Origin: Pristiophorus japonicus | Lineage: Eukaryota | DNA length: 64,000 bases | Direction: 5' to 3' | NCBI RefSeq assembly: GCF_044704955.1 | Contig: NC_091979.1 | Location: 110,174,001-110,238,000, forward strand | Part shown: positions 1 through 64,000 of the stretch, piece by piece | How the letters are laid out: every line of letters begins with the position of its first letter | How positions within the stretch are numbered: position 1 is the first letter of the stretch | The notes under the pieces: generated by a model | The model's input: the letters and a program-made list of their open reading frames with translations, nothing else | Databases searched by the model: none | What the model was told of the DNA's origin: nothing | Translations under genes and position numbers: made by a program

Positions 1-986
1 TTCAACGGCCTACACATCCTTTTCTGGCCTGAAAAATGGGCGACTGGCAGAGGAAAGTTTGGTGGGGACTTCGTGCACCCATTCGCCCACCTGAATCAAT
101 GTTGAGGCAGGGCCTTTAATGGGTTGCCCGGCACTTCCGCCCAAAACAGGCAGGTGGCTAGGACCCCAAGTGGAATTTTCATGACTAAATGGGCAGAGCA
201 TGCAAGGCACATGCCAGTCCCATTTTGTTCAGGCATTGAAAGGCCTAACCAGCGGTCCTTAAAGGGATTGTTTGAGGCCTTCTCCAAAAAGGTACGTTTT
301 TGTTTAATCAAAAGATTTTTTGGGGCCAGGGGGAGTGAAAGTGTTGGTTGACTTTATCTGCTCTCTCCACAGAGGTTGATGAAGTGCTGAATATTTCCAG
401 TAGTTTCTGTTTTTGCTTCAAATTACCAGCATCTGCAGTTTATTTTTTTTTGTTTGTGGAACTTCAATCTGTCATCGCTATCCCTAGTGCCACGTTGCTT
501 TTACACCAGCAAGTATACAAAAAGCAGTTGAAAAAAAATTCATATATAATCTTAGGTCACCACCAAATATCATAAAATGCAACAGCAACTTAATTTAGAA
601 GGTTCAACTGAATCAAATAGCATTCATTACTCTGTATAATTAAACCAAACTTAAGTTTTGTACTGTTAACTTGTGGTTAGTGAAAATCAGACTAGGGAAT
701 GACAGAATTCTTTCCATTTACAATCTTCACTTCAGTCAAGAAAATGTAATCTCTGTTGCTTAGCTGGATTTAAATTGTGCTCACCAAGCAGAGTTAGGGA
801 CAATTACCGAGTTCACTGCACTCTTCAAGTTTCTTGAATTCCCAAGAAGTGCACCGTGTACCTCAATACATTTAATAAGATATTACCTTTCAAATGTGTG
901 ACGCACGTAATTTAGCCAACTATTCAAGTCAAAGCATAAATTTAAATAATGTAGCATTATACTGGGCCAGTTTTGGTTTTACCCAC

Positions 987-1101
987 CTCATCAGTGAATC
1001 CGATGATTCTGAAACAGTGCTGTATGGCTTCAAATTGTTCTCTGTATGAGCTGTTGGTTAAGATGTCCTGCATAATCTTGCCTTTTTCATTATCAATATA
1101 C
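987..1101 (-). CDS. MYO3B: MYO3B coding exon (motor domain; (R)[38 protein letters not shown])
   Basis: Acceptor tttaagtag|G at 1102/1101 and donor GAG|gtgggt at 987/986. 115 bp. Completes the AG|G split codon from exon 7131-7229. Peptide matches the class III myosin motif [16 protein letters not shown]. Confidence 0.95.
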
Positions 1102-1869
1102 CTACTTAAACACAGAAGAACCATGCTAGCATAGGACCTTAATTTTGAAAATATCCAAACCTTAGAATGCAACTAAAAATTCAGAGCAAAGCAAGTAATT
1201 AGATAGTCCTCTTTTATACCAATGATTATTACACAGCTAATTTAAATGAGTATGCCTGACTTTCATCGACCACATCGAGTGAATGCAATGGGTGCCAGGA
1301 TGACAGCTGTGCAATCAATGCAGAAGGAGCACAGAATTGGGAGAGCATGTCCATGCACTATATTCCCACTGGACTGCAATTCAATAGTGCTCTGCATTCT
1401 TAGCTGAAATACTCACATTCATTTTGTGCCTTACTTCATTAATGCCTGAAATTTGATGGAAAATTTTAAATGAACATTGGTACAATTCTGTGGTACTTGC
1501 ATCTGGTTTGGTCTTTTTGCCTTTGAACTGGGAGCAAGGGAAACTCCATTGGTGAAGGAGCTCGTAAACTACCACAGGGTTTGTATTTTTGTTTCTGCAA
1601 TATTTAAAGTACATTTTTTTTTAAAACACACTTGATTTTATTAGAGATGTTTCCATATTTGCAAAAATTTTATTTGCATCTATTTTATCAAAAAATTGGT
1701 GGTGGGGGTGAGTTTACTCTTTATGGTAAGTGTGAATTTAAAGTGCCTCAAAAACAGTATTTCACGACTGAAGTAGTACAAAATGAAAGAAGGCATGCCA
1801 GGGAGATCAGTGGGCACCAGAGCATATCGGCAGATCTTGACACACCGAGCTGACAATAATAGAGGGCAA

Positions 1870-2450
1870 TAGCCCCAGAATGCTCCAGGTCAACAGGGCA
1901 GTGCTTTGCCATCTGCAGCAAGAACATCTGCAAACAACATGATGCATAGGGACAGAATGGTCTGTGATTGGCAAGGTTACCATTGCCCTCAACTTTACCT
2001 CATTCATTGCTAGCACAGCAATATCAACGAATCTGCTGTTCACACATGAATCAGCATGGCTGGTGCTTTCATTTCCATTCCCATTGAATAACATAATATC
2101 ACTGCCTAATGTCACCACACTGATGCATTTTACAAAGTACAGGGGGCCATGTACCCAAACAGAAGACCATCCTGAGTGTCAGTAAGTCACCAAGTTTGTG
2201 TTTCAATGTTTTGATGTGTGAAGCACATGAAAGATTTGAGTGTGTCAAGGCTTTCAACTGCATATTGCATTTTGTTTGTGTCCTCTGCTGAGGTATGGGA
2301 ATGCATGAGGCACAAGGATAGAGCTGTAAGGTTACAAGAAGCCATAATTGTGGAACAGTGTGACAAGCAATATTTTGTAGTATGGAATTTTAGGACAACA
2401 TGGTACGAATGGTGTATCTCATCTTGACAGAGTCCTTAATTACTTTAAAC
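1870..2450 (+). mobile_element. Degenerate Harbinger (PIF) transposase remnant
   Basis: GKVTIALNF and a downstream SFP resemble the N-terminal VKVT.ALNF...FISFP region of Harbinger/HARBI1-like transposases. Heavily mutated, boundaries approximate. Confidence 0.45.
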
Positions 2451-2786
2451 TGTGTTAGGGAGTCTATATTAAGTGAGATTGTAATCAGGTTCCATCTTGT
2501 ACTGAGGGCTCCACTTTGTGATTAAACAACAGTGTCTGCAGAAAATTACTGAAGCAGGCAATATCTGGAACATGTCCGAATCAGCTCACAGCCTCAAGGC
2601 CCCTGCATGGTTGATACAAGCTGGAGTTATAAAAGATAGTTGTGTAGCGCTGACCTTCTGGTAGATAAATATATCTATCTTACAACCAAATAAGGTGTTG
2701 CAGTTTATGTTTATGTCTTAAGTCCATCACTGACATAGATGAGTTATGGCCATGGATCTCTCACCCACCCATACCAGAAATACAGT

Positions 2787-3419
2787 GGTCTACAAATTGG
2801 AAAAATCCAATCTGCCGGAACCCAATATTTGGGCTAAGGCCACATTTAAGTGAGACCGATGAGCTGCTGACACATGCTAGGTGTCCCATGATGCTGGCCA
2901 CCAAATTGAAAAGTGGGGAAGCGATTGGGAGGGAAGGGACGATCAGAAGGGAGGAGGTAATCAGGACGAAGGCACACGATTGAGAGAAGGGGGAGGTGAT
3001 CAAGAGGGAAGGGGTTGATCGGGAGCAATGGGGGTGTTTGAGAGGGGGCCTGCACCTCCCGACTCCGCATTCAGGTAAGTATTTTTCAACAAATTTACCA
3101 TTTGATGCTCACCTCCAGCTGCCCATTTAAGGACAGCTGATTTGGCCATATGTCGACCATGTAATCCTGAATGTAACCAGCCTGGTAACAGTTGCATTCA
3201 GGACAGCCCAATTTTGGGAAAGAGGGCCTCAAACAGGCATTACATACCATTTTTGCATATGCAAGGGACCTAGCACCTAATTCATGCCTCTTTTTCCGCC
3301 TTTACCAATATGGCGGGTGCTGCAATTCTGACATGCATTATGCCCTCTCACCACATTGGAAATTTTGGCACCTGTTTTATGCCTGTAAAACGGGCACGGC
3401 GTCAACTAATTTCTAGGCC
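2787..3419. mobile_element. Harbinger-like MITE
   Basis: TIRs GGTCTACAAATT / GGCCTAGAAATT. 3-bp TSD AGT at 2784-2786 and 3420-3422. Confidence 0.7.
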
Positions 3420-4835
3420 AGTAAGTGTCTGAATGCTGAGCTAATGGAAGTTAATGTAAACCAACAGTAAAGGTTATGGAAGTTAAATGATGTAATGGTA
3501 CATCTGTTTCCATGTCTAAAAGATATTGAAGACAGCATCGAGTCTGTTCATCACTTCTTGCCAGGCATGTGTGCTGTTTCCCTCTGGAGAGGTGCCCCGG
3601 AGCTCAATGCAGCTGCGCAGAGAGTGCAAGATAATGGTATTCATGAACCAGTTTCACAGTGTCTGGCAAGGATAGCTCATTGTTCTGCTGGAGCAGGATT
3701 TGTATCTCATGCAACATTTCTATTAGCCAGTATTGCTGAATTGGCCCTTACTGCTTTGACCCTGGCAAGTCTGTATAAATGACTTTTAAAACAATGTTGT
3801 CCAGTTGTGAAGAGTAGCCATCAAAATCTGAAAAGCTGCTAATGTTGTCGAAATATGAGACTTCTTTGGGGAGAAAATAAGGAAAGGAAATAAAGACAAA
3901 CCATGAGTGAGAAGAGAGATGCTCTCACAGATTTTAAATGCAGCAAAACATTCTGCACATATTTTATTTTATTTATTCTGTACAGCAACCAAAATGCTAC
4001 ACCTGAAATCTCCATTGAGCTTGGATTTGACAGCATTGTAGGCTCTCCCTCCCAAGCATACTTCAGATGACAGTCTGAACATAAACTTCAACAACTTCAG
4101 ACATAACAGGCCCGACTTTAACTCAGGCAGGAATTGGGCAGGCAGGGTCGGAGGCAAGCAGCAAACTCCACTGACCGTCAACAGCGTGAGGCCTAGGCAA
4201 TGTCCGTTTGCAATTTTCTGCTCCATCTGACCTAAAAAATGAAAAAAAAAACTTACCTCCGAGTCTCTTCTAGCACCGATTCCTGTTTCCCCTAGCTTCA
4301 CCTGGCAGGATTTTCCCCCACAACAGTTTCCCCCCTCAGGCCACTGGTTAAAATAACAGTCGATGATGTCATCGGAGCCCGTTCTGCATATTTAAAGAAG
4401 GATCCTGCTGATTTTGGGTGGGTGCACTTCACGCCTGCCCAGAGATCAGATTGAAAATGAAGACTGCAAGAAGGGTACGGGACATCAGCAGGCACCGAAC
4501 GCTATCTGGTTTCTGCCGGGGGGCAGGGTTAAAATTCAATCGCCCTCCCAGTGTCCCCCCCCCTATTTTGCTGTTGTATACCCCCAGTTGGTGTTGCATA
4601 AATTTAACTCTTTTGACTTCTATTTTGGAGTAATTCCTGACAACCTTTTTATTAGCACTTATTCAAATGGATTGAAAAATTCAGCAAAGACCTCAGTCCC
4701 TTAACTTTGATCTTTATCTGTTATTCCCCATCTCCTTTTTGTTTTCCTGTGCATGTTACAAACTACCCTCATCAGTCGTGTAAAAAGGTTTCTCCCCCCC
4801 ACCCCCGCCCCTATCCATGTTAACCCATCTTTTTG

Positions 4836-4990
4836 CATAAGAATATAAGAACCTGAGAAATAGGAGCAGGAGTAGGCCATTCGGCCACTCGAGCCTGCTC
4901 TGCCATTCAATGAGATCATGGTTAATCTTTGACCTCAACTCCACTTGCCTGCACTATCCCAATATCACTTGATTCCCTTAATATCCAGAT
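4836..4990 (-). mobile_element. CR1 LINE 3' tail fragment
   Basis: cataagaatataagaa...ggagcaggagtaggccattcgg is the reverse complement of the CR1 3' end seen elsewhere in the window. Confidence 0.7.
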
Positions 4991-5073
4991 GCCAATTCTT
5001 CCAGATGTCAATTAACCCAATGTGCATTTCTAGTGTTTCCTTATCACAGAGCTCATGTTCCGGGAGATTTACC

Positions 5074-6702
5074 CAGTGGCATAACTACGCTAATGCAGCC
5101 AATGCAGTGGCATTGGGGCCCTCGCCTGAAGGGGGGGGCCCACCACCTGCTTCCTCGCGAACTCGTTGGCGATGTGGCTCAGCTGGAAAACGCTCTCGTC
5201 CATCCTCTTGGTGAAAGTTTTGAACCGGTCGACACTGCTCTGCACCTCCTGCAGGTCGAGGGGGCTCTGCGGGGTGCTGAGCATCAAGAAGAAGTTGCCC
5301 CCCACCATGTCGTCATCCTCGGCTTTCCCCTTGCCCTGCTTCCAAGCCTTCTCGTCGTTGCAGGTGAGGAAGTGCTAGAAGGCGTCGCAGCGGGTCAGCA
5401 CCGGGTGGCTCCTCATGTGGTTCATCCAGAGGGTCAGCCCTTTCTTCCTTTTGGAGATGAAGTCCTCCTCGAATGACTTGCTTCTCGGGGATGTGGGGCA
5501 CCGAGATGACGGGGAACTTCTCCACCAGCCGGCCGTACAGCCAGTTGAAGTGCTTGTAGTGCTGGTTAACCGGGCACTGGGTGTGGCTGGACACCAGGCT
5601 ATATGAGATGTAGCTCTTGATGCTGTTGAACTTGGTCTGCTTTTCGATGGAGCAGACAAATGGGTAAGGGTTCTCCTGCCCCTCGGGGCCTTGCGGGCCG
5701 GCTGCCACACAGATCTTGTCGCCGTCCTTGATGAAGCCGGCCGCCTCGCCTAGGATGAATGCCTCGCCGCCCGACTTGACGAAGGTGGAGAAGCGGTTGA
5801 GGTTCCTGCTGACCGTGGCTGTGCTCTTGGAGGAGGAGGTGGCGGCCGAGGAGGACATCAAACCCCCGACATTCTGGCCGCCGGCCCCCGTGCTCACACG
5901 ATAATGGCCCGTCCCGTTGAAATCCGAGAACCACCGCCACCCCCGGACAGGGGCTTGTCTGCTACCATCGAGTTATCGTCCCAGTCATCGATGCCTGACG
6001 CTTGATGCTGCAGCCCCGTCAGGACCTGCCCCCCGAGGCCACCACTGCCTGTTCAGGCGACAGATGGGGGGCAGAAGGTGCTGGCGGCAGGGCAGAGCGG
6101 CAGGGGGATGCCACTGAGGGGGCTGAGGTGGCGGTGGGCTGTCGTAGCTGCCGGTCGGCACGTTGGCATCGTGGGAGGCGGGGGTCTCGGCTGCACCGGC
6201 ACCAACACCGGGCGTACTGCCGCCCCCGCTCCCGGCCCGCAGGATCTGCATGTACGAGGCTGGGAAGAGGCCCCTCTGGCCGCAGCTGTTGGCCTCCTCC
6301 AGCCAGCCCTCGATGTCGTGCTCGCTGTACATGGTCAGCACCTTGTCCTCCCGCACCGAGATCTCGCCCACACATTCTCGCTCTGGAAATCGTACAGAGC
6401 CCGAGCCTGGAGCGCCATCGTCCCGCCATCCACATCTGGCTCAGCTCTGCTGCCGGACCCCGCAGTGACCCCCCCCCACCCCGTAAACCCTCCCTCACAT
6501 CGGTCTTGACTCCCCCTCACACCGGCTGCCCCAGACTCCGAACTCCCTCTTCGCCACCGCCACCGTCCCCCCCGGACTCCCTCATTCGAGGAGCGGCTGC
6601 GCGGGGTCTTCCCGGGCCGGCTGCACTTTTCCCTGTCGTTCTGTGATTTTTTTTAAAAACCTATGTTTGCATTGGGGCCCACATCCTCTAATTACGCCAC
6701 TG
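5074..6702. mobile_element. Non-autonomous hAT-type DNA transposon carrying an SNX18 fragment (Pack-TIR)
   Basis: Left end is CAGTGGCATAACTA (5074-5087). Right end reverse-complements to CAGTGGCGTAATTA (6689-6702), 12/14 identical. Exact 8-bp TSD GATTTACC at 5066-5073 and 6703-6710. Subterminal GCATTGGGGCCC motif at both ends. No transposase. Confidence 0.9.
5138..6418 (-). pseudogene. SNX18: SNX18 (sorting nexin-18) 5' fragment, disabled: SH3, low-complexity region, PX and start of BAR
   Basis: ATG at 6418 gives MALQARALYDFQSENV/GEISVRED...GLFPASY (SH3). Then [20 protein letters not shown] and [40 protein letters not shown] (PX), ending at EFARKQVVG. Frameshift near 6370, frameshift near 5475, stop at 5375-5377, 3' truncated. 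Confidence 0.92.
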
Positions 6703-7130
6703 GATTTACCTGTAGTCGATTATCATCCTCGGGAGACTAATTGGGTTGGGTACTGTTCAGATAGGGCAAATTGTCCTGAGGGAACAGGCTTCATGAGCTT
6801 TACTTATTCCATATTTTTTTATTATTTTTCAGTGAAAAACTTTGCCTACACTATGACAGTCACTGCATTTCAAAGAAATCCATTATATGCCAAGAGCTTT
6901 GCGATGTCTCTGAAAGATGTGATAAACCCAAGTATTTCTTTCCATTCACACTTCTGTGCTTTTTAACCAAATGTAATGTTTCAGTCATAACCAATGCTGC
7001 ATCTGAAAGCTGCTTTAATTAAACAACACAGTATTGTGCGAGAGACTGCTAAACATAACGTTCAATGCTAGACAGATCACATTTCAAAAATCAACAACCC
7101 AATGTTCTAAAGTATTGCACAATTACTCAC

Positions 7131-7229
7131 CTTGGAGGTTTATTTTCAGCAAGTTTATATTCTGCCAGTTTCTTCTGATGATAGAGACCAGCATAGATGT
7201 AATAAAAAATGTGAAAGTTTTTCTCGCTC
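7131..7229 (-). CDS. MYO3B: MYO3B coding exon ((A)[32 protein letters not shown](R))
   Basis: Acceptor tttactttcag|G and donor CCAAG|gtgagt. 99 bp. Contains the myosin EKNFHIFY motif. Phases fit both neighbouring exons. Confidence 0.96.
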
Positions 7230-7997
7230 CTGAAAGTAAATAATATTGCTAATAGTAATAGCAGTCCATAGAGTCTGAATTGTAATAAATGCTGGAAGAA
7301 AAAAATCTAGTAGATTTTGAGAATAGTATAGAATAAATAAGAGCACCCCTTCATTGTTTTTTTATATATATATTACTGAACCAAACTAGTATTGTAATTG
7401 TAACTTTTTAAAATAATTGTCTCTTTAAACTGAGAAATCAAGGTAAAGGGGAAAGGTACAAAGTACAGGATATCACTGTGAAAACTGTAGACATTTACAG
7501 CATAGAGAGCATTTGGCCCATTGTGCCTGTCCCAATCTTTGTCAATGCATCTAAAACTAATCCCATTACACTAATCTCTTCCCACAGCTCACAGTGTCTT
7601 CCTCTGCTGCAAATTTGCTGCAGGTTCTCCTTTAAAAGATGCAATGGTCTCTGCCTCATTTTTACCTTGCCCTGGTCCAACTAATCTGGTCAAGACATTT
7701 CTTATAATCTTATAATCCTTACTCACACCTCATAACTAAATTCCCCTAGTGAATTTACACTGTTATGCTCTGAATAGCCTTAATGTCCTTTCTATAATGG
7801 TGCACCCAAAACTGCACATAGCGCTCTAATCAATGTTGTGTTCACATTTACTGATACTTCTTTGCTCTGGTTCTCCATGCCCCAATCCATTAAACATTTT
7901 ATGGCTTTATTTATTTGCACTCGCACTTTCAGGGAATTATATATTTGAACCCCCTCAGTCTGTCTGTTCATCCACATCCTTCAGCATCTTTCTACAT

Positions 7998-8537
7998 TCG
8001 GTGCAGCCCCGACCTGTGAGGAACACCAGAGGCAGGTCGGGGCCTTAAAAAAAGCATGGAGGCATGCCACTACAAGATACAGTGGTGCTGCTGCAGGAGA
8101 GTGACGGCTGTAAAGAGTGCGATTGGATTTCACGCCACACAAATCCAGGTCGCTGATTGGAGCGCGGGCAGGTACAGCAGGAGCGGCGAGGTCAGGGCGA
8201 ATGAGCAACCTGAGTTCATAGAGGCACATGATCAGGGCCCAGGAGAGGCGAGGGCCAGCTCACATTGTGATACATGTGCACACTAGGTCCGTGGAGCAGA
8301 GCTGGTCTCCAGTCATCTTGGTTAATCCTTGCCACTGGACCAAGACCTAGCTCTGTCAAGTCCGTTTGTTGGCTGGTGTGCAAAAAAATCCAAGCACAGG
8401 CATCTTCCACCCTCCAAGATGTAGTTCGGGACCTGGAATATTAGGTCCTTCATTGAAACACTTGTGAACTCATCCCTTTTTGGTGTGGAAGCAATTCATC
8501 CTCGATTCGAGGGTCTGCCTATGATGATGATGATGAT
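7998..8537 (+). mobile_element. SINE-like element with RTE-type 3' tail
   Basis: Ends in gtggaagcaa..catcctcgattcgaggg.ctgcctatgatgatgatgat, the same tail as the RTE copies ending near 29795 and 63770. Non-coding body. Confidence 0.6.
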
Positions 8538-9294
8538 AATTAAGTATACCCCCATTTCTTGTTTTTCCCCCAAAAGTATTACCTCACACTTCTCAACTTG
8601 ATAGATTTTTGTTTGGCAAGGGTATTAAGATTTACGGAAGCCAAGACGGGTAGATGGAGTTAAGATGCAGATCAGCCATGATCTACTCCTGTTCCTATAA
8701 TCCATATTAAGTTCTCTTTTCTTCCTATGTGCTCATTCTGTGAATCTATGTCCTCCCAAAGTCTTTTACTGTCTTCACTGCTTGCCTTTGTGTCATTAGT
8801 AAGTTTTGATATTATGCTTCATACCTGCATGTCCAAAATATCCACATATATTAAAAACAAACTGAACCCAGTACTGACCTTGTGTACACACTTTCAACCT
8901 TTCTCTAATTGGAACAGCTATTCATCCTAGCTCTTTGTTTTCTGTCCAGCAACCAGCTTTTTATCCAGAGTTGAAAAGAGTAAAAGACGAGGTAGATCAG
9001 GAAGTACTAATGCAAAACTTGAGCTTTGAAAGCAGAAGATTGTAGAAATAAGGAAAGACTAACGAAGGTAAGTACCACCAAAGTTTTCAGGACCTGGGAA
9101 AGAATGAGCTTGAACAGGAGACTAGACAATGATCATGATTTAAAACACAGTGGTGACATAGAAAGGCTATGTAGAATGGCAACATTTGAACATTAGAAGC
9201 AACAAAAGGGTAAAGTTCAGAACGTCAGCAGTAATAGAATGAAATTATTCTCATAGCAAGATGATTTCTTACTAACAGTAGAAACTGTTTGCAA

Positions 9295-11893
9295 CATAGA
9301 ATCACAAGAATGGTTACAGCACAGAAGGAGGTAGTTCGACCTGTCGAGCCTGTGCCGGCTCTCTGCACTTCAGCTAGTCCCACTCCCCCTCCCTTTCCCC
9401 TTAGCCCTGCATTTTTTTTTCCCTCAGGTACTTATCCAATTCCCTTTTGAAAGCCATGATTGAATTTGCAGTGCATTGCAGATCCTAGCCACTCTCGGAG
9501 TAAAATAATTTTCCCTCAGGTCGCCTTTGGTTTCTATGCCAATCACCTTAAATCTGTGTCCTCTTGTTCTCAATCTTTCTATCAATGGAAACAGTTTCTC
9601 TCTATCTAGATCCCTCATGATTTTGAACATCTCTATCAAATCTCCTCTCAACCTTCTTTGCTTTTCGGAAGAACAACCCTAGATTCTCCAGTCTATACAA
9701 ATATCCCTCATCCCTGGAATCATTCTTGTAAATCTTTTCTGCGCCCTCTCTAAGGCCATCACATCCTTCCGAAAGTGCAATGTCCAGAATTGGAGAGATT
9801 ACTCCAGTTCAGGCCGAACAAGTGCTTTATAAAGGATCATCATAACCTCCTTGCTTTTGTACTTGGCCTCTATTTATGAAGTCCAGGATCCCGTAATCTT
9901 TTTTTAACCGTTTTCTCAATCTGCCCTGCCATGTTCAACAATATGTGCACATATACCGCCAGGTCTCTCTGTTCATGCACCCCCTTTAGAATTGTACCCT
10001 TTAGTTTATATTGCCTCTCCTTATTCTTTCTATTAAAAAGTATCACTTTGCACTTTTCTGCGTTACATTTCATCTGCCATGTATCTGCCCATTCCAGCAG
10101 CCTGTCGATGTTCTCTTGAAGTCTAACACTATCCTACTCACTATACTTCCAAGTTTTGTGTCATTTGCAAATTTTGAAATTGTGCCCTGTTTACACACAA
10201 GTCTAAGGAGGCAGACTTTCTCAGCGGGCATAATGCCCAATTGCCCGCTGAGAAGGACCGCTAATGTTCGGCGAAAAAAGCTGGCGATAATTTCCATTTT
10301 GAAGGTAAAAGTAAGTAGAACTGATCGCCCAGCGAAAAAAATGGATGTTGCACACTCATTCTCGGCAGTTTCCTCGGCGGCTAAGTGCAAAGTTAGACAA
10401 ATGGGTGGTCGTTACCAGAATGGACGGTAAGTAGAAAAATTTAGTAAGTAGAAAAATTTAAAAGCAGCTTTTACAGGGCGGGTCTCTCAGCGATCTGGAC
10501 GTTGGCGGTTGAGGCCAAACCTATGCCCTGGCGGTTGTTCTCAGCGTTGTACGTGGGCGGTTTGGTCCCGGCGAGCTACTTCAGATGTGGGCAATAACAT
10601 TCAAAAACTCACGTACAAACTCTCGCCAGGTGAAAAACCAGCTGTAACGCCGAGAAAATCGCCGACAATGAAGCCAAAAGTCTGGCCCCAAGTCATTAAT
10701 ATATTTAAAGAAAAGCAGTAGCCCTAGTACCAGCTTCTGAGGAACACCACTGTGTACCTTCCTTCAGTCCGAAAAACAACCATTCACCACTATGCTCTGT
10801 TTCCTGTCACTTAGCCAATTTCGTATCCATGCTGCCACTATCCCTTTTATAACATGAGCTTCAACTTTGCTGGCAAGCCTATTATGGCACTTTATGAAAT
10901 GCCTTTTGGAAGTCCATGTAGACCACATCAGCCGCATTGTCCTCATCAACCCTCTCTGTTACCTCATCAAAAAACTCAATCAAGTTAGCGAAGCATGATT
11001 TGCCTTTAATAAATCCGTTCTGGCTTTCCTTAATTAATCCACACTTGTCCAAGTGACTGTTAATTTGGTCCTGGATTATCGTTTCGAAATGCTTCTCCAC
11101 TACTGACATGAAACTGGCTGGCCTGTAGTTGCTGGTTTATCCTTACACCCTTTTTTGAACAAAATTGTAACATTTGCAATTCTCCAGTCCTCCGGCACCA
11201 CCCCTGTATCTAAGGAGGTTATGAAGATTATGGCCAGTACCTCCGCGATTTCCATTTTTACTTCCTACAGTATGCTAGGATGCACCTCATCTGGTCCTGG
11301 TGACTTATCTACTTTAAGTGCAGCCAGCCTTTCCAGTACCTGCTCTTGTCAATTTTTATCCTAACCAGTAAGCTCAACTACCTTCTCTTTCATTATGACT
11401 TCTTCCTTGGTAAAGACAGATGCAAAATATTAATTTAGTACCTCAGCTATGCCCTCTGCCTCCATGTGTAGGTCTCCATTTTGGTCCCTAATCAGCCCCA
11501 CCCCATCTCTTACTACCCTATATGCTTATAGAAGACTTGTGGAGACCTTTTTATGTTAGCTGCCAGCCTATTCTCACAATCTCTCTTTGCATCTCATTTC
11601 TTTTTTCACTTCCCCTCTGAAATTTCTATATTCAGACTTGTTCTCACTTGTATTCTCAACCTGACATCTGTCATACTCTCCCTTTCTCTGCTTCATCTTA
11701 CTCTTTATCTCTTTCATCATCCAGGGAGCTCTGACTTTGGTTGCCTTACCTTGCTCCCTCATGGGAATGTACCTCAACTGTACCCAAACCATCTCCTCTT
11801 TAAAGGCAGCCCATTTTCTAATTACAGTTTTGCCTGACGATCGTTGATTCCAATTTACCCAAGCCCATTCTCAACCCATGGAAATTTACCTTC
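9295..11893 (-). mobile_element. CR1 LINE ORF2/3' fragments (interrupted by a MITE)
   Basis: RT peptides RGDLIEMFKIMR, ISKFANDTKL, SCFANLIEFFDEVT..VYMDFQKAF. Multiple stops. Confidence 0.88.
10208..10689. mobile_element. Harbinger-like MITE nested in CR1
   Basis: TIRs GAGGCAGACTTT / GGGGCCAGACTTT. 3-bp TSD AAG at 10205-10207 and 10690-10692. CR1 sequence resumes across it. Confidence 0.7.
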
Positions 11894-11896
11894 TTT

Positions 11897-12309
11897 AGTG
11901 TGAGCTGTGAGAAGGATGCTAAGAGGCTGCAGCGTGACTTGGACAGGTTAGGTGAGTTGGCAAATGCATGGCAGATGCAGTATAATGTAGATAAATGTGA
12001 GGTTATCCATTTTGATGGCAAAAACAGGAAGGCAGAATATTATCTGAATGGTGACAGATGAGGAAAAGGAGAGGTGCAACGAGACCTGGGTGTCATGGTA
12101 CATTAGTCATTGAAAGTTGGCATGCAGGTACAGCAGGTGGTGAAGAAGGCAAATGGCATGTTGGCCTTCATAGCGAGAGGATTTGAGTATAGGAGCAGGG
12201 AGATCTTCCTGGTAAGGCTACACCTTGAATATTGTGCACAGTTTTCGTCTCCAAATCTGAGGAAGGACATTCTTGCTATTGAGGGAGTGCAGCAAAGGTT
12301 CAACAGACT
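11897..12309 (+). mobile_element. CR1 LINE RT fragment (inverted relative to neighbours)
   Basis: KVGMQVQQVVKKANGMLAFIARGFEYRS. Inverted copy of sequence at about 12530-12925. Confidence 0.85.
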
Positions 12310-14270
12310 ATTCTCATCTCAGTCCTAAATGGCTTATCCCTTATCCTTAGACTGTGTCCCCTGGTTCTGGACTTCCCCAGCATCAAGAACATTCTTCCTG
12401 CATCTAACCTGTCCAGTCCCATCAAAATTTTATATGTTTCTATGAGATCCCCTCTCATCCTTCTAAACTCCAGTGAATACAGACCCAGTCGATCCAGTCT
12501 CTCCTCATATGTCAGTTCTGCCATCCCGGCAATCAGTCTGGTGAACCTTTGCTGCACTCTCTCAATAGCAAGAACGTCCTTGCTCAGATTAGGAGACCAA
12601 AACTGAACACAATATTCCAGGTGAGGCCTCACCAAGGCCCTGTGCAACTGCAGTAAGACCTCCCTGCTCCTATACTCAAATCCTCTCGCTATGAAGGCCA
12701 GCATACCATTTGCCTTCTTCACCGCCTGTTGTACCTGCATGCAGCTTTCAGTGACAGATGTACCATGACACCCAGGTCTCGTTGCACCTCCCCTTTTCCT
12801 AATTTGCCGCCATTCAAATGATATTGTGTCCTCGTGTTTCTACTGCATCTGCCATGCATTTGCCCACTCACCTAACCTGTCCAAGTCAACCTGCAGCCTC
12901 TTAGCGTCCTCCTCACAGCCCACACCACCACCCAGCTTAGTGTCATCTGCAAACTTGGAGATATTACACTCATTTCCTTCATCTACATCATTAACGTATA
13001 TTGTAAATAGTTGGGGTCCCAGCACTGAGCCCTTCGGCACCCCACTAGTCACTGCCTGCCATTCTGAAAAGGACCCGTTTAATCCCAACTCTCTGCTTCC
13101 TGTCTGCCAACCAGCTCTCTATCCATATCAGTAGATTACCCCAATACATTGCGCTTTCATTTTGCACACCAATCTCTTGTGTGGGACCTTGTCAAAAGCC
13201 TTTTGAAAGTCCAAATACACCACATCCACTGGTTCTCCCTTGTCCACTCTACTAGTTACATCCTCAAAAAATTCCAGAAGATTTGTCAAGCATGATTTCC
13301 CCTTCATAAATCAATGTTGACTTGGACCGATCCTGTCACTGTTTTCCAAATGCGCTACTATTACATCTTTAATAATTGATTCCAACATTTTCCCCACTAG
13401 GGGATGTCAGGGTAACCGGACTATAATTATCGGTTTTCTCTCCCTCCTTTTTTAAAAAGTGGTGTTACATTAGCTACCCTCCAGTCCATAGGAACTGATC
13501 CAGAGTCGATAGACTGTTGGAGAATGATCACCAATGCATCCACTATTTCTGGGGCCACTTCCTTAAGTACTCTAGGATGCAGACGATCAGACCCCGGGGA
13601 TTTATCCACCTTCAATCCCATCAATTTCCCTAACACAATTTCCCGCCTAATAAAGATTTCCTTCAGTTCCTCCTTCTCACTAGACCCTCAGTCCCCTAGT
13701 ATTTCCGGAAGGTTATTTGTGTCTTCCTTCGTGAAGACAGAACCAAAGTTTTTGTTCAATTGGCCTGCCATTTCTTTGTTCCCCATTATAAATTCACCTG
13801 ATTCTGACTGCAAGGGACCTATGTTTGTCTTCACTAATCTTTTTCTCTTCACGTATCTATAGAAGCTTCTGCAGTCAGTTTTTATGTTCCCAGAAAGCTG
13901 CCTCTCATACTCTATTTTCCCCCTCCTAATTAAACCCTTTGTCCTCCTCTGCTGAATTCGAAATTTCTCCCAGTCCTCTGCTTTTTCTGGCCAATTTATA
14001 TGCCTCTTCCTTGGATTTAACATTATCCTCGATTTCCCTGGTTAGCCACGATTGAGCCACCTTTCCCGTTTTACTTTTACTCCAGGCAGGGATGTACAAT
14101 TGTTTAAGTTCATCCACGTGATCTTTACATGTTTGCCATTACCTATCCACCGTCAACCCTTTAAGTATCATTCGCCAGTCTATTCAAGCCAATTCACGTC
14201 TCATACCATCGAAGTTACCTTTCCTTAAGTTCAGGACCCGAGTCTCTGAATTAACTGTGTCACTCTCCAT
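12310..14270 (-). mobile_element. CR1 LINE ORF2 fragment
   Basis: KSPGSDRLHPRVLKE, GVPKGSVLGPQLF, KFADDTKL, RPHLEYCVQFWSP. Confidence 0.9.
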
Positions 14271-14870
14271 TCGGACACTCTCTATATTAGGACAGTTGAA
14301 GTCCCCCATTATCACGACTCTATAGTTCTTGCACTGCTCTGTAATTTCCCAGCAAAATTGCTCCTCTTGTCCTTTCCATTAGTTGATGGCCTATAGAATA
14401 CACCTAGTAGTTTAAAGCCACCTCTATTGTTTCTTAACTCAAACCAAATAGACTCTGTCCTTGATCCCTTCAGGACTTGCTCTCTCTCCAGCACTGTAAG
14501 ATTCTCCTTAAGTAATACTGCCACCTTACCTCCTTTCTTTCCTTCCCTACCTTTCCTGAACACTTTATATCCAGGAATATTTATGACCCAATCCTGTCTT
14601 TTTTTGAGCCAGGTTTCCATTATCGCCACATCATATTCCCATGTGGCTATTTGTGCCTGCAACTTACCAACCTTATTTACCACATTTAATACATTCACAC
14701 ACATGCACTGTAAACCTATCTTAGACCTTCTTGTATTCTCTCTAAGTTTGACTCCATCTAATACCGTACTATTTCTTACTCTAAATGCCACCTGTCTCTC
14801 CTAATCCTTTGTGCACCCTGTTTCTCCTATCTAATGCTACATCCTGGTGTCCACTGCCCTGCCAGTCTAA
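14271..14870 (-). mobile_element. CR1 LINE endonuclease N-terminal fragment
   Basis: ORF 14312-14791 contains YDVAIMETWL, IPGYKVFRKGREG and LLGVFYRP (APE endonuclease). Confidence 0.82.
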
Positions 14871-15128
14871 TTTGTGTAACAGTTTCTGTTTTTAAATTAT
14901 TTTTGTGAATCTTGTGCTTATCAAATTGAAGGATTTTAGTGCTGCAGAACACAATAATTTTCATATCGGACAACCAATGACAGCATAAAATGTGCCCAGT
15001 TGAGGTACAGCTGACTAATTTCAGAATTAACAAAACTCTTTCATGCATCAGAATTACATACACAGTTTAGGAAAATAGTAATTGATAGATCAAATGAAAG
15101 AATTTATTTAAAACTAGAGATTACATAC

Positions 15129-15331
15129 GCCGGTTGTTGAATAACCCTTGATTTTTCCAACAGATATTCAGAGATTTTTGCTCCCATTACAGCCCCTGCG
15201 AGAGTGAATTTCATTTCTAGATATTTCCCAAATCGACTGGAATTATCATTGATTGCAGTGCAAGCATTTCCAAAGGCTTCCACGAGTGGATTAACTTGAA
15301 GAATTTTCTCACGCAGAGCACGGTTATTAGC
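15129..15331 (-). CDS. MYO3B: MYO3B coding exon (switch-1 region: [67 protein letters not shown])
   Basis: Acceptor ctattgcag|GCT and donor GC|gtatgt. 203 bp. Contains VEAFGNA and NDNSSRFGK myosin motifs. Confidence 0.97.
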
Positions 15332-15935
15332 CTGCAATAGTGTAAAGCATCTGTGCATTAGTCAAAAATAAATCTTATTGAAAATAAATTTTGCGATTAT
15401 AATTGTAAGATCCTTCTTTGATTTCTGATTGGTATAGATGTGACCAGAATGCAGAACTGCAGGGGAAAAGCAGTCATGACAGTTACCAGTGTGGAAACTG
15501 TTAATACAGCGTGTGGGAGATTGGGGCAGGGGCAGGTGTCAGGTCACCCATTGGAACGATAGCGACATGTTTGGCCACCAATACAAGCGCTAGCAGCAGC
15601 AGCAGGTTGGTAAACAGCAGGAGCAGGAATCATTGTCCAACTCGTACGTCAGAGTAGGACTGTGGTAAACATCAGAAACCCTGCTTCAGGCCGCGGACAG
15701 CCTGTGAACAGTGTCACAGAAGATCAGCAGGTATGAAAATAAAATTAAATCGGAACATATGACAAAGGTAAAAAGTTTTAAATTCTGTATTTAAATACAA
15801 ATGCAAAATGATCCTAAAATGCTGCATTTTCACTATTATAAAAACCAAAAACATAAAGTACAATAGTACCCATTTCAGAGATACATTGCATTAAGGTGGT
15901 TTAACATTAACAACTTATTATTGTACCAAACGTAC

Positions 15936-16019
15936 CTTTCCCAGATAGGTTAAGTGTTGAACAATCAAATGTGCGCTCTCTGTCTTCCCAGCACCACTTT
16001 CTCCACTTATGATAATACA
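15936..16019 (-). CDS. MYO3B: MYO3B coding exon (P-loop: [28 protein letters not shown])
   Basis: Acceptor catactag|TGT and donor AAG|gtacgt. 84 bp. Contains the [11 protein letters not shown]-binding loop. Not listed in the ORF track. Confidence 0.97.
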
Positions 16020-16197
16020 CTAGTATGGTCAAAACAAATGACAAAACATACCAATAAGGGATGGTTAATAGGCAACTCTTATGAAATTCTGCACCAGAGC
16101 ACACACAACTTTACAATGCTCTTCTGAAGTGCTGGAAAAACATCTCACTCAAACAGAAACAGCTTTTATTATTAAATTGTAACCAAGAAAATGCAAA

Positions 16198-16896
16198 AGT
16201 GCAGGTAATCAGGAAGGCAAATGGAATGTCAGGTAATCAGGAAGGCGAATGGAATGTTGGCCTTCATTGCGAGAGGGATGGAGTACAAAAGCAGGGAGGT
16301 CCTTCTGCAACTGTACAGGGTATTGGTGAGGCCGCACCTGGAGTACTGCGTGCAGTTTTGGTCACCTTACTTAAGGAAGGATATACTAGCTTTAGAGGGG
16401 GTACAGAGACAATTCACTGGGCTGATTCCGGAGATAAGGGGGTTACCTTATGATGATAGATTGAGTAGACTGGGTCTTTACTCGTTGGAGTTCAGAAGGA
16501 TGAGGGGTGATCTTATAGAAACATTTAAAATAATGAAAGGGATGGACAAGATAGAGGCAGAGAGGTTGTTTCCACTGGTCAGGGAGACTAGAACTAGGGG
16601 GACAGCCTCAAAATACAGGGGAGCCAATTTAAAACCGAGTTGAGAAGGAATTTCTTCTTCCAGAGGGTTGTGAATCTGTGGAATTCTCTGCCCAAGGAAG
16701 CAGTTGAGGCTAGCTCATTGAATGTATTCAAGTCACAGATAGATAGATTTTTAACCAATAAGGGAATTAAGGGTTATGGGGAGCGGGCGGGTAAGTGGAG
16801 CTGAGTCCACGGCCAGATCAGCCATGATCTTGTTGAATGGCGGAACAGGCTCGAGGGGCTAGATCTACTCCTGTTCCTAATTCTTATGTTCTTATG
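16198..16896 (+). mobile_element. CR1 LINE 3' end
   Basis: RPHLEYCVQFWSPYLRKD...RGDLIETFKIMKG. Tail ttcttatgttcttatg. Confidence 0.9.
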
Positions 16897-17079
16897 TAAA
16901 AATCTTAAAACCCTGAAGCAATTAAGTTCAAAGAACAATGTTATCTTTATAAAACAAATGCAATGTAATTTTTTTTTTAATCTTATAAAACCGCTGTCTG
17001 GAACATCTTTTATAGAACTTGCCACAAAAAAACGTAACGTTAAACACCAAAATATTTTTTTAGCACAGATGTAAAATAA

Positions 17080-17755
17080 GATTGATGCTGGAAATCTGAA
17101 ATAAAAACAGAAATTACTGGAAATACTCAGCAGATCAGGCAGCATCTGTGGAAAGAGAAACAGAGTTAACATTTCAGGTCAATGATCCTTCATCAGAACT
17201 GGAAATAGTTCGAGATGTAACAGGTTTTAAGCCAGTATAGAGGCAGGGAAAGGGGGGAGGGGAAGAAAGAAAAAAAACAGAAGGTCTGTGATCGGGTGAA
17301 AGGTAGAAGTGATTAAATGACAAAAGTGATGATGATGCCAGGAGAAAGGAGATGATAATGGGACAAGTAAAGAAACAAAAGATGGGTCTAAAATGAGGAG
17401 TAAATGGGAATTTCAGAATCATCAGCAACAGCCGCCGTCCAATAAAATGGGGGGAGAGGTTATGATTGGAAATTGTTGAACTCAATGTTGAGTCCAGAAA
17501 GCTGTAAAGTGCCTAATAGAAAGATGAGGTGTTATTCCTCGAGTTTATATTGAGTTTCATTGGAATAGTGTACGAGGCCAAGGACAGAGAGGTCAGAGTG
17601 GGAGTGGGGTGGAGAATTAAAATTACAGGTGACTGGAAGCTTGGGGTCACGCTTGCGAACTGAATGGAGGTGTTCTGCACAGCAGTCACCCAATCTGCGT
17701 TTGGTCTCTCCAATGTAGAGGAGATTGCATTGTGGGCAGCGAATACAGTGCAGAG
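17080..17755 (-). mobile_element. Penelope-like retroelement 3' part (GIY-YIG endonuclease remnant plus 3' repeat)
   Basis: Minus strand reads YSLPTMQSPLHWRDQTQ in one frame and CIRCPQCNLLYIGETKRRLGD.CAEHLHS in another, which is GIY-YIG type. Followed by a CTGATGA...GAAA hammerhead-like tail. Confidence 0.75.
17164..17200 (-). ncRNA. Minimal type I hammerhead ribozyme-like motif (PLE-associated)
   Basis: Minus strand: AGTT-CTGATGA-AGGatcattgaCCT-GAAA-tgtt-AACT. Core boxes, stem II AGG/CCT and stem I AGTT/AACT are present. Confidence 0.55.
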
Positions 17756-18329
17756 TAAGGTGAGGCTTAAATGCTTAACTGCTGGTGAAAAGCTAGGCAA
17801 CAGCCCTATGAGTTGACTGCCCATAATTTTGTGAGGCCAGCTCACATACAGAATTATCCATAGTTGACTGGACAGCTAGCCTAATGGAGCACCACAAAAT
17901 CATGCTGAAATTCAAAGGGATGTGGCCAATTAGATATAGATGGCGGGTGGGGGGATGGGTTAATTTTGAAAGCCATTCAACAGACTCAAAATCCATGTCA
18001 TATTTTTGGCTTTTAATATGGAAGTAGTGGGGAGGGTTAGCCTGTTTGCACTCCAATGCATCCTTCCCAGAGGATGGCAGTGATTCATGCCTGGTAGGAA
18101 GTGGTGGCCAAGTGCAATGCTGCATATATTACCTTTTTTCTTAAAATGTATTAATTCAGGAGATGTGGGTGTCAATTGCAAAGTCTGCATTTTTTGCCCT
18201 TTCCACATTACCCTTGAGAAAGTGGTGTTGAGCTGCCTTCTTGAACTGCTGCAGTCTGCACGGAGCAGGTACTATCATGGTGCTATTAGGTAGGGAGTTC
18301 CAGGATTTTGACCCAGCGACTATGAAACA

Positions 18330-18965
18330 ATGGCAACTTGGAAGAAGGGACTGAGTGTAACGTAGTCAAGTTTTCTGATGATACAAAGCTGGGAGGAAAA
18401 GCAATGTCTGAGGAGGACACAAAAAATCTGCAAAAGGTCACAGACAGGCTAAATGAGTGGGCAAAAATTTGGCAGATGGAATATAATGTTGGAAAGTGTG
18501 AGATCATGCACTTTGGCAAAAAAAATCAAAGAGCAAGTTATTATTTAAATGTAGAAAAATTGCAAAGTGCCACAGTACAGCGGGACCTGGGATACTTGTG
18601 CATGAAACACAAAAGGATAGTATGCAGGTACAGCATCATATTTTCTATCTGTTTCCTCATCCAGGAAGCTCTGGCTTTAGTTGCCCTGCCTTCCCCATCG
18701 TGGGAATGTATCTTGAATGTACCCAAACTATTTCCTCTTAAAGGCAGCCCATTGCTCGACTACAGTTTTGCCTGTCAATCTTTGATTCTTACCTGGGCCA
18801 GATCTGTTCTCATCCCAGTTAAACATTGGCATTCTCCCAGTTAAATATTTTTACTCGAGATTATTCCCTGTCCTTTTCCATATTTAATCTAAACCTTATG
18901 ATACTATGATCACTGTTCCCTAAATGTTCATCTACTGACACTTATTCCACTTGACCCACCATCTC
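18330..18965. mobile_element. CR1 LINE fragments (plus then minus)
   Basis: KFSDDTKLGG...WQMEYNVGKC on plus. KARASW/DHSIIRF-type sequence on minus after about 18636. Confidence 0.7.
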
Positions 18966-19314
18966 TTCTTCACCAGTGAGGTCTTTTTCTCCAGGTCAGG
19001 ACTCTGCTCATAAATTCTGTGCCATCTTGTAAAAGCAGCAAAGTAGTCTCAAGATGTCAAAAGTGAAAGGGGCACATTTACAGTGACCAACTTGTGCCAA
19101 TCTGTAGGACAGCCAGTAAACAACGATACATTATTGGTGATGCTACAACGATTAGAGGTGTGATGCCCATAATATGTTGTATTTTTGACTGTGTACCCTG
19201 CTGTGGTATGGGTGAGATGCTTTGGCAGAGCTGTAACTTTGCATGAGATTTGGCATCGGCGAACATGTTGACAGACAACACTTTGTAGCATGCACTCTTA
19301 GACTGTTTACTGAT

Positions 19315-21160
19315 ACATAGAAATATAGAAACATAGAAACATAGAAACATATAAAGTAGGTGCAGGGGTCGGCCATTCGGCCCTTCGAGCCTGCACCAAC
19401 ATTCAATATGATCATGGCTGACCATGCAACTTCAGTACACTATTCCTGCTTTCTCTCCATACCCCTTGATCCCTTTAGCCATAAGGGCCACATCTAACTC
19501 CCTTTTGAATATATCTAACAAACTGGCCTCAACAACTTTCTGTGGTAGAGAATTCCACAGGTTCACAATTCTCTGAGTGAAGAAGTTTCTCCTCATCTCG
19601 GTCCTAAATGGCTTACACCTTATCCTTAGACTGTGGCCCCTGGTTCTGGACTTCCCCAACATCGGGAACATTCTTCCTGCATCTAACCTGTCCAATCCCG
19701 TCAGAATTTTATAGGTTTCTATGAGATCCCCTCTCATTCTTCTAAATTACAGTGAATATAAAGCTAGTCAATCCAGTCTTTCTTCATATGTCAGTCCTGC
19801 CATCCCAGGAATCAGTCTGGTGAACCTTCGCTGCACTCCCTCAATAGCAAGAATGTCCTTCCTCAGATTAGGAGACCAAAACTGCACACAATATTCAAGG
19901 TGTGGTCTCACCAAGGCCCTGTACAAATGCAGTAAGCCCTCCTTGCTCCGATACTCAAATCCCCTCGCTATGAAGACCAGCATGCCATTTGCTTTCTTTA
20001 CCGCCTGCTGTAGCTTAATGCCTACCTTCAATGACTGATGCACCATGACACCCAGGTCTCGTTGCACCTCCCCTTTTCCTAATCTGCCACCATTCAGATA
20101 ATAATCTGCCTTCCTGTTTTTGCCACCAAAGTGGATAATATCACACTTATCCACATTATACTGCATCTGCCATGCATTTGCCCACTCAGCTAACCTGTCT
20201 AAGTTGCCCTGCAGCCTCCTAGCATCTTCCTCGCAACTCACACCGACACCCAGCTAAGTGTCATCTGCAAACTTGGAGATATTACATTCAATTCCTTCGT
20301 CTAAATCATTAATGTATATTGTAAATAGCTGGAGTCCCAGCACTGAACCCTGCGGCACCCCACTAGTCACTGCCTGCCATTCTGAAAAGGACCCGTTTAT
20401 TCCCACTCTTTGCTTCCTGTCTACCAACCAGTTCTCTATCCACATCAATACATTACCCCCAAAACCATGTGCCTTAATTTTGCACACTAATCTCTTGTGT
20501 GGAACCTTGTCAAAAGCCTTTTGAAAATCCAAATACATCACATCCATTGATTCTCCCTTGTCCATTCTACTAGTTACATCCTCAAAAAACTCTCGAAGAT
20601 TTGTCAAGCATGATTTCCCTTTCATAAATCCATGCTGACTTGGACCGATCCTGTCACTGCTTTCCAAATGCGCTGCTATTACATCTTTAAGAATTGATTC
20701 CAGCATTTTCCCCACCACCGATGTCAGGCTAACTTCCTGTTTTCTCTCCCTCCTTTTTTAAAAAGTGGTGTTACATTAGCTACCCTCCAGTCCATAGGAA
20801 CTGAACCAGAGTCCATGGAATGTTGGAAAATGACCACCAATGCATCTTCTATTTCTAGGACCACTTCCTTAAGTACTCCGGGATGCAGACTATCAGGCCC
20901 TGGGGATTTAGTGGCCTTCAGTCCCTTCAATTTCCTCAACACCATTTCCTGACTTATAAGGATTTCCATCAGTTCCCCCTTCTCGCTAGACCCTCGGTCC
21001 CCTAGTATTTTTGGGAGGTTATTCGTGTCTTCCTTAGTGAAGACAGAACCCAAGTATTTGTTCAATTTCTCTGCCATTTCCTTGTTTCCCATGATGAACT
21101 CCCCTGATTCTGGCTGCAAAGGGCCTACATTAGTCTTTATTAATCTTTTTCTCTTCACAT
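19315..21160 (-). mobile_element. CR1 LINE, 3' half of a near full-length copy
   Basis: (CATAGAAA)n tail at 19316-19350. RT motifs [30 protein letters not shown]. Continues at 23816. Confidence 0.92.
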
Positions 21161-23815
21161 CACGGAGACATGGCTTCAGGGTGACCAAGGCTGCGAACTC
21201 AACATCCAAGGGTATTCAGCATTTAGGAAGGATAGACAGAAAGGAAAAGGAGGCGGGTGGCGTTGCTGGTTAAAGAGGAAATTAATGCAATAGTAAGGAG
21301 GGACATTAGCCTGGATGATGTGGAATCGGTATGGGTGGAGCTGCGGAATTCCAAAGGGCAGAAAACGCTAGTGGGAGTTGTGTACAGACCACCAAACAGT
21401 AGTAGTGAGGTTGGGGACAGCATCAAACAAGAAATTAGGGTGCATGCAATAAAGGTACAGCAGTTATCATGGGTGACTTTAATCTACACATTGATTGGGC
21501 TAACCAAACTGGCAGCAATGCGGTGGAGAAGGATTTCCTGGAGTGTATTAGGGATGGTTTGTCGACCAATATGTCAAGGAACCAGCGAGAGAGCTGGCCA
21601 TCCTAGACTGGGTGATGTGTAATGAGAAGGGACTAATTAGCAATCTTGTTGTGCGAGGCCCCTTGGGGAAGAGTGACCATAATATGGTAGAATTCTTTAT
21701 TAAGATGGAGCGTGACACAGTTAATTCGGAAACTAGGGTCCTGAACTTAAGGAAAGGTAACTTCGACGGTATGAGGCATCAACTGGCTCGAATAGACTGG
21801 CAAAGGATACTTAAAGGGTTGACGGATAAGCAATGGCAAACATTTAAGATCACATGGATGAACTTCAGCAATTGTACATCCCTGTCTGTAGTAAAAATAA
21901 AACGGGGACGGTTGGCAAGGGAAATTAAGGATAGTGTTAAAACCAAGGAAGAGGCAGATAATTTGGCTAGAAAAAGCAACAAACCTGAGGACTGGGAGAA
22001 ATTTGGAATTCAACAGAGGAAGACTAAGGGTTTAATTAAGAGGGGGGAAATAGAGTATGAGAGGAAGCTTGCAGGGAACATAAAAACTGACTGCAAAAGC
22101 TTCTATAAATATGTGAAGAGAAAAAGATTAGTGAAGACAAACGTAGGTCCTTTGCGGTCAGATTCAGGTGAATTTATAATGGAGAACAAAGAAATGGCAG
22201 ACCAATTGAACAAATACTTCGGTTCTGTCTTCACGAAGCAAGACACAAATAACCTTCTGAGTGTACCAGGGGACAGTAGGTCTTATGAGAAGGAGGAACT
22301 GAAGGATATCCTTATTAGGCGGGAAATTGTGTTAGGGAAATTGATGGGATTGAAGGTGGATAAATCCCCGGGGCCTGATAGTCTGCATCCCAGAGTACTT
22401 AAGGAAGTGGCCCTCAAAATAGTAGATGCATTGGTGATCATTTTCCAACAGTCTATTGACTCTGGATCAGTTCCTATGGACTGGAGGGTAACTAATGTAA
22501 CACCACTTTTTAAAAAAGGGAGAGAGAAAACGGGAAATTATAGACCAGTTAGCCTGACATCAGTAGTGGGGAAAATGTTGGAATCAATCATTGAGGATGA
22601 AATAGCAGCGCATTTGGAAAGCAGTGACAGGATCGGACCAAGTCAGCACAGATTTATGAAAGGGAAATCATGCTTGACGAATCTTCTGGAATTTTTTGAG
22701 GACATAACTAGCAAAGCGGACAAGGGAGAGCCAGTGGATGTGGTGTATTTGGACTTTCAAAAGGCTTTTGACAAGGTCCAGCACAAGAGATTGGTGTGCA
22801 AAATCAAAGCGCATGGTATTGGGGGTAATGTACTGACGTGGACAGAGAACTGGTTGGCAGACAGAAAGCAGAGAGTCGGGATAAAGTTTGCGGATGACAC
22901 TAAACTGGGTGGCGGTGTAAGCTGTGAGGAGGAGGCTAAGAGGCTGCAGGGTGACTTGGACAGGTTAGGTGAGTGGGCCAATGCATGGCAGATGCAGTAT
23001 AATGTGGATAAATGTGAGGTTATCCACTTTGGGGACAAAAACACGAAGGCAGAATATTATCTGGATGGCGGCAGATTAGGAAAACGGGAGGTGCAACGAG
23101 ACCTGGGTATCATGGTTCATCAGTCACTGAAAGTGGGCATGCAGGTACAGCAGGCAGTGAAGAAGGCAAATGGTATGTTGGCGTTCATAGCAAGGGGATT
23201 TGAGTACAGGAGCAGGGAGGTCTTACTTCAGTTGTACAGGGTCTTAGTGAGGCCTCACCTGGAATATTGTGTACAGTTTTGGTCTCCGAATCTGAGGAAG
23301 GACGTTCTTGCTATTGAGGGAGTACAGTGAAGGTTCACCAGACTGATTCCAGGGATGGCTGGACTGTCATATGAAGAGAGACTGGATCAACTGGGCCTTT
23401 ATTCACTGGAGTTTAGAAGGATGAGAGGGGATCTCATAGAAACATATAAGATTCTGACAGGACTGGACAGGTTAGATGCGGGAAGAATGTTCCCGATGTT
23501 GGGGAAGTCCAGAACCAGGGGACACAGTCTTAGGATAAGAGGTAGGCCATTTAGGACTGAGATGAGGAGAAACTTCATCACTCAGAGAGTTGTTAACCTA
23601 TGGAATTCCCTGCCGTAGAGAGTTGTTGATGCCAGTTCATTGGATATATTCAAGAGGGAGTTAGATATGGCCCTTACTGCTAAGGGGATCAAGGGGTATG
23701 GAGAGAAAGCAGGAAAGGGGTACTGAGGGAATGATCAGCCATGATCTTATAGAATGGTGGTGCAGGCTCGAAGGGCCGAATTGTCTACTCCTGCACCTAT
23801 TTTCTATGTTTCTAT
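21161..23815 (+). mobile_element. CR1 LINE (endonuclease to 3' end) inserted antisense into a same-family copy
   Basis: 572-aa ORF 21612-23330 is EN/RT with an internal deletion. 3' tail ttttctatgtttctat at about 23800-23815. Confidence 0.93.
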
Positions 23816-26300
23816 ATCTATAGAAGCTTTTGCAGTCAGTTTTTATGTTCCCTGCAAGCTTACTCTCATACTCTACTTTCCCCCTCCGAATGAAACCCTT
23901 AGCCCTCCCTCTGCTGAATTCCAAGTTTCTCCCAGCACTCAGGTGTGCTGCTTTTTCTGGCCAATTTATATGCCTCTTCCTTTGATTTAACACTTTCCCT
24001 ATTTTCCCTTGTTAGCCACAGTTGAGCCACATTTCCCCTTTTTATTCTTACACCACACAGGGATGTACAATTGTTGTAGTTCATCCATGTGATATTTAAA
24101 TGTCTGCATTTGCCTATCCACCGTCAACCCTTTAAGTATCATTCTCCAGTCTATCCTAGCCAATTCACGTCTCATAGCGTCAAAGTTTCCTTTCCTTAAG
24201 TTCAGGACCCTCATCTTTGAATTAACTGTGTCCCTCTCCATCTTAATGAAGAATTCTACTGTATTATGGTCACTCTTCCCCAAGGGGCCCCGCATGACCA
24301 GATTGCTAATTAATCCTCTCTCGTTACACAAGACCCAGTCTAGGATGGCCTGATCTCTAGTTGGTTCCTTGACATATTGGTCTCGAAAACCATCCTTTAT
24401 ACACTCCAGGAAATTCTCTTCCACAGTACTGCTACCAATTTGGTTAGCCCAATCAATATGCAGATTAAAGTCACCCATGATAACTGCTGTACCCTTATTG
24501 CACGCATCCCTCATTTCCTGTTTGATGCCCTCCCCAACCTCCCTACTACTGTTTGGTGGTCTGTACACAACTCCCACCAACGTTTTCTGCCCATTGGTGT
24601 TTCGCAGCTCTACCCATATAGATTCCACATCATCCAAGCTAATGTCCTTCCTTACTATTGCGTTAATCTCCTCTTTAACCAGTAATGCTACCTCCTTTTC
24701 CTTCCTGTTTGTCCTTCCTGAATATTGAATACCCCTGAATGTTGAGTTTCCAGCCTTGGTTACCTTGGAGCCATGTCTCCGTCATCCCAATTACATCATA
24801 TCCATTTACAGCTATCTGTGCAATCAATTCATCCACCTTATTACGAATGCTCCTCGCATTGAGACTCAGAGCCTTCAGGCTTGTTTTTTTAACACGCTTT
24901 GTCCTTTTGGAATTATGTTGTAATGTGGCCCTTTTTGATTTTTGTCCTTGATTTCTCTGCCCTCCACTCTGGCTTTTTTCCTTCCTACCTTTTGCTTTGC
25001 CCCCTTTTTACTTCCCTCTGCCTCCCTGCATAGATTCCCATCCCCCTGCCTTTTTAGTTTAAACTCTCCCCAACAGCACTAGCAAACACTCGACCGTCCG
25101 GTTTGTACTGGTCCCACCTCTCCCAGAAACAATGTCCCGGGAATTTGAATCCCTCCCCCTTGCACCATTCCTCAAGCCACGTATTCATCTGAGCTATCCT
25201 GCAATTCCTACTCTGACTAGCACGTGGCATTGGTAGCAATCCTGAGATTACTATCTTTGAGGTCCTACTTTTTAATTTAACTCCTAGCTCCCTAAATTCA
25301 GCTTGTCGGACCTCATCCCGCTTTTTACCTATATCATTGGTACCTATATGTACCACGACAGCTGGCTGTTCACTCTCCCCCTCCAGAATGCGCTGCAGCC
25401 ACTCCAAGACATCCTTGACCCTTTTCCCAGGGAGGCAACATACCATCCTGGAGTCTCATTTGCGGCCGCAGAAATGCCTATCTTTACAATAGAATCCCTT
25501 ATCGTTACAGCTCTCCCACTCTTTTTCCTGCCCTCCTGTGCAACAGAGCCACCCCTGGTGCCATGGACTTGGCTGCTGCTGCCTTCCCCTGATGAGCCAT
25601 CTCCCCCAACAATACCTAAGGTGGTGTATCTGTTTTGGAGGGAGATGATCGCAGGGGACCCCTGCACTACCTTCCTTCCACTGCTCTGCCTGATAGTCAC
25701 CCATTCCCTATCTGGCTGTGTAAGCTTTACCTGCGGCGTGACCAACTCACTAACTGTGCTATTCACGACATCCTCAACATCGCGGATCCTCCAGAGTGAA
25801 TCCATGCACAGCTCTAATGCCGCAATGCAGTCTGTCAGGAGCTGCAGCTGGATACACTTCCTGCACATGTAGTTGTCAGGGACACTGGAAGCATCCCTGA
25901 CTTCCCATATAGCACAGGAGGTGCATGACATGGGTCTGGGCTCTCCTGCCATGGCTTAACCCTTAAATTAACTGAATTGATAACAATGCCAAAGGTTTCT
26001 TACTGATCAGAAAAGAAAAAGTAAACCATTAAATACTCACCAACCCACCAGCCAATCACTTACCCTCTTGACTGTGACGTCACACTTCGATTTATTTTTA
26101 CTTCTTTGTTTACTTTCTACCCCTGCACCAGCTGGCCTCTTCCGACTGCTGGGCCCCCTTTTATGGGCCTCGCTGCTTCCGACCTGCTCCGCTCCTCTGA
26201 CTTTCCGGCTCCCGCTCTTTTTAAACTGCTCCTCCGACTCTCCGGCTCCCGCTCTTTTTAAACTGCTCGCTCCTCCGACTCTGGCCTGGCTGGCTGAGCC
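23816..26300 (-). mobile_element. CR1 LINE, 5' half (ORF1 zinc finger plus SGNH esterase; ORF2 endonuclease)
   Basis: ORF1: MAGEPRPMSCTSCAIWEV..CRKC and VVVHIGTNDIG. ORF2: VVYRPPN, IMGDFN, LGKSDHN. 5' boundary approximate. Confidence 0.9.
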
Positions 26301-26579
26301 AGATTGTCTCAGGGTCCTCCCGCCTCTCTGTCGTTGTGCCGGGGCTGTGGGTGCAGGTCCCAGGGTCTGAGTCTGTCTCCCAATCTGTTGACATGACCTC
26401 AAGCTGCAGTGGAAGTTTTACCTGCGGTGTGACTGGTGTGATACGTGGTACATTTGAGTAATTTTACGTGCCAGATTATTTGAAGTGTGCAATCATCTTC
26501 TAGATTTGTTTTCAGACACTTCAGTAATCCTGGACTAATATTGGACGAGTAATTCAGAGGCCTGGATTAATAATCAGGA

Positions 26580-29032
26580 GAAGGTGTAAAGATAAACCCA
26601 GCAACAACAGGCCAGTCAGTTTAACCTCAGTAGTGGGGAAGCTTTTAGAAACAGTAATCAGGGACAAAGTTAACCGTCACTTGGATAGGAATGGATTAAT
26701 TAAGGAAAGTCAGCATGGATGTGTGTTTAACCAACTTGATCGAGTTTTTTGATGAGGTAACAGAGAGGGTTGATGAGGGTAATACGGTTGACATAGTGCA
26801 CATGAATTTCCAAAAGGTGTTCGACAAAGTGCCACATAATAGGCTTGACAGCAAAATTGAAGCCGACGGAATAAAAGGGACAGTGGCAGCCTGGATACGA
26901 AATTGGCTAAGTGACAGGAAACAGAGTCGTGGTGAACTGGAGGAAGGTATACAGTGTTAATCCCCAGGGGTCGGTACTAGGACCACTGCTTTTCTTGATA
27001 TATATTCATCAGAGGCAGTCCCTCGGGATCGAGGAAGACTTGCTTCCACTCCTGAAGTGAGCTCTTTGGTGGCTGAACAGTCCAATATGAGAGTCACAGA
27101 CTCCGTCACAGGTGGGACAGATAGTCGTTGAGGGAAGGGGTGGGTGGGACGGGTTTGCCACACGCTCTTTCCGCTGCCTGCGCTTGATTTCTGCATGCTC
27201 TCGGCATTGAAACTCGAGGTGGTCAGCGCCCTCTTGGATGCACTTCCTCCGCTTAGGGCGGTCTTGGGCCAGGGACTCCCAGGTGTCAGTGGGGATGTTG
27301 CACTTTATCAGGGAGGCTTTGAGGGTGTCCTTGTAGCGTTTCCGCTGCCCACCTTTGGCTCGTTTGCCGTGAAGGAGCTCCAAGTAGAGCACTTGCTTTG
27401 GGAGTCTCGTGTCTGGCATGCGGCCGACGTGGCCTGCCCAGCGTGTGGTCGAGCTGATGTTGCTGCGCCTGTCCTCCCAGGGGATTTGCAGGATCTTGCG
27501 GAGACATTGTTGGTGGTATTTCTCCAGCAACTTGAGGTGTCTACTGTACATGGTCCATGTCTCTGAGCCATACAGGAGGGCAGGTATTACTACAGCCCTG
27601 CAGACCATGAGCTTGGTGGCAGTTTTGAGGGCCTGGTCTTCAAACACTCTTTTCCTCAGGCGGTTGAAGACTGCACTGGTGCACTGGAGGCGGTGTTGGA
27701 TCTCGTCGTCGATGCCTGCTCTTATTGATAGGAGGCTCCATATATGGGAAGTGGTCCATAGTGTCCAGGGCCGCACCGTGGATCTTGATGACTGGGGGGC
27801 AGTGCTGTGCGGTGAGGACAGGCTGGTGGAGGACCTTTGTCTTGCGGATGTTTAGCGTAAGGCCCATGCTTTCGTATGCCTCAATAAATATGTCGACTGT
27901 GTCCTGGAGTTCAGCCTCCGTATGTGCGCAGACGCAGGCGTCATCCACGTACTGTAGCTCGACGACAGAGGTTGGGGTGGTCTTGGATCTAACCTGGAGA
28001 TGGCGAAGGTTGAACAGATTCCCACTGGTTCTGTAGTTTAGTTCCACTCCAGCGGGGAGCTTGTTGACTGTGAGGTGGAGCATGGCACGAGAAAGATTGA
28101 GAAGAGGGTTGGGGCGATAACGCAGCCGTGTTTGATCCCGGTCCGGACGTGATATATATTAATGATATATATTAATGACTTGGATATGGCTGTATGGGGC
28201 ACAATTTCAAAATTTGCAGATGACAGAAAACTTGGAAGTATAGTGAACAGTCAGGAGGGGAGTGATAGAAATCGGGAAGACATAGATAGGTAGGTGAAAT
28301 GGGCAGATACATGGCGGATGAAATTTAATACAGAAAAGTGTGAAGTGATGCATGTTGGTCGAAAGAATGATATAAACTAAATGGTACAATCCTAAAGGGG
28401 GTGCACGAACAAAGAGACCTTGTGTGCATAAATCATTGATGGTGGCAGGGCAGGTTTAGAAAGCAGTTAAAAAGGCTTACGGGGTCCTGGGCTTCATAAA
28501 TAGAGGTAGAGAGTACAAAAGTGTGGAAATTATGACGAACCTATATAAAACACTGGTTCAGCCCCAACTGGAGTAGCGTGTCCAATTCTGGACACCACTC
28601 TTTAGGAAGGATGTGAAGGCCTTAAACAGTGCAGAAAAGATTTACGAGAAAGATTCCATGAATGAAGGACTTCAGTTATGTTGATAGACTGGAGAAGCTG
28701 GGGTTGTTCTCCTTGAAGCAGAGAAGATTGAGAGGAGATTTGATGGAGGGGTTCAAAATTATGGGGAGTCTCGACAGAGTAGATACAGAGAAACTGTTCC
28801 CATTGACAGAAGGGTCAAGAACCAGAGGACATAGATTTAAGGTGATTGGCAGAAGAACCAAAGGCAATGCAAGAAAAATCTTTTTTATGTAGTGAGTGGC
28901 TAAGATCTGGAATACGCTGCCTTGGGTGGTGGAGGCAGACTCAATTTTATCTTTCAAAAGCGAGTTGGATAAGTATCTGAATGAAAAAAAAATTGCAGGG
29001 TTACGGGGAATGTGCAGGGGAGTGGGACTAGC
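26580..29032 (+). mobile_element. CR1 LINE fragment split by an RTE insertion
   Basis: CLTNLIEFFDEVT...FQKVFDKVPH before 27006. KFADD and RRLRGDLMEGFKIM after 28150. Confidence 0.85.
27007..28149 (-). mobile_element. RTE-clade LINE 3' portion
   Basis: ELQYVDDAC, LLYGSETWT, RWAGHVGRMPDTRLPKQ, C-terminal CPTC. Flanked by TGATATATATT at 26996-27006 and 28150-28160 (TSD). Confidence 0.9.
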
Positions 29033-29037
29033 TGAGA

Positions 29038-29795
29038 GTCAGCAAGGGCAGACATTGACGACGAGATTTAACACTGCCTCCAGTGCGCCAGTGCAGCCTT
29101 CGGCCACCTGAGGAAAAGAGTGTTTGAAAACCAGGCCCTCAAATCTGCCACCAAGCTCATGGTCTACAGGGCTGTAGAAATACCCGCCCTCCTGTATGGC
29201 TCAGAAACATGGACCATGTACAGTAGACACCTCAAGTTGCTGGAGAAATACCACCAATGTTGTCTCCGCAAGATCCTACAAATCCCCTGGGAGGACAGAC
29301 ACATCAACATCAGCGTCCTCGACCAGACCAACATCTCCAGCATTGAAGCACTGACCACACTTGATCAGCTCCGCTGGGCAGGCCACATCGTTCGCATGCC
29401 AGACACGAGACTCCCAAAGCAAGCGCTCTACTTGGAACTTCTTCACGGCAAACAAGCCAAAGGTGGGCAGAGGAAACGTTACAAGGACACCCTCAAAGCC
29501 TCCCTGATAAAGTGCAACATCCCCACTGACACCTGGGAGTCCTTGGCCAAAGACCGCCCTAAATGGAGGCAGTGCATCCGGGAGGGCGCTGAGAACCTCG
29601 AGTCTCATCGCCGAGAGCATGCAGAAATCAAGTGCATGCAGCGGAAAGAGTGTGTGGCAAACCAGTCCCAGCCACCCTTACCCTCAATGTGACAGAGACT
29701 GTGATTCTCGTATTAAACTGTTCAGCCACCTGAGGACTCATTTTAAGAATGGAAGCAAGTCTTCCTCGATTCCGAGGGACTGCCTATGATGATGA
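29038..29795 (+). mobile_element. RTE-clade LINE 3' portion
   Basis: ORF 29120-29692 contains LLYGSETWT...QLRWAGHIVRM. Tail gactgcctatgatgatga. Confidence 0.9.
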
Positions 29796-31057
29796 ATACC
29801 ATATTGAATGCAGATGGACCTCCTTCTTATCATTCTTCTGCAACACCTTGTCTCTTTAAGCTCCTCAAGGATGAGCAGAATACCATTCATAAAAAATTAG
29901 GGTGCTAAATTAGTTTTAAGCTCCTTGAAATGCTGTGATTTAATATAGAACACCAAACCAAAAAAAAAAACATTTAAAATATTTTTTGAAGTCTTACTGA
30001 GACACTTGTATACCATCAGAAAGACCAGTCAGGGATCCAAACACAGTCCAGGAGTTAAAAAAATGAGTTATATGATCCCCGCGCAGAGCAACCGTAAGGC
30101 CGACTCTCAGGACTTTCTGACACCCCTTGCTATCTCGTATCACCTACACACAAGCACCACCAGAAAAACCAATCATAGCATAAGCCCTTAAAACAAGTTT
30201 ATTTGTCAAAAAAAATTTAATCCAAATTTGATTAACCTTTATTACTTTCTAGGCCTTTCTCTCTTTAAATAAATAAACCAACCAACCAGCTAGGGAGTTG
30301 ATTCACTATCCAAAGCAGTTCCCATCTCTCTCCAGTTTGTCTTTGGGGCTGATGGAGTGGAAGATATACTTATGGGGCTTTCTGAAGCTGTCACTGTTCT
30401 GTGTACTGCCGAGGATAGACAGGTCAGGCAGCAGATGGGCTGGAACACAGCTGCAAAATGATCAGTTTGACATTTTAAGTTGTAGCTCTGGCAGGTGTTT
30501 CACCATGAAAAAATTAATTGAACTACAATAATAAAGAAAGCCAAATGATTTCCCATGGCCTTGCAAATGGATAGTCAAGGCCAATATGAATTTTTCAGGT
30601 CAAGCCGGCTTAGATGATGAGGAATAAAGGAACCAATGCCGGGAAGGGGGAGAAGCATGCAAATAGGAGTGGGGGCGAGGGGGCTGTTGAAGAGGGAATG
30701 CTTATGGGGATGGAGAAGACCGTTGGAGAAGAGGCAGAGGATTGCAGAAGTGATGGGGACATAACAGGGTGAAGTAGAAATAGGGACTGGAAAAGGAGAG
30801 GGGCAGAGTGCTGAGGAAGAAGAATTCAGCTCAGTGGAATAGCTGGATTGAGACACAGGGCAGTCAGCCAATGAGGATAAATACAGTCAGTGGTGAGGAG
30901 GGGGGGTGGGGAATGGGGTGACTGCATTATATAGACTGAAAATGCAATTGAGGGGAGGGGGTTTGTGCAAAAGCGCAGCATATGCCGGGGAGCCACAGCC
31001 AGTGGGGGGGGGGGTTGGTGAAAATGGATTGGCAGCCAGTGGGTGGGTTAGAATAGG

Positions 31058-32690
31058 AAACATAGAAACATAGAAAATAGGTGCAGGAGTAGGCCATTCG
31101 GCCCCTCGAGCCGGCACTGCCATTCAATAAGATCATGGCTGATCATTCCCTCAATACCCCTTTCCTGCTTTCTCTCCATACCCCTTGATCCCCTTAGCCG
31201 TAAGGGCCATATCTAACTCCCTCTTGAATATATCCAATGAACTGGCATCAACAACTCTCTGCGGCAGGGAATTCCACAGGTTAACAACTCTCAGTGAAGA
31301 AATTTCTCCTCATCTCAGTCCTAAATGGCCTACCCCTTATCCTAAGACAATGTCCCCTGGTTCTGGACTTCCCCAACGTTGGGAACCTTCTTCCCGCATC
31401 TAACCTGTCCAGTCCCGTCAGAATCTTATACGTTTCTCTGAGATCCCCTCTCATCCTTCTAAACTCCAGTGAATAGAGGCCCAGTTGATACAGTCTCTCC
31501 GCATATGACAGTCCAGCCATCCCTGGAATCAGTCTGCACTCCCTCAATAGCAAGAACATCCTTCCTCAGATTAGGAGACCAAAACTGAACACAATATTCC
31601 AGGTGAGGCCTCACTAAGGCCCTGTACAACTGCAGCGAGACCTCCCTGCTCCTATACTCAAATCCCCTAGTTATGAAGGCCAACATACCATTTGCCTTCT
31701 TCAGCGCCTGCTGTACCTGCATGCCCACTTTCAGTGACTGATGAACCATGTGACACCCAGGTCTCATTGCACCTCCCCTTTTCCTAATCTGCCGCCATTC
31801 AGATAATGTTCTGCCTTCGTGTTTTTGCCCCCAAAATGGATAACCTCACATTTATCCACATTATACCGCATCTGCCATGCATTTGCCCACTCACCTAACC
31901 TATCCAAGTCACTGCAGCCTCTTAGTATCCTTCTCACAGTTAAGAGCTGGGGTCCCAGCACTGAGCCCTGCGGCACTCCACTAGTCACTGCCTGCCATTC
32001 TGAAAAGGACCCGTTTATCCCGACTCTCTGCTTCCTGTCTGCCAACAAGTTCTCTATCCAAGTCAGTATATTACCCCCAATACCATGCGCTTTGATTTTG
32101 CACACCAATCTCTTGTGCGGGACCTTGTCAAAAGTCTTTTGAAAGTCCAAATACACCACATCCACTGGTTCTCCCTTGTCCACTCTACTAGTTACATCCT
32201 CAAAAAATTCCAGAAGATTCATCAAGCATGATTTCCCTTTCATAAATCCATGCTGAGTTGGTCCGATCCTGTCCTTCTTTCCAAATGCGCTGCTATTTCA
32301 TCCTTAATGATTGATTCCAACATTTTCCCCACTACTGATGTCAGGCTAACCAGTCTATAATTACTCGTTTTCTCTCTCCCTCCTTTTTTAAAAAGTGGTG
32401 TTTCATTAGCTACCCTCCAGTCCATAGGGACTGATCCAGAGTCGACAGACTGTTGGAAAATGATCACCAATGCATCCACTATTTCTAGGGCCACTTCCTT
32501 AAGTACTCTGGGATGCAGACCATCAGGCCCCGGGGATTTATCGGTCTTCAATCCCATCAACTTCCCCAATACAATTTCCTGCCTAATAAGGATATCCTTC
32601 AGTTCCTCCTTCTCACTGTCCCCTAGTACATTCGGAAGGTTATTTGTGTCTTCCTTCGTGAAGACAGAACCGAAGTATTTGTTCAATTGG
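31058..32690 (-). mobile_element. CR1 LINE 3' portion
   Basis: (CATAGAAA)n tail at 31058-31077. RT motifs in ORFs 31764-32686. Confidence 0.9.
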
Positions 32691-32840
32691 TTCAGTTGGA
32701 AATACAGCCATTACTCTGCAGGAATCGAAGGGATCAAAATCTTGATCATTGGGAATGATATTGACAAAATCTTGCTCAATGGTGAGGAGAGGATCTATTT
32801 AGTTCTACATAAGAATATAAGAATTAGGAACAGGAATAGG

Positions 32841-33363
32841 AAGGATATACTAGCTTTGGAGGGGGTACAGAGACAATTCACTAGGCTGATTCCGGAGATG
32901 AGGGGGTTACCTTATGATGATAGATTGAGTAGACTGGGTCTTTACTTGTTGGAGTTCAGAAGGATGAGGGGTGATCTTATAGAAACATTTAAAATAATGA
33001 AAGGGATAGACAAGATAGAGGCAGAGAGGTTGTTTCCACTGGTCGGGGAGACTAGAACTAGGGGGCACAGCCTCAAAATCCGGGGGAGCCAATTTAAACC
33101 GAGTTGAGAAGGAATTTCTTCTCCCAGAGGGTTGTGAATCTGTGGAATTCTCTGCCCAAGGAAGCAGTTGAGGCTAGCTCATTGAATGTATTCAATTCAC
33201 AGATAGATAGATGTTTAACCAATAAGGGAATTAAGAGTTATGGGGAGCGGGCGGGTAAGTGGAGCTGAGTCCACGGCCAGATCAGCCATGATCTTTTTGA
33301 ATGGCGGAGCAGGCTCGAGGGGCTTGATGGCCTATTCCTGTTCCTAATTCTTATGTTCTTATG
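32841..33363 (+). mobile_element. CR1 LINE 3' end (same subfamily as 16198-16896)
   Basis: RKDILALEGVQRQFTRLIPEMRG. Near-identical to 16375-16896. Confidence 0.88.
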
Positions 33364-33511
33364 TTCAAACTAAATTTTCTTCCCGAGATAGAAGTGCATA
33401 AGTAATTTGTAGTTAAAAAATTTAGCTTATAAGTTCAGTCTTTGAACAATGTTGCGTACACAGAAATAAGGTTAACTTAGATTTTATGTTTCCAGTCAGT
33501 CTTACTCTCAC

Positions 33512-33616
33512 CTGGTCTTTGCTAAAAGTTACCATTCCTTGATATGCAGCATCTGCAGTGGCAAAGATGTGTGGTGGGTTTGAGCAACGCTTGACTCCAT
33601 GATAAAGCTTAGAAAA
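33512..33616 (-). CDS. MYO3B: MYO3B coding exon ([35 protein letters not shown])
   Basis: Acceptor tttaatacag|TTT and donor CAG|gtgaga. 105 bp. Contains the PPHIFA motif. YHGVKR is MYO3B-like. Confidence 0.96.
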
Positions 33617-33899
33617 CTGTATTAAAATATTGAGCAATATTAGTCATACATACATCTGAAAAATTATTGCACAATGATTAATGCCGTTCATATGACTTAT
33701 ACATTCCATACTGCCTCTATGACGCATACATTACCCCATTTGTATTATTTGCTTTTCATAAACAGTGACTGTAGCTTAACTTATTTCATTGTTTGTGAGT
33801 GCTTTGGGATATTTCTATGAGATGTGATAAAGTGCTAAACAAATCTAACTTCTTTATATTTTAGATGCACACATTTTTATATCCTGTGCTAATATTTCT

Positions 33900-34190
33900 A
33901 TCTTCTTCTGAAGCCATTGACTACTTGCTAATGTACAGCACCAAGGGTACCAGCACATTCCCCATGTGCCATTACTCACATACCAGCTCAACTGTGACTG
34001 TCAGCATATTACTTGACAGTAGAGTCACCACAGCCAAGCTCAATCTTATCAGCATCTGCTGTTCACAAATATTCACTTCAAGTATGGACAGTGATTAGGA
34101 ACAGAAATCCTGACTAATTACCCCTATCTATAAACCAAACAACTGTAACACCCCTACCACCATCTCTGCTAAGATCAGCTTGCTAATTAG
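33900..34190 (-). mobile_element. LF-SINE-like ancient SINE remnant
   Basis: Reverse complement resembles the LF-SINE core as I recall it (GCTGATCTCAGC...GTAGGGG..CTACA..TG, GGCTGTG.TG) and resembles 55235-55560. Confidence 0.5.
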
Positions 34191-34195
34191 AGATT

Positions 34196-35530
34196 GGGGC
34201 CACAATTTCACCGACCGAGGCGGGCTAAGTGCAGCCAAGATAGATGGCGGACTGCGACCCTGCTCCTGGCTCCATCATGCTCTGTTGAAGTGATTTTGCC
34301 CTAATTGAGCTTGTTAAGCTCGCCCTGTGAGGTTCCCGGCCAAGTAAAAGGAAGCGGGTCTGATGACGTCATTTGATGACACGTCATCAGCCGGTTTCCT
34401 TAAAGGGACCATGCCCACATTCATTTTGACAGTTGTGCTGTCAGTGTTCTCCAGCACTGAGGTGCTGCAAACACTGACAAGCACTGCACAAAGGTGCGCG
34501 GCTGCAACCAGGCTCTTCCATGACTTCCTGCATATGCTTATGGAGGGACTCAAAGAATGCAGGGAGGTTCTCTTCCCTTCCAATGGGCGAAAGAGACCTC
34601 CCCAGGACACCAACACAGCCTGGTTGCACATTGTACAGGAGGGCACAAGCAAAGATTTCGTCAGGAGGACCTGGCTGCAGTGGCACAAACCTTTCAATGA
34701 TCTCAGTAGATCACGAAGCGTTACTGCAAAGCCACACTCAACCTCATCCTGCTGTTCCACTCATCACATCCCCATCACTCTGCCTTCCCTACCCTACTTC
34801 TGCTCATCCTTATTCACACCAGCTTACCTTGCACCTCCACCCATCCCTCTCTCCCTATCTACATTATCATATCTCCATCTCACTAGCCACCCCTTACACT
34901 CATCCTTGCCAAATCATACCAACTAACAACACACATGGGTAGGCACTTGGGTCTTTTAGCCAATGTTCATGTAGAGTTTCTACTGATGTGTTGTCAAACA
35001 TTGAAATCTTTGTTTTGAACAGTTTGGACAGATTTGTTTGCAGCTTTGGAAGTGACTTACTGAGTTGTAGTGAATGGTGAGACACAAGGGCACCCCCCGC
35101 AATGATGATGAGTGTGAATGAAATGGCTTGGGCATTGCATGGATGCTTTATGGTGCCAACCTGGCGCATCATGTAGCAGCCAGGGTGTACAGTGTCAAAT
35201 CTGGCCATGGCGAGGCCATCCCTGGCAGCAATGTGGTCAGGTGCTGATGCCCTGTGTCCTGTGCAGCATCAGGTAATTGCGGAGATGGTTGGTGTTGGTG
35301 CTGCTGGTGTGCCTGGTGCTGCTGGTGTGCCTGGTGATGTTGGTGTTGGGGCTGACCGTAGTGTGATTCTGAGGACCAAGTTAAGAGTTTTTCAAGGGCA
35401 CTGATGCTGCTGTAATAGATGGCAGCTGAAGTTGAGATGAAGATGAAGACTATTCCAAAATTGCCACAGACGTGAAGAGGGAGGGAAATTTCACGAAAAG
35501 CAGGGTGGTAGAAAAATCTAATTCGGCCCC
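34196..35530 (+). mobile_element. Harbinger-derived element with Myb/SANT-like gene remnant
   Basis: Ends GGGGCCACAATT / AATTCGGCCCC. ORF 34363-34926 has RKRPPQDTNTAWLHIVQEGTSKDFVRRTWLQWHKPFNDL, the W..IA....S....RTW.QCRK.FNDL signature of the Harbinger accessory Myb-like protein. Confidence 0.7.
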
Positions 35531-35568
35531 CATGGTTCTCAGCCAACATATTAGAAATGTTGTCTTAC

Positions 35569-35685
35569 CTCTGGAGAGTAAATAGGCAGGTCCTGGAAGG
35601 GGTTTAAAGCAATTAAGATGTCCCCAACATAGGTGTATATCTGTAACTCTGAATATCTTTTCTGTAGACAGAATATGATGGTTTC
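35569..35685 (-). CDS. MYO3B: MYO3B coding exon ([39 protein letters not shown])
   Basis: Acceptor ctctctcag|GAA and donor GAG|gtaag. 117 bp. Contains the [15 protein letters not shown] myosin motif. Confidence 0.96.
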
Positions 35686-36884
35686 CTGAGAGAGAAAAAT
35701 ATTATAAAATATGAAGTTTTGTAATATGCTTCTTATAAAGATACTTACTTCTCATCAGTTATGATGAATGGAAAAAAACTGAATATCCCACAGCAAGTCA
35801 TATAAAGTTCCAATGGAGTGAGGATGGATAAAAATATGATCTAATTAATGTTTTATTTATTACGGGTTCAAGAGGAAGAGGTAAAAATAGAAAAATAACT
35901 AACTGTTTGATTTTGAATTTTTATCGAACTGTCTTCCTCGATACCATGCCCATGAATGGACCTTGTTCTCCTCACTCCTGAAAGTATTCTTATTCTGTAA
36001 TCTGCCACTGAAGGTACATACCCTGATGTATCCTACATGTACGACCTGGATTTTCCCATTTCCCTCCTGCCGGAATGGGGGGAGTGGGGTCAGGAAGCCC
36101 GGTAGACCATGGCAAACCCGGAAGCCTGGGTTTCTCAGCATACTGTAGAGTTTTAACTCCACAGTGTGCGTGGGACATAATGGGTATGTTCCCCACCCGG
36201 AAGCTAGCCTGATTGACAGACAGGTTTCCAGTCGAGCGGGGAATGCTGACTGTCCAAGACCCTGGGTCTGGGGGGTGGGGGGGGAGGAATGGCGGGGGAA
36301 GGTGGCAGTAGGGGTGGTTCCAAGCTCGGAAGGGTCCTATTCCAGGTCCCTGGCTGAGTTGCGATCCCCGGGGGGTGGTCTAATCCCCGAACCTGGGGAG
36401 AGTTCCAATCCCCAACCCTGGGGAGGGGCAGGCTGCTGGTGGATGAGCTTAGGGGACCGGGAGGAAGCTCTCCTGCAAGTTTTGACCTGACAGTCGACAA
36501 AGATTCTGTGGGTATAAATAAGGTTGGGCAGCTATTGTTCAATGCTAGGAGGACTGAGAATGAAGGTCTGCAAAGCTGGTAGGCAGTTATCACAATCATT
36601 GCTGCTCCTCTACACTATGTGCATCATAGGACCCCGATTAGCATTAATCAGTCTAATGCCTGACTCAGTGGGCCTCCCAGTGGTAGGCCCAGGGATAGCA
36701 ATGGCAGCAACGGGGCAGTCGATCATTGCCCACCATTTTCAAGGCTCTTACTCCCCATTTCCACTGGGTGAGTGCCTGAAAATTCAGTCCAATGTGTCCA
36801 CAATGAAGTTCTATGTGCTCATTTTCCATTGGTGGAATAATCATAATTTTTCTTTTAAAATCTGTGACTGAAAAAGGACATTTT

Positions 36885-37588
36885 GAGATAGAGTTTCTAT
36901 TTTGGGCACAGTCGGTAATCCAGCAAATATTGCACTCAAAATTGCACTAGTTTTCAAAAGTAAAGTTTTGCTTCAGGTTTCCGCACAAACTAATTTGCAT
37001 AATCACAAACGTAAAATCTTCCATAAACCAGCTCAATTGGGCAATGCTGTAGAACATAATTGTTTTTCCTTATATTAAAAAATATTCCTTGATATATTTA
37101 AAAGTGGTAACCTGGTGCAGTTTTATTTATACAGCTGAAAATGAGTTTACCACAAAAAATAAGCATTTTTAATTAGAGTGTCTAGTCCATCACCTGTGAG
37201 TAATCCAATTTAAAAAAATTGAAAATAACTTTAAAATACGATACATAATCATTTATTAGTTTCATTGGTGTACAGTAGTCAGTTTCTTTGCCAATTAAAT
37301 ATTTAAAAGCTTTTAAAAGGTGCCTAATAGTGCCCTTGCACTTAAACTTTTTTTTAAACAGACTCCTCTAATGGCCGTAATTAACGGAAACTCGCCATGG
37401 TGATTATGGAGGTGTGGCCAATTGTGTGGGTGGGGCCTGCTTCCAGCGTGATGTTTTTTAAACCAGCACAAAAGATTGCGAAAACCCGTTTTGTGCTGGA
37501 CATAACTTGCGCTTGAAATTCCTCCATCGTTTGCGCTGATTTGGCCGATTTCCGGTCAATTGCACTGGGTTTTTGGAAACTCTCCCCC
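36885..37588. mobile_element. Probable MITE
   Basis: Imperfect terminal inverted ends GAGATAGAGTTTC / GGAAACTCTCCCC. Non-coding. Confidence 0.45.
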
Positions 37589-38944
37589 TTTGTCTTTTGT
37601 GTTTAAGCAGAATTCAGCACTGTCAGAACCTACAGTACAACCTGCCACTATGTGCTCCCTTATGCTGGGCCCAGTGCTTGATTTAAAGCAAATCTTCATA
37701 CAGCGGTTTAATTATCACGAATGCTCCAGTTATACTGCAGATACTGGTACTTGGTTAACAGGGGTGCAACGATTTATATTGCCCCACTTGTACCACACAC
37801 TGATCAGGGAGTTCTGTGTGTGCATGCTTCAATGAATGCACAGGGTCAGTGAATTCTGAATGGTCGCAAAATGTCAACTGTCTATTTTGGCTCTTTTCTA
37901 ACATTAATGCAGTATGCCACAGTGCTATTTCTCTCCTGTTCGTGTTGTGGCCTCGATATTCACCTTGGTTGGCTGGTGGCTATCTTGCGCAATACTTAAC
38001 CCATTCATCTCACTAATCACACAAGACTGACACTCATCTTCTGCTTCCAAAATTGCTCTTCTCCCTTCTACAGTTTGAATAAGCCAACCTCTGCAATACC
38101 CACCAGCAAAAACAGCCAATCTACCAGTGGGAAATAAAATAAACAGAAAATGCTGCTGGCTTTCGTGGGGGAGTTAGTTACGAGGGCCATGAATTAAAAA
38201 TGATCACCAAGAGTGTGACAAAGCTGTTAGAATATGGGACGCTTTGCCAATGAGAGTGGCTGAGGTGCAGCCTGTTGCATCTTTTAAGAGAAAAGCGGAT
38301 AAACATTTGAAGCAAAAATAATTAAAGGGGTCTTGGGAACGAGCAGGGCAGTGGGATCATTTTTGAGCTGCTCGAGCAAAGAGCCAACAAAGACATGATG
38401 GACCAAGTGGCCGCCTTCTGTATTGCAAACTTCTACGGCTTTCACGATCCAGACAAAGTGGTAATCGCAACTGGATTTTCAAGGATTTTTTTTTTTGCTT
38501 GAATGTGATTATCACAACAATCACATTGCATAAAAATGAATATAAAGAAAATCAGAGACATGACAGAAAGAAGAAAATTACAAAAACTATGCCTGCAGAC
38601 AAACAATTGTTAATAGAGAGATGAAGCTGGCCTTTTTTAGAACTTGAATTTTACAGTTCAAAAGTTGGCTGCACACAGTGATATTACATCCAATGGAAAG
38701 TCAAAATGGTATGACATTGCCTCCTTAAGATAGCGTCATACTAAATACCAAATTAACGATAGCTTGCTGCGATTTATGCTGCCCTGTAAATTATTCACAC
38801 AAGTGTGTAAGCTGGAGTATAACCCTTGGTCCATTGTTGGAAAATATAATGAATCAACTCTCACCCCTACCCCCCTCCCGACCCGAGCCCAACCTCTCCT
38901 CGCACACCACGCGTCCATCTGTCTGTCACCCTGCCCCCCGCCAT

Positions 38945-39348
38945 CCCTAACACAACCCCCCCCAACCCTAACCACCGCTCCCCCAACCCGAACCACCACT
39001 CCCCCAACCTTAACCACCGCTCCCCAATCTTAACCACCGCTCCTCCAACCCTAACCACCACTCCTGCAACCCTAACTACCACCTCCAACCTTAACCACCG
39101 CTCCCCAACCCTAACCACCGCTCCTCCAACCCTAACCACCACTCCCCCAAACCCTAACTACCACCCCAAACCTTAACCACCGCTCCCCCAACCCTAACTA
39201 CCACCCCTAACCTTAACCACCGCTCCCCAACCCTAACCACCACTCCCCCAACCCTAACTACCACCCCCAACCTTAACCACCGCTCCCCAACCCAAACTAC
39301 CACCCCCCCAACCTTAACCACCGCCCCCCAATCCTAACCCCCACCCCA
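38945..39348 (+). repeat. Minisatellite with ~18-21-bp unit containing telomeric CCCTAA
   Basis: Repeated CCAACCCTAACCACCGCTCC and CCAACCTTAACCACC variants. Confidence 0.9.
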
Positions 39349-40083
39349 CTGTAGCAAAATTCTTGCTTAAAACTAAAAGTTAAGCAGTAAATATATTATA
39401 TTATTTTCCTTCACATCACTGGAAAAATAGCTGGCAAGTGTCAGTGAACATGTAGCACAAAATATTTCTCCCTTGGTAAAATTTTTATTTCTCTTTTGTT
39501 CCTTTTATTAAGAAGGAACATATGCATCATTTCTTGAATTTCAACAGCAAATTCTTTCCTTCACAATCTACTTATACAATTATAATTATAAATTTTGTAC
39601 ATAATGCACGTTCATAGTGAATGGGAAATTGTCTATCACACTTGCAAAGTGTCACGCCTGAAATCCTGGTTAACCCTATTATCACATTCATAAAAGAAAG
39701 AAATCATGACTTTCTTTAATCTCAGTATGTTAACTGAATGATTCTGATTGCCTCAACCATTATTAAACATGTAGGAAAACTATAAAAGAACAACCAGCAA
39801 GGAGCAAAATCTCCCAGTAGATACACACAGCAAACACCAAAAAGGTTTCTGTGAAAAACCATCAAATACAAAACATCAAACCAACAAAATCATTCAAACC
39901 ATTTTTGAAAGGGCTTTCAGCGGTCATCTTGCTTTCCCAATACAATTCTAAAATATAGATTTTAAATATAAACAACAGATCAAATCTTCAATTAAATGAA
40001 TAAACTTTGCTATAAAGTTCCACTACTGGCAAAGCAGAAGATTTCTCCAAAATGTCCATTACATTCAAGATGTTGTACATCAG

Positions 40084-40789
40084 GGGGCCGAAATTGCCCC
40101 TTTTTTAAAAAAAAAAGAGCAGTTACCACCTCACAGAGGCGGAAATACATTTCCGCCCAGTCTCTCCAATGATCGGGACATTGTCCTCGTGATTTTTTGA
40201 GACGGAGAAGATATTCGCTCCGCTCCTGTGCGAATGGCGATAATGACATCATCATAGCGCGCACCACCTGGTCCCTGCCCCGGATGCAACAATGCCCTCA
40301 AACAATTGATTGACAGCTGTGCATGGCGGGAAACTGCCAATGGTTGGGCGGCCCGCGTGTGCCCTTACTGCCATTTTATTTTAATTGTTGGTCGACTCTG
40401 CAGTCAGCCCGACAATGGTGGCCACGGGTTTGGCCAGGCCGCGGACAGACAGCCAGGCACCCCGTCTTGGGTGCCAGCCGGAGCCTTCCCTGGTTGCCCA
40501 GTGGGTGCCAAGTAGGTCTCTTTAAATGAAAGGAAGGGACGTTGCTAAGTGTCAGCACGACGCGGCATGTCCGCATCGCGCTGATGTGCTCAGCATGACG
40601 CTGATGACACCACCCACCTTCCACCCCGCTCCTGACTCGCTCCCGCCCTCTGCCGTCCCAAACGCCATCCCGATGATTTTTGAAAAGAAAAGAGAGCAAT
40701 TTCTCTCTATTGCCCGCCCCATGGATTCAGGCGGTGGTAATTCACCAGATAATTTGAATTATAACGGGGCGGAGGGCAACTTCACCCCC
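40084..40789. mobile_element. Harbinger-like MITE
   Basis: TIRs GGGGCCGAAATTGCCC / GGGGGTGAAGTTGCCC. 3-bp TSD CAG at 40081-40083 and 40790-40792. Internal similarity (inverted) to 61922-62815. Confidence 0.75.
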
Positions 40790-41039
40790 CAGATCTCACA
40801 TGTAAATAAAAAAGAAAGAAACCTATTTGCAAGCAATTACAACTGTCCTCTCATTGTCCTTAACACTTTCAGTAACTATAACCACCTGAATTTAGAGCAG
40901 TGCCTTAAAGGCACAAATCAGATTTGCAGCTGAACATCACAACTGTACTCCAGACCTAAGACTGCCAATAGAGCAGTGTCAGGAGAGAGAAACACAAAAA
41001 TTGCTATTCCTGAAACTGGAGCTCAACCCAAGATGTTCG

Positions 41040-41225
41040 TTTCAAATATAAAAATAGAAAGTGCTGGAAACACTGATCAGGTAAGGCAACTGTGAAGAGC
41101 GAGAAAGATAGAGTTAATGTTTCAGGTCAATGACCTTTTGTCAGAACCTGCCTTTCTCTCTCCACAGATGCATCCTGATTGTTGAGTTTTTCTAGCATTT
41201 TCTGTTTTTATTTCCGATTTACAGT
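41040..41225. mobile_element. Penelope-like terminal fragment in tail-to-tail arrangement
   Basis: Same terminal sequence as 17085-17200 on minus, followed by a partial copy on plus. Degenerate hammerhead core CTGACAA..GAAAC on minus. Confidence 0.55.
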
Positions 41226-41379
41226 ATTGACAATATTTTATTTTCTGTGTACTTTTCTGCTGATCTGTTCACCAAATTATAACTGTGCTATTGAGATATT
41301 ACAGGAGTTAACAATTATACAGACGTTAAATTATAGTAAAGTTTACCTCAGACTTAAGAAACATTTTTGAAAACCATAC

Positions 41380-41482
41380 CTCATCTAAGAATTCAAAGGA
41401 GACCAAGTCATCAGTCATGTCCTGACCGCTGCCCTCTGAGGCTCTCATGTGGTGACTTTTTCTGGTATAGATGCGCTCTTGC
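41380..41482 (-). CDS. MYO3B: MYO3B coding exon (kinase-motor linker: (R)QERIYTRKSHHMRASEGSGQDMTDDLVSFEFLDE)
   Basis: Acceptor tttgaagcag|G and donor GAG|gtatgg. 103 bp. DDLV..E.LDE marks the start of the motor domain. Phases fit. Confidence 0.92.
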
Positions 41483-42659
41483 CTGCTTCAAACAAAGGGA
41501 AATTAAAAGAGATAGCCAGTGAATGGATATGTAATTCTTCGTTGTGGATAAGAATATATATTCTTTATAATCAAATGTGCATACAACTGCACTGACTACA
41601 GCAGATAAATTAGGATTTTGCAAAGGCTGTTCATTTTGCTTAAGTAAGTTATGAAATCGGACAACTGACCATTTCCTTGTCATCAAAAATTTCACAAAGT
41701 AATCAACAAATGATTAAAAATGTAGAATATAGGATAACATTAAGCCATAGATGTGTCTCTAACATAACCATCATCTGTTCATTAGGATATTGGAAAGTGT
41801 GCCATCAGTAGAAACATTAATCTGGGTTCACTAGTCATACCTAATTTAGAATAGTTATGTCATCAGCCGAACCCCAAGATTGGTTAAAACACAAATCTAG
41901 CCATCCATGTTTTTGCAATGTATATACATTAAAATTATGAGGAGAATTTCAACTCTCCCCGATTGGAACGGGGAGAGCATTTAAAATTAACAGCTCCATT
42001 TCTTGTTCCATTCCAGTCAATTCCCTATTGTAATGCTGTTGGTTTTGATGGTAGATGAGGGTCCGGCCAGACTCTGGCAGCAGCTCCATTGATAAATGCA
42101 AAGTGGGGTCCTGTAACGTTAATGGTACCCCGATGGTATTTTAATCCTGACTTGAACAGGGTGCCCGCTGCGGCTGACATGCCAGATAAAGCTGTCAGGA
42201 AGCCAGCGAGATCACTGAAGGCAAGTGAAAAAACGTTTCAAAGTGGGGCGGAGGAGCAGGAGTGCTCCTCCGAGCCCCACAAGGAAATCCTGGCCATCTG
42301 CTGGTGCTACCCCTCCTCCCCAGTTGTGACACCCTCAGAGCACATCTCCCCCCACAATGTACCTTGCTGCCAACACCCACCTCCCGGTGCCAGCCTGCAG
42401 CCTCTGAGCCATCCAATTTTCATTGTCTGCCTGCTAGTTTGCTGCCGCTTTCCTCTGCCCACCCCTTCACCAGTGCACACAAGCAATGGAAATGAAAATC
42501 AGGAGAGATGTATAATGGGTGGCTGAATTGATATCACCCATTTTACACCATCGCCCAAAGTCATAATTACTGTTCAAGTAGGCTCTGCGATTCTGCATAT
42601 CGTGTCACTGATATCGCCTGCAGGAGAACTAGGTAATTCATCCATTTTAGGATCACTCC

Positions 42660-43040
42660 TAGGCAGTTCTTTCATGCTGCTAGTTTCCCCAAAGTTCAGG
42701 GGCCAATAAATGGCACCTACATTGCACTGTGGACTTCTATTAGAGACCCACTGAATTTCCTGAAGAGAAATGGATTCCACTCCCTCAATTTTAAAATTAT
42801 CTGTGACCAGCTACAATGAATCCTGAAAATCAAAGCCAAATTTTCAGAGAGTTGTCACAACACTTTCATCAGGAGGAATGCTTCTGCGAGACAAGGCAGA
42901 CACCTTGCTTCTATGGCTCACAACCCCAGTTTGATTGCCAAATACATCAGCAGAACATTGCTAAAATGAGACCCATTTATTAACTGGAATGGCGATGCAA
43001 AGTGTCACCCCAGCAGTTTTTGATGGTTAGAATGATACCT
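42660..43040 (+). mobile_element. Harbinger DDE transposase remnant
   Basis: SFPKVQGPINGTYIAL...KRNGFHSLNFKIICD...KFSESCHNTFI resembles GFP.VQGAIDCTH...NRKGFHSINVQ.VCD...PGS.HD.FI. Confidence 0.7.
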
Positions 43041-43831
43041 GAGGAGTGGCCTGGGTGAGGTGTTGAGTCCACAAACACCTTGTGGATCTCATAAGATCCT
43101 GATCTTAATTTACCCTCTGCATTTTTAATGGATACCACAGTTCTGCTCCATGCTTGTTGTTTTCTCCTGAAACAGTCAATTCTGGAGTACATTTTGTGTG
43201 GGTTTGATGAGAAGATGTATTCTTTCTTTGTTGGGTGCATTGTTCACTATATTTCAACCAAGGTGAGATTGTTGAACCGCTCTTAGATTATTTTGACTAC
43301 TTGCACTGGGTGCCCCATATTTGCTGAAAGTCTGACTAGCATCCCAAGCAAATAAAAGCACAGGTCTTATACTTTATCCCTATGTAGAGTGATAAATGTG
43401 AATGGTTACGACAAACCAGAAATAAAACTTCTCAAAAGGATAGCTTGAGTATATTACAATACCATATACTGTGTTTTAAAATTATTTTACCAAATAACCC
43501 TTTATAAACAATAGCTGCATCCTGCCACTCACTGGCCATTTCCAAGTATTGCAAAACAATCTGTAAACAAAAACTTCCTACACCAAGGAACATATAGAAC
43601 TAATGCAAACAATATCTAGACTTATACATTTAGTAACTTGAGAAAATAACATTTCTATGATTGGCTTGGATTATTCTACTATAAATATATCACAATATTA
43701 TGAATTATTTGGTACACACTTGTATTACCTGCATTATGAAACTGTTCAGTTGTTATTTTGGTTACTACTAGTGGTTTGAAATTCCAAAATATCTCAGTTA
43801 AAACTATTATATTGATACTATTGTGTCATAC

Positions 43832-43984
43832 CTAGTTTTTGCTGAACATTCTTGTTGCTGTACTTTGATCAGATTAGCTAGCTGCTGTTGTAGGGTTACG
43901 TATTTCCCATGAGCTTGCTTAATAAATGGGTGGTCTAACAAATATGTAACTGATGGACGCCTTTCAAAGTCCTTAATCAGACAT
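43832..43984 (-). CDS. MYO3B: MYO3B coding exon (kinase C-terminus: (Q)[50 protein letters not shown](R))
   Basis: Acceptor cctttctgcag|A and donor ACTAG|gtatga. 153 bp. [21 protein letters not shown] matches MYO3B kinase subdomain XI. Confidence 0.95.
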
Positions 43985-46414
43985 CTGCAGAAAGGGGAAA
44001 AAATAACAAATAGAGATAATGATCAGGCATGTTGTTTAAATACTGTGTAATCAGTGATGAAACAATCATATTATTCAAATACAAAAGCAAAATACTGCGG
44101 ATCCTGGAATCTAGAATAACTCCTGCCTGACCCGCTGAGATTTCAAGCTGTACACTATCTGATCGCATTATTCTTGGTATTTAATAGTAAAAATGTTTGT
44201 GTTTTAAATAAAGAAAAAAAGAAAGAAAGACTTCGATTTATATAGCGCCTTTCACGACCACCGGACATCTCAAAGCGTTTTACAGCCAATGAAGTACTTT
44301 TGGTGTGTAGTCACTGTTGCAATGTGATCAAATAAACCCATATAAAACAATTTCAAAATCCTGCAAACATTTTGGAAGGATATCATTTTTATCATTTTAA
44401 CATTTTAGTAAAGTACAGTGATGAATTAAAATGGACACAAATTGTATCCAAAATTATGAAGAATCAAAGATTGCAAAATGTCAAAAGCCAAAATTATTGT
44501 CACAGTTCAGAAATTTCAACTTGGATCAATAGCTTGGAACATTCGTGTTACTTACAGACTGCTTGCATATTAAGCAAATAAATTGAAAGTTAGATAGTTG
44601 ATTTGCCACTGATCTTTTTTTGTCTTATTTGGCAGCTGCTTAAAATAGGAAAGAGGCAATCCACCATTTTTTCACAAACATTACAAAATCCTTTTTACGA
44701 AATAGAATAAAATGTCATAGCAGACTACAAGCTTTACTGCTGCCTTAATTATTACATCCTGCGCTTATGGCTTTTTATTTCAGGTAATGGTGGAAAGTCA
44801 AGCACAAATGTAATAAGCAGGATTTTATGTAGAAACAGATAAGATTTATAAAGTTATACAAGCTTCACCTACCATTAAAGGAGAATTAAAACATCATTTC
44901 TTGAACTACGATTGTACCGGCAAGTGACAAGCAGCTAGCATCATTGGTTGCTCCTTTGTTTAGCCCAATTTCACAATCACTAACACCCTATCCTCTAAGG
45001 AGATTCCACATAATCCTCTATGTGCACTACAGCTACAGTTTATGTGTTGGCTACCACTATCTCACACGTTTATTTCTGCATTTTTCCTGGCAGTGATGTA
45101 AGCAGGGTTTGCTGGGTGCTGTTTGTGCTCATTGGTGTACACTGCAGCTTGCCACAGTAAAGCTGTAAAAATGGTGACTGATCTCATCTACCTTTTCCAT
45201 GCATTTGATAATACATATCAACAAGTCCACTCAAGCAGAGAAATTAATAATTTTGTTTCTTTTTCCAATCAATTTATTTTACAGCCTCCAACTACTGACT
45301 GCCATTGCTAATGTTTAAAGGATGTATAAACATTTGAGACTTAATTATATTCAATAATCTTCAGCAATATTTCTTGCATAGAATGGGCAGCACATAAAAA
45401 GTAAGCTTTATTCATTTGCTATCTATTACTGCATTGCTATACACATTGCAAAATTACCAGTTACATTTCTGATTCAGTGAATGTCATAAAATTGTTTTTA
45501 TTATTTCATTCTAATTTTATTGAAAAGTTATGTTTTCGTTATGGAAAAATTGAAGTTTATGGGCTCTACTTTAATAAAATGCAATTGTAGATTTAAATGA
45601 TGTAGTATGTAATTATTCATTTGTTTTGTTAAGACCTGACATCAGCCAGGCAGCTTATGATGTAGCTCACACCACCACCTCCCAATCTGAGAGGTCAGAA
45701 ACAATCACCAACCAGCAGAAAACAAATAAACTCAAGCATCAGTGACAATCAATCGCTTATCTTGTTTGACATTCTGGCAGCCTTCATCAGGCTTTCTTAG
45801 CTGAAAATTAATTCTCAGAATTCATTAGTGTCACTACATTAACCATAGGTTGCAACCATTTGCTGCAATCGAGCAGCTAGGCATCTAAACACCATTTCCA
45901 TTTTGTCACACTGAGCAGCTATTTGTTGCCATAATTGGAAGCTGAGGATAAAGCATTTATTACCCATGAACAAGAGCAGACACCTACATATGGTTCTGCG
46001 TGATGTGGCTTGAAAATTTGCAGGCAGCTTGCAGTTGCTGATAACATTGTTCATGTTGCTATGCCTTAATGATGTAAAGTGCCATTTTGTTATTGGTAAA
46101 TCAGATGGCTGCATTGGAAAGCCTTTCTGTAACACTTAGAAAAATATATTCACCTATGCATAGACAGAAATAGAATACAGACTAGGCAGTTACAGAACAA
46201 GAAGTATTAGCAGCTCGTATTATCTAAACTCAGACTGTACTTCCAAGTTTTGATCAGAATACAAAACCATCAATAAGCACAAACTTATCATTCTCAAAAT
46301 TCCACACAATCAGCTGCCCTGGATTTGTGCCAACATGTCAGTTGTGGTCTTTGATGCTCTTTACTCATTTGCATATCCATTGGAGGATCTCCAGCACAAA
46401 TCCTATGCAAAATC

Positions 46415-47336
46415 CAGACCATTCGCAACTTTGGTGTGGTATTTGACCCCGAGATGAACTTCTGACCACATATCCGCTCCATCACCAAGACCGCCTACTT
46501 GCACCTCCATAACATCGCCCAACTCATCTCATCTGCTGCTGAACCCTCATCCATGCCTTTGGAATTTTCTGTCCCAGAGGGCTGTGGATGCTGAGTCTTT
46601 GAGTATATTCAAGGCTGAGATAGATAGATGTTTGCATTCTAGGGGAATCAAGGGATATGGAGATCGGGCGGGAAAGTGGAGTTGAGATCGATGATCAGCC
46701 ATGATCTTATTGAATGACGCAGCAGGCTCAAGGGGCCGTATGGCCCACTCCTGCTCCTATTTCTTATGTTGTTATGTTGCCTCTAAACTTGACTATTCAA
46801 ATGCTCTCCTAGCTGGCCTCCCATCTTCAATCCTCCATAAACTTTAGCTCATCCAAATCTCTGCTTCCCGTATCCTAACTCGTACCAAGTCCCGTTCACC
46901 CATCATCGGTGCGCTTGCTGACCTACACTGGCTCCCAGTCCGGCAAAGCCTGGATTTAAAAATTCTCATCCTTGTTTTCAAATTCCTCCATGGCCTCGCC
47001 CCTCCCTATTAACTCTGTAACCTCCTGCAGCCCTACAACCTTCCTAGATCTCAGTGCTCCTTCAATTGTGGACTCTCGCGCATCCCATATTTTAATCGCT
47101 TCATCATTGGCAGCCGTGCCTTCAGCTGCTCTTACCTCTGGAATTCTCTCTGTAAACCTCTCCACCTTTCTTTCCTCCTTTAAGAAGCTCATTAAAACCT
47201 ACCTCTTTGACCAAGCTTTTGTCCTAATATTTCCTTACATGGCTCGGTGTCACATTTTGCTTGATCATGTTCCTGTGAAGCGCCTTGGGATGTTTTAATA
47301 CGTTAAAGGCGGTATATAAATGCAAGTTGTTGTTGT
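46415..47336 (+). mobile_element. L2-type LINE 3' portion with a nested CR1 3' fragment (about 46560-46775)
   Basis: NFGVVFDPEMNF, LIHAF|V.SKLDYSNALLAG, DLHWLPV..LDLKI. Tail tataaatgcaagttgttgttg. Confidence 0.78.
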
Positions 47337-47554
47337 ATTAAAATGGGAGTTTTGTGGGTGATTGGAAAGTATATTGCAGCCTTTAATCTGGCTGAAGATT
47401 GCAGCAACAGGCTGGCGATACAGCAGGTAAGTAGGAAAGTATTTTGATTATTGAATTCACTGTGGTTTATCTGTACTTTTCAATAAGGTTTGTTACTGAA
47501 GCATTTGATACACAGCTGGAAAATAGGCAAGAGCATGTCAATGAGAAACAAAAG

Positions 47555-47770
47555 AGTTCACAATTTCACCAACACTGACCTCTAAACTCTCCTCAAGGGC
47601 AAAGATCAGAGGACAAACAGATTGCTGGATCTGCTTTGGAAAAAAATCAAAAATGATTCTCATACCAGGTCGACAGAGGTGGCAGTAGCACTGAGTGCCA
47701 ACGTTCTCAACCCAAACTGCGGTCCAATGCTGCAAGAAGTTCAATGACCTGATTAGGGAGAGCAAGGTGA
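47555..47770 (+). mobile_element. Harbinger Myb/SANT-like gene remnant
   Basis: EVAVALSANV....VQCCKKFNDLIR followed by a GT donor-like site. Confidence 0.55.
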
Positions 47771-49915
47771 TGTACTAGCTATTCTCCCCTCCTTTCCCTT
47801 CCTTGAGCACCACACTTTACTCTCTAAAATTAAGGACTGTACAACTAACACTGCACACTGCGCTCTGGTTAGAAGCCACTGGGAGACAATCTTCTATTGT
47901 CACCTTTTATTGAATTCATTTGATCTGTTGTACGTGACTCTTGTGGACGGGAAAGGACATCCTTGACATTAAGGAGCTCTGAGGAGCAGGCCTTGCAGCT
48001 GACGCGGAGGCACTCTGCCATGGTACATCATGAGATAAGCATACATTGGCATCAGATTAATAGGTGTACACCTGCACTATTGCCACAGAATTCCCATGAA
48101 GCAGCAGACAGCCACAACCGTTTATCTCAATTTTTATCCGAAACACAAAACGATAATGCACACCCATTCTTAACTTATACCCTCCTTTCCTGAAGTTCCA
48201 CCACAGCAATGGGCAGGTCGAGATGAGGAATGGAGTGAAGATAATGAAGATGAGGAGGTGGAGGAGAGACATAATTCCTTCCTCTTTGATTATGGGGCAA
48301 AATTGAGGAGAATGATGAAGAGGGAGAAGAAGTTAATGGGCCTGAATCTGCAGTCGGAGGCTTCTCTCGGGCGGATGTCTCTGAATCGCAATAAAACTAC
48401 GAATCTACCTGATGGTCCTGGATCCACAGAGAGTCGCAATCCTGGGCCTCTATGCGTAGGCCTGCGCAGAGGTCGACGTATCCCAGGAGTGCAGGCAGTT
48501 CGTAATGTGCCCCTGGGATCACGTGGGCCAGCCCAACCAATCAGAAAGGGGATTCCCATTATGCTTCTGAGGATTCCTTTACGTTCGGAATCTCCATAAG
48601 CTTAATAGGAATCACCCAAAAAAATACATGCACACAACACTGACATTAAAAAAAAATCATTACGTTTTAAATTAATTAAAATACAATTTAATTAAACATT
48701 TAAAACAAAAATACAATTGTTTGAGAAACAAAATGTAAACATTTTTCAAGGGGCCAAAGATAACCTAAATTTATTTCACAAGTCTTTGGATGTTAAAATT
48801 TTTACTTTAATATTTATCTAAACCCTTACGCTGGTAAAAGGTGGCCGTACCCCTGCTTTACCAGGCATAAGCATTTCACGGGCATTCGCTGGGCAGTAGT
48901 TGGGCAAATGGCCCAATTCTCCACCAGCGAATGTCTATTTCCCGGGATGCGGAAGTTCCGGGTTTTGGTGCAGGCGCATCACGTGCGGAAACCCCAGAAC
49001 TTGAGGGGCCCTTACGGCCACGAACACACAGCATACGCAGTCAGTCATGGTCCCCAGAAAACCCAGGCCAATGTGAAGGCCACCTATGACTACCTGGACA
49101 AATATCCTGCTCCATGTTACTCTGCCAAAAAAAAACCTGCATCGCTTGCTTTTTAACTCCCCATGAACTAGCTCATATACTTTCACCTGGGGGAGGGGGG
49201 GAGGGAATGCAGATAATGTTCATGAGACGAGGGCACCAGACGATTCACATAATAGAGCTGGAGTGGGGGAGATGTGCCACCTTCGCAGGTCAAGGAGAAG
49301 GCTGCCCAGGACTCTGAAATTTGCCAGACCTAGAACTCATGGGTAGTTGTCTGGAAATGAGGTTAAGGTTAAGGGAAAGGGAAAGGGAGACCGGAAGGAA
49401 GGAAGGAAAGGAGCAAAGAAGGAAAGAAGGAAAACAAACTTTGATAGCACACTTGCTGTCAGAGGCCCTGATCCCCAACCTCCCCCACCCCCAGCTAGGT
49501 AAGTTTGATTGTGTCCCCATAACCCATACCTTTGTTAATATAAGTACGTTTATTATGTCTCCTTAATCCACACTCCCGATAGTAAGATCAGTTTGCTTCA
49601 CCAGCCCCCCCGCCACCCCAAGTTAAGTTAGGTTACTCCCCCTGCTGAGTAATGTCCTCCAGTCAGTCCCTTCCTTGAGTAAGTGTAGAGTGGACCCAAA
49701 CACCACTTCACTCATTCAGTAACCATTCCAACAATTTTGTCACCCCTCCCCTCCACCACCCCCTCCATTCCCTGAACAGATGCTCAGGTCTGCGTCTTTA
49801 TTGAGGACCAGAAGAAACTGTATTCCATATTTACACGAAATGTGAGTGTGTGAAGCTCATTTTCTCCTGACTTAATGGGGCAACTCTTCAACTTTTGGTT
49901 CCATTTCAGTTCTAT

Positions 49916-51119
49916 GAGCCCAAGTTTCAGCTGGAGTTGCTCTTATTTTTTGGAGCAACTATTTTAGTTTGGAGTACCTTAGAAATCACAATTCTCGGCA
50001 TTTAGTTTCCTCCAGTTCTAGTGAGGTAGTTTAGTTTCGTTTTAGTTCAGTTTTTTTTTTCAAAAGGGGGCATTACCAGACACTTATGCCTGTTTTGCAA
50101 GTTTAGGCAGCGAAAAGTTACTCCAAACTAACTTCGAACAGAGTAAGTGTCAACTTTTGTATGCTCAGAAAAACCTTGCAGACACTTGAGAATTAGGCGC
50201 AGGTAGCCAGAGATGGGGGGGCGGCGGGGGGGGGGGGAAGGGAAGTTAGAGGGAAGTTAGGGGATTTTCCAAAGCATTATACACTTCACTTTTACCAATA
50301 AAGAGCCATTATCAACACTAAATGATAAATATATCAATAAATCAACCAATAAATCAATCAATCAAAAAATCAAAAAATCAAAAATTAAAAATTAAAAATT
50401 AAAAATAAATCAATAAATAAAAAATGTAAAGTTTCCACTCACCTACTGCAGCATCTATCCATTGGGGAGCACCGGGAATCCTCCAACAGCCTGCTGAAGA
50501 GCTGGTCAGGCGGGGCCCTGCCACCGGGGAGTAGTTCGGGCGGGCCCCGCCGCCTAAGAGCTGTTGGTCGGGCGGGCCTCGCCACTGAGGTGTTGGTCGG
50601 GCGGGCCTCGCCACTGAGGTGGTGTTCGGGCGGAGCCCACCACCAGGGAGGAGTTTGGGCGGGCCCCGCCGCCAAAGAGCTGCTGGTCGGGCGGGCCCTG
50701 CCACCGAAGAGCTGCTGGTCGGGCGGGCTCCGCCGCCGACGAGGTAAGGGCAGTGGAGACGAGGCGAGGCGAGGGACAGTGAGGCAGGCAGGCCACTCGG
50801 CCGGGGATAGGGGCGGCGAACATCGCAATGTCCCTTCGGCCAGGGATAGGGTCGCCCGGAGATAGGACGTGCTGGGAGGGCCAGAAGCTATTGCGCATGC
50901 GTGCAGACTCCACCGCGCACGCGCGCAGCTACCGGCACTCTTTTCGTCGCATGGCTGTAGCTCCACCCCCAACTGTTTGTGCTGAGCTGCGCCGACTGCT
51001 AAACAGGCCTGCTGAACACCGAGAATTGAGAGGTAAGTCTTAGGCGCGCTTTTAATTCTACAAAATAGGCGGGCCTCTCGGAGGTGCGCCGTTCTGCGGT
51101 ACAGCTGAAACTTGGGCCC
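49916..51119. mobile_element. Harbinger-like MITE with internal GC-rich tandem repeat (about 50497-50735)
   Basis: 18-bp TIRs GAGCCCAAGTTTCAGCTG / GGGCCCAAGTTTCAGCTG. 3-bp TSD TAT at 49913-49915 and 51120-51122. Confidence 0.85.
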
Positions 51120-51544
51120 TATGGGTCCGATCTTCAACCACTCATTCTGGGTGGGAGCAAGTCAGAGGCTCATCTTATGGGTCTGCACCTCGGCCTGCCG
51201 AAAGCAGACAACCGGAGGTCCAGGATGCATGGTACCACGAGGACGGTCACTCTAGCTGCCTGCTTCTCTGTTGTCCATGCATAGGTGGCCCTGGAAAGGG
51301 ACCATGCAGTGTGTATACTTGAGGTCCTGCATAACCAGTATAACTGATTATAATGATAATATCCTGATTTAGTTTTACTTTCCATTTAATTGGACCTCAT
51401 GTTGGACTATTTTATTAATAGTGCCCTCCTCAGATTGAAGGGGCATTTGAGATGTTGATTTCTGTCCAGTGCCACCCCAAGTGGTCGAATTAAAATAGGC
51501 ATGATAGCTCTAGTTCAGAGTATGCATGACTTGAAATAGGTAAT

Positions 51545-51756
51545 TGTTATATATGTAAGCTTGTATTTACTCTGTACAGCCACCAGAGGGCTCATCCACT
51601 GGAGTCCCAAGGGATCCCATAATCCCTTGGGAGCACAAGTATTTAAAGAGGCCTCACAGGTTGGAGAAGCACTCTGGAGACCTGCAATAAAAGACTAATG
51701 TCACACTTTACTTTGAGCTCACAGTGTTCAGTCTGACTCTTTCTCCATACATAACA
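51545..51756 (+). repeat. 5' LTR
   Basis: Direct repeat of 54924-55133 with about 12 substitutions and one 2-bp indel by eye. Contains TATTTAA and AATAAA. Confidence 0.95.
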
Positions 51757-53074
51757 ACTGGCGACGAGATACAAATAGCGAACACAAAGATGCAGTGAAC
51801 AGTGGGCATCATGGAGAAATTCTTGGAGGGAGATGATTGGGAAACTTTTGTAGAGCGACTCGGCCAATACTTCATGGCCAACGAGCGAGATGGGGAAGAG
51901 AGCGCTGCCAAACAAAGGGCGATCCTCCTCACCGTCTGTGGGACATCAAAGTATGGCCTCATGAAGAATCTGCTCACGCCAGCGAAATCCACGGAGAAAT
52001 CGTACGACGATTTGTGCACACTGGTCTGAGAGCATTTGAACCCGAAGGAAAGCATTCTGATGGTGAGGTACTGGTTCTACACCTACAAAAGGTCTGAAGG
52101 CCACGAAGTAGCGAGTTATGTCGCTGAGCTAAGACGCCTTGCAAGGAGACTATGGTGAAATGGAACACCTCCAACGAGTGTGCAGGCGAGCTGCAAAGCC
52201 CGTTAAACCTGCAAAGCACCATGTTGCAGAGGAGGACAGATCCACGGAGAATCACCATGAACCAGAGCCTCAGATCGAGGAGGTAGAGGTACATGGGGTA
52301 TACACATTCACCACGAACTGTCCCCCGATAATGCTGAATGTTGAACTAAAAGGACTCCCGGTGTCAATGGAGCTGGACACAGGCATGAGCCAGTCCATCA
52401 TGGGCAAAAAGACTTTCGAAAGATTGTGGTGCAACAAGGCCTCAAGGCCAGTCTTAACTCCAGTTCGCACGAAACTAAGAACTTACACAAAAGAACTGAT
52501 TCCTGTAATCGGCAGTGCTACCATAAAGGTCTCCTACGATGGAGCGGTGCACAAGCGACCACTCTGGGTGGTATCGGGCGATGGTCCCATGCTGCTCGGC
52601 AGGAGCTGGCTGGGAAAGATACGCTGGAACTGGGACGACGTCCAAGCACTATCGCCCGCTGACGACACTTCGTGTGCCCAGGTCTTTCACAAATTTCCTT
52701 CGCTGTTCGAACCAGGCATCGGGAAATTCCAAGGAGCAAAAGTGCAGATCCACCTAATTCCAGGGGCGCGACCCATCCATCACAAGGCAAGAGCAGTACC
52801 GTACATGATGAGAGAAAGGGTAGAGATCGAGCTAGACTGGCTGCAAAGAGAGGGCATCATTTCACCAATCGAATTCAACGAGTGGGCCAGTCCTATCATC
52901 CTAGTCCTCAAGGGAGACGGCACCGTCAGTATCTGTGGCGATTACAAAGCAACTCTCAATTGTTTCTCCCTGCAGGACCAATACCCACTACCAAAGGCCG
53001 ATGACCTCTTTGCAACGGTGGCTGGAGGAAAGATGTTCACAAAGCTGGATCTGACTTCAGCCTATATGACGTAG

Positions 53075-53737
<663 letters not shown>

Positions 53738-54923
53738 GTCAAAAATCTAATTTTACCTTCAGTATCTGAATCATCTAATGGGCAGACCACACCAACAGAC
53801 CTTAATAATTCTTGGTCTGCAATCCAGAGCTATGAGATTCCTGTGTTCACAGATGTAATACATGCTCGCAGTTAAGCAATGTACCCAGGGAGGCGCCGCT
53901 AAGTTTATGGTCTTGGCCCTCCAAACCATGGTCTAGGGTACATGCCGACTATGCAGGCCCATTCTTGGGTAAAATTTTCCTCGTGGTTGTAGACGCGTAC
54001 TCCAAGTGGATTGAATGTGAGATAATGTCGGCTAGCACGTCCGCTGCCACTACTGAAAGCCTGCGGGCCATGTTTGCCACTCACGGCTTACCCGATGTCC
54101 TGGTGAGCGACAACCGGCCATGTTTTACCAGTGCTGAGTTCAAAGAATTCATGACCCGTAACGGGATCAAACATGTCACATCTGCCCCGTTTAAACCAGC
54201 GTCCAATGGTCAGGCAGAGAGAACAGTGCAAACCATCAAGCAAGGCTTGAAGAGGGTAACTGAAGGCTCACTGCAGACTCGCCTATCCCGAGTCCTGCTT
54301 AGCTACCGCACGAGACCCCACTCGCTCACTGGGATCCCACCTGCTGAACTGCTCATGAAAAGAGCACTTAAGACAAGGCTCTCGTTAGTTCACCCTGATC
54401 TACATGAACAGGTAGAGAGCAGGCGGCTTCAACAACGTGCATACCATGATAGCGCAAATGTGTAATGCGAGATTGAAATCAATGATCCTGTATTTGTATT
54501 GAATTATGGACAAGGTCCTAAGTGGCTTCCTGGCACCGTTGTGGCCAAAGAGGGGAGCAGGTTGTTTCGGGTCAAACTTTCAAATGGACTAATTCACCGG
54601 AAACACTTGGACCAAATTAAACTCAGATTTACGGACTATCCTGAGCAACCCACCTTGGACCCTACCTTTTTTGATCCCCCAACATACACACCAGTGGCAA
54701 CCAGCACCACAGTTGACCTTGAAGCAGAACCCATCATCCACAGCAGCCCAGCAGGACCCAACACACCAGTCAGCCCAGCAAGGCCAGCTGCACAGCAGCC
54801 AGCGAGGGCCCAACAAATGATTCAACAATACCAGCTTTCACACCGAAACCATCAACCAGGGCAAGAAGGGCCCCAGATCAACTCACATTATAAATAGTTA
54901 CATTATTGGCTTGGGGGGAGTGT

Positions 54924-55133
54924 TGTTATATATGTAAGCTTGTATTTACTCTGTACAGCCACCAGAGGGCTCATCCCCTAGAGTCGCAAGGGATCCCATA
55001 ATCCCTTTGGAGCACAAGTATTTAAGGAGGCCTCACAGGTTGGAGAGGCACTCTGGAGACCTGCAATAAAAAACTACGGTCACACTTTACTTTGAGCTCA
55101 ATGTTCAGTCTGACTCTTTCTCCATGCACAACA
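54924..55133 (+). repeat. 3' LTR
   Basis: Direct repeat of the 5' LTR, followed by the TSD GTAAT. Confidence 0.95.
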
Positions 55134-55234
55134 GTAATGTCCTGGTAAGAGAAATTATTGCCTTCAGAAAGAAACTAGAAAGGAGGCTGATTTAAAAAAA
55201 ATTGTTAAAGAAGAACAATTAAGGAATCCGCAAA

Positions 55235-55560
55235 TGGGTCAGCGAGTTTATCCAGTGAGTTGATGAGCCATCTAGATCAAGGCAGCCCCAGATTAATCAC
55301 CTGTTTGTGCTGAGTTAGCTGACCTTAGCGAGGGCAGTGGTACGGGGCTACAGTTAACCTCAGCAACCCTTGGTTAGGAAGAGGAAATTGGAAACCCTGC
55401 CAGAAGAATACATGCAAAACTGTCAGGTGAGTACAGGATCAGGCTTTCTGTGGTGGCCCCTCCCTTGTTCAAATAGCCTGCAGTCGTTTAATGTGAGGTC
55501 CTATGAAACTGTAACTCAGCATGAAGTCAATACTCTCAGGAGGTAGAAGGGAAAAAAATT
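55235..55560 (+). mobile_element. LF-SINE-like ancient SINE
   Basis: tgtgctgagttagctgacc...ggggctacagtt..cctcagc..ccct, ggtgagtacaggatcaggct, aatagcctgc, cagcatga.gtca...tcaggag follow the LF-SINE consensus order as I recall it. Confidence 0.65.
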
Positions 55561-56479
55561 TGTGGTAAAAAGACTATTTCCAATTTTATTAAAATAATAT
55601 TCCCATCGATTTTTTTTTAAACTCTGACAAAATAATTAAATTAATTTACAACTTAATTTGTAGATTTTAGTTACAATTGGATTAGGGAGGCATAGGACTT
55701 TTTAAACATTTTATTGTTACAATGTTGACATAGGTGGTTCAACAACTTTGCTGCAGTATTTTTGATGCATGCAAGCATTTCATTGCAACATAGGTGCTGA
55801 TTTGTTTTTACAACATGTATGCTTTCAGAATTCTGGAGGGCCCATTTTTGTAATCCAGGTTTAAAGAATTTTAACAGTTTAATTTTGAATTAAAAATACA
55901 TTGCGGTAAAAGTCAATCCAGAATATGAAAACTTTATGACGATCTGTTTTTCTGTTTTCTCTCTAGGGAGTTCTTAATACTGTTTATTGAAGCAGAAGTA
56001 AAACTGCATACATGAGAGAAACCTCTGGACAATGATTTTTAATTCTTCTCCTGGTTCTCTCCTGCAGATGTTGCAAGCTCATCAAAAATAGGAACACATT
56101 GTGGGAAACATTCACAAGTTTGATTGCAGTAATTGCAACAAAACATGCCAGTTAAACCAATTTTGTTGCAATGCTCTCAGATTCAGTGTACATACTGCTC
56201 GACAACTAGGATATGTCACTTCTTCCTGTGCACAGGAGGCATTTTCACACAATGCCTTCAGGGTTGCTAATGCTGCATTTTGTACATTTCAGTGTATTTG
56301 TAGCACCAGAGGGAAAGCATTAAGTACTACTTACAAAGTGTCTTTTGCATTACTAAAACTACAATTTATGGCTGAACTGGGGAAATAAATTCTGTAGAAA
56401 GATGCAGCATGTAAAAGTATATTAAACAGTATTTCACCGATTTAATATATATTCGGGGGTAATTTTAACTTTTGGCATT

Positions 56480-58430
56480 TTTAAAAATTTGTTCTTGGGA
56501 TGTGGGCATCGCTGGCAAAGCCAGCTTTTATTACACATCCCTAATTGTCCTCAAGAAGGTGGTGTTAAGCCATCTTCTTGAATCGCTGTAGTCCTTATGG
56601 TGAAGGTACTCCCATAGTGTCATTAGGGAGAGAGTTCCAAGATTTTGATCCAGCGACGATGAAGGAACAACGATACATTTCCAAGTCGAATGGTGTGTAA
56701 CTTGGAGTTGATGGTGTTCTCATGCTCCTGCTGCCCTTGTCTTTCTAGGAGGTAGAGGTCGAGTGTTTGGGAGGTACTGTCGAAGAAGCTGTGGCAAGTA
56801 CATCTTGCAGATGGTATATACTGCAACCACGGTGCGCTGGTGGTGGAGTGAGTGAGTGAATGTTTAAGGTGGTAGATGGGGTGCCAATCAAGCGGGTTGC
56901 TTTGTCCTGGATGGTGGCAAACTTCTTGAGCATTGTTGGAACTGCACTCATCCAGGCAAACGGAGAGTGTTACATCACACTCCTGACGTGCCTCGTAGAT
57001 GGTGGAAAGGCTTTGGGGAGTCAGGAGGTGAGACACTTGCCGGAGAAAACCCATCCTCTGACCTGCTCTTGTGGCTACATTATTTATGTGGCTGGTCAAT
57101 GGTGACCCTCAGTGTGTTGATGATGGGGGATTTGGCGATAGTAATGCCGTTGAGAATGTCAAGAGGCAGTGATTAGACTCTCACTTGCGGGAGATAGTCA
57201 TTGCCTGGCACTGAGTGGCGCGAATGTTACTTGCCACTTATCAGTCCAAGCCTGAATATTGTACAGGTCTTGTTGCATGCAGACACAGACTGCTTCATTA
57301 TCTGAGGAATTGCGAATGGAACTGAACACTATGCAATCATCAGTGAACATTCCCACTTCTGATCTTATGATGGAGGGAAGGTCATTGATGAAGAGTTGAA
57401 GATGGTTAGGCCTAGGACACTGTCCTGAGGAACACTCCTGCAGCAATGTCCTGGGACTGAGATGAGTGACCTCCAACAACCACAACCATTTTCCTTTGTG
57501 CTAGGTATGACTCCAGTCAGTGGAGAGTTTTCCCCCTGATCCCCATTGACTTCAGTTTTACTATGGCTCCTTGATGCCACGCTTGGTCAAATGCTGCCTT
57601 GATGTCAAGGGCAGTCACTCTCACCTCACCTCTGGAATTCAGCTCTTTTGTCCTTATTTGGACTAAGGCTGTAATACGGTCTGGAGCCGAGTGGTCCTGC
57701 CAGAATCCAAACTGAGCATTAGTGAGCAGGTTATTGGTGAGTAAGTGTCGCTTGATAGCACTGTCGATGACATCTTCCTTCACTTGGCTGGTGATTGAGA
57801 GTAGACTGATGGGGCGATAATTGGCTGGATTGGATTTGTCCTGCTTTTTGTGGACAGGACATACCTTGTTTTTCACATTGTCAGGTAGATGCCAGTGCTG
57901 TAGCTGTAGTGAAACAGCTTGGCGAGTGGTGCGGCTAGTTCTGGAGCACAAGTCTTCAGCACGACAGCTGAAATGCTTTTGGGGCCAATAGACTGCTGTA
58001 TCCAGTGCGCTCAGCTGCTTCTTGATATCACGTGAAGGGAATCTAATTGGCTACAGACTGGCTTCTGTGATGGTGGGGACCTCAGGAGGAGGCCGATATG
58101 GATCATCCACTCAGCACTTCTGGTTGAAGATGGTTGTAAACACTTGAGCCTTGTCTTTTGCACTTGCGTGCTGGGTTCTGCCAACATTGAGAATGGGGAT
58201 ATTCACGAAGCCTCCTCCTCCCATTAGTTGTTTAATGATCCCCATCATTCACGACTGAATGTGGCAGGACTGCAGAGCTTTGATCTGATCCGTTGATTGT
58301 GGGATAGTTTAGCTCTGTCTGTCGCATGCTGTTTCTGCTGTTTAGCATGCATGTAGTCCTGTGTTGCAGCTTCCCCAGGTTGGCACCTCTTTTTTAGGTA
58401 CGTCTGGTGCTACTCCTGGCATGCTCTTCT
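56480..58430 (-). mobile_element. CR1-group LINE (distinct family), ORF2 3' portion
   Basis: PVHKKQDKSNPANYRPISLLS, QFGF, ALDIKAAFD, VPQDSVLG, FTDD. 3' end near 56480. Confidence 0.85.
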
Positions 58431-58575
58431 GATGATGTTCAATGGGCGATATCGGGTCAGGTGACTGTATATCAAGAAGTAACACTGTAAATGTAGTAAT
58501 ACTGTAGATGTATCTTTGGCAGATGAGCTGGACTCTGGGCATCTATCAAATAAATTGTGAGGAAACATTACTTAC

Positions 58576-58641
58576 TGTGAAATGAAGTGGTTGAATGCTG
58601 TACACCATTTTTCCGGGTGCAACAAAGTAGGTGGTGGATTT
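58576..58641 (-). CDS. MYO3B: MYO3B coding exon (kinase: (R)[21 protein letters not shown](Q))
   Basis: Acceptor tgttttccag|A and donor CA|gtaagt. 66 bp. [20 protein letters not shown] matches MYO3B rather than MYO3A as I recall the paralogues. Confidence 0.95.
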
Positions 58642-58850
58642 CTGGAAAACAAAGACAAAATCAGAAGGCAAATTATAAGATAATAGATTCATTCTTCATC
58701 CGTATTTAACTGGAGAGCTTGTTTGAGTACAAACTACGCACTACTAACTGTGCAATCTTCATTTATGATGAATAAACTGAGAAATCTCAATTTTAAATTA
58801 AAATAACAATTCTGAAGGAAATACAGTACCTAGTGTAATGGAGAAATCTA

Positions 58851-59649
58851 GGCCCCAAGTTTCCACACGCTACAAAACGGGCGCCCCTCCGAGCTGGGCG
58901 CCCGTTTTTCGCGCCAAAAACGGCGCCGGAAAAAAAACACGCGATTCTGGAGCGCCCTGCAGCTCCATGTCTGCTTGGCGCGGCGCCCAGGGGGCGGAGC
59001 CTACACTCGCGCCTATTTTGTAAGTGGGAGGGGGCGGGTACCATTTAAATTAGTTTTTTTCCTGCCGGCAACCCTGCCTCCTCCCCCCACCGCGGGAACG
59101 AACGGCTTCCTCCCTCCCCCCCCCCCGTCGCGGGAACGGCTGCCTCAACTTGTGAGGCTTCCTGCAGCATTCTCCCTGGCTGAAGCACTTTCACACAGGT
59201 AGGAAGATGGTTTATTTAATCTTTTCTTTGCTTATAAATGTTTATTCAGGTTGGATTTATTTGTATAATATTTGTAGAAGTATAAATAAGGATTTATTAT
59301 AGAATTTAATGACTTCCCTTCCCCCCCCCCACCTCGTTCTGGACGCCTAATTTGTAATCTGTGCCTGATTTTTTAATGTGTAGACAAGGTTTTTTCAGTT
59401 CTACAAAAATCTTCACTTGCTCCATTCTAAGTTAGTTTGGAGTACGTTTTCACTGTGGAAACTTTGAAATCAGGCATCAGTGGCCGGACACGCCCCCTTT
59501 TGAAGAAAAAATTCTGTTCCAAAGTGAAACTGTTCTAAATGACTAGAACTGCAGAAAAAAAAATGTGGAGAATTGCGATTTCTAAGATAGTCTGTTCTCG
59601 GCCAGTTGCTCCTAAAAATCAGGCACAAATCATGTGGAAACTTGGGGCC
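58851..59649. mobile_element. Harbinger-like MITE related to 49916-51119 (opposite orientation)
   Basis: Perfect 17-bp TIR GGCCCCAAGTTTCCACA. Flanks CTA/ATA. Subterminal similarity to 49916-50080. Confidence 0.8.
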
Positions 59650-61530
59650 ATAGTAACCAAAACCTGAAATGGTTCAATATATTTTATAACATTTTACCAA
59701 AGTCTTTGCAAACTTTTTCACAAGCAACTTGGCTAACGTATCAGAAATGTAAAACTGTGATCAATGAGGCTGATAAGATACTCAAATAAATCTCAATGCC
59801 ACTTGACTTTAAGCCAAAACATGTTATCGAAAATTGGTATAAATCATTATTACAGCAATATTTTGAACAGTATGCACAATTTTGGGCACCCCATTTCCAA
59901 AAAGGACACTGATAAATAGGGTAACACAGACAAGAGAGAGAGCAATAATTATAGCTACCTAATAGTTGTCAGTTATGAATAGAACTGACAGAACTGAACT
60001 TGTTTTCATTGCAGTAAAAAAAAAGCTGAAAGAGCATAGCAAGATTTTAAAAGGAATGAATAATGTAAATGTAATCAGGAATTTTAAACTGTGATTGAAT
60101 AAAGAGCAAATGCAAAATATATTCTTAAATGAGACAAGAAAAATATTTGCCATAAATATGTAAAATAAGCTACTATTAAAAATCAGTCAATGATTAATTG
60201 TTTTCTAACGATCTGGATGAAAATCTTGTGAAGAATGGAACTGACAATTGTCATGATAAGTGACTAATAAAATACTTGGGATCATGATGGATTTTATGCT
60301 TCTGGGCCCATGAAAATGTCAGCGATGGAACAAAGTGGTTAGGGTCAAATAATATAAATTGTAGTTTCAGAGTAACATCCCAGAGCTTCAATAAATTATC
60401 TCAAGGGATCAGACAGAAATTTCACAGACTATTTACCTGTGATTCTTTACCTCCCTTCAAAGATTATGGTCTACATTTTCCTCTTCCTGCATCTGGGTGA
60501 GTTGGACTGCCTGAGGACACCAGTAAAGGAGCCTGCCTGATTTTCTGTTCATTAATTTAAATGGAAAGAAATTTTGGCAGACTCCCTTATGGACAAGCGA
60601 TGTTCCCCACGCAATTTTCTTCCATGCGAGCAAACAGTCTAATGCAACCAGGCACAGGAAAAAGAAAATCTACCATAGGTGTTAGATAGAATCAACTGTA
60701 GTTTGCTCGAAGGAACAAGATTGAAGGGATGAAGGACCAAATCTGGTTTCACATTTTTGTTCTTAATCTGTCATCAACTACTATAGCTGAATTATCAAGT
60801 TCTAACTATAATTAAGTCAATTTCTTTATTTGGTTATCAATATAAACGACAAAGCTAAAAATATGACAGTAAAGTAGTTCAAACATTATTTCAGTTGTTT
60901 AGGGCTTTAGGCCCAGAGTATTGCCCCACAACTGGTGGGACTCTCACTCGTGTCCCACCAGCATTATTTAAATTACCTGACCCTAGGATTTCTGATGGAG
61001 TTAGCCGACTTCAATTTCACCGGACAAAAGAGCTGCTCCCCCGCACTTACACAGCCAGACCAATAACCCAGGAATTTCCAGGCCATGATATTACTGTAGC
61101 GAATGAGGGACAAGTCCTAACAGTTTGTTGAAAAAATTAATTGTTCACATTAATAACTAATCATAAACTTTACTTAGAAGGCTGTAACCAAGCAGAAATT
61201 CAATATTGTAATATCCTCATATCTATTTTGAAAAAAAATGTATGTTTTCATAAATACTTGATTTCCATGCATTTCACTTATTGCGAATAGAGAAATTTGC
61301 CTGGGATACAGTGGGAAAAGTTAATTAAAAACCAACAGGTTTATAAAACCTCCTGATATTTTACTTGAATTCATACGTCTATTGCAAACTCTGAATTTTG
61401 TTTTGCCTGCAGCTAAACTGGCAGATTTTTTTTAACCTAGTTATAATGCACCCACACCAGCCCTGAAAACTATGCAAGTGTCTCTTGGCTGTGAAAACAT
61501 TCATCAACTAAGACAGTAGATAATGTTTTC

Positions 61531-61596
61531 TGAGGAAGTGTAAAATAGCTCTGTCTGACTTACTTAAGTGAGACAGAGCTATTTTACACTTCCTCA
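61531..61596. repeat. Near-perfect 66-bp inverted repeat (hairpin)
   Basis: TGAGGAAGTGTAAAATAGCTCTGTCT (61531-61556) pairs perfectly with 61571-61596. The 14-nt spacer is itself partly self-complementary. Confidence 0.92.
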
Positions 61597-61921
61597 TTAA
61601 TATAAACAAACTAGAGTGTGGAAGCAGCAGTACCAAGTTATGCACATATTCTAAAGTATCATTGGATAAATACTGTCATCTGGAAAAACACAGATTAATC
61701 AAGCTAGCAGCAGTATATAGTTGAAACTAGTAGTTTCCCAATCTGTAGGAAAGCAAGAATTTAGACTGAACAAATTACAATAAAGGTAAGTTACAAAAAA
61801 TAACACATTGCATGCACTCCTTTTTCCATAATCTATTAAATATTTCCTCTTCATAAATATTTCTGGTGCAGGGTTGTAGACAGAGCAATTCTTCCACCAA
61901 TATTTTACCAGAAGAGATATC

Positions 61922-62815
61922 GGGGTCGAAATTGCCCACTGCCCGAAATGAGTCGTACCTACTGCTCTTGAAGTGTCCTGACTGCCCCAATGTATGGGGC
62001 GGCCATACTGGAGAAATTCATAACTTCATGCTTTTTTTTGGAGCAGGATGGAAGTGGCCTCATCATCAGGGCGGAAGTGGGGACGGGTAGAGTGGCCGTC
62101 ACTAACGGGGAGGAAGTGGGGGCGGGGTAGAGTGGCCGTCACTAGGGGGGAGGAAGTGGGGGCGGGGTAGAGTGGCCGTCACTAGCGGGGAGGAAGTGGG
62201 GGCGGGTCGGAGTAGCTCACGCTCGAAGTCGTCAGCGCCGCACTGATGATGTCATCATGCTGGCATGTCACAACGTCTCTCCCCATCAGTTAAAGGGGAG
62301 AGCCGCTGGGAACTGTGCAGCCACTTTAGTGGCAAACACTGGAAACCAGGGAGGGTTTCGGCCGAGCCAGCAGCCTGGCACCCAAGAGTGGGTGCCAAGC
62401 TGCCTGTTGGCGGCCCGGCCGAACCCGTAGCCATAATTGTTGGCCTGACCTGGCAGTCAGCCGACAAAAAAAAAATAACATGGCGTCACTGGCAGTGCCA
62501 CCCCGCCAAGCCACAGAAAGGGTACCGACAGCAAAAGCTAGGGTGGCGCCCCTCCCACAGGGAAATTCTGGGAAAGGAGCAATTTACCATGGGGCAATTT
62601 CGGGAAGGGTTCACCGCCGGTCGGTAAGGGGTCGGCGCGTGCACGCCATGGTGGGAAAACGGGTGGAGCGGTCCCTTACACTGCTCCAAACCTGAGGAAG
62701 GGCAATTTTTTAAATGGAGGCCCTTCTGCGGAGATTCGGCGGCCATTCCGCACTGACCCATGGCTGCCACTTTCAGGTAGCCACGGGCCTTATAGAAAGG
62801 AGCAATTTCGGCCTC
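61922..62815. mobile_element. Harbinger-like MITE with internal 40-bp tandem repeat (about 62073-62206)
   Basis: Ends GGGGTCGAAATTGC / GCAATTTCGGCCTC. About 3.3 copies of GGGGAGGAAGTGGGGGCGGGGTAGAGTGGCCGTCACTA(A/G)N. Confidence 0.7.
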
Positions 62816-63199
62816 AACAAGTGTAGTTACTGATATCGATGAATTAGAAATATTGGAGATCTTCCCAATTTTATTTTCAGATTTGTATTCCAGGGGATGA
62901 GTTAAGTTACAGTTTAGCAACCAAATATTCTTCTCTCATACACTTCTTTTTACTTATGTGTTACCATATCCCATGGAGTACAATGCTGTACACAGATATA
63001 TATATACCACACTGTTTTGTTCCTGCTCCAGTCATCTTTCTTTAACTGTTGCCTACTACAAAGTTCTATCTATTAATAACCGGTGTTAAATCTTAATCTA
63101 TGGCATTCACTCAAAGCATGTCAGTCAGCTGACCTTCTGTAGCTACTCCTTTAGGATTCCTGATGTGCTGTTGCCAAATTCACATTACTCTTTCAATAC

Positions 63200-63770
63200 C
63201 ACCTGGAGCTGGAGAAATACCACTAACGATGTCTCTGCAAGATCCTGCAAATCCCCAGGGAGGACAGACGCACCAACGTTAGCGTCCTCAATCAGGCCAA
63301 CATCCCCAGCATCGAAGCACTGACCACTCGCGACCAGCTCTGTTGGGCGGGCCACATTGTTCGCATGCCTGACACAAAACTCCCAAAGCAAGCGAGCCCA
63401 AGGTGGGCAGAGGAAACGTTTCAAGGACACCCTCAAAGCATCCTTGATAAAATGCAACATCCCCATCGACACCTTGGAGTCCCTAGCCAAAGACTGCCCT
63501 AAGTGGAGGAAGTGCATCCAGGAGGGCGTTGAGCATCTCGAGTCTCATCACCGAGAGCATGCAGAAACGAAATGCAGGCAGCGGAAGGAGCGTGCGGCAA
63601 ACCAGCCCCACCCATCCTTTTCTCCAACCTGTGACAGTCTGTCCCACCTGTGACACATACTGTAATTCCCATATTGGACTGTTCAGTCACCTAAGAACTC
63701 ACTTTTCGAGTGGAAGCAAGTTTTCTTCGATTTCGAGGGACTGCCTATGATGATGATGATATGATGATTC
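63200..63770 (+). mobile_element. RTE-clade LINE 3' end
   Basis: GGQRKRFKDTLKASLIKCNIP. Tail gactgcctatgatgatgatgat. Confidence 0.88.
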
Positions 63771-64000
63771 TTTCAAGGTATTTTAAAACAAAAAGCATGA
63801 ATATGTTCTCATAGCAAACAATTTGATTTTAGATCATATTACTATTGCAGTTTTATCTAAGATTGCTTACATTGGTCAGTTTTCTTCTTAAATATATTTG
63901 AAGGTTTTTGAAGTAATGTCTTTAATAAAACTGTCCAACACCTCATGGCAGGTATGGAAAACATAATTAAAAACTCAAAAAACTTATTGATTAAGTGTCA

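Follow-up and report, generated by a model that had tools for sequence, protein, structure and literature searches.

A multicopy non-autonomous hAT family carrying the 5' part of SNX18 in the genome of Pristiophorus japonicus

The window analysed here, a stretch of 64,000 nucleotides from Pristiophorus japonicus, contains a non-autonomous hAT element whose interior is derived from the 5' part of the host gene SNX18. Our analysis makes it very probable that the element is a member of a family with at least 115 copies, which likely arose by a single capture of SNX18 during repair and likely spread in one burst by the transposase of a related 3.8-kb hAT element. Such a capture by a non-autonomous hAT had been proposed in a sequence-only reading of the window, and it is borne out by the presence of the same cargo at many sites, next to different target site duplications (TSDs), and by the lack of the element ends at the parent gene.

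The element in the window and its SNX18 cargo

The element in the window is 1,629 bp long (5074-6702), has inverted ends and is bordered by the TSD GATTTACC, the first copy of which (5066-5073, plus strand) is identical to the second (6703-6710, plus strand). Both this exact 8-bp duplication and the terminal inverted repeats (TIRs; 5074-5087 and 6689-6702) were found as the sequence-only reading had claimed. Relative to the 14-bp family TIR each arm of the window copy has one change, and the TIR at 5074-5087 (plus strand) contains the TAG that closes the chimeric frame of the family founder. The same reading had assigned 60-65 bp of element-like sequence to each end; the corrected lengths are 66-68 bp for the 5074 end and 44 bp for the 6702 end, to which about 9 bp of T/A filler are joined. 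The shorter end (6659-6702, minus strand) adjoined the former transposase gene on its 3' side, and the longer one (68 bp, 5074-5141, minus strand) on its 5' (promoter) side, the same end being present on transposase-bearing and cargo-free elements. Within the longer end, positions 5138-5141 form a GGGC microhomology common to the hAT end and SNX18. The filler at the 5' junction (6650-6658, minus strand) matches neither hAT nor the parent gene and varies among copies.

The cargo between these ends, which are 44 and 66 bp long, is one continuous block of 1.55 kb and lies within the 100-5000 bp of host sequence by which Pack-TIRs are defined. It is read on the minus strand and comprises, in the window copy, 231 bp of SNX18 leader 5' of the ATG (6419-6649) and the coding sequence that corresponds to the first 444 codons of the founder frame (5142-6418), starting with the ATG at 6418 and ending in EFARKQVVG without poly(A). 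Pfam and the alignment to the parent gene identified in this coding sequence an SH3 domain (about 6246-6400), followed by a low-complexity linker, a PX domain (about 5369-5615) and the start of a BAR domain of the SNX9/18/33 type (about 5142-5365), all on the minus strand, so that the originally suggested composition of the cargo was upheld. The interior of the element has a GC content of 0.57-0.68 compared to about 0.4 in its surroundings. Its identity to the parent SNX18 is 87%, and the frame is disrupted by four frameshifts and two stops.

The element sits in the intron following a host myosin-head coding exon (7130-7228, minus strand, i.e. the strand of the cargo), about 420 bp from the element. 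The Pfam match of this exon is weak and below the cut-off, and a PDB search with it likewise gave weak myosin matches only. Elsewhere in the window, broken remnants of a Gypsy-like LTR retroelement with protease, RT and integrase-like frames, as judged from the list of open reading frames, were seen at 52133-54465, and, judged from the same list, the host introns at 12300-33100 presumably contain numerous CR1-like and RTE-like LINE fragments.

Family size, transposase partner and timing of the spread

A search of the animal's own genome (5.9 Gb) with the whole element gave 217 candidates, 40 of which were scored, with near-full copies on many contigs. In total 100 distinct loci were collected from 23 contigs, including three with less than 40 bp of cargo in the stretch examined and one without an end, and both ends are present within the examined stretch in 59 copies. 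Among these 59 the two TSD copies are identical in 21 cases and differ by one mismatch in 23, by two in 6 and by three or more in 9. With at most two mismatches in 50 of 59 pairs, compared to a mean of 0.37 (maximum 5) among shuffled pairs, the agreement is not due to chance; moreover, five of the nine poorly matching pairs drop to two mismatches or fewer when the element boundaries are allowed to move by up to 2 bp. All 59 TSDs differ from one another, and the copies are independent insertions. An independent search with the other element end (B) yielded 103 matches, 100 of them listed, and among those listed 74 are loaded with SNX18 and 26 (24 loci, five assigned by position only) are cargo-free, a ratio of about 3:1. 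Known loci account for 59 of the listed matches, and 15 of 16 newly examined ones are loaded (2 of them judged by the junction only). The loaded family thus comprises at least 115 loci with the same SNX18 cargo and different 8-bp TSDs, with a mark-recapture estimate of about 125 that is itself a lower bound, and the mobile gene-carrying family that had been anticipated from the window does exist. Cargo other than SNX18 between the same ends was found neither in 30 loci obtained with the A end (21 with SNX18, 9 with hAT interior) nor in the 16 new B-end loci.

The SNX18 junctions, at which the hAT interior is replaced, are the same across copies. Two later subfamilies are defined by deletions, one of 378 bp, in frame, in 12 of the 59 copies and one of 394 bp in 6 of 59; with different TSDs at their insertion sites, these two derivatives re-amplified and kept jumping. 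Some individual loci deviate from this general picture. Two loaded copies on the same contig (L002 and L007, both C13, 3.5 Mb apart) have 19 derived changes in common, compared to no more than 6 in all other pairs, which suggests a later duplication or gene conversion. One cargo-free insertion (L084-L095, mostly at C4:132.27-132.71 Mb) is present with the same flanking 8-mer at no fewer than ten loci and is copied within a larger tandem or segmental repeat, and another cargo-free copy (L062:3446-3541) has at its end a TIR-plus-TSD unit that is present three times in tandem.

The nine A-end loci without SNX18 have an AT-rich interior instead, which encodes the domains DUF4371 (E 1e-16) and Dimer_Tnp_hAT (E 5e-10). 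Cargo-free relatives with the same ends, whose existence had been posed as an earlier check, are therefore present, and one type of them encodes a hAT transposase. The fullest copy of this partner (L190, C9:158248535-158252308) is about 3.8 kb long with 34% GC, is decayed and misses its final bases; none of the copies examined has an intact transposase. The loaded element retains the first 44 bp and the last 66 bp of the partner, while about 97% of the interior is replaced by a cargo that is antisense to the lost transposase gene. The nearest matches of the transposase are labelled ZMYM1-like or DUF4371 proteins, and a "ZMYM1-like" transposase with DUF4371 and hAT-dimerisation domains is typical of Tip100-like elements. 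In the 59 TSDs T occupies position 3 in 29 cases and A position 6 in 30, with counts of 23 for T2 and 20 for A7; this profile follows cleanly neither the target preference of Ac (T2/A7) nor that of Buster (T4/A5). The hAT identity proposed from the window was confirmed by the 8-bp TSDs, the 14-bp TIRs, which lie within the 10-25 bp reported for hAT elements (PMC3942097), and a partner with the same ends that falls within 2.5-5 kb. An 8-bp TSD and a short TIR are also features that the present family has in common with the Tip group (PMC3942097). The protein closest to the partner transposase (L190, L063) that we found is from a parasitoid wasp, with 61% identity over about 570 residues, compared to 43-45% for the coelacanth. 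This similarity is a lead to a possible horizontal transfer.

When divergence was measured against the commonest letter of each alignment column, the 59 loaded copies differed at 4.7% of non-CpG sites (2.6-8.8%) and were changed at 17% of CpG sites. Loaded and cargo-free copies, the latter represented by 39 stretches (three pairs of which belong to the same element), are of equal age, with non-CpG divergences of 5.2% and 5.4%, respectively, at G/C sites and of 3.2% and 3.1% at A/T sites, and with a CpG loss of 17% in the cargo-free set as well. Copies of the same subfamily and copies of different subfamilies alike share about 1.1-1.4 derived changes per kb, a star-like pattern. The equal divergence of loaded and cargo-free copies, together with shared changes at background level, points to one short burst. 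Dating with the epaulette-shark pedigree rate of 7e-10 per generation (PMC10587355) gave an implausible value of about 6e7 generations, and this rate was discarded.

Parent gene, route of capture and fate of the copies

The parent SNX18 locus (C2:114731882-114733205, L015) has no hAT ends, and its intact frame continues beyond the capture breakpoint up to a GT donor. It is identical to a UniRef entry labelled SNX18a, Pristiophorus japonicus. Sequences similar to hAT were not detected in about 20 kb around this locus, which answers another of the earlier checks: the ends do not belong to the parent locus. Likewise, no SNX18 copy adjoins the parent, and the founding locus was not found among the copies. 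The SNX18 sequence flanking the limits of the cargo in the parent has one genome match per side, and as these parts outside the cargo are single-copy, the family goes back to one parent and one capture. The breakpoints in the parent are at C2:~114731792 on the 5' side and at about L015:2820-2823 on the 3' side. Between parent and founder 29 of 1,293 coding positions differ, 19 of them silently, which is consistent with capture and burst having been close in time.

The cargo carries lineage-specific residues in a comparison with nine cartilaginous-fish proteins, among which there is no squalomorph outgroup. In its linker (codons 60-135), on the other hand, it retains states of other sharks and rays that have since been lost in the parent, and the leader is composed of the same blocks in parent and copies, but is shorter by about 130 bp in the present parent (L015:1411-1504). 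The dead copies conserve an older state of the shark SNX18 linker and leader, from which the parent has since lost several linker codons and ~130 bp of leader sequence.

The limits of the capture coincide with a change in base composition. Third-position GC in the parent is ~0.93 as far as codon 446 and about 0.5 beyond it, still within the same exon, with a change point at parent positions 2837-2852, i.e. 15-30 bp beyond the 3' breakpoint, and dense CpG begins in the 200-bp bin adjoining the 5' breakpoint. The captured piece (parent L015:1410-2850) is essentially the parent's CpG island, a single case with a coarsely placed 5' edge. This finding fits the GC bias of captured cargo that has been reported for multicopy Pack-TIRs (PMC8277862) and, more speculatively, open chromatin could have been the template and thereby have set the limits. 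We also considered whether the CpG-island cargo gave its copies lasting protection against methylation, an idea that was rejected, given a CpG decay of 17% in loaded and of 17% in cargo-free copies.

The route that we favour would begin with the excision of, or a break in, a hAT element, followed by abortive gap repair or by template switching. Starting at one hAT end, repair synthesis would have changed over to SNX18, continued for 1.55 kb and been joined to the other hAT end by annealing at GGGC, leaving a short filler on the opposite side. With both transposase-binding ends retained, the product could have been mobilised in trans, likely by the 3.8-kb hAT transposase, and its spread would then have been a single short burst. 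Gap repair or template switching is suggested by the position of both breakpoints within 70 bp of the termini and by the loss of ~97% of the hAT interior, and mobilisation in trans by the shared ends and the equal age. In addition, many cargo-free deletion derivatives have their breakpoint at a distance of 34-60 bp from the A end, which is what abortive gap repair, a process established for Ac/Ds, would produce. The two junctions differ, as GGGC at the 3' junction is common to hAT and cargo (GGC in the present parent), while the 5' junction has T/A filler and not microhomology, which speaks against this route. A 113-bp empty mini-element formed between the two internal GGGCCCC repeats, considered as a precursor, gave 0 matches at up to 3 mismatches, which does not prove its absence.

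The same family and the same spread would result if an SNX18 mRNA or cDNA had been patched into a broken hAT element. The cargo consists entirely of the first coding exon and leader of the parent and crosses no known intron that could discriminate between the two templates, and the non-templated filler at the 5' junction would be in keeping with an RNA template. However, the 3' part of the mRNA and the poly(A) are absent, and a search with the parent sequence outside the cargo found no SNX18 3'-end retrocopy. Moreover, the 1.55 kb of cargo are uninterrupted and have the same limits as a genomic CpG island, and GC-rich capture is the pattern reported for multicopy Pack-TIRs (PMC8277862). We consequently regard an RNA template as unlikely and a DNA template as likely; the latter has to be inferred, since no intron is spanned by the captured segment, the 5' limit of which may fall in the 5' UTR.

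The frame of the founder is open for 461 codons from the ATG to the TAG within the TIR, and could encode a 461-residue protein with SH3, PX and a truncated BAR domain. The open frame raises the question of whether selection maintains the family, or some of its copies, in the role of a novel truncated SNX18 gene or regulator. The copies themselves speak strongly against it, with pN/pS values of 0.86-1.27 by class, a pooled nonsynonymous fraction of 0.644 compared to an expected 0.654, 70 stops in 59 copies and frameshifts in 57 of 59, while the CpG decay mentioned above is the same as that of cargo-free copies. Among the long copies a single one (L146, C5:118231404-118232670; 331 codons) is still open between the ATG and the TIR stop, but it has accumulated 38 nonsynonymous and 25 synonymous changes (p=0.25) and has a damaged SH3 domain, and the lowest selection p-value (0.005, L122) fails correction for 59 tests. 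Part of a further, decayed copy (L129, C4:194005977-194007486) has a UniRef entry of 247 residues, named "sorting nexin-18-like" and including a transposon-derived tail, which might be taken as a sign of function, but this entry is likely an annotation artefact. A search for proteins with such chimeric tails in other species gave one match among 88 candidates, which is L129 itself, a weak result given how rarely decayed copies are annotated. The copies evolve neutrally, none showing selection that keeps the frame, and maintenance by selection is very improbable. That a truncated SNX18 retrocopy or segmental duplicate obtained hAT ends by chance and was then copied passively can be dismissed as next to impossible, for although passive duplication of this hAT does occur (the cargo-free insertion with one common TSD at ten or more loci), this account is refuted by 59 distinct TSDs directly adjoining the TIRs, and it conflicts with the same junctions replacing the hAT interior across copies and with the single-copy flanks of the parent.

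Comparison with known gene-capturing transposons

The shark family is a new multicopy Pack-TIR, likely formed by a known process but on a scale far beyond the published vertebrate cases compared. As in the Pack-TIRs of Tan et al. (2021; PMC8277862), it has one unambiguous parent without a transposable element in its flanks (L015), and its 59 distinct TSDs on 23 contigs characterise it as multicopy. In that survey 370 Pack-TIRs were described from 100 animals, 208 of them hAT, with a median cargo of 224 bp, none of them from the elephant shark, and with only 4 multicopy families. The sequence-only reading had called such capture rarely described in vertebrates; the phenomenon is on record there in the form of Pack-TIRs, though multicopy cases are rare in that survey, with these four families (PMC8277862). 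The window copy, with 87% identity, lies below the parent-identity filter of at least 90% used by Tan et al. (2021), a detection cut-off rather than a biological feature, and their pipeline would therefore likely miss the shark family. Old families missed by 90%-identity screens may thus be more frequent in large shark genomes than has been assumed. The text of 12 supplement files of the survey (PMC8277862) does not contain SNX18. The openly accessible literature yielded no paper on the shark family, and on transposable elements in the species one unrelated paper; an entry in a repeat library such as Repbase or Dfam may exist.

Since all actors are still present, namely the transposase partner, the parent gene, both junctions and the later subfamilies, the mechanism of capture can be tested directly, as can the idea that the breakpoints were set by the limits of the CpG island. 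The SNX18 copies are also of practical relevance, as they mislead annotation, one being listed as an SNX18-like protein, as well as read mapping. A much bolder scenario would make this family the most extensive case yet seen in a vertebrate of host protein-coding DNA amplified by a TIR transposon, in which a hAT that may have come recently from an invertebrate took up precisely one CpG island, this cargo made the loaded form the most mobile of the family, and more than 100 sources of BAR-truncated SNX18 or of SNX18-matching small RNAs once acted back on the parent; as a joint proposition we consider it improbable.

Among the published cases Pack-hAT-N8_XT from Xenopus tropicalis (PMC8277862) is similar to the shark family in having hAT ends around a host fragment, distinct TSDs, a location far from the parent, junction microhomology and GC-rich cargo. 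However, it has 3 copies with 291 bp of 5' UTR, compared to at least 115 loci with 1.55 kb and 444 codons in the shark, where copies are about 40-fold more numerous, the loaded form outnumbers the cargo-free one and the transposase partner is identified (PMC8277862). Similarly, Ssk-FB4 of Drosophila melanogaster (PMC8277862) represents a protein-coding gene that was captured from its 5' upstream region onward and re-transposed, but this element is MULE-like with long TIRs, occupies 3 loci plus one tandem copy, and is young, nearly a whole gene and positively selected, whereas the shark family is hAT, old, half a gene and neutral. In Pyrenophora tritici-repentis a hAT with a histone H3-like gene (PMC3538342) likewise carries a host gene in tens of copies and has a shorter non-autonomous derivative; in contrast to the shark family it is fungal, its cargo lies beside an intact transposase, and its copies are near-identical and transcribed (PMC3538342). 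Bat Helitrons also amplify pieces of host genes, but by a rolling-circle mechanism without TIR and TSD, and the plant Pack-MULE and Pack-TYPE elements, which differ in their host kingdom, resemble the shark family as non-autonomous DNA elements amplifying host gene pieces. In the 100-genome survey of animals (PMC8277862) gene capture by TIR elements was almost always a single-copy dead end, and the SNX18 family of Pristiophorus japonicus represents a plant-like outcome in a vertebrate.
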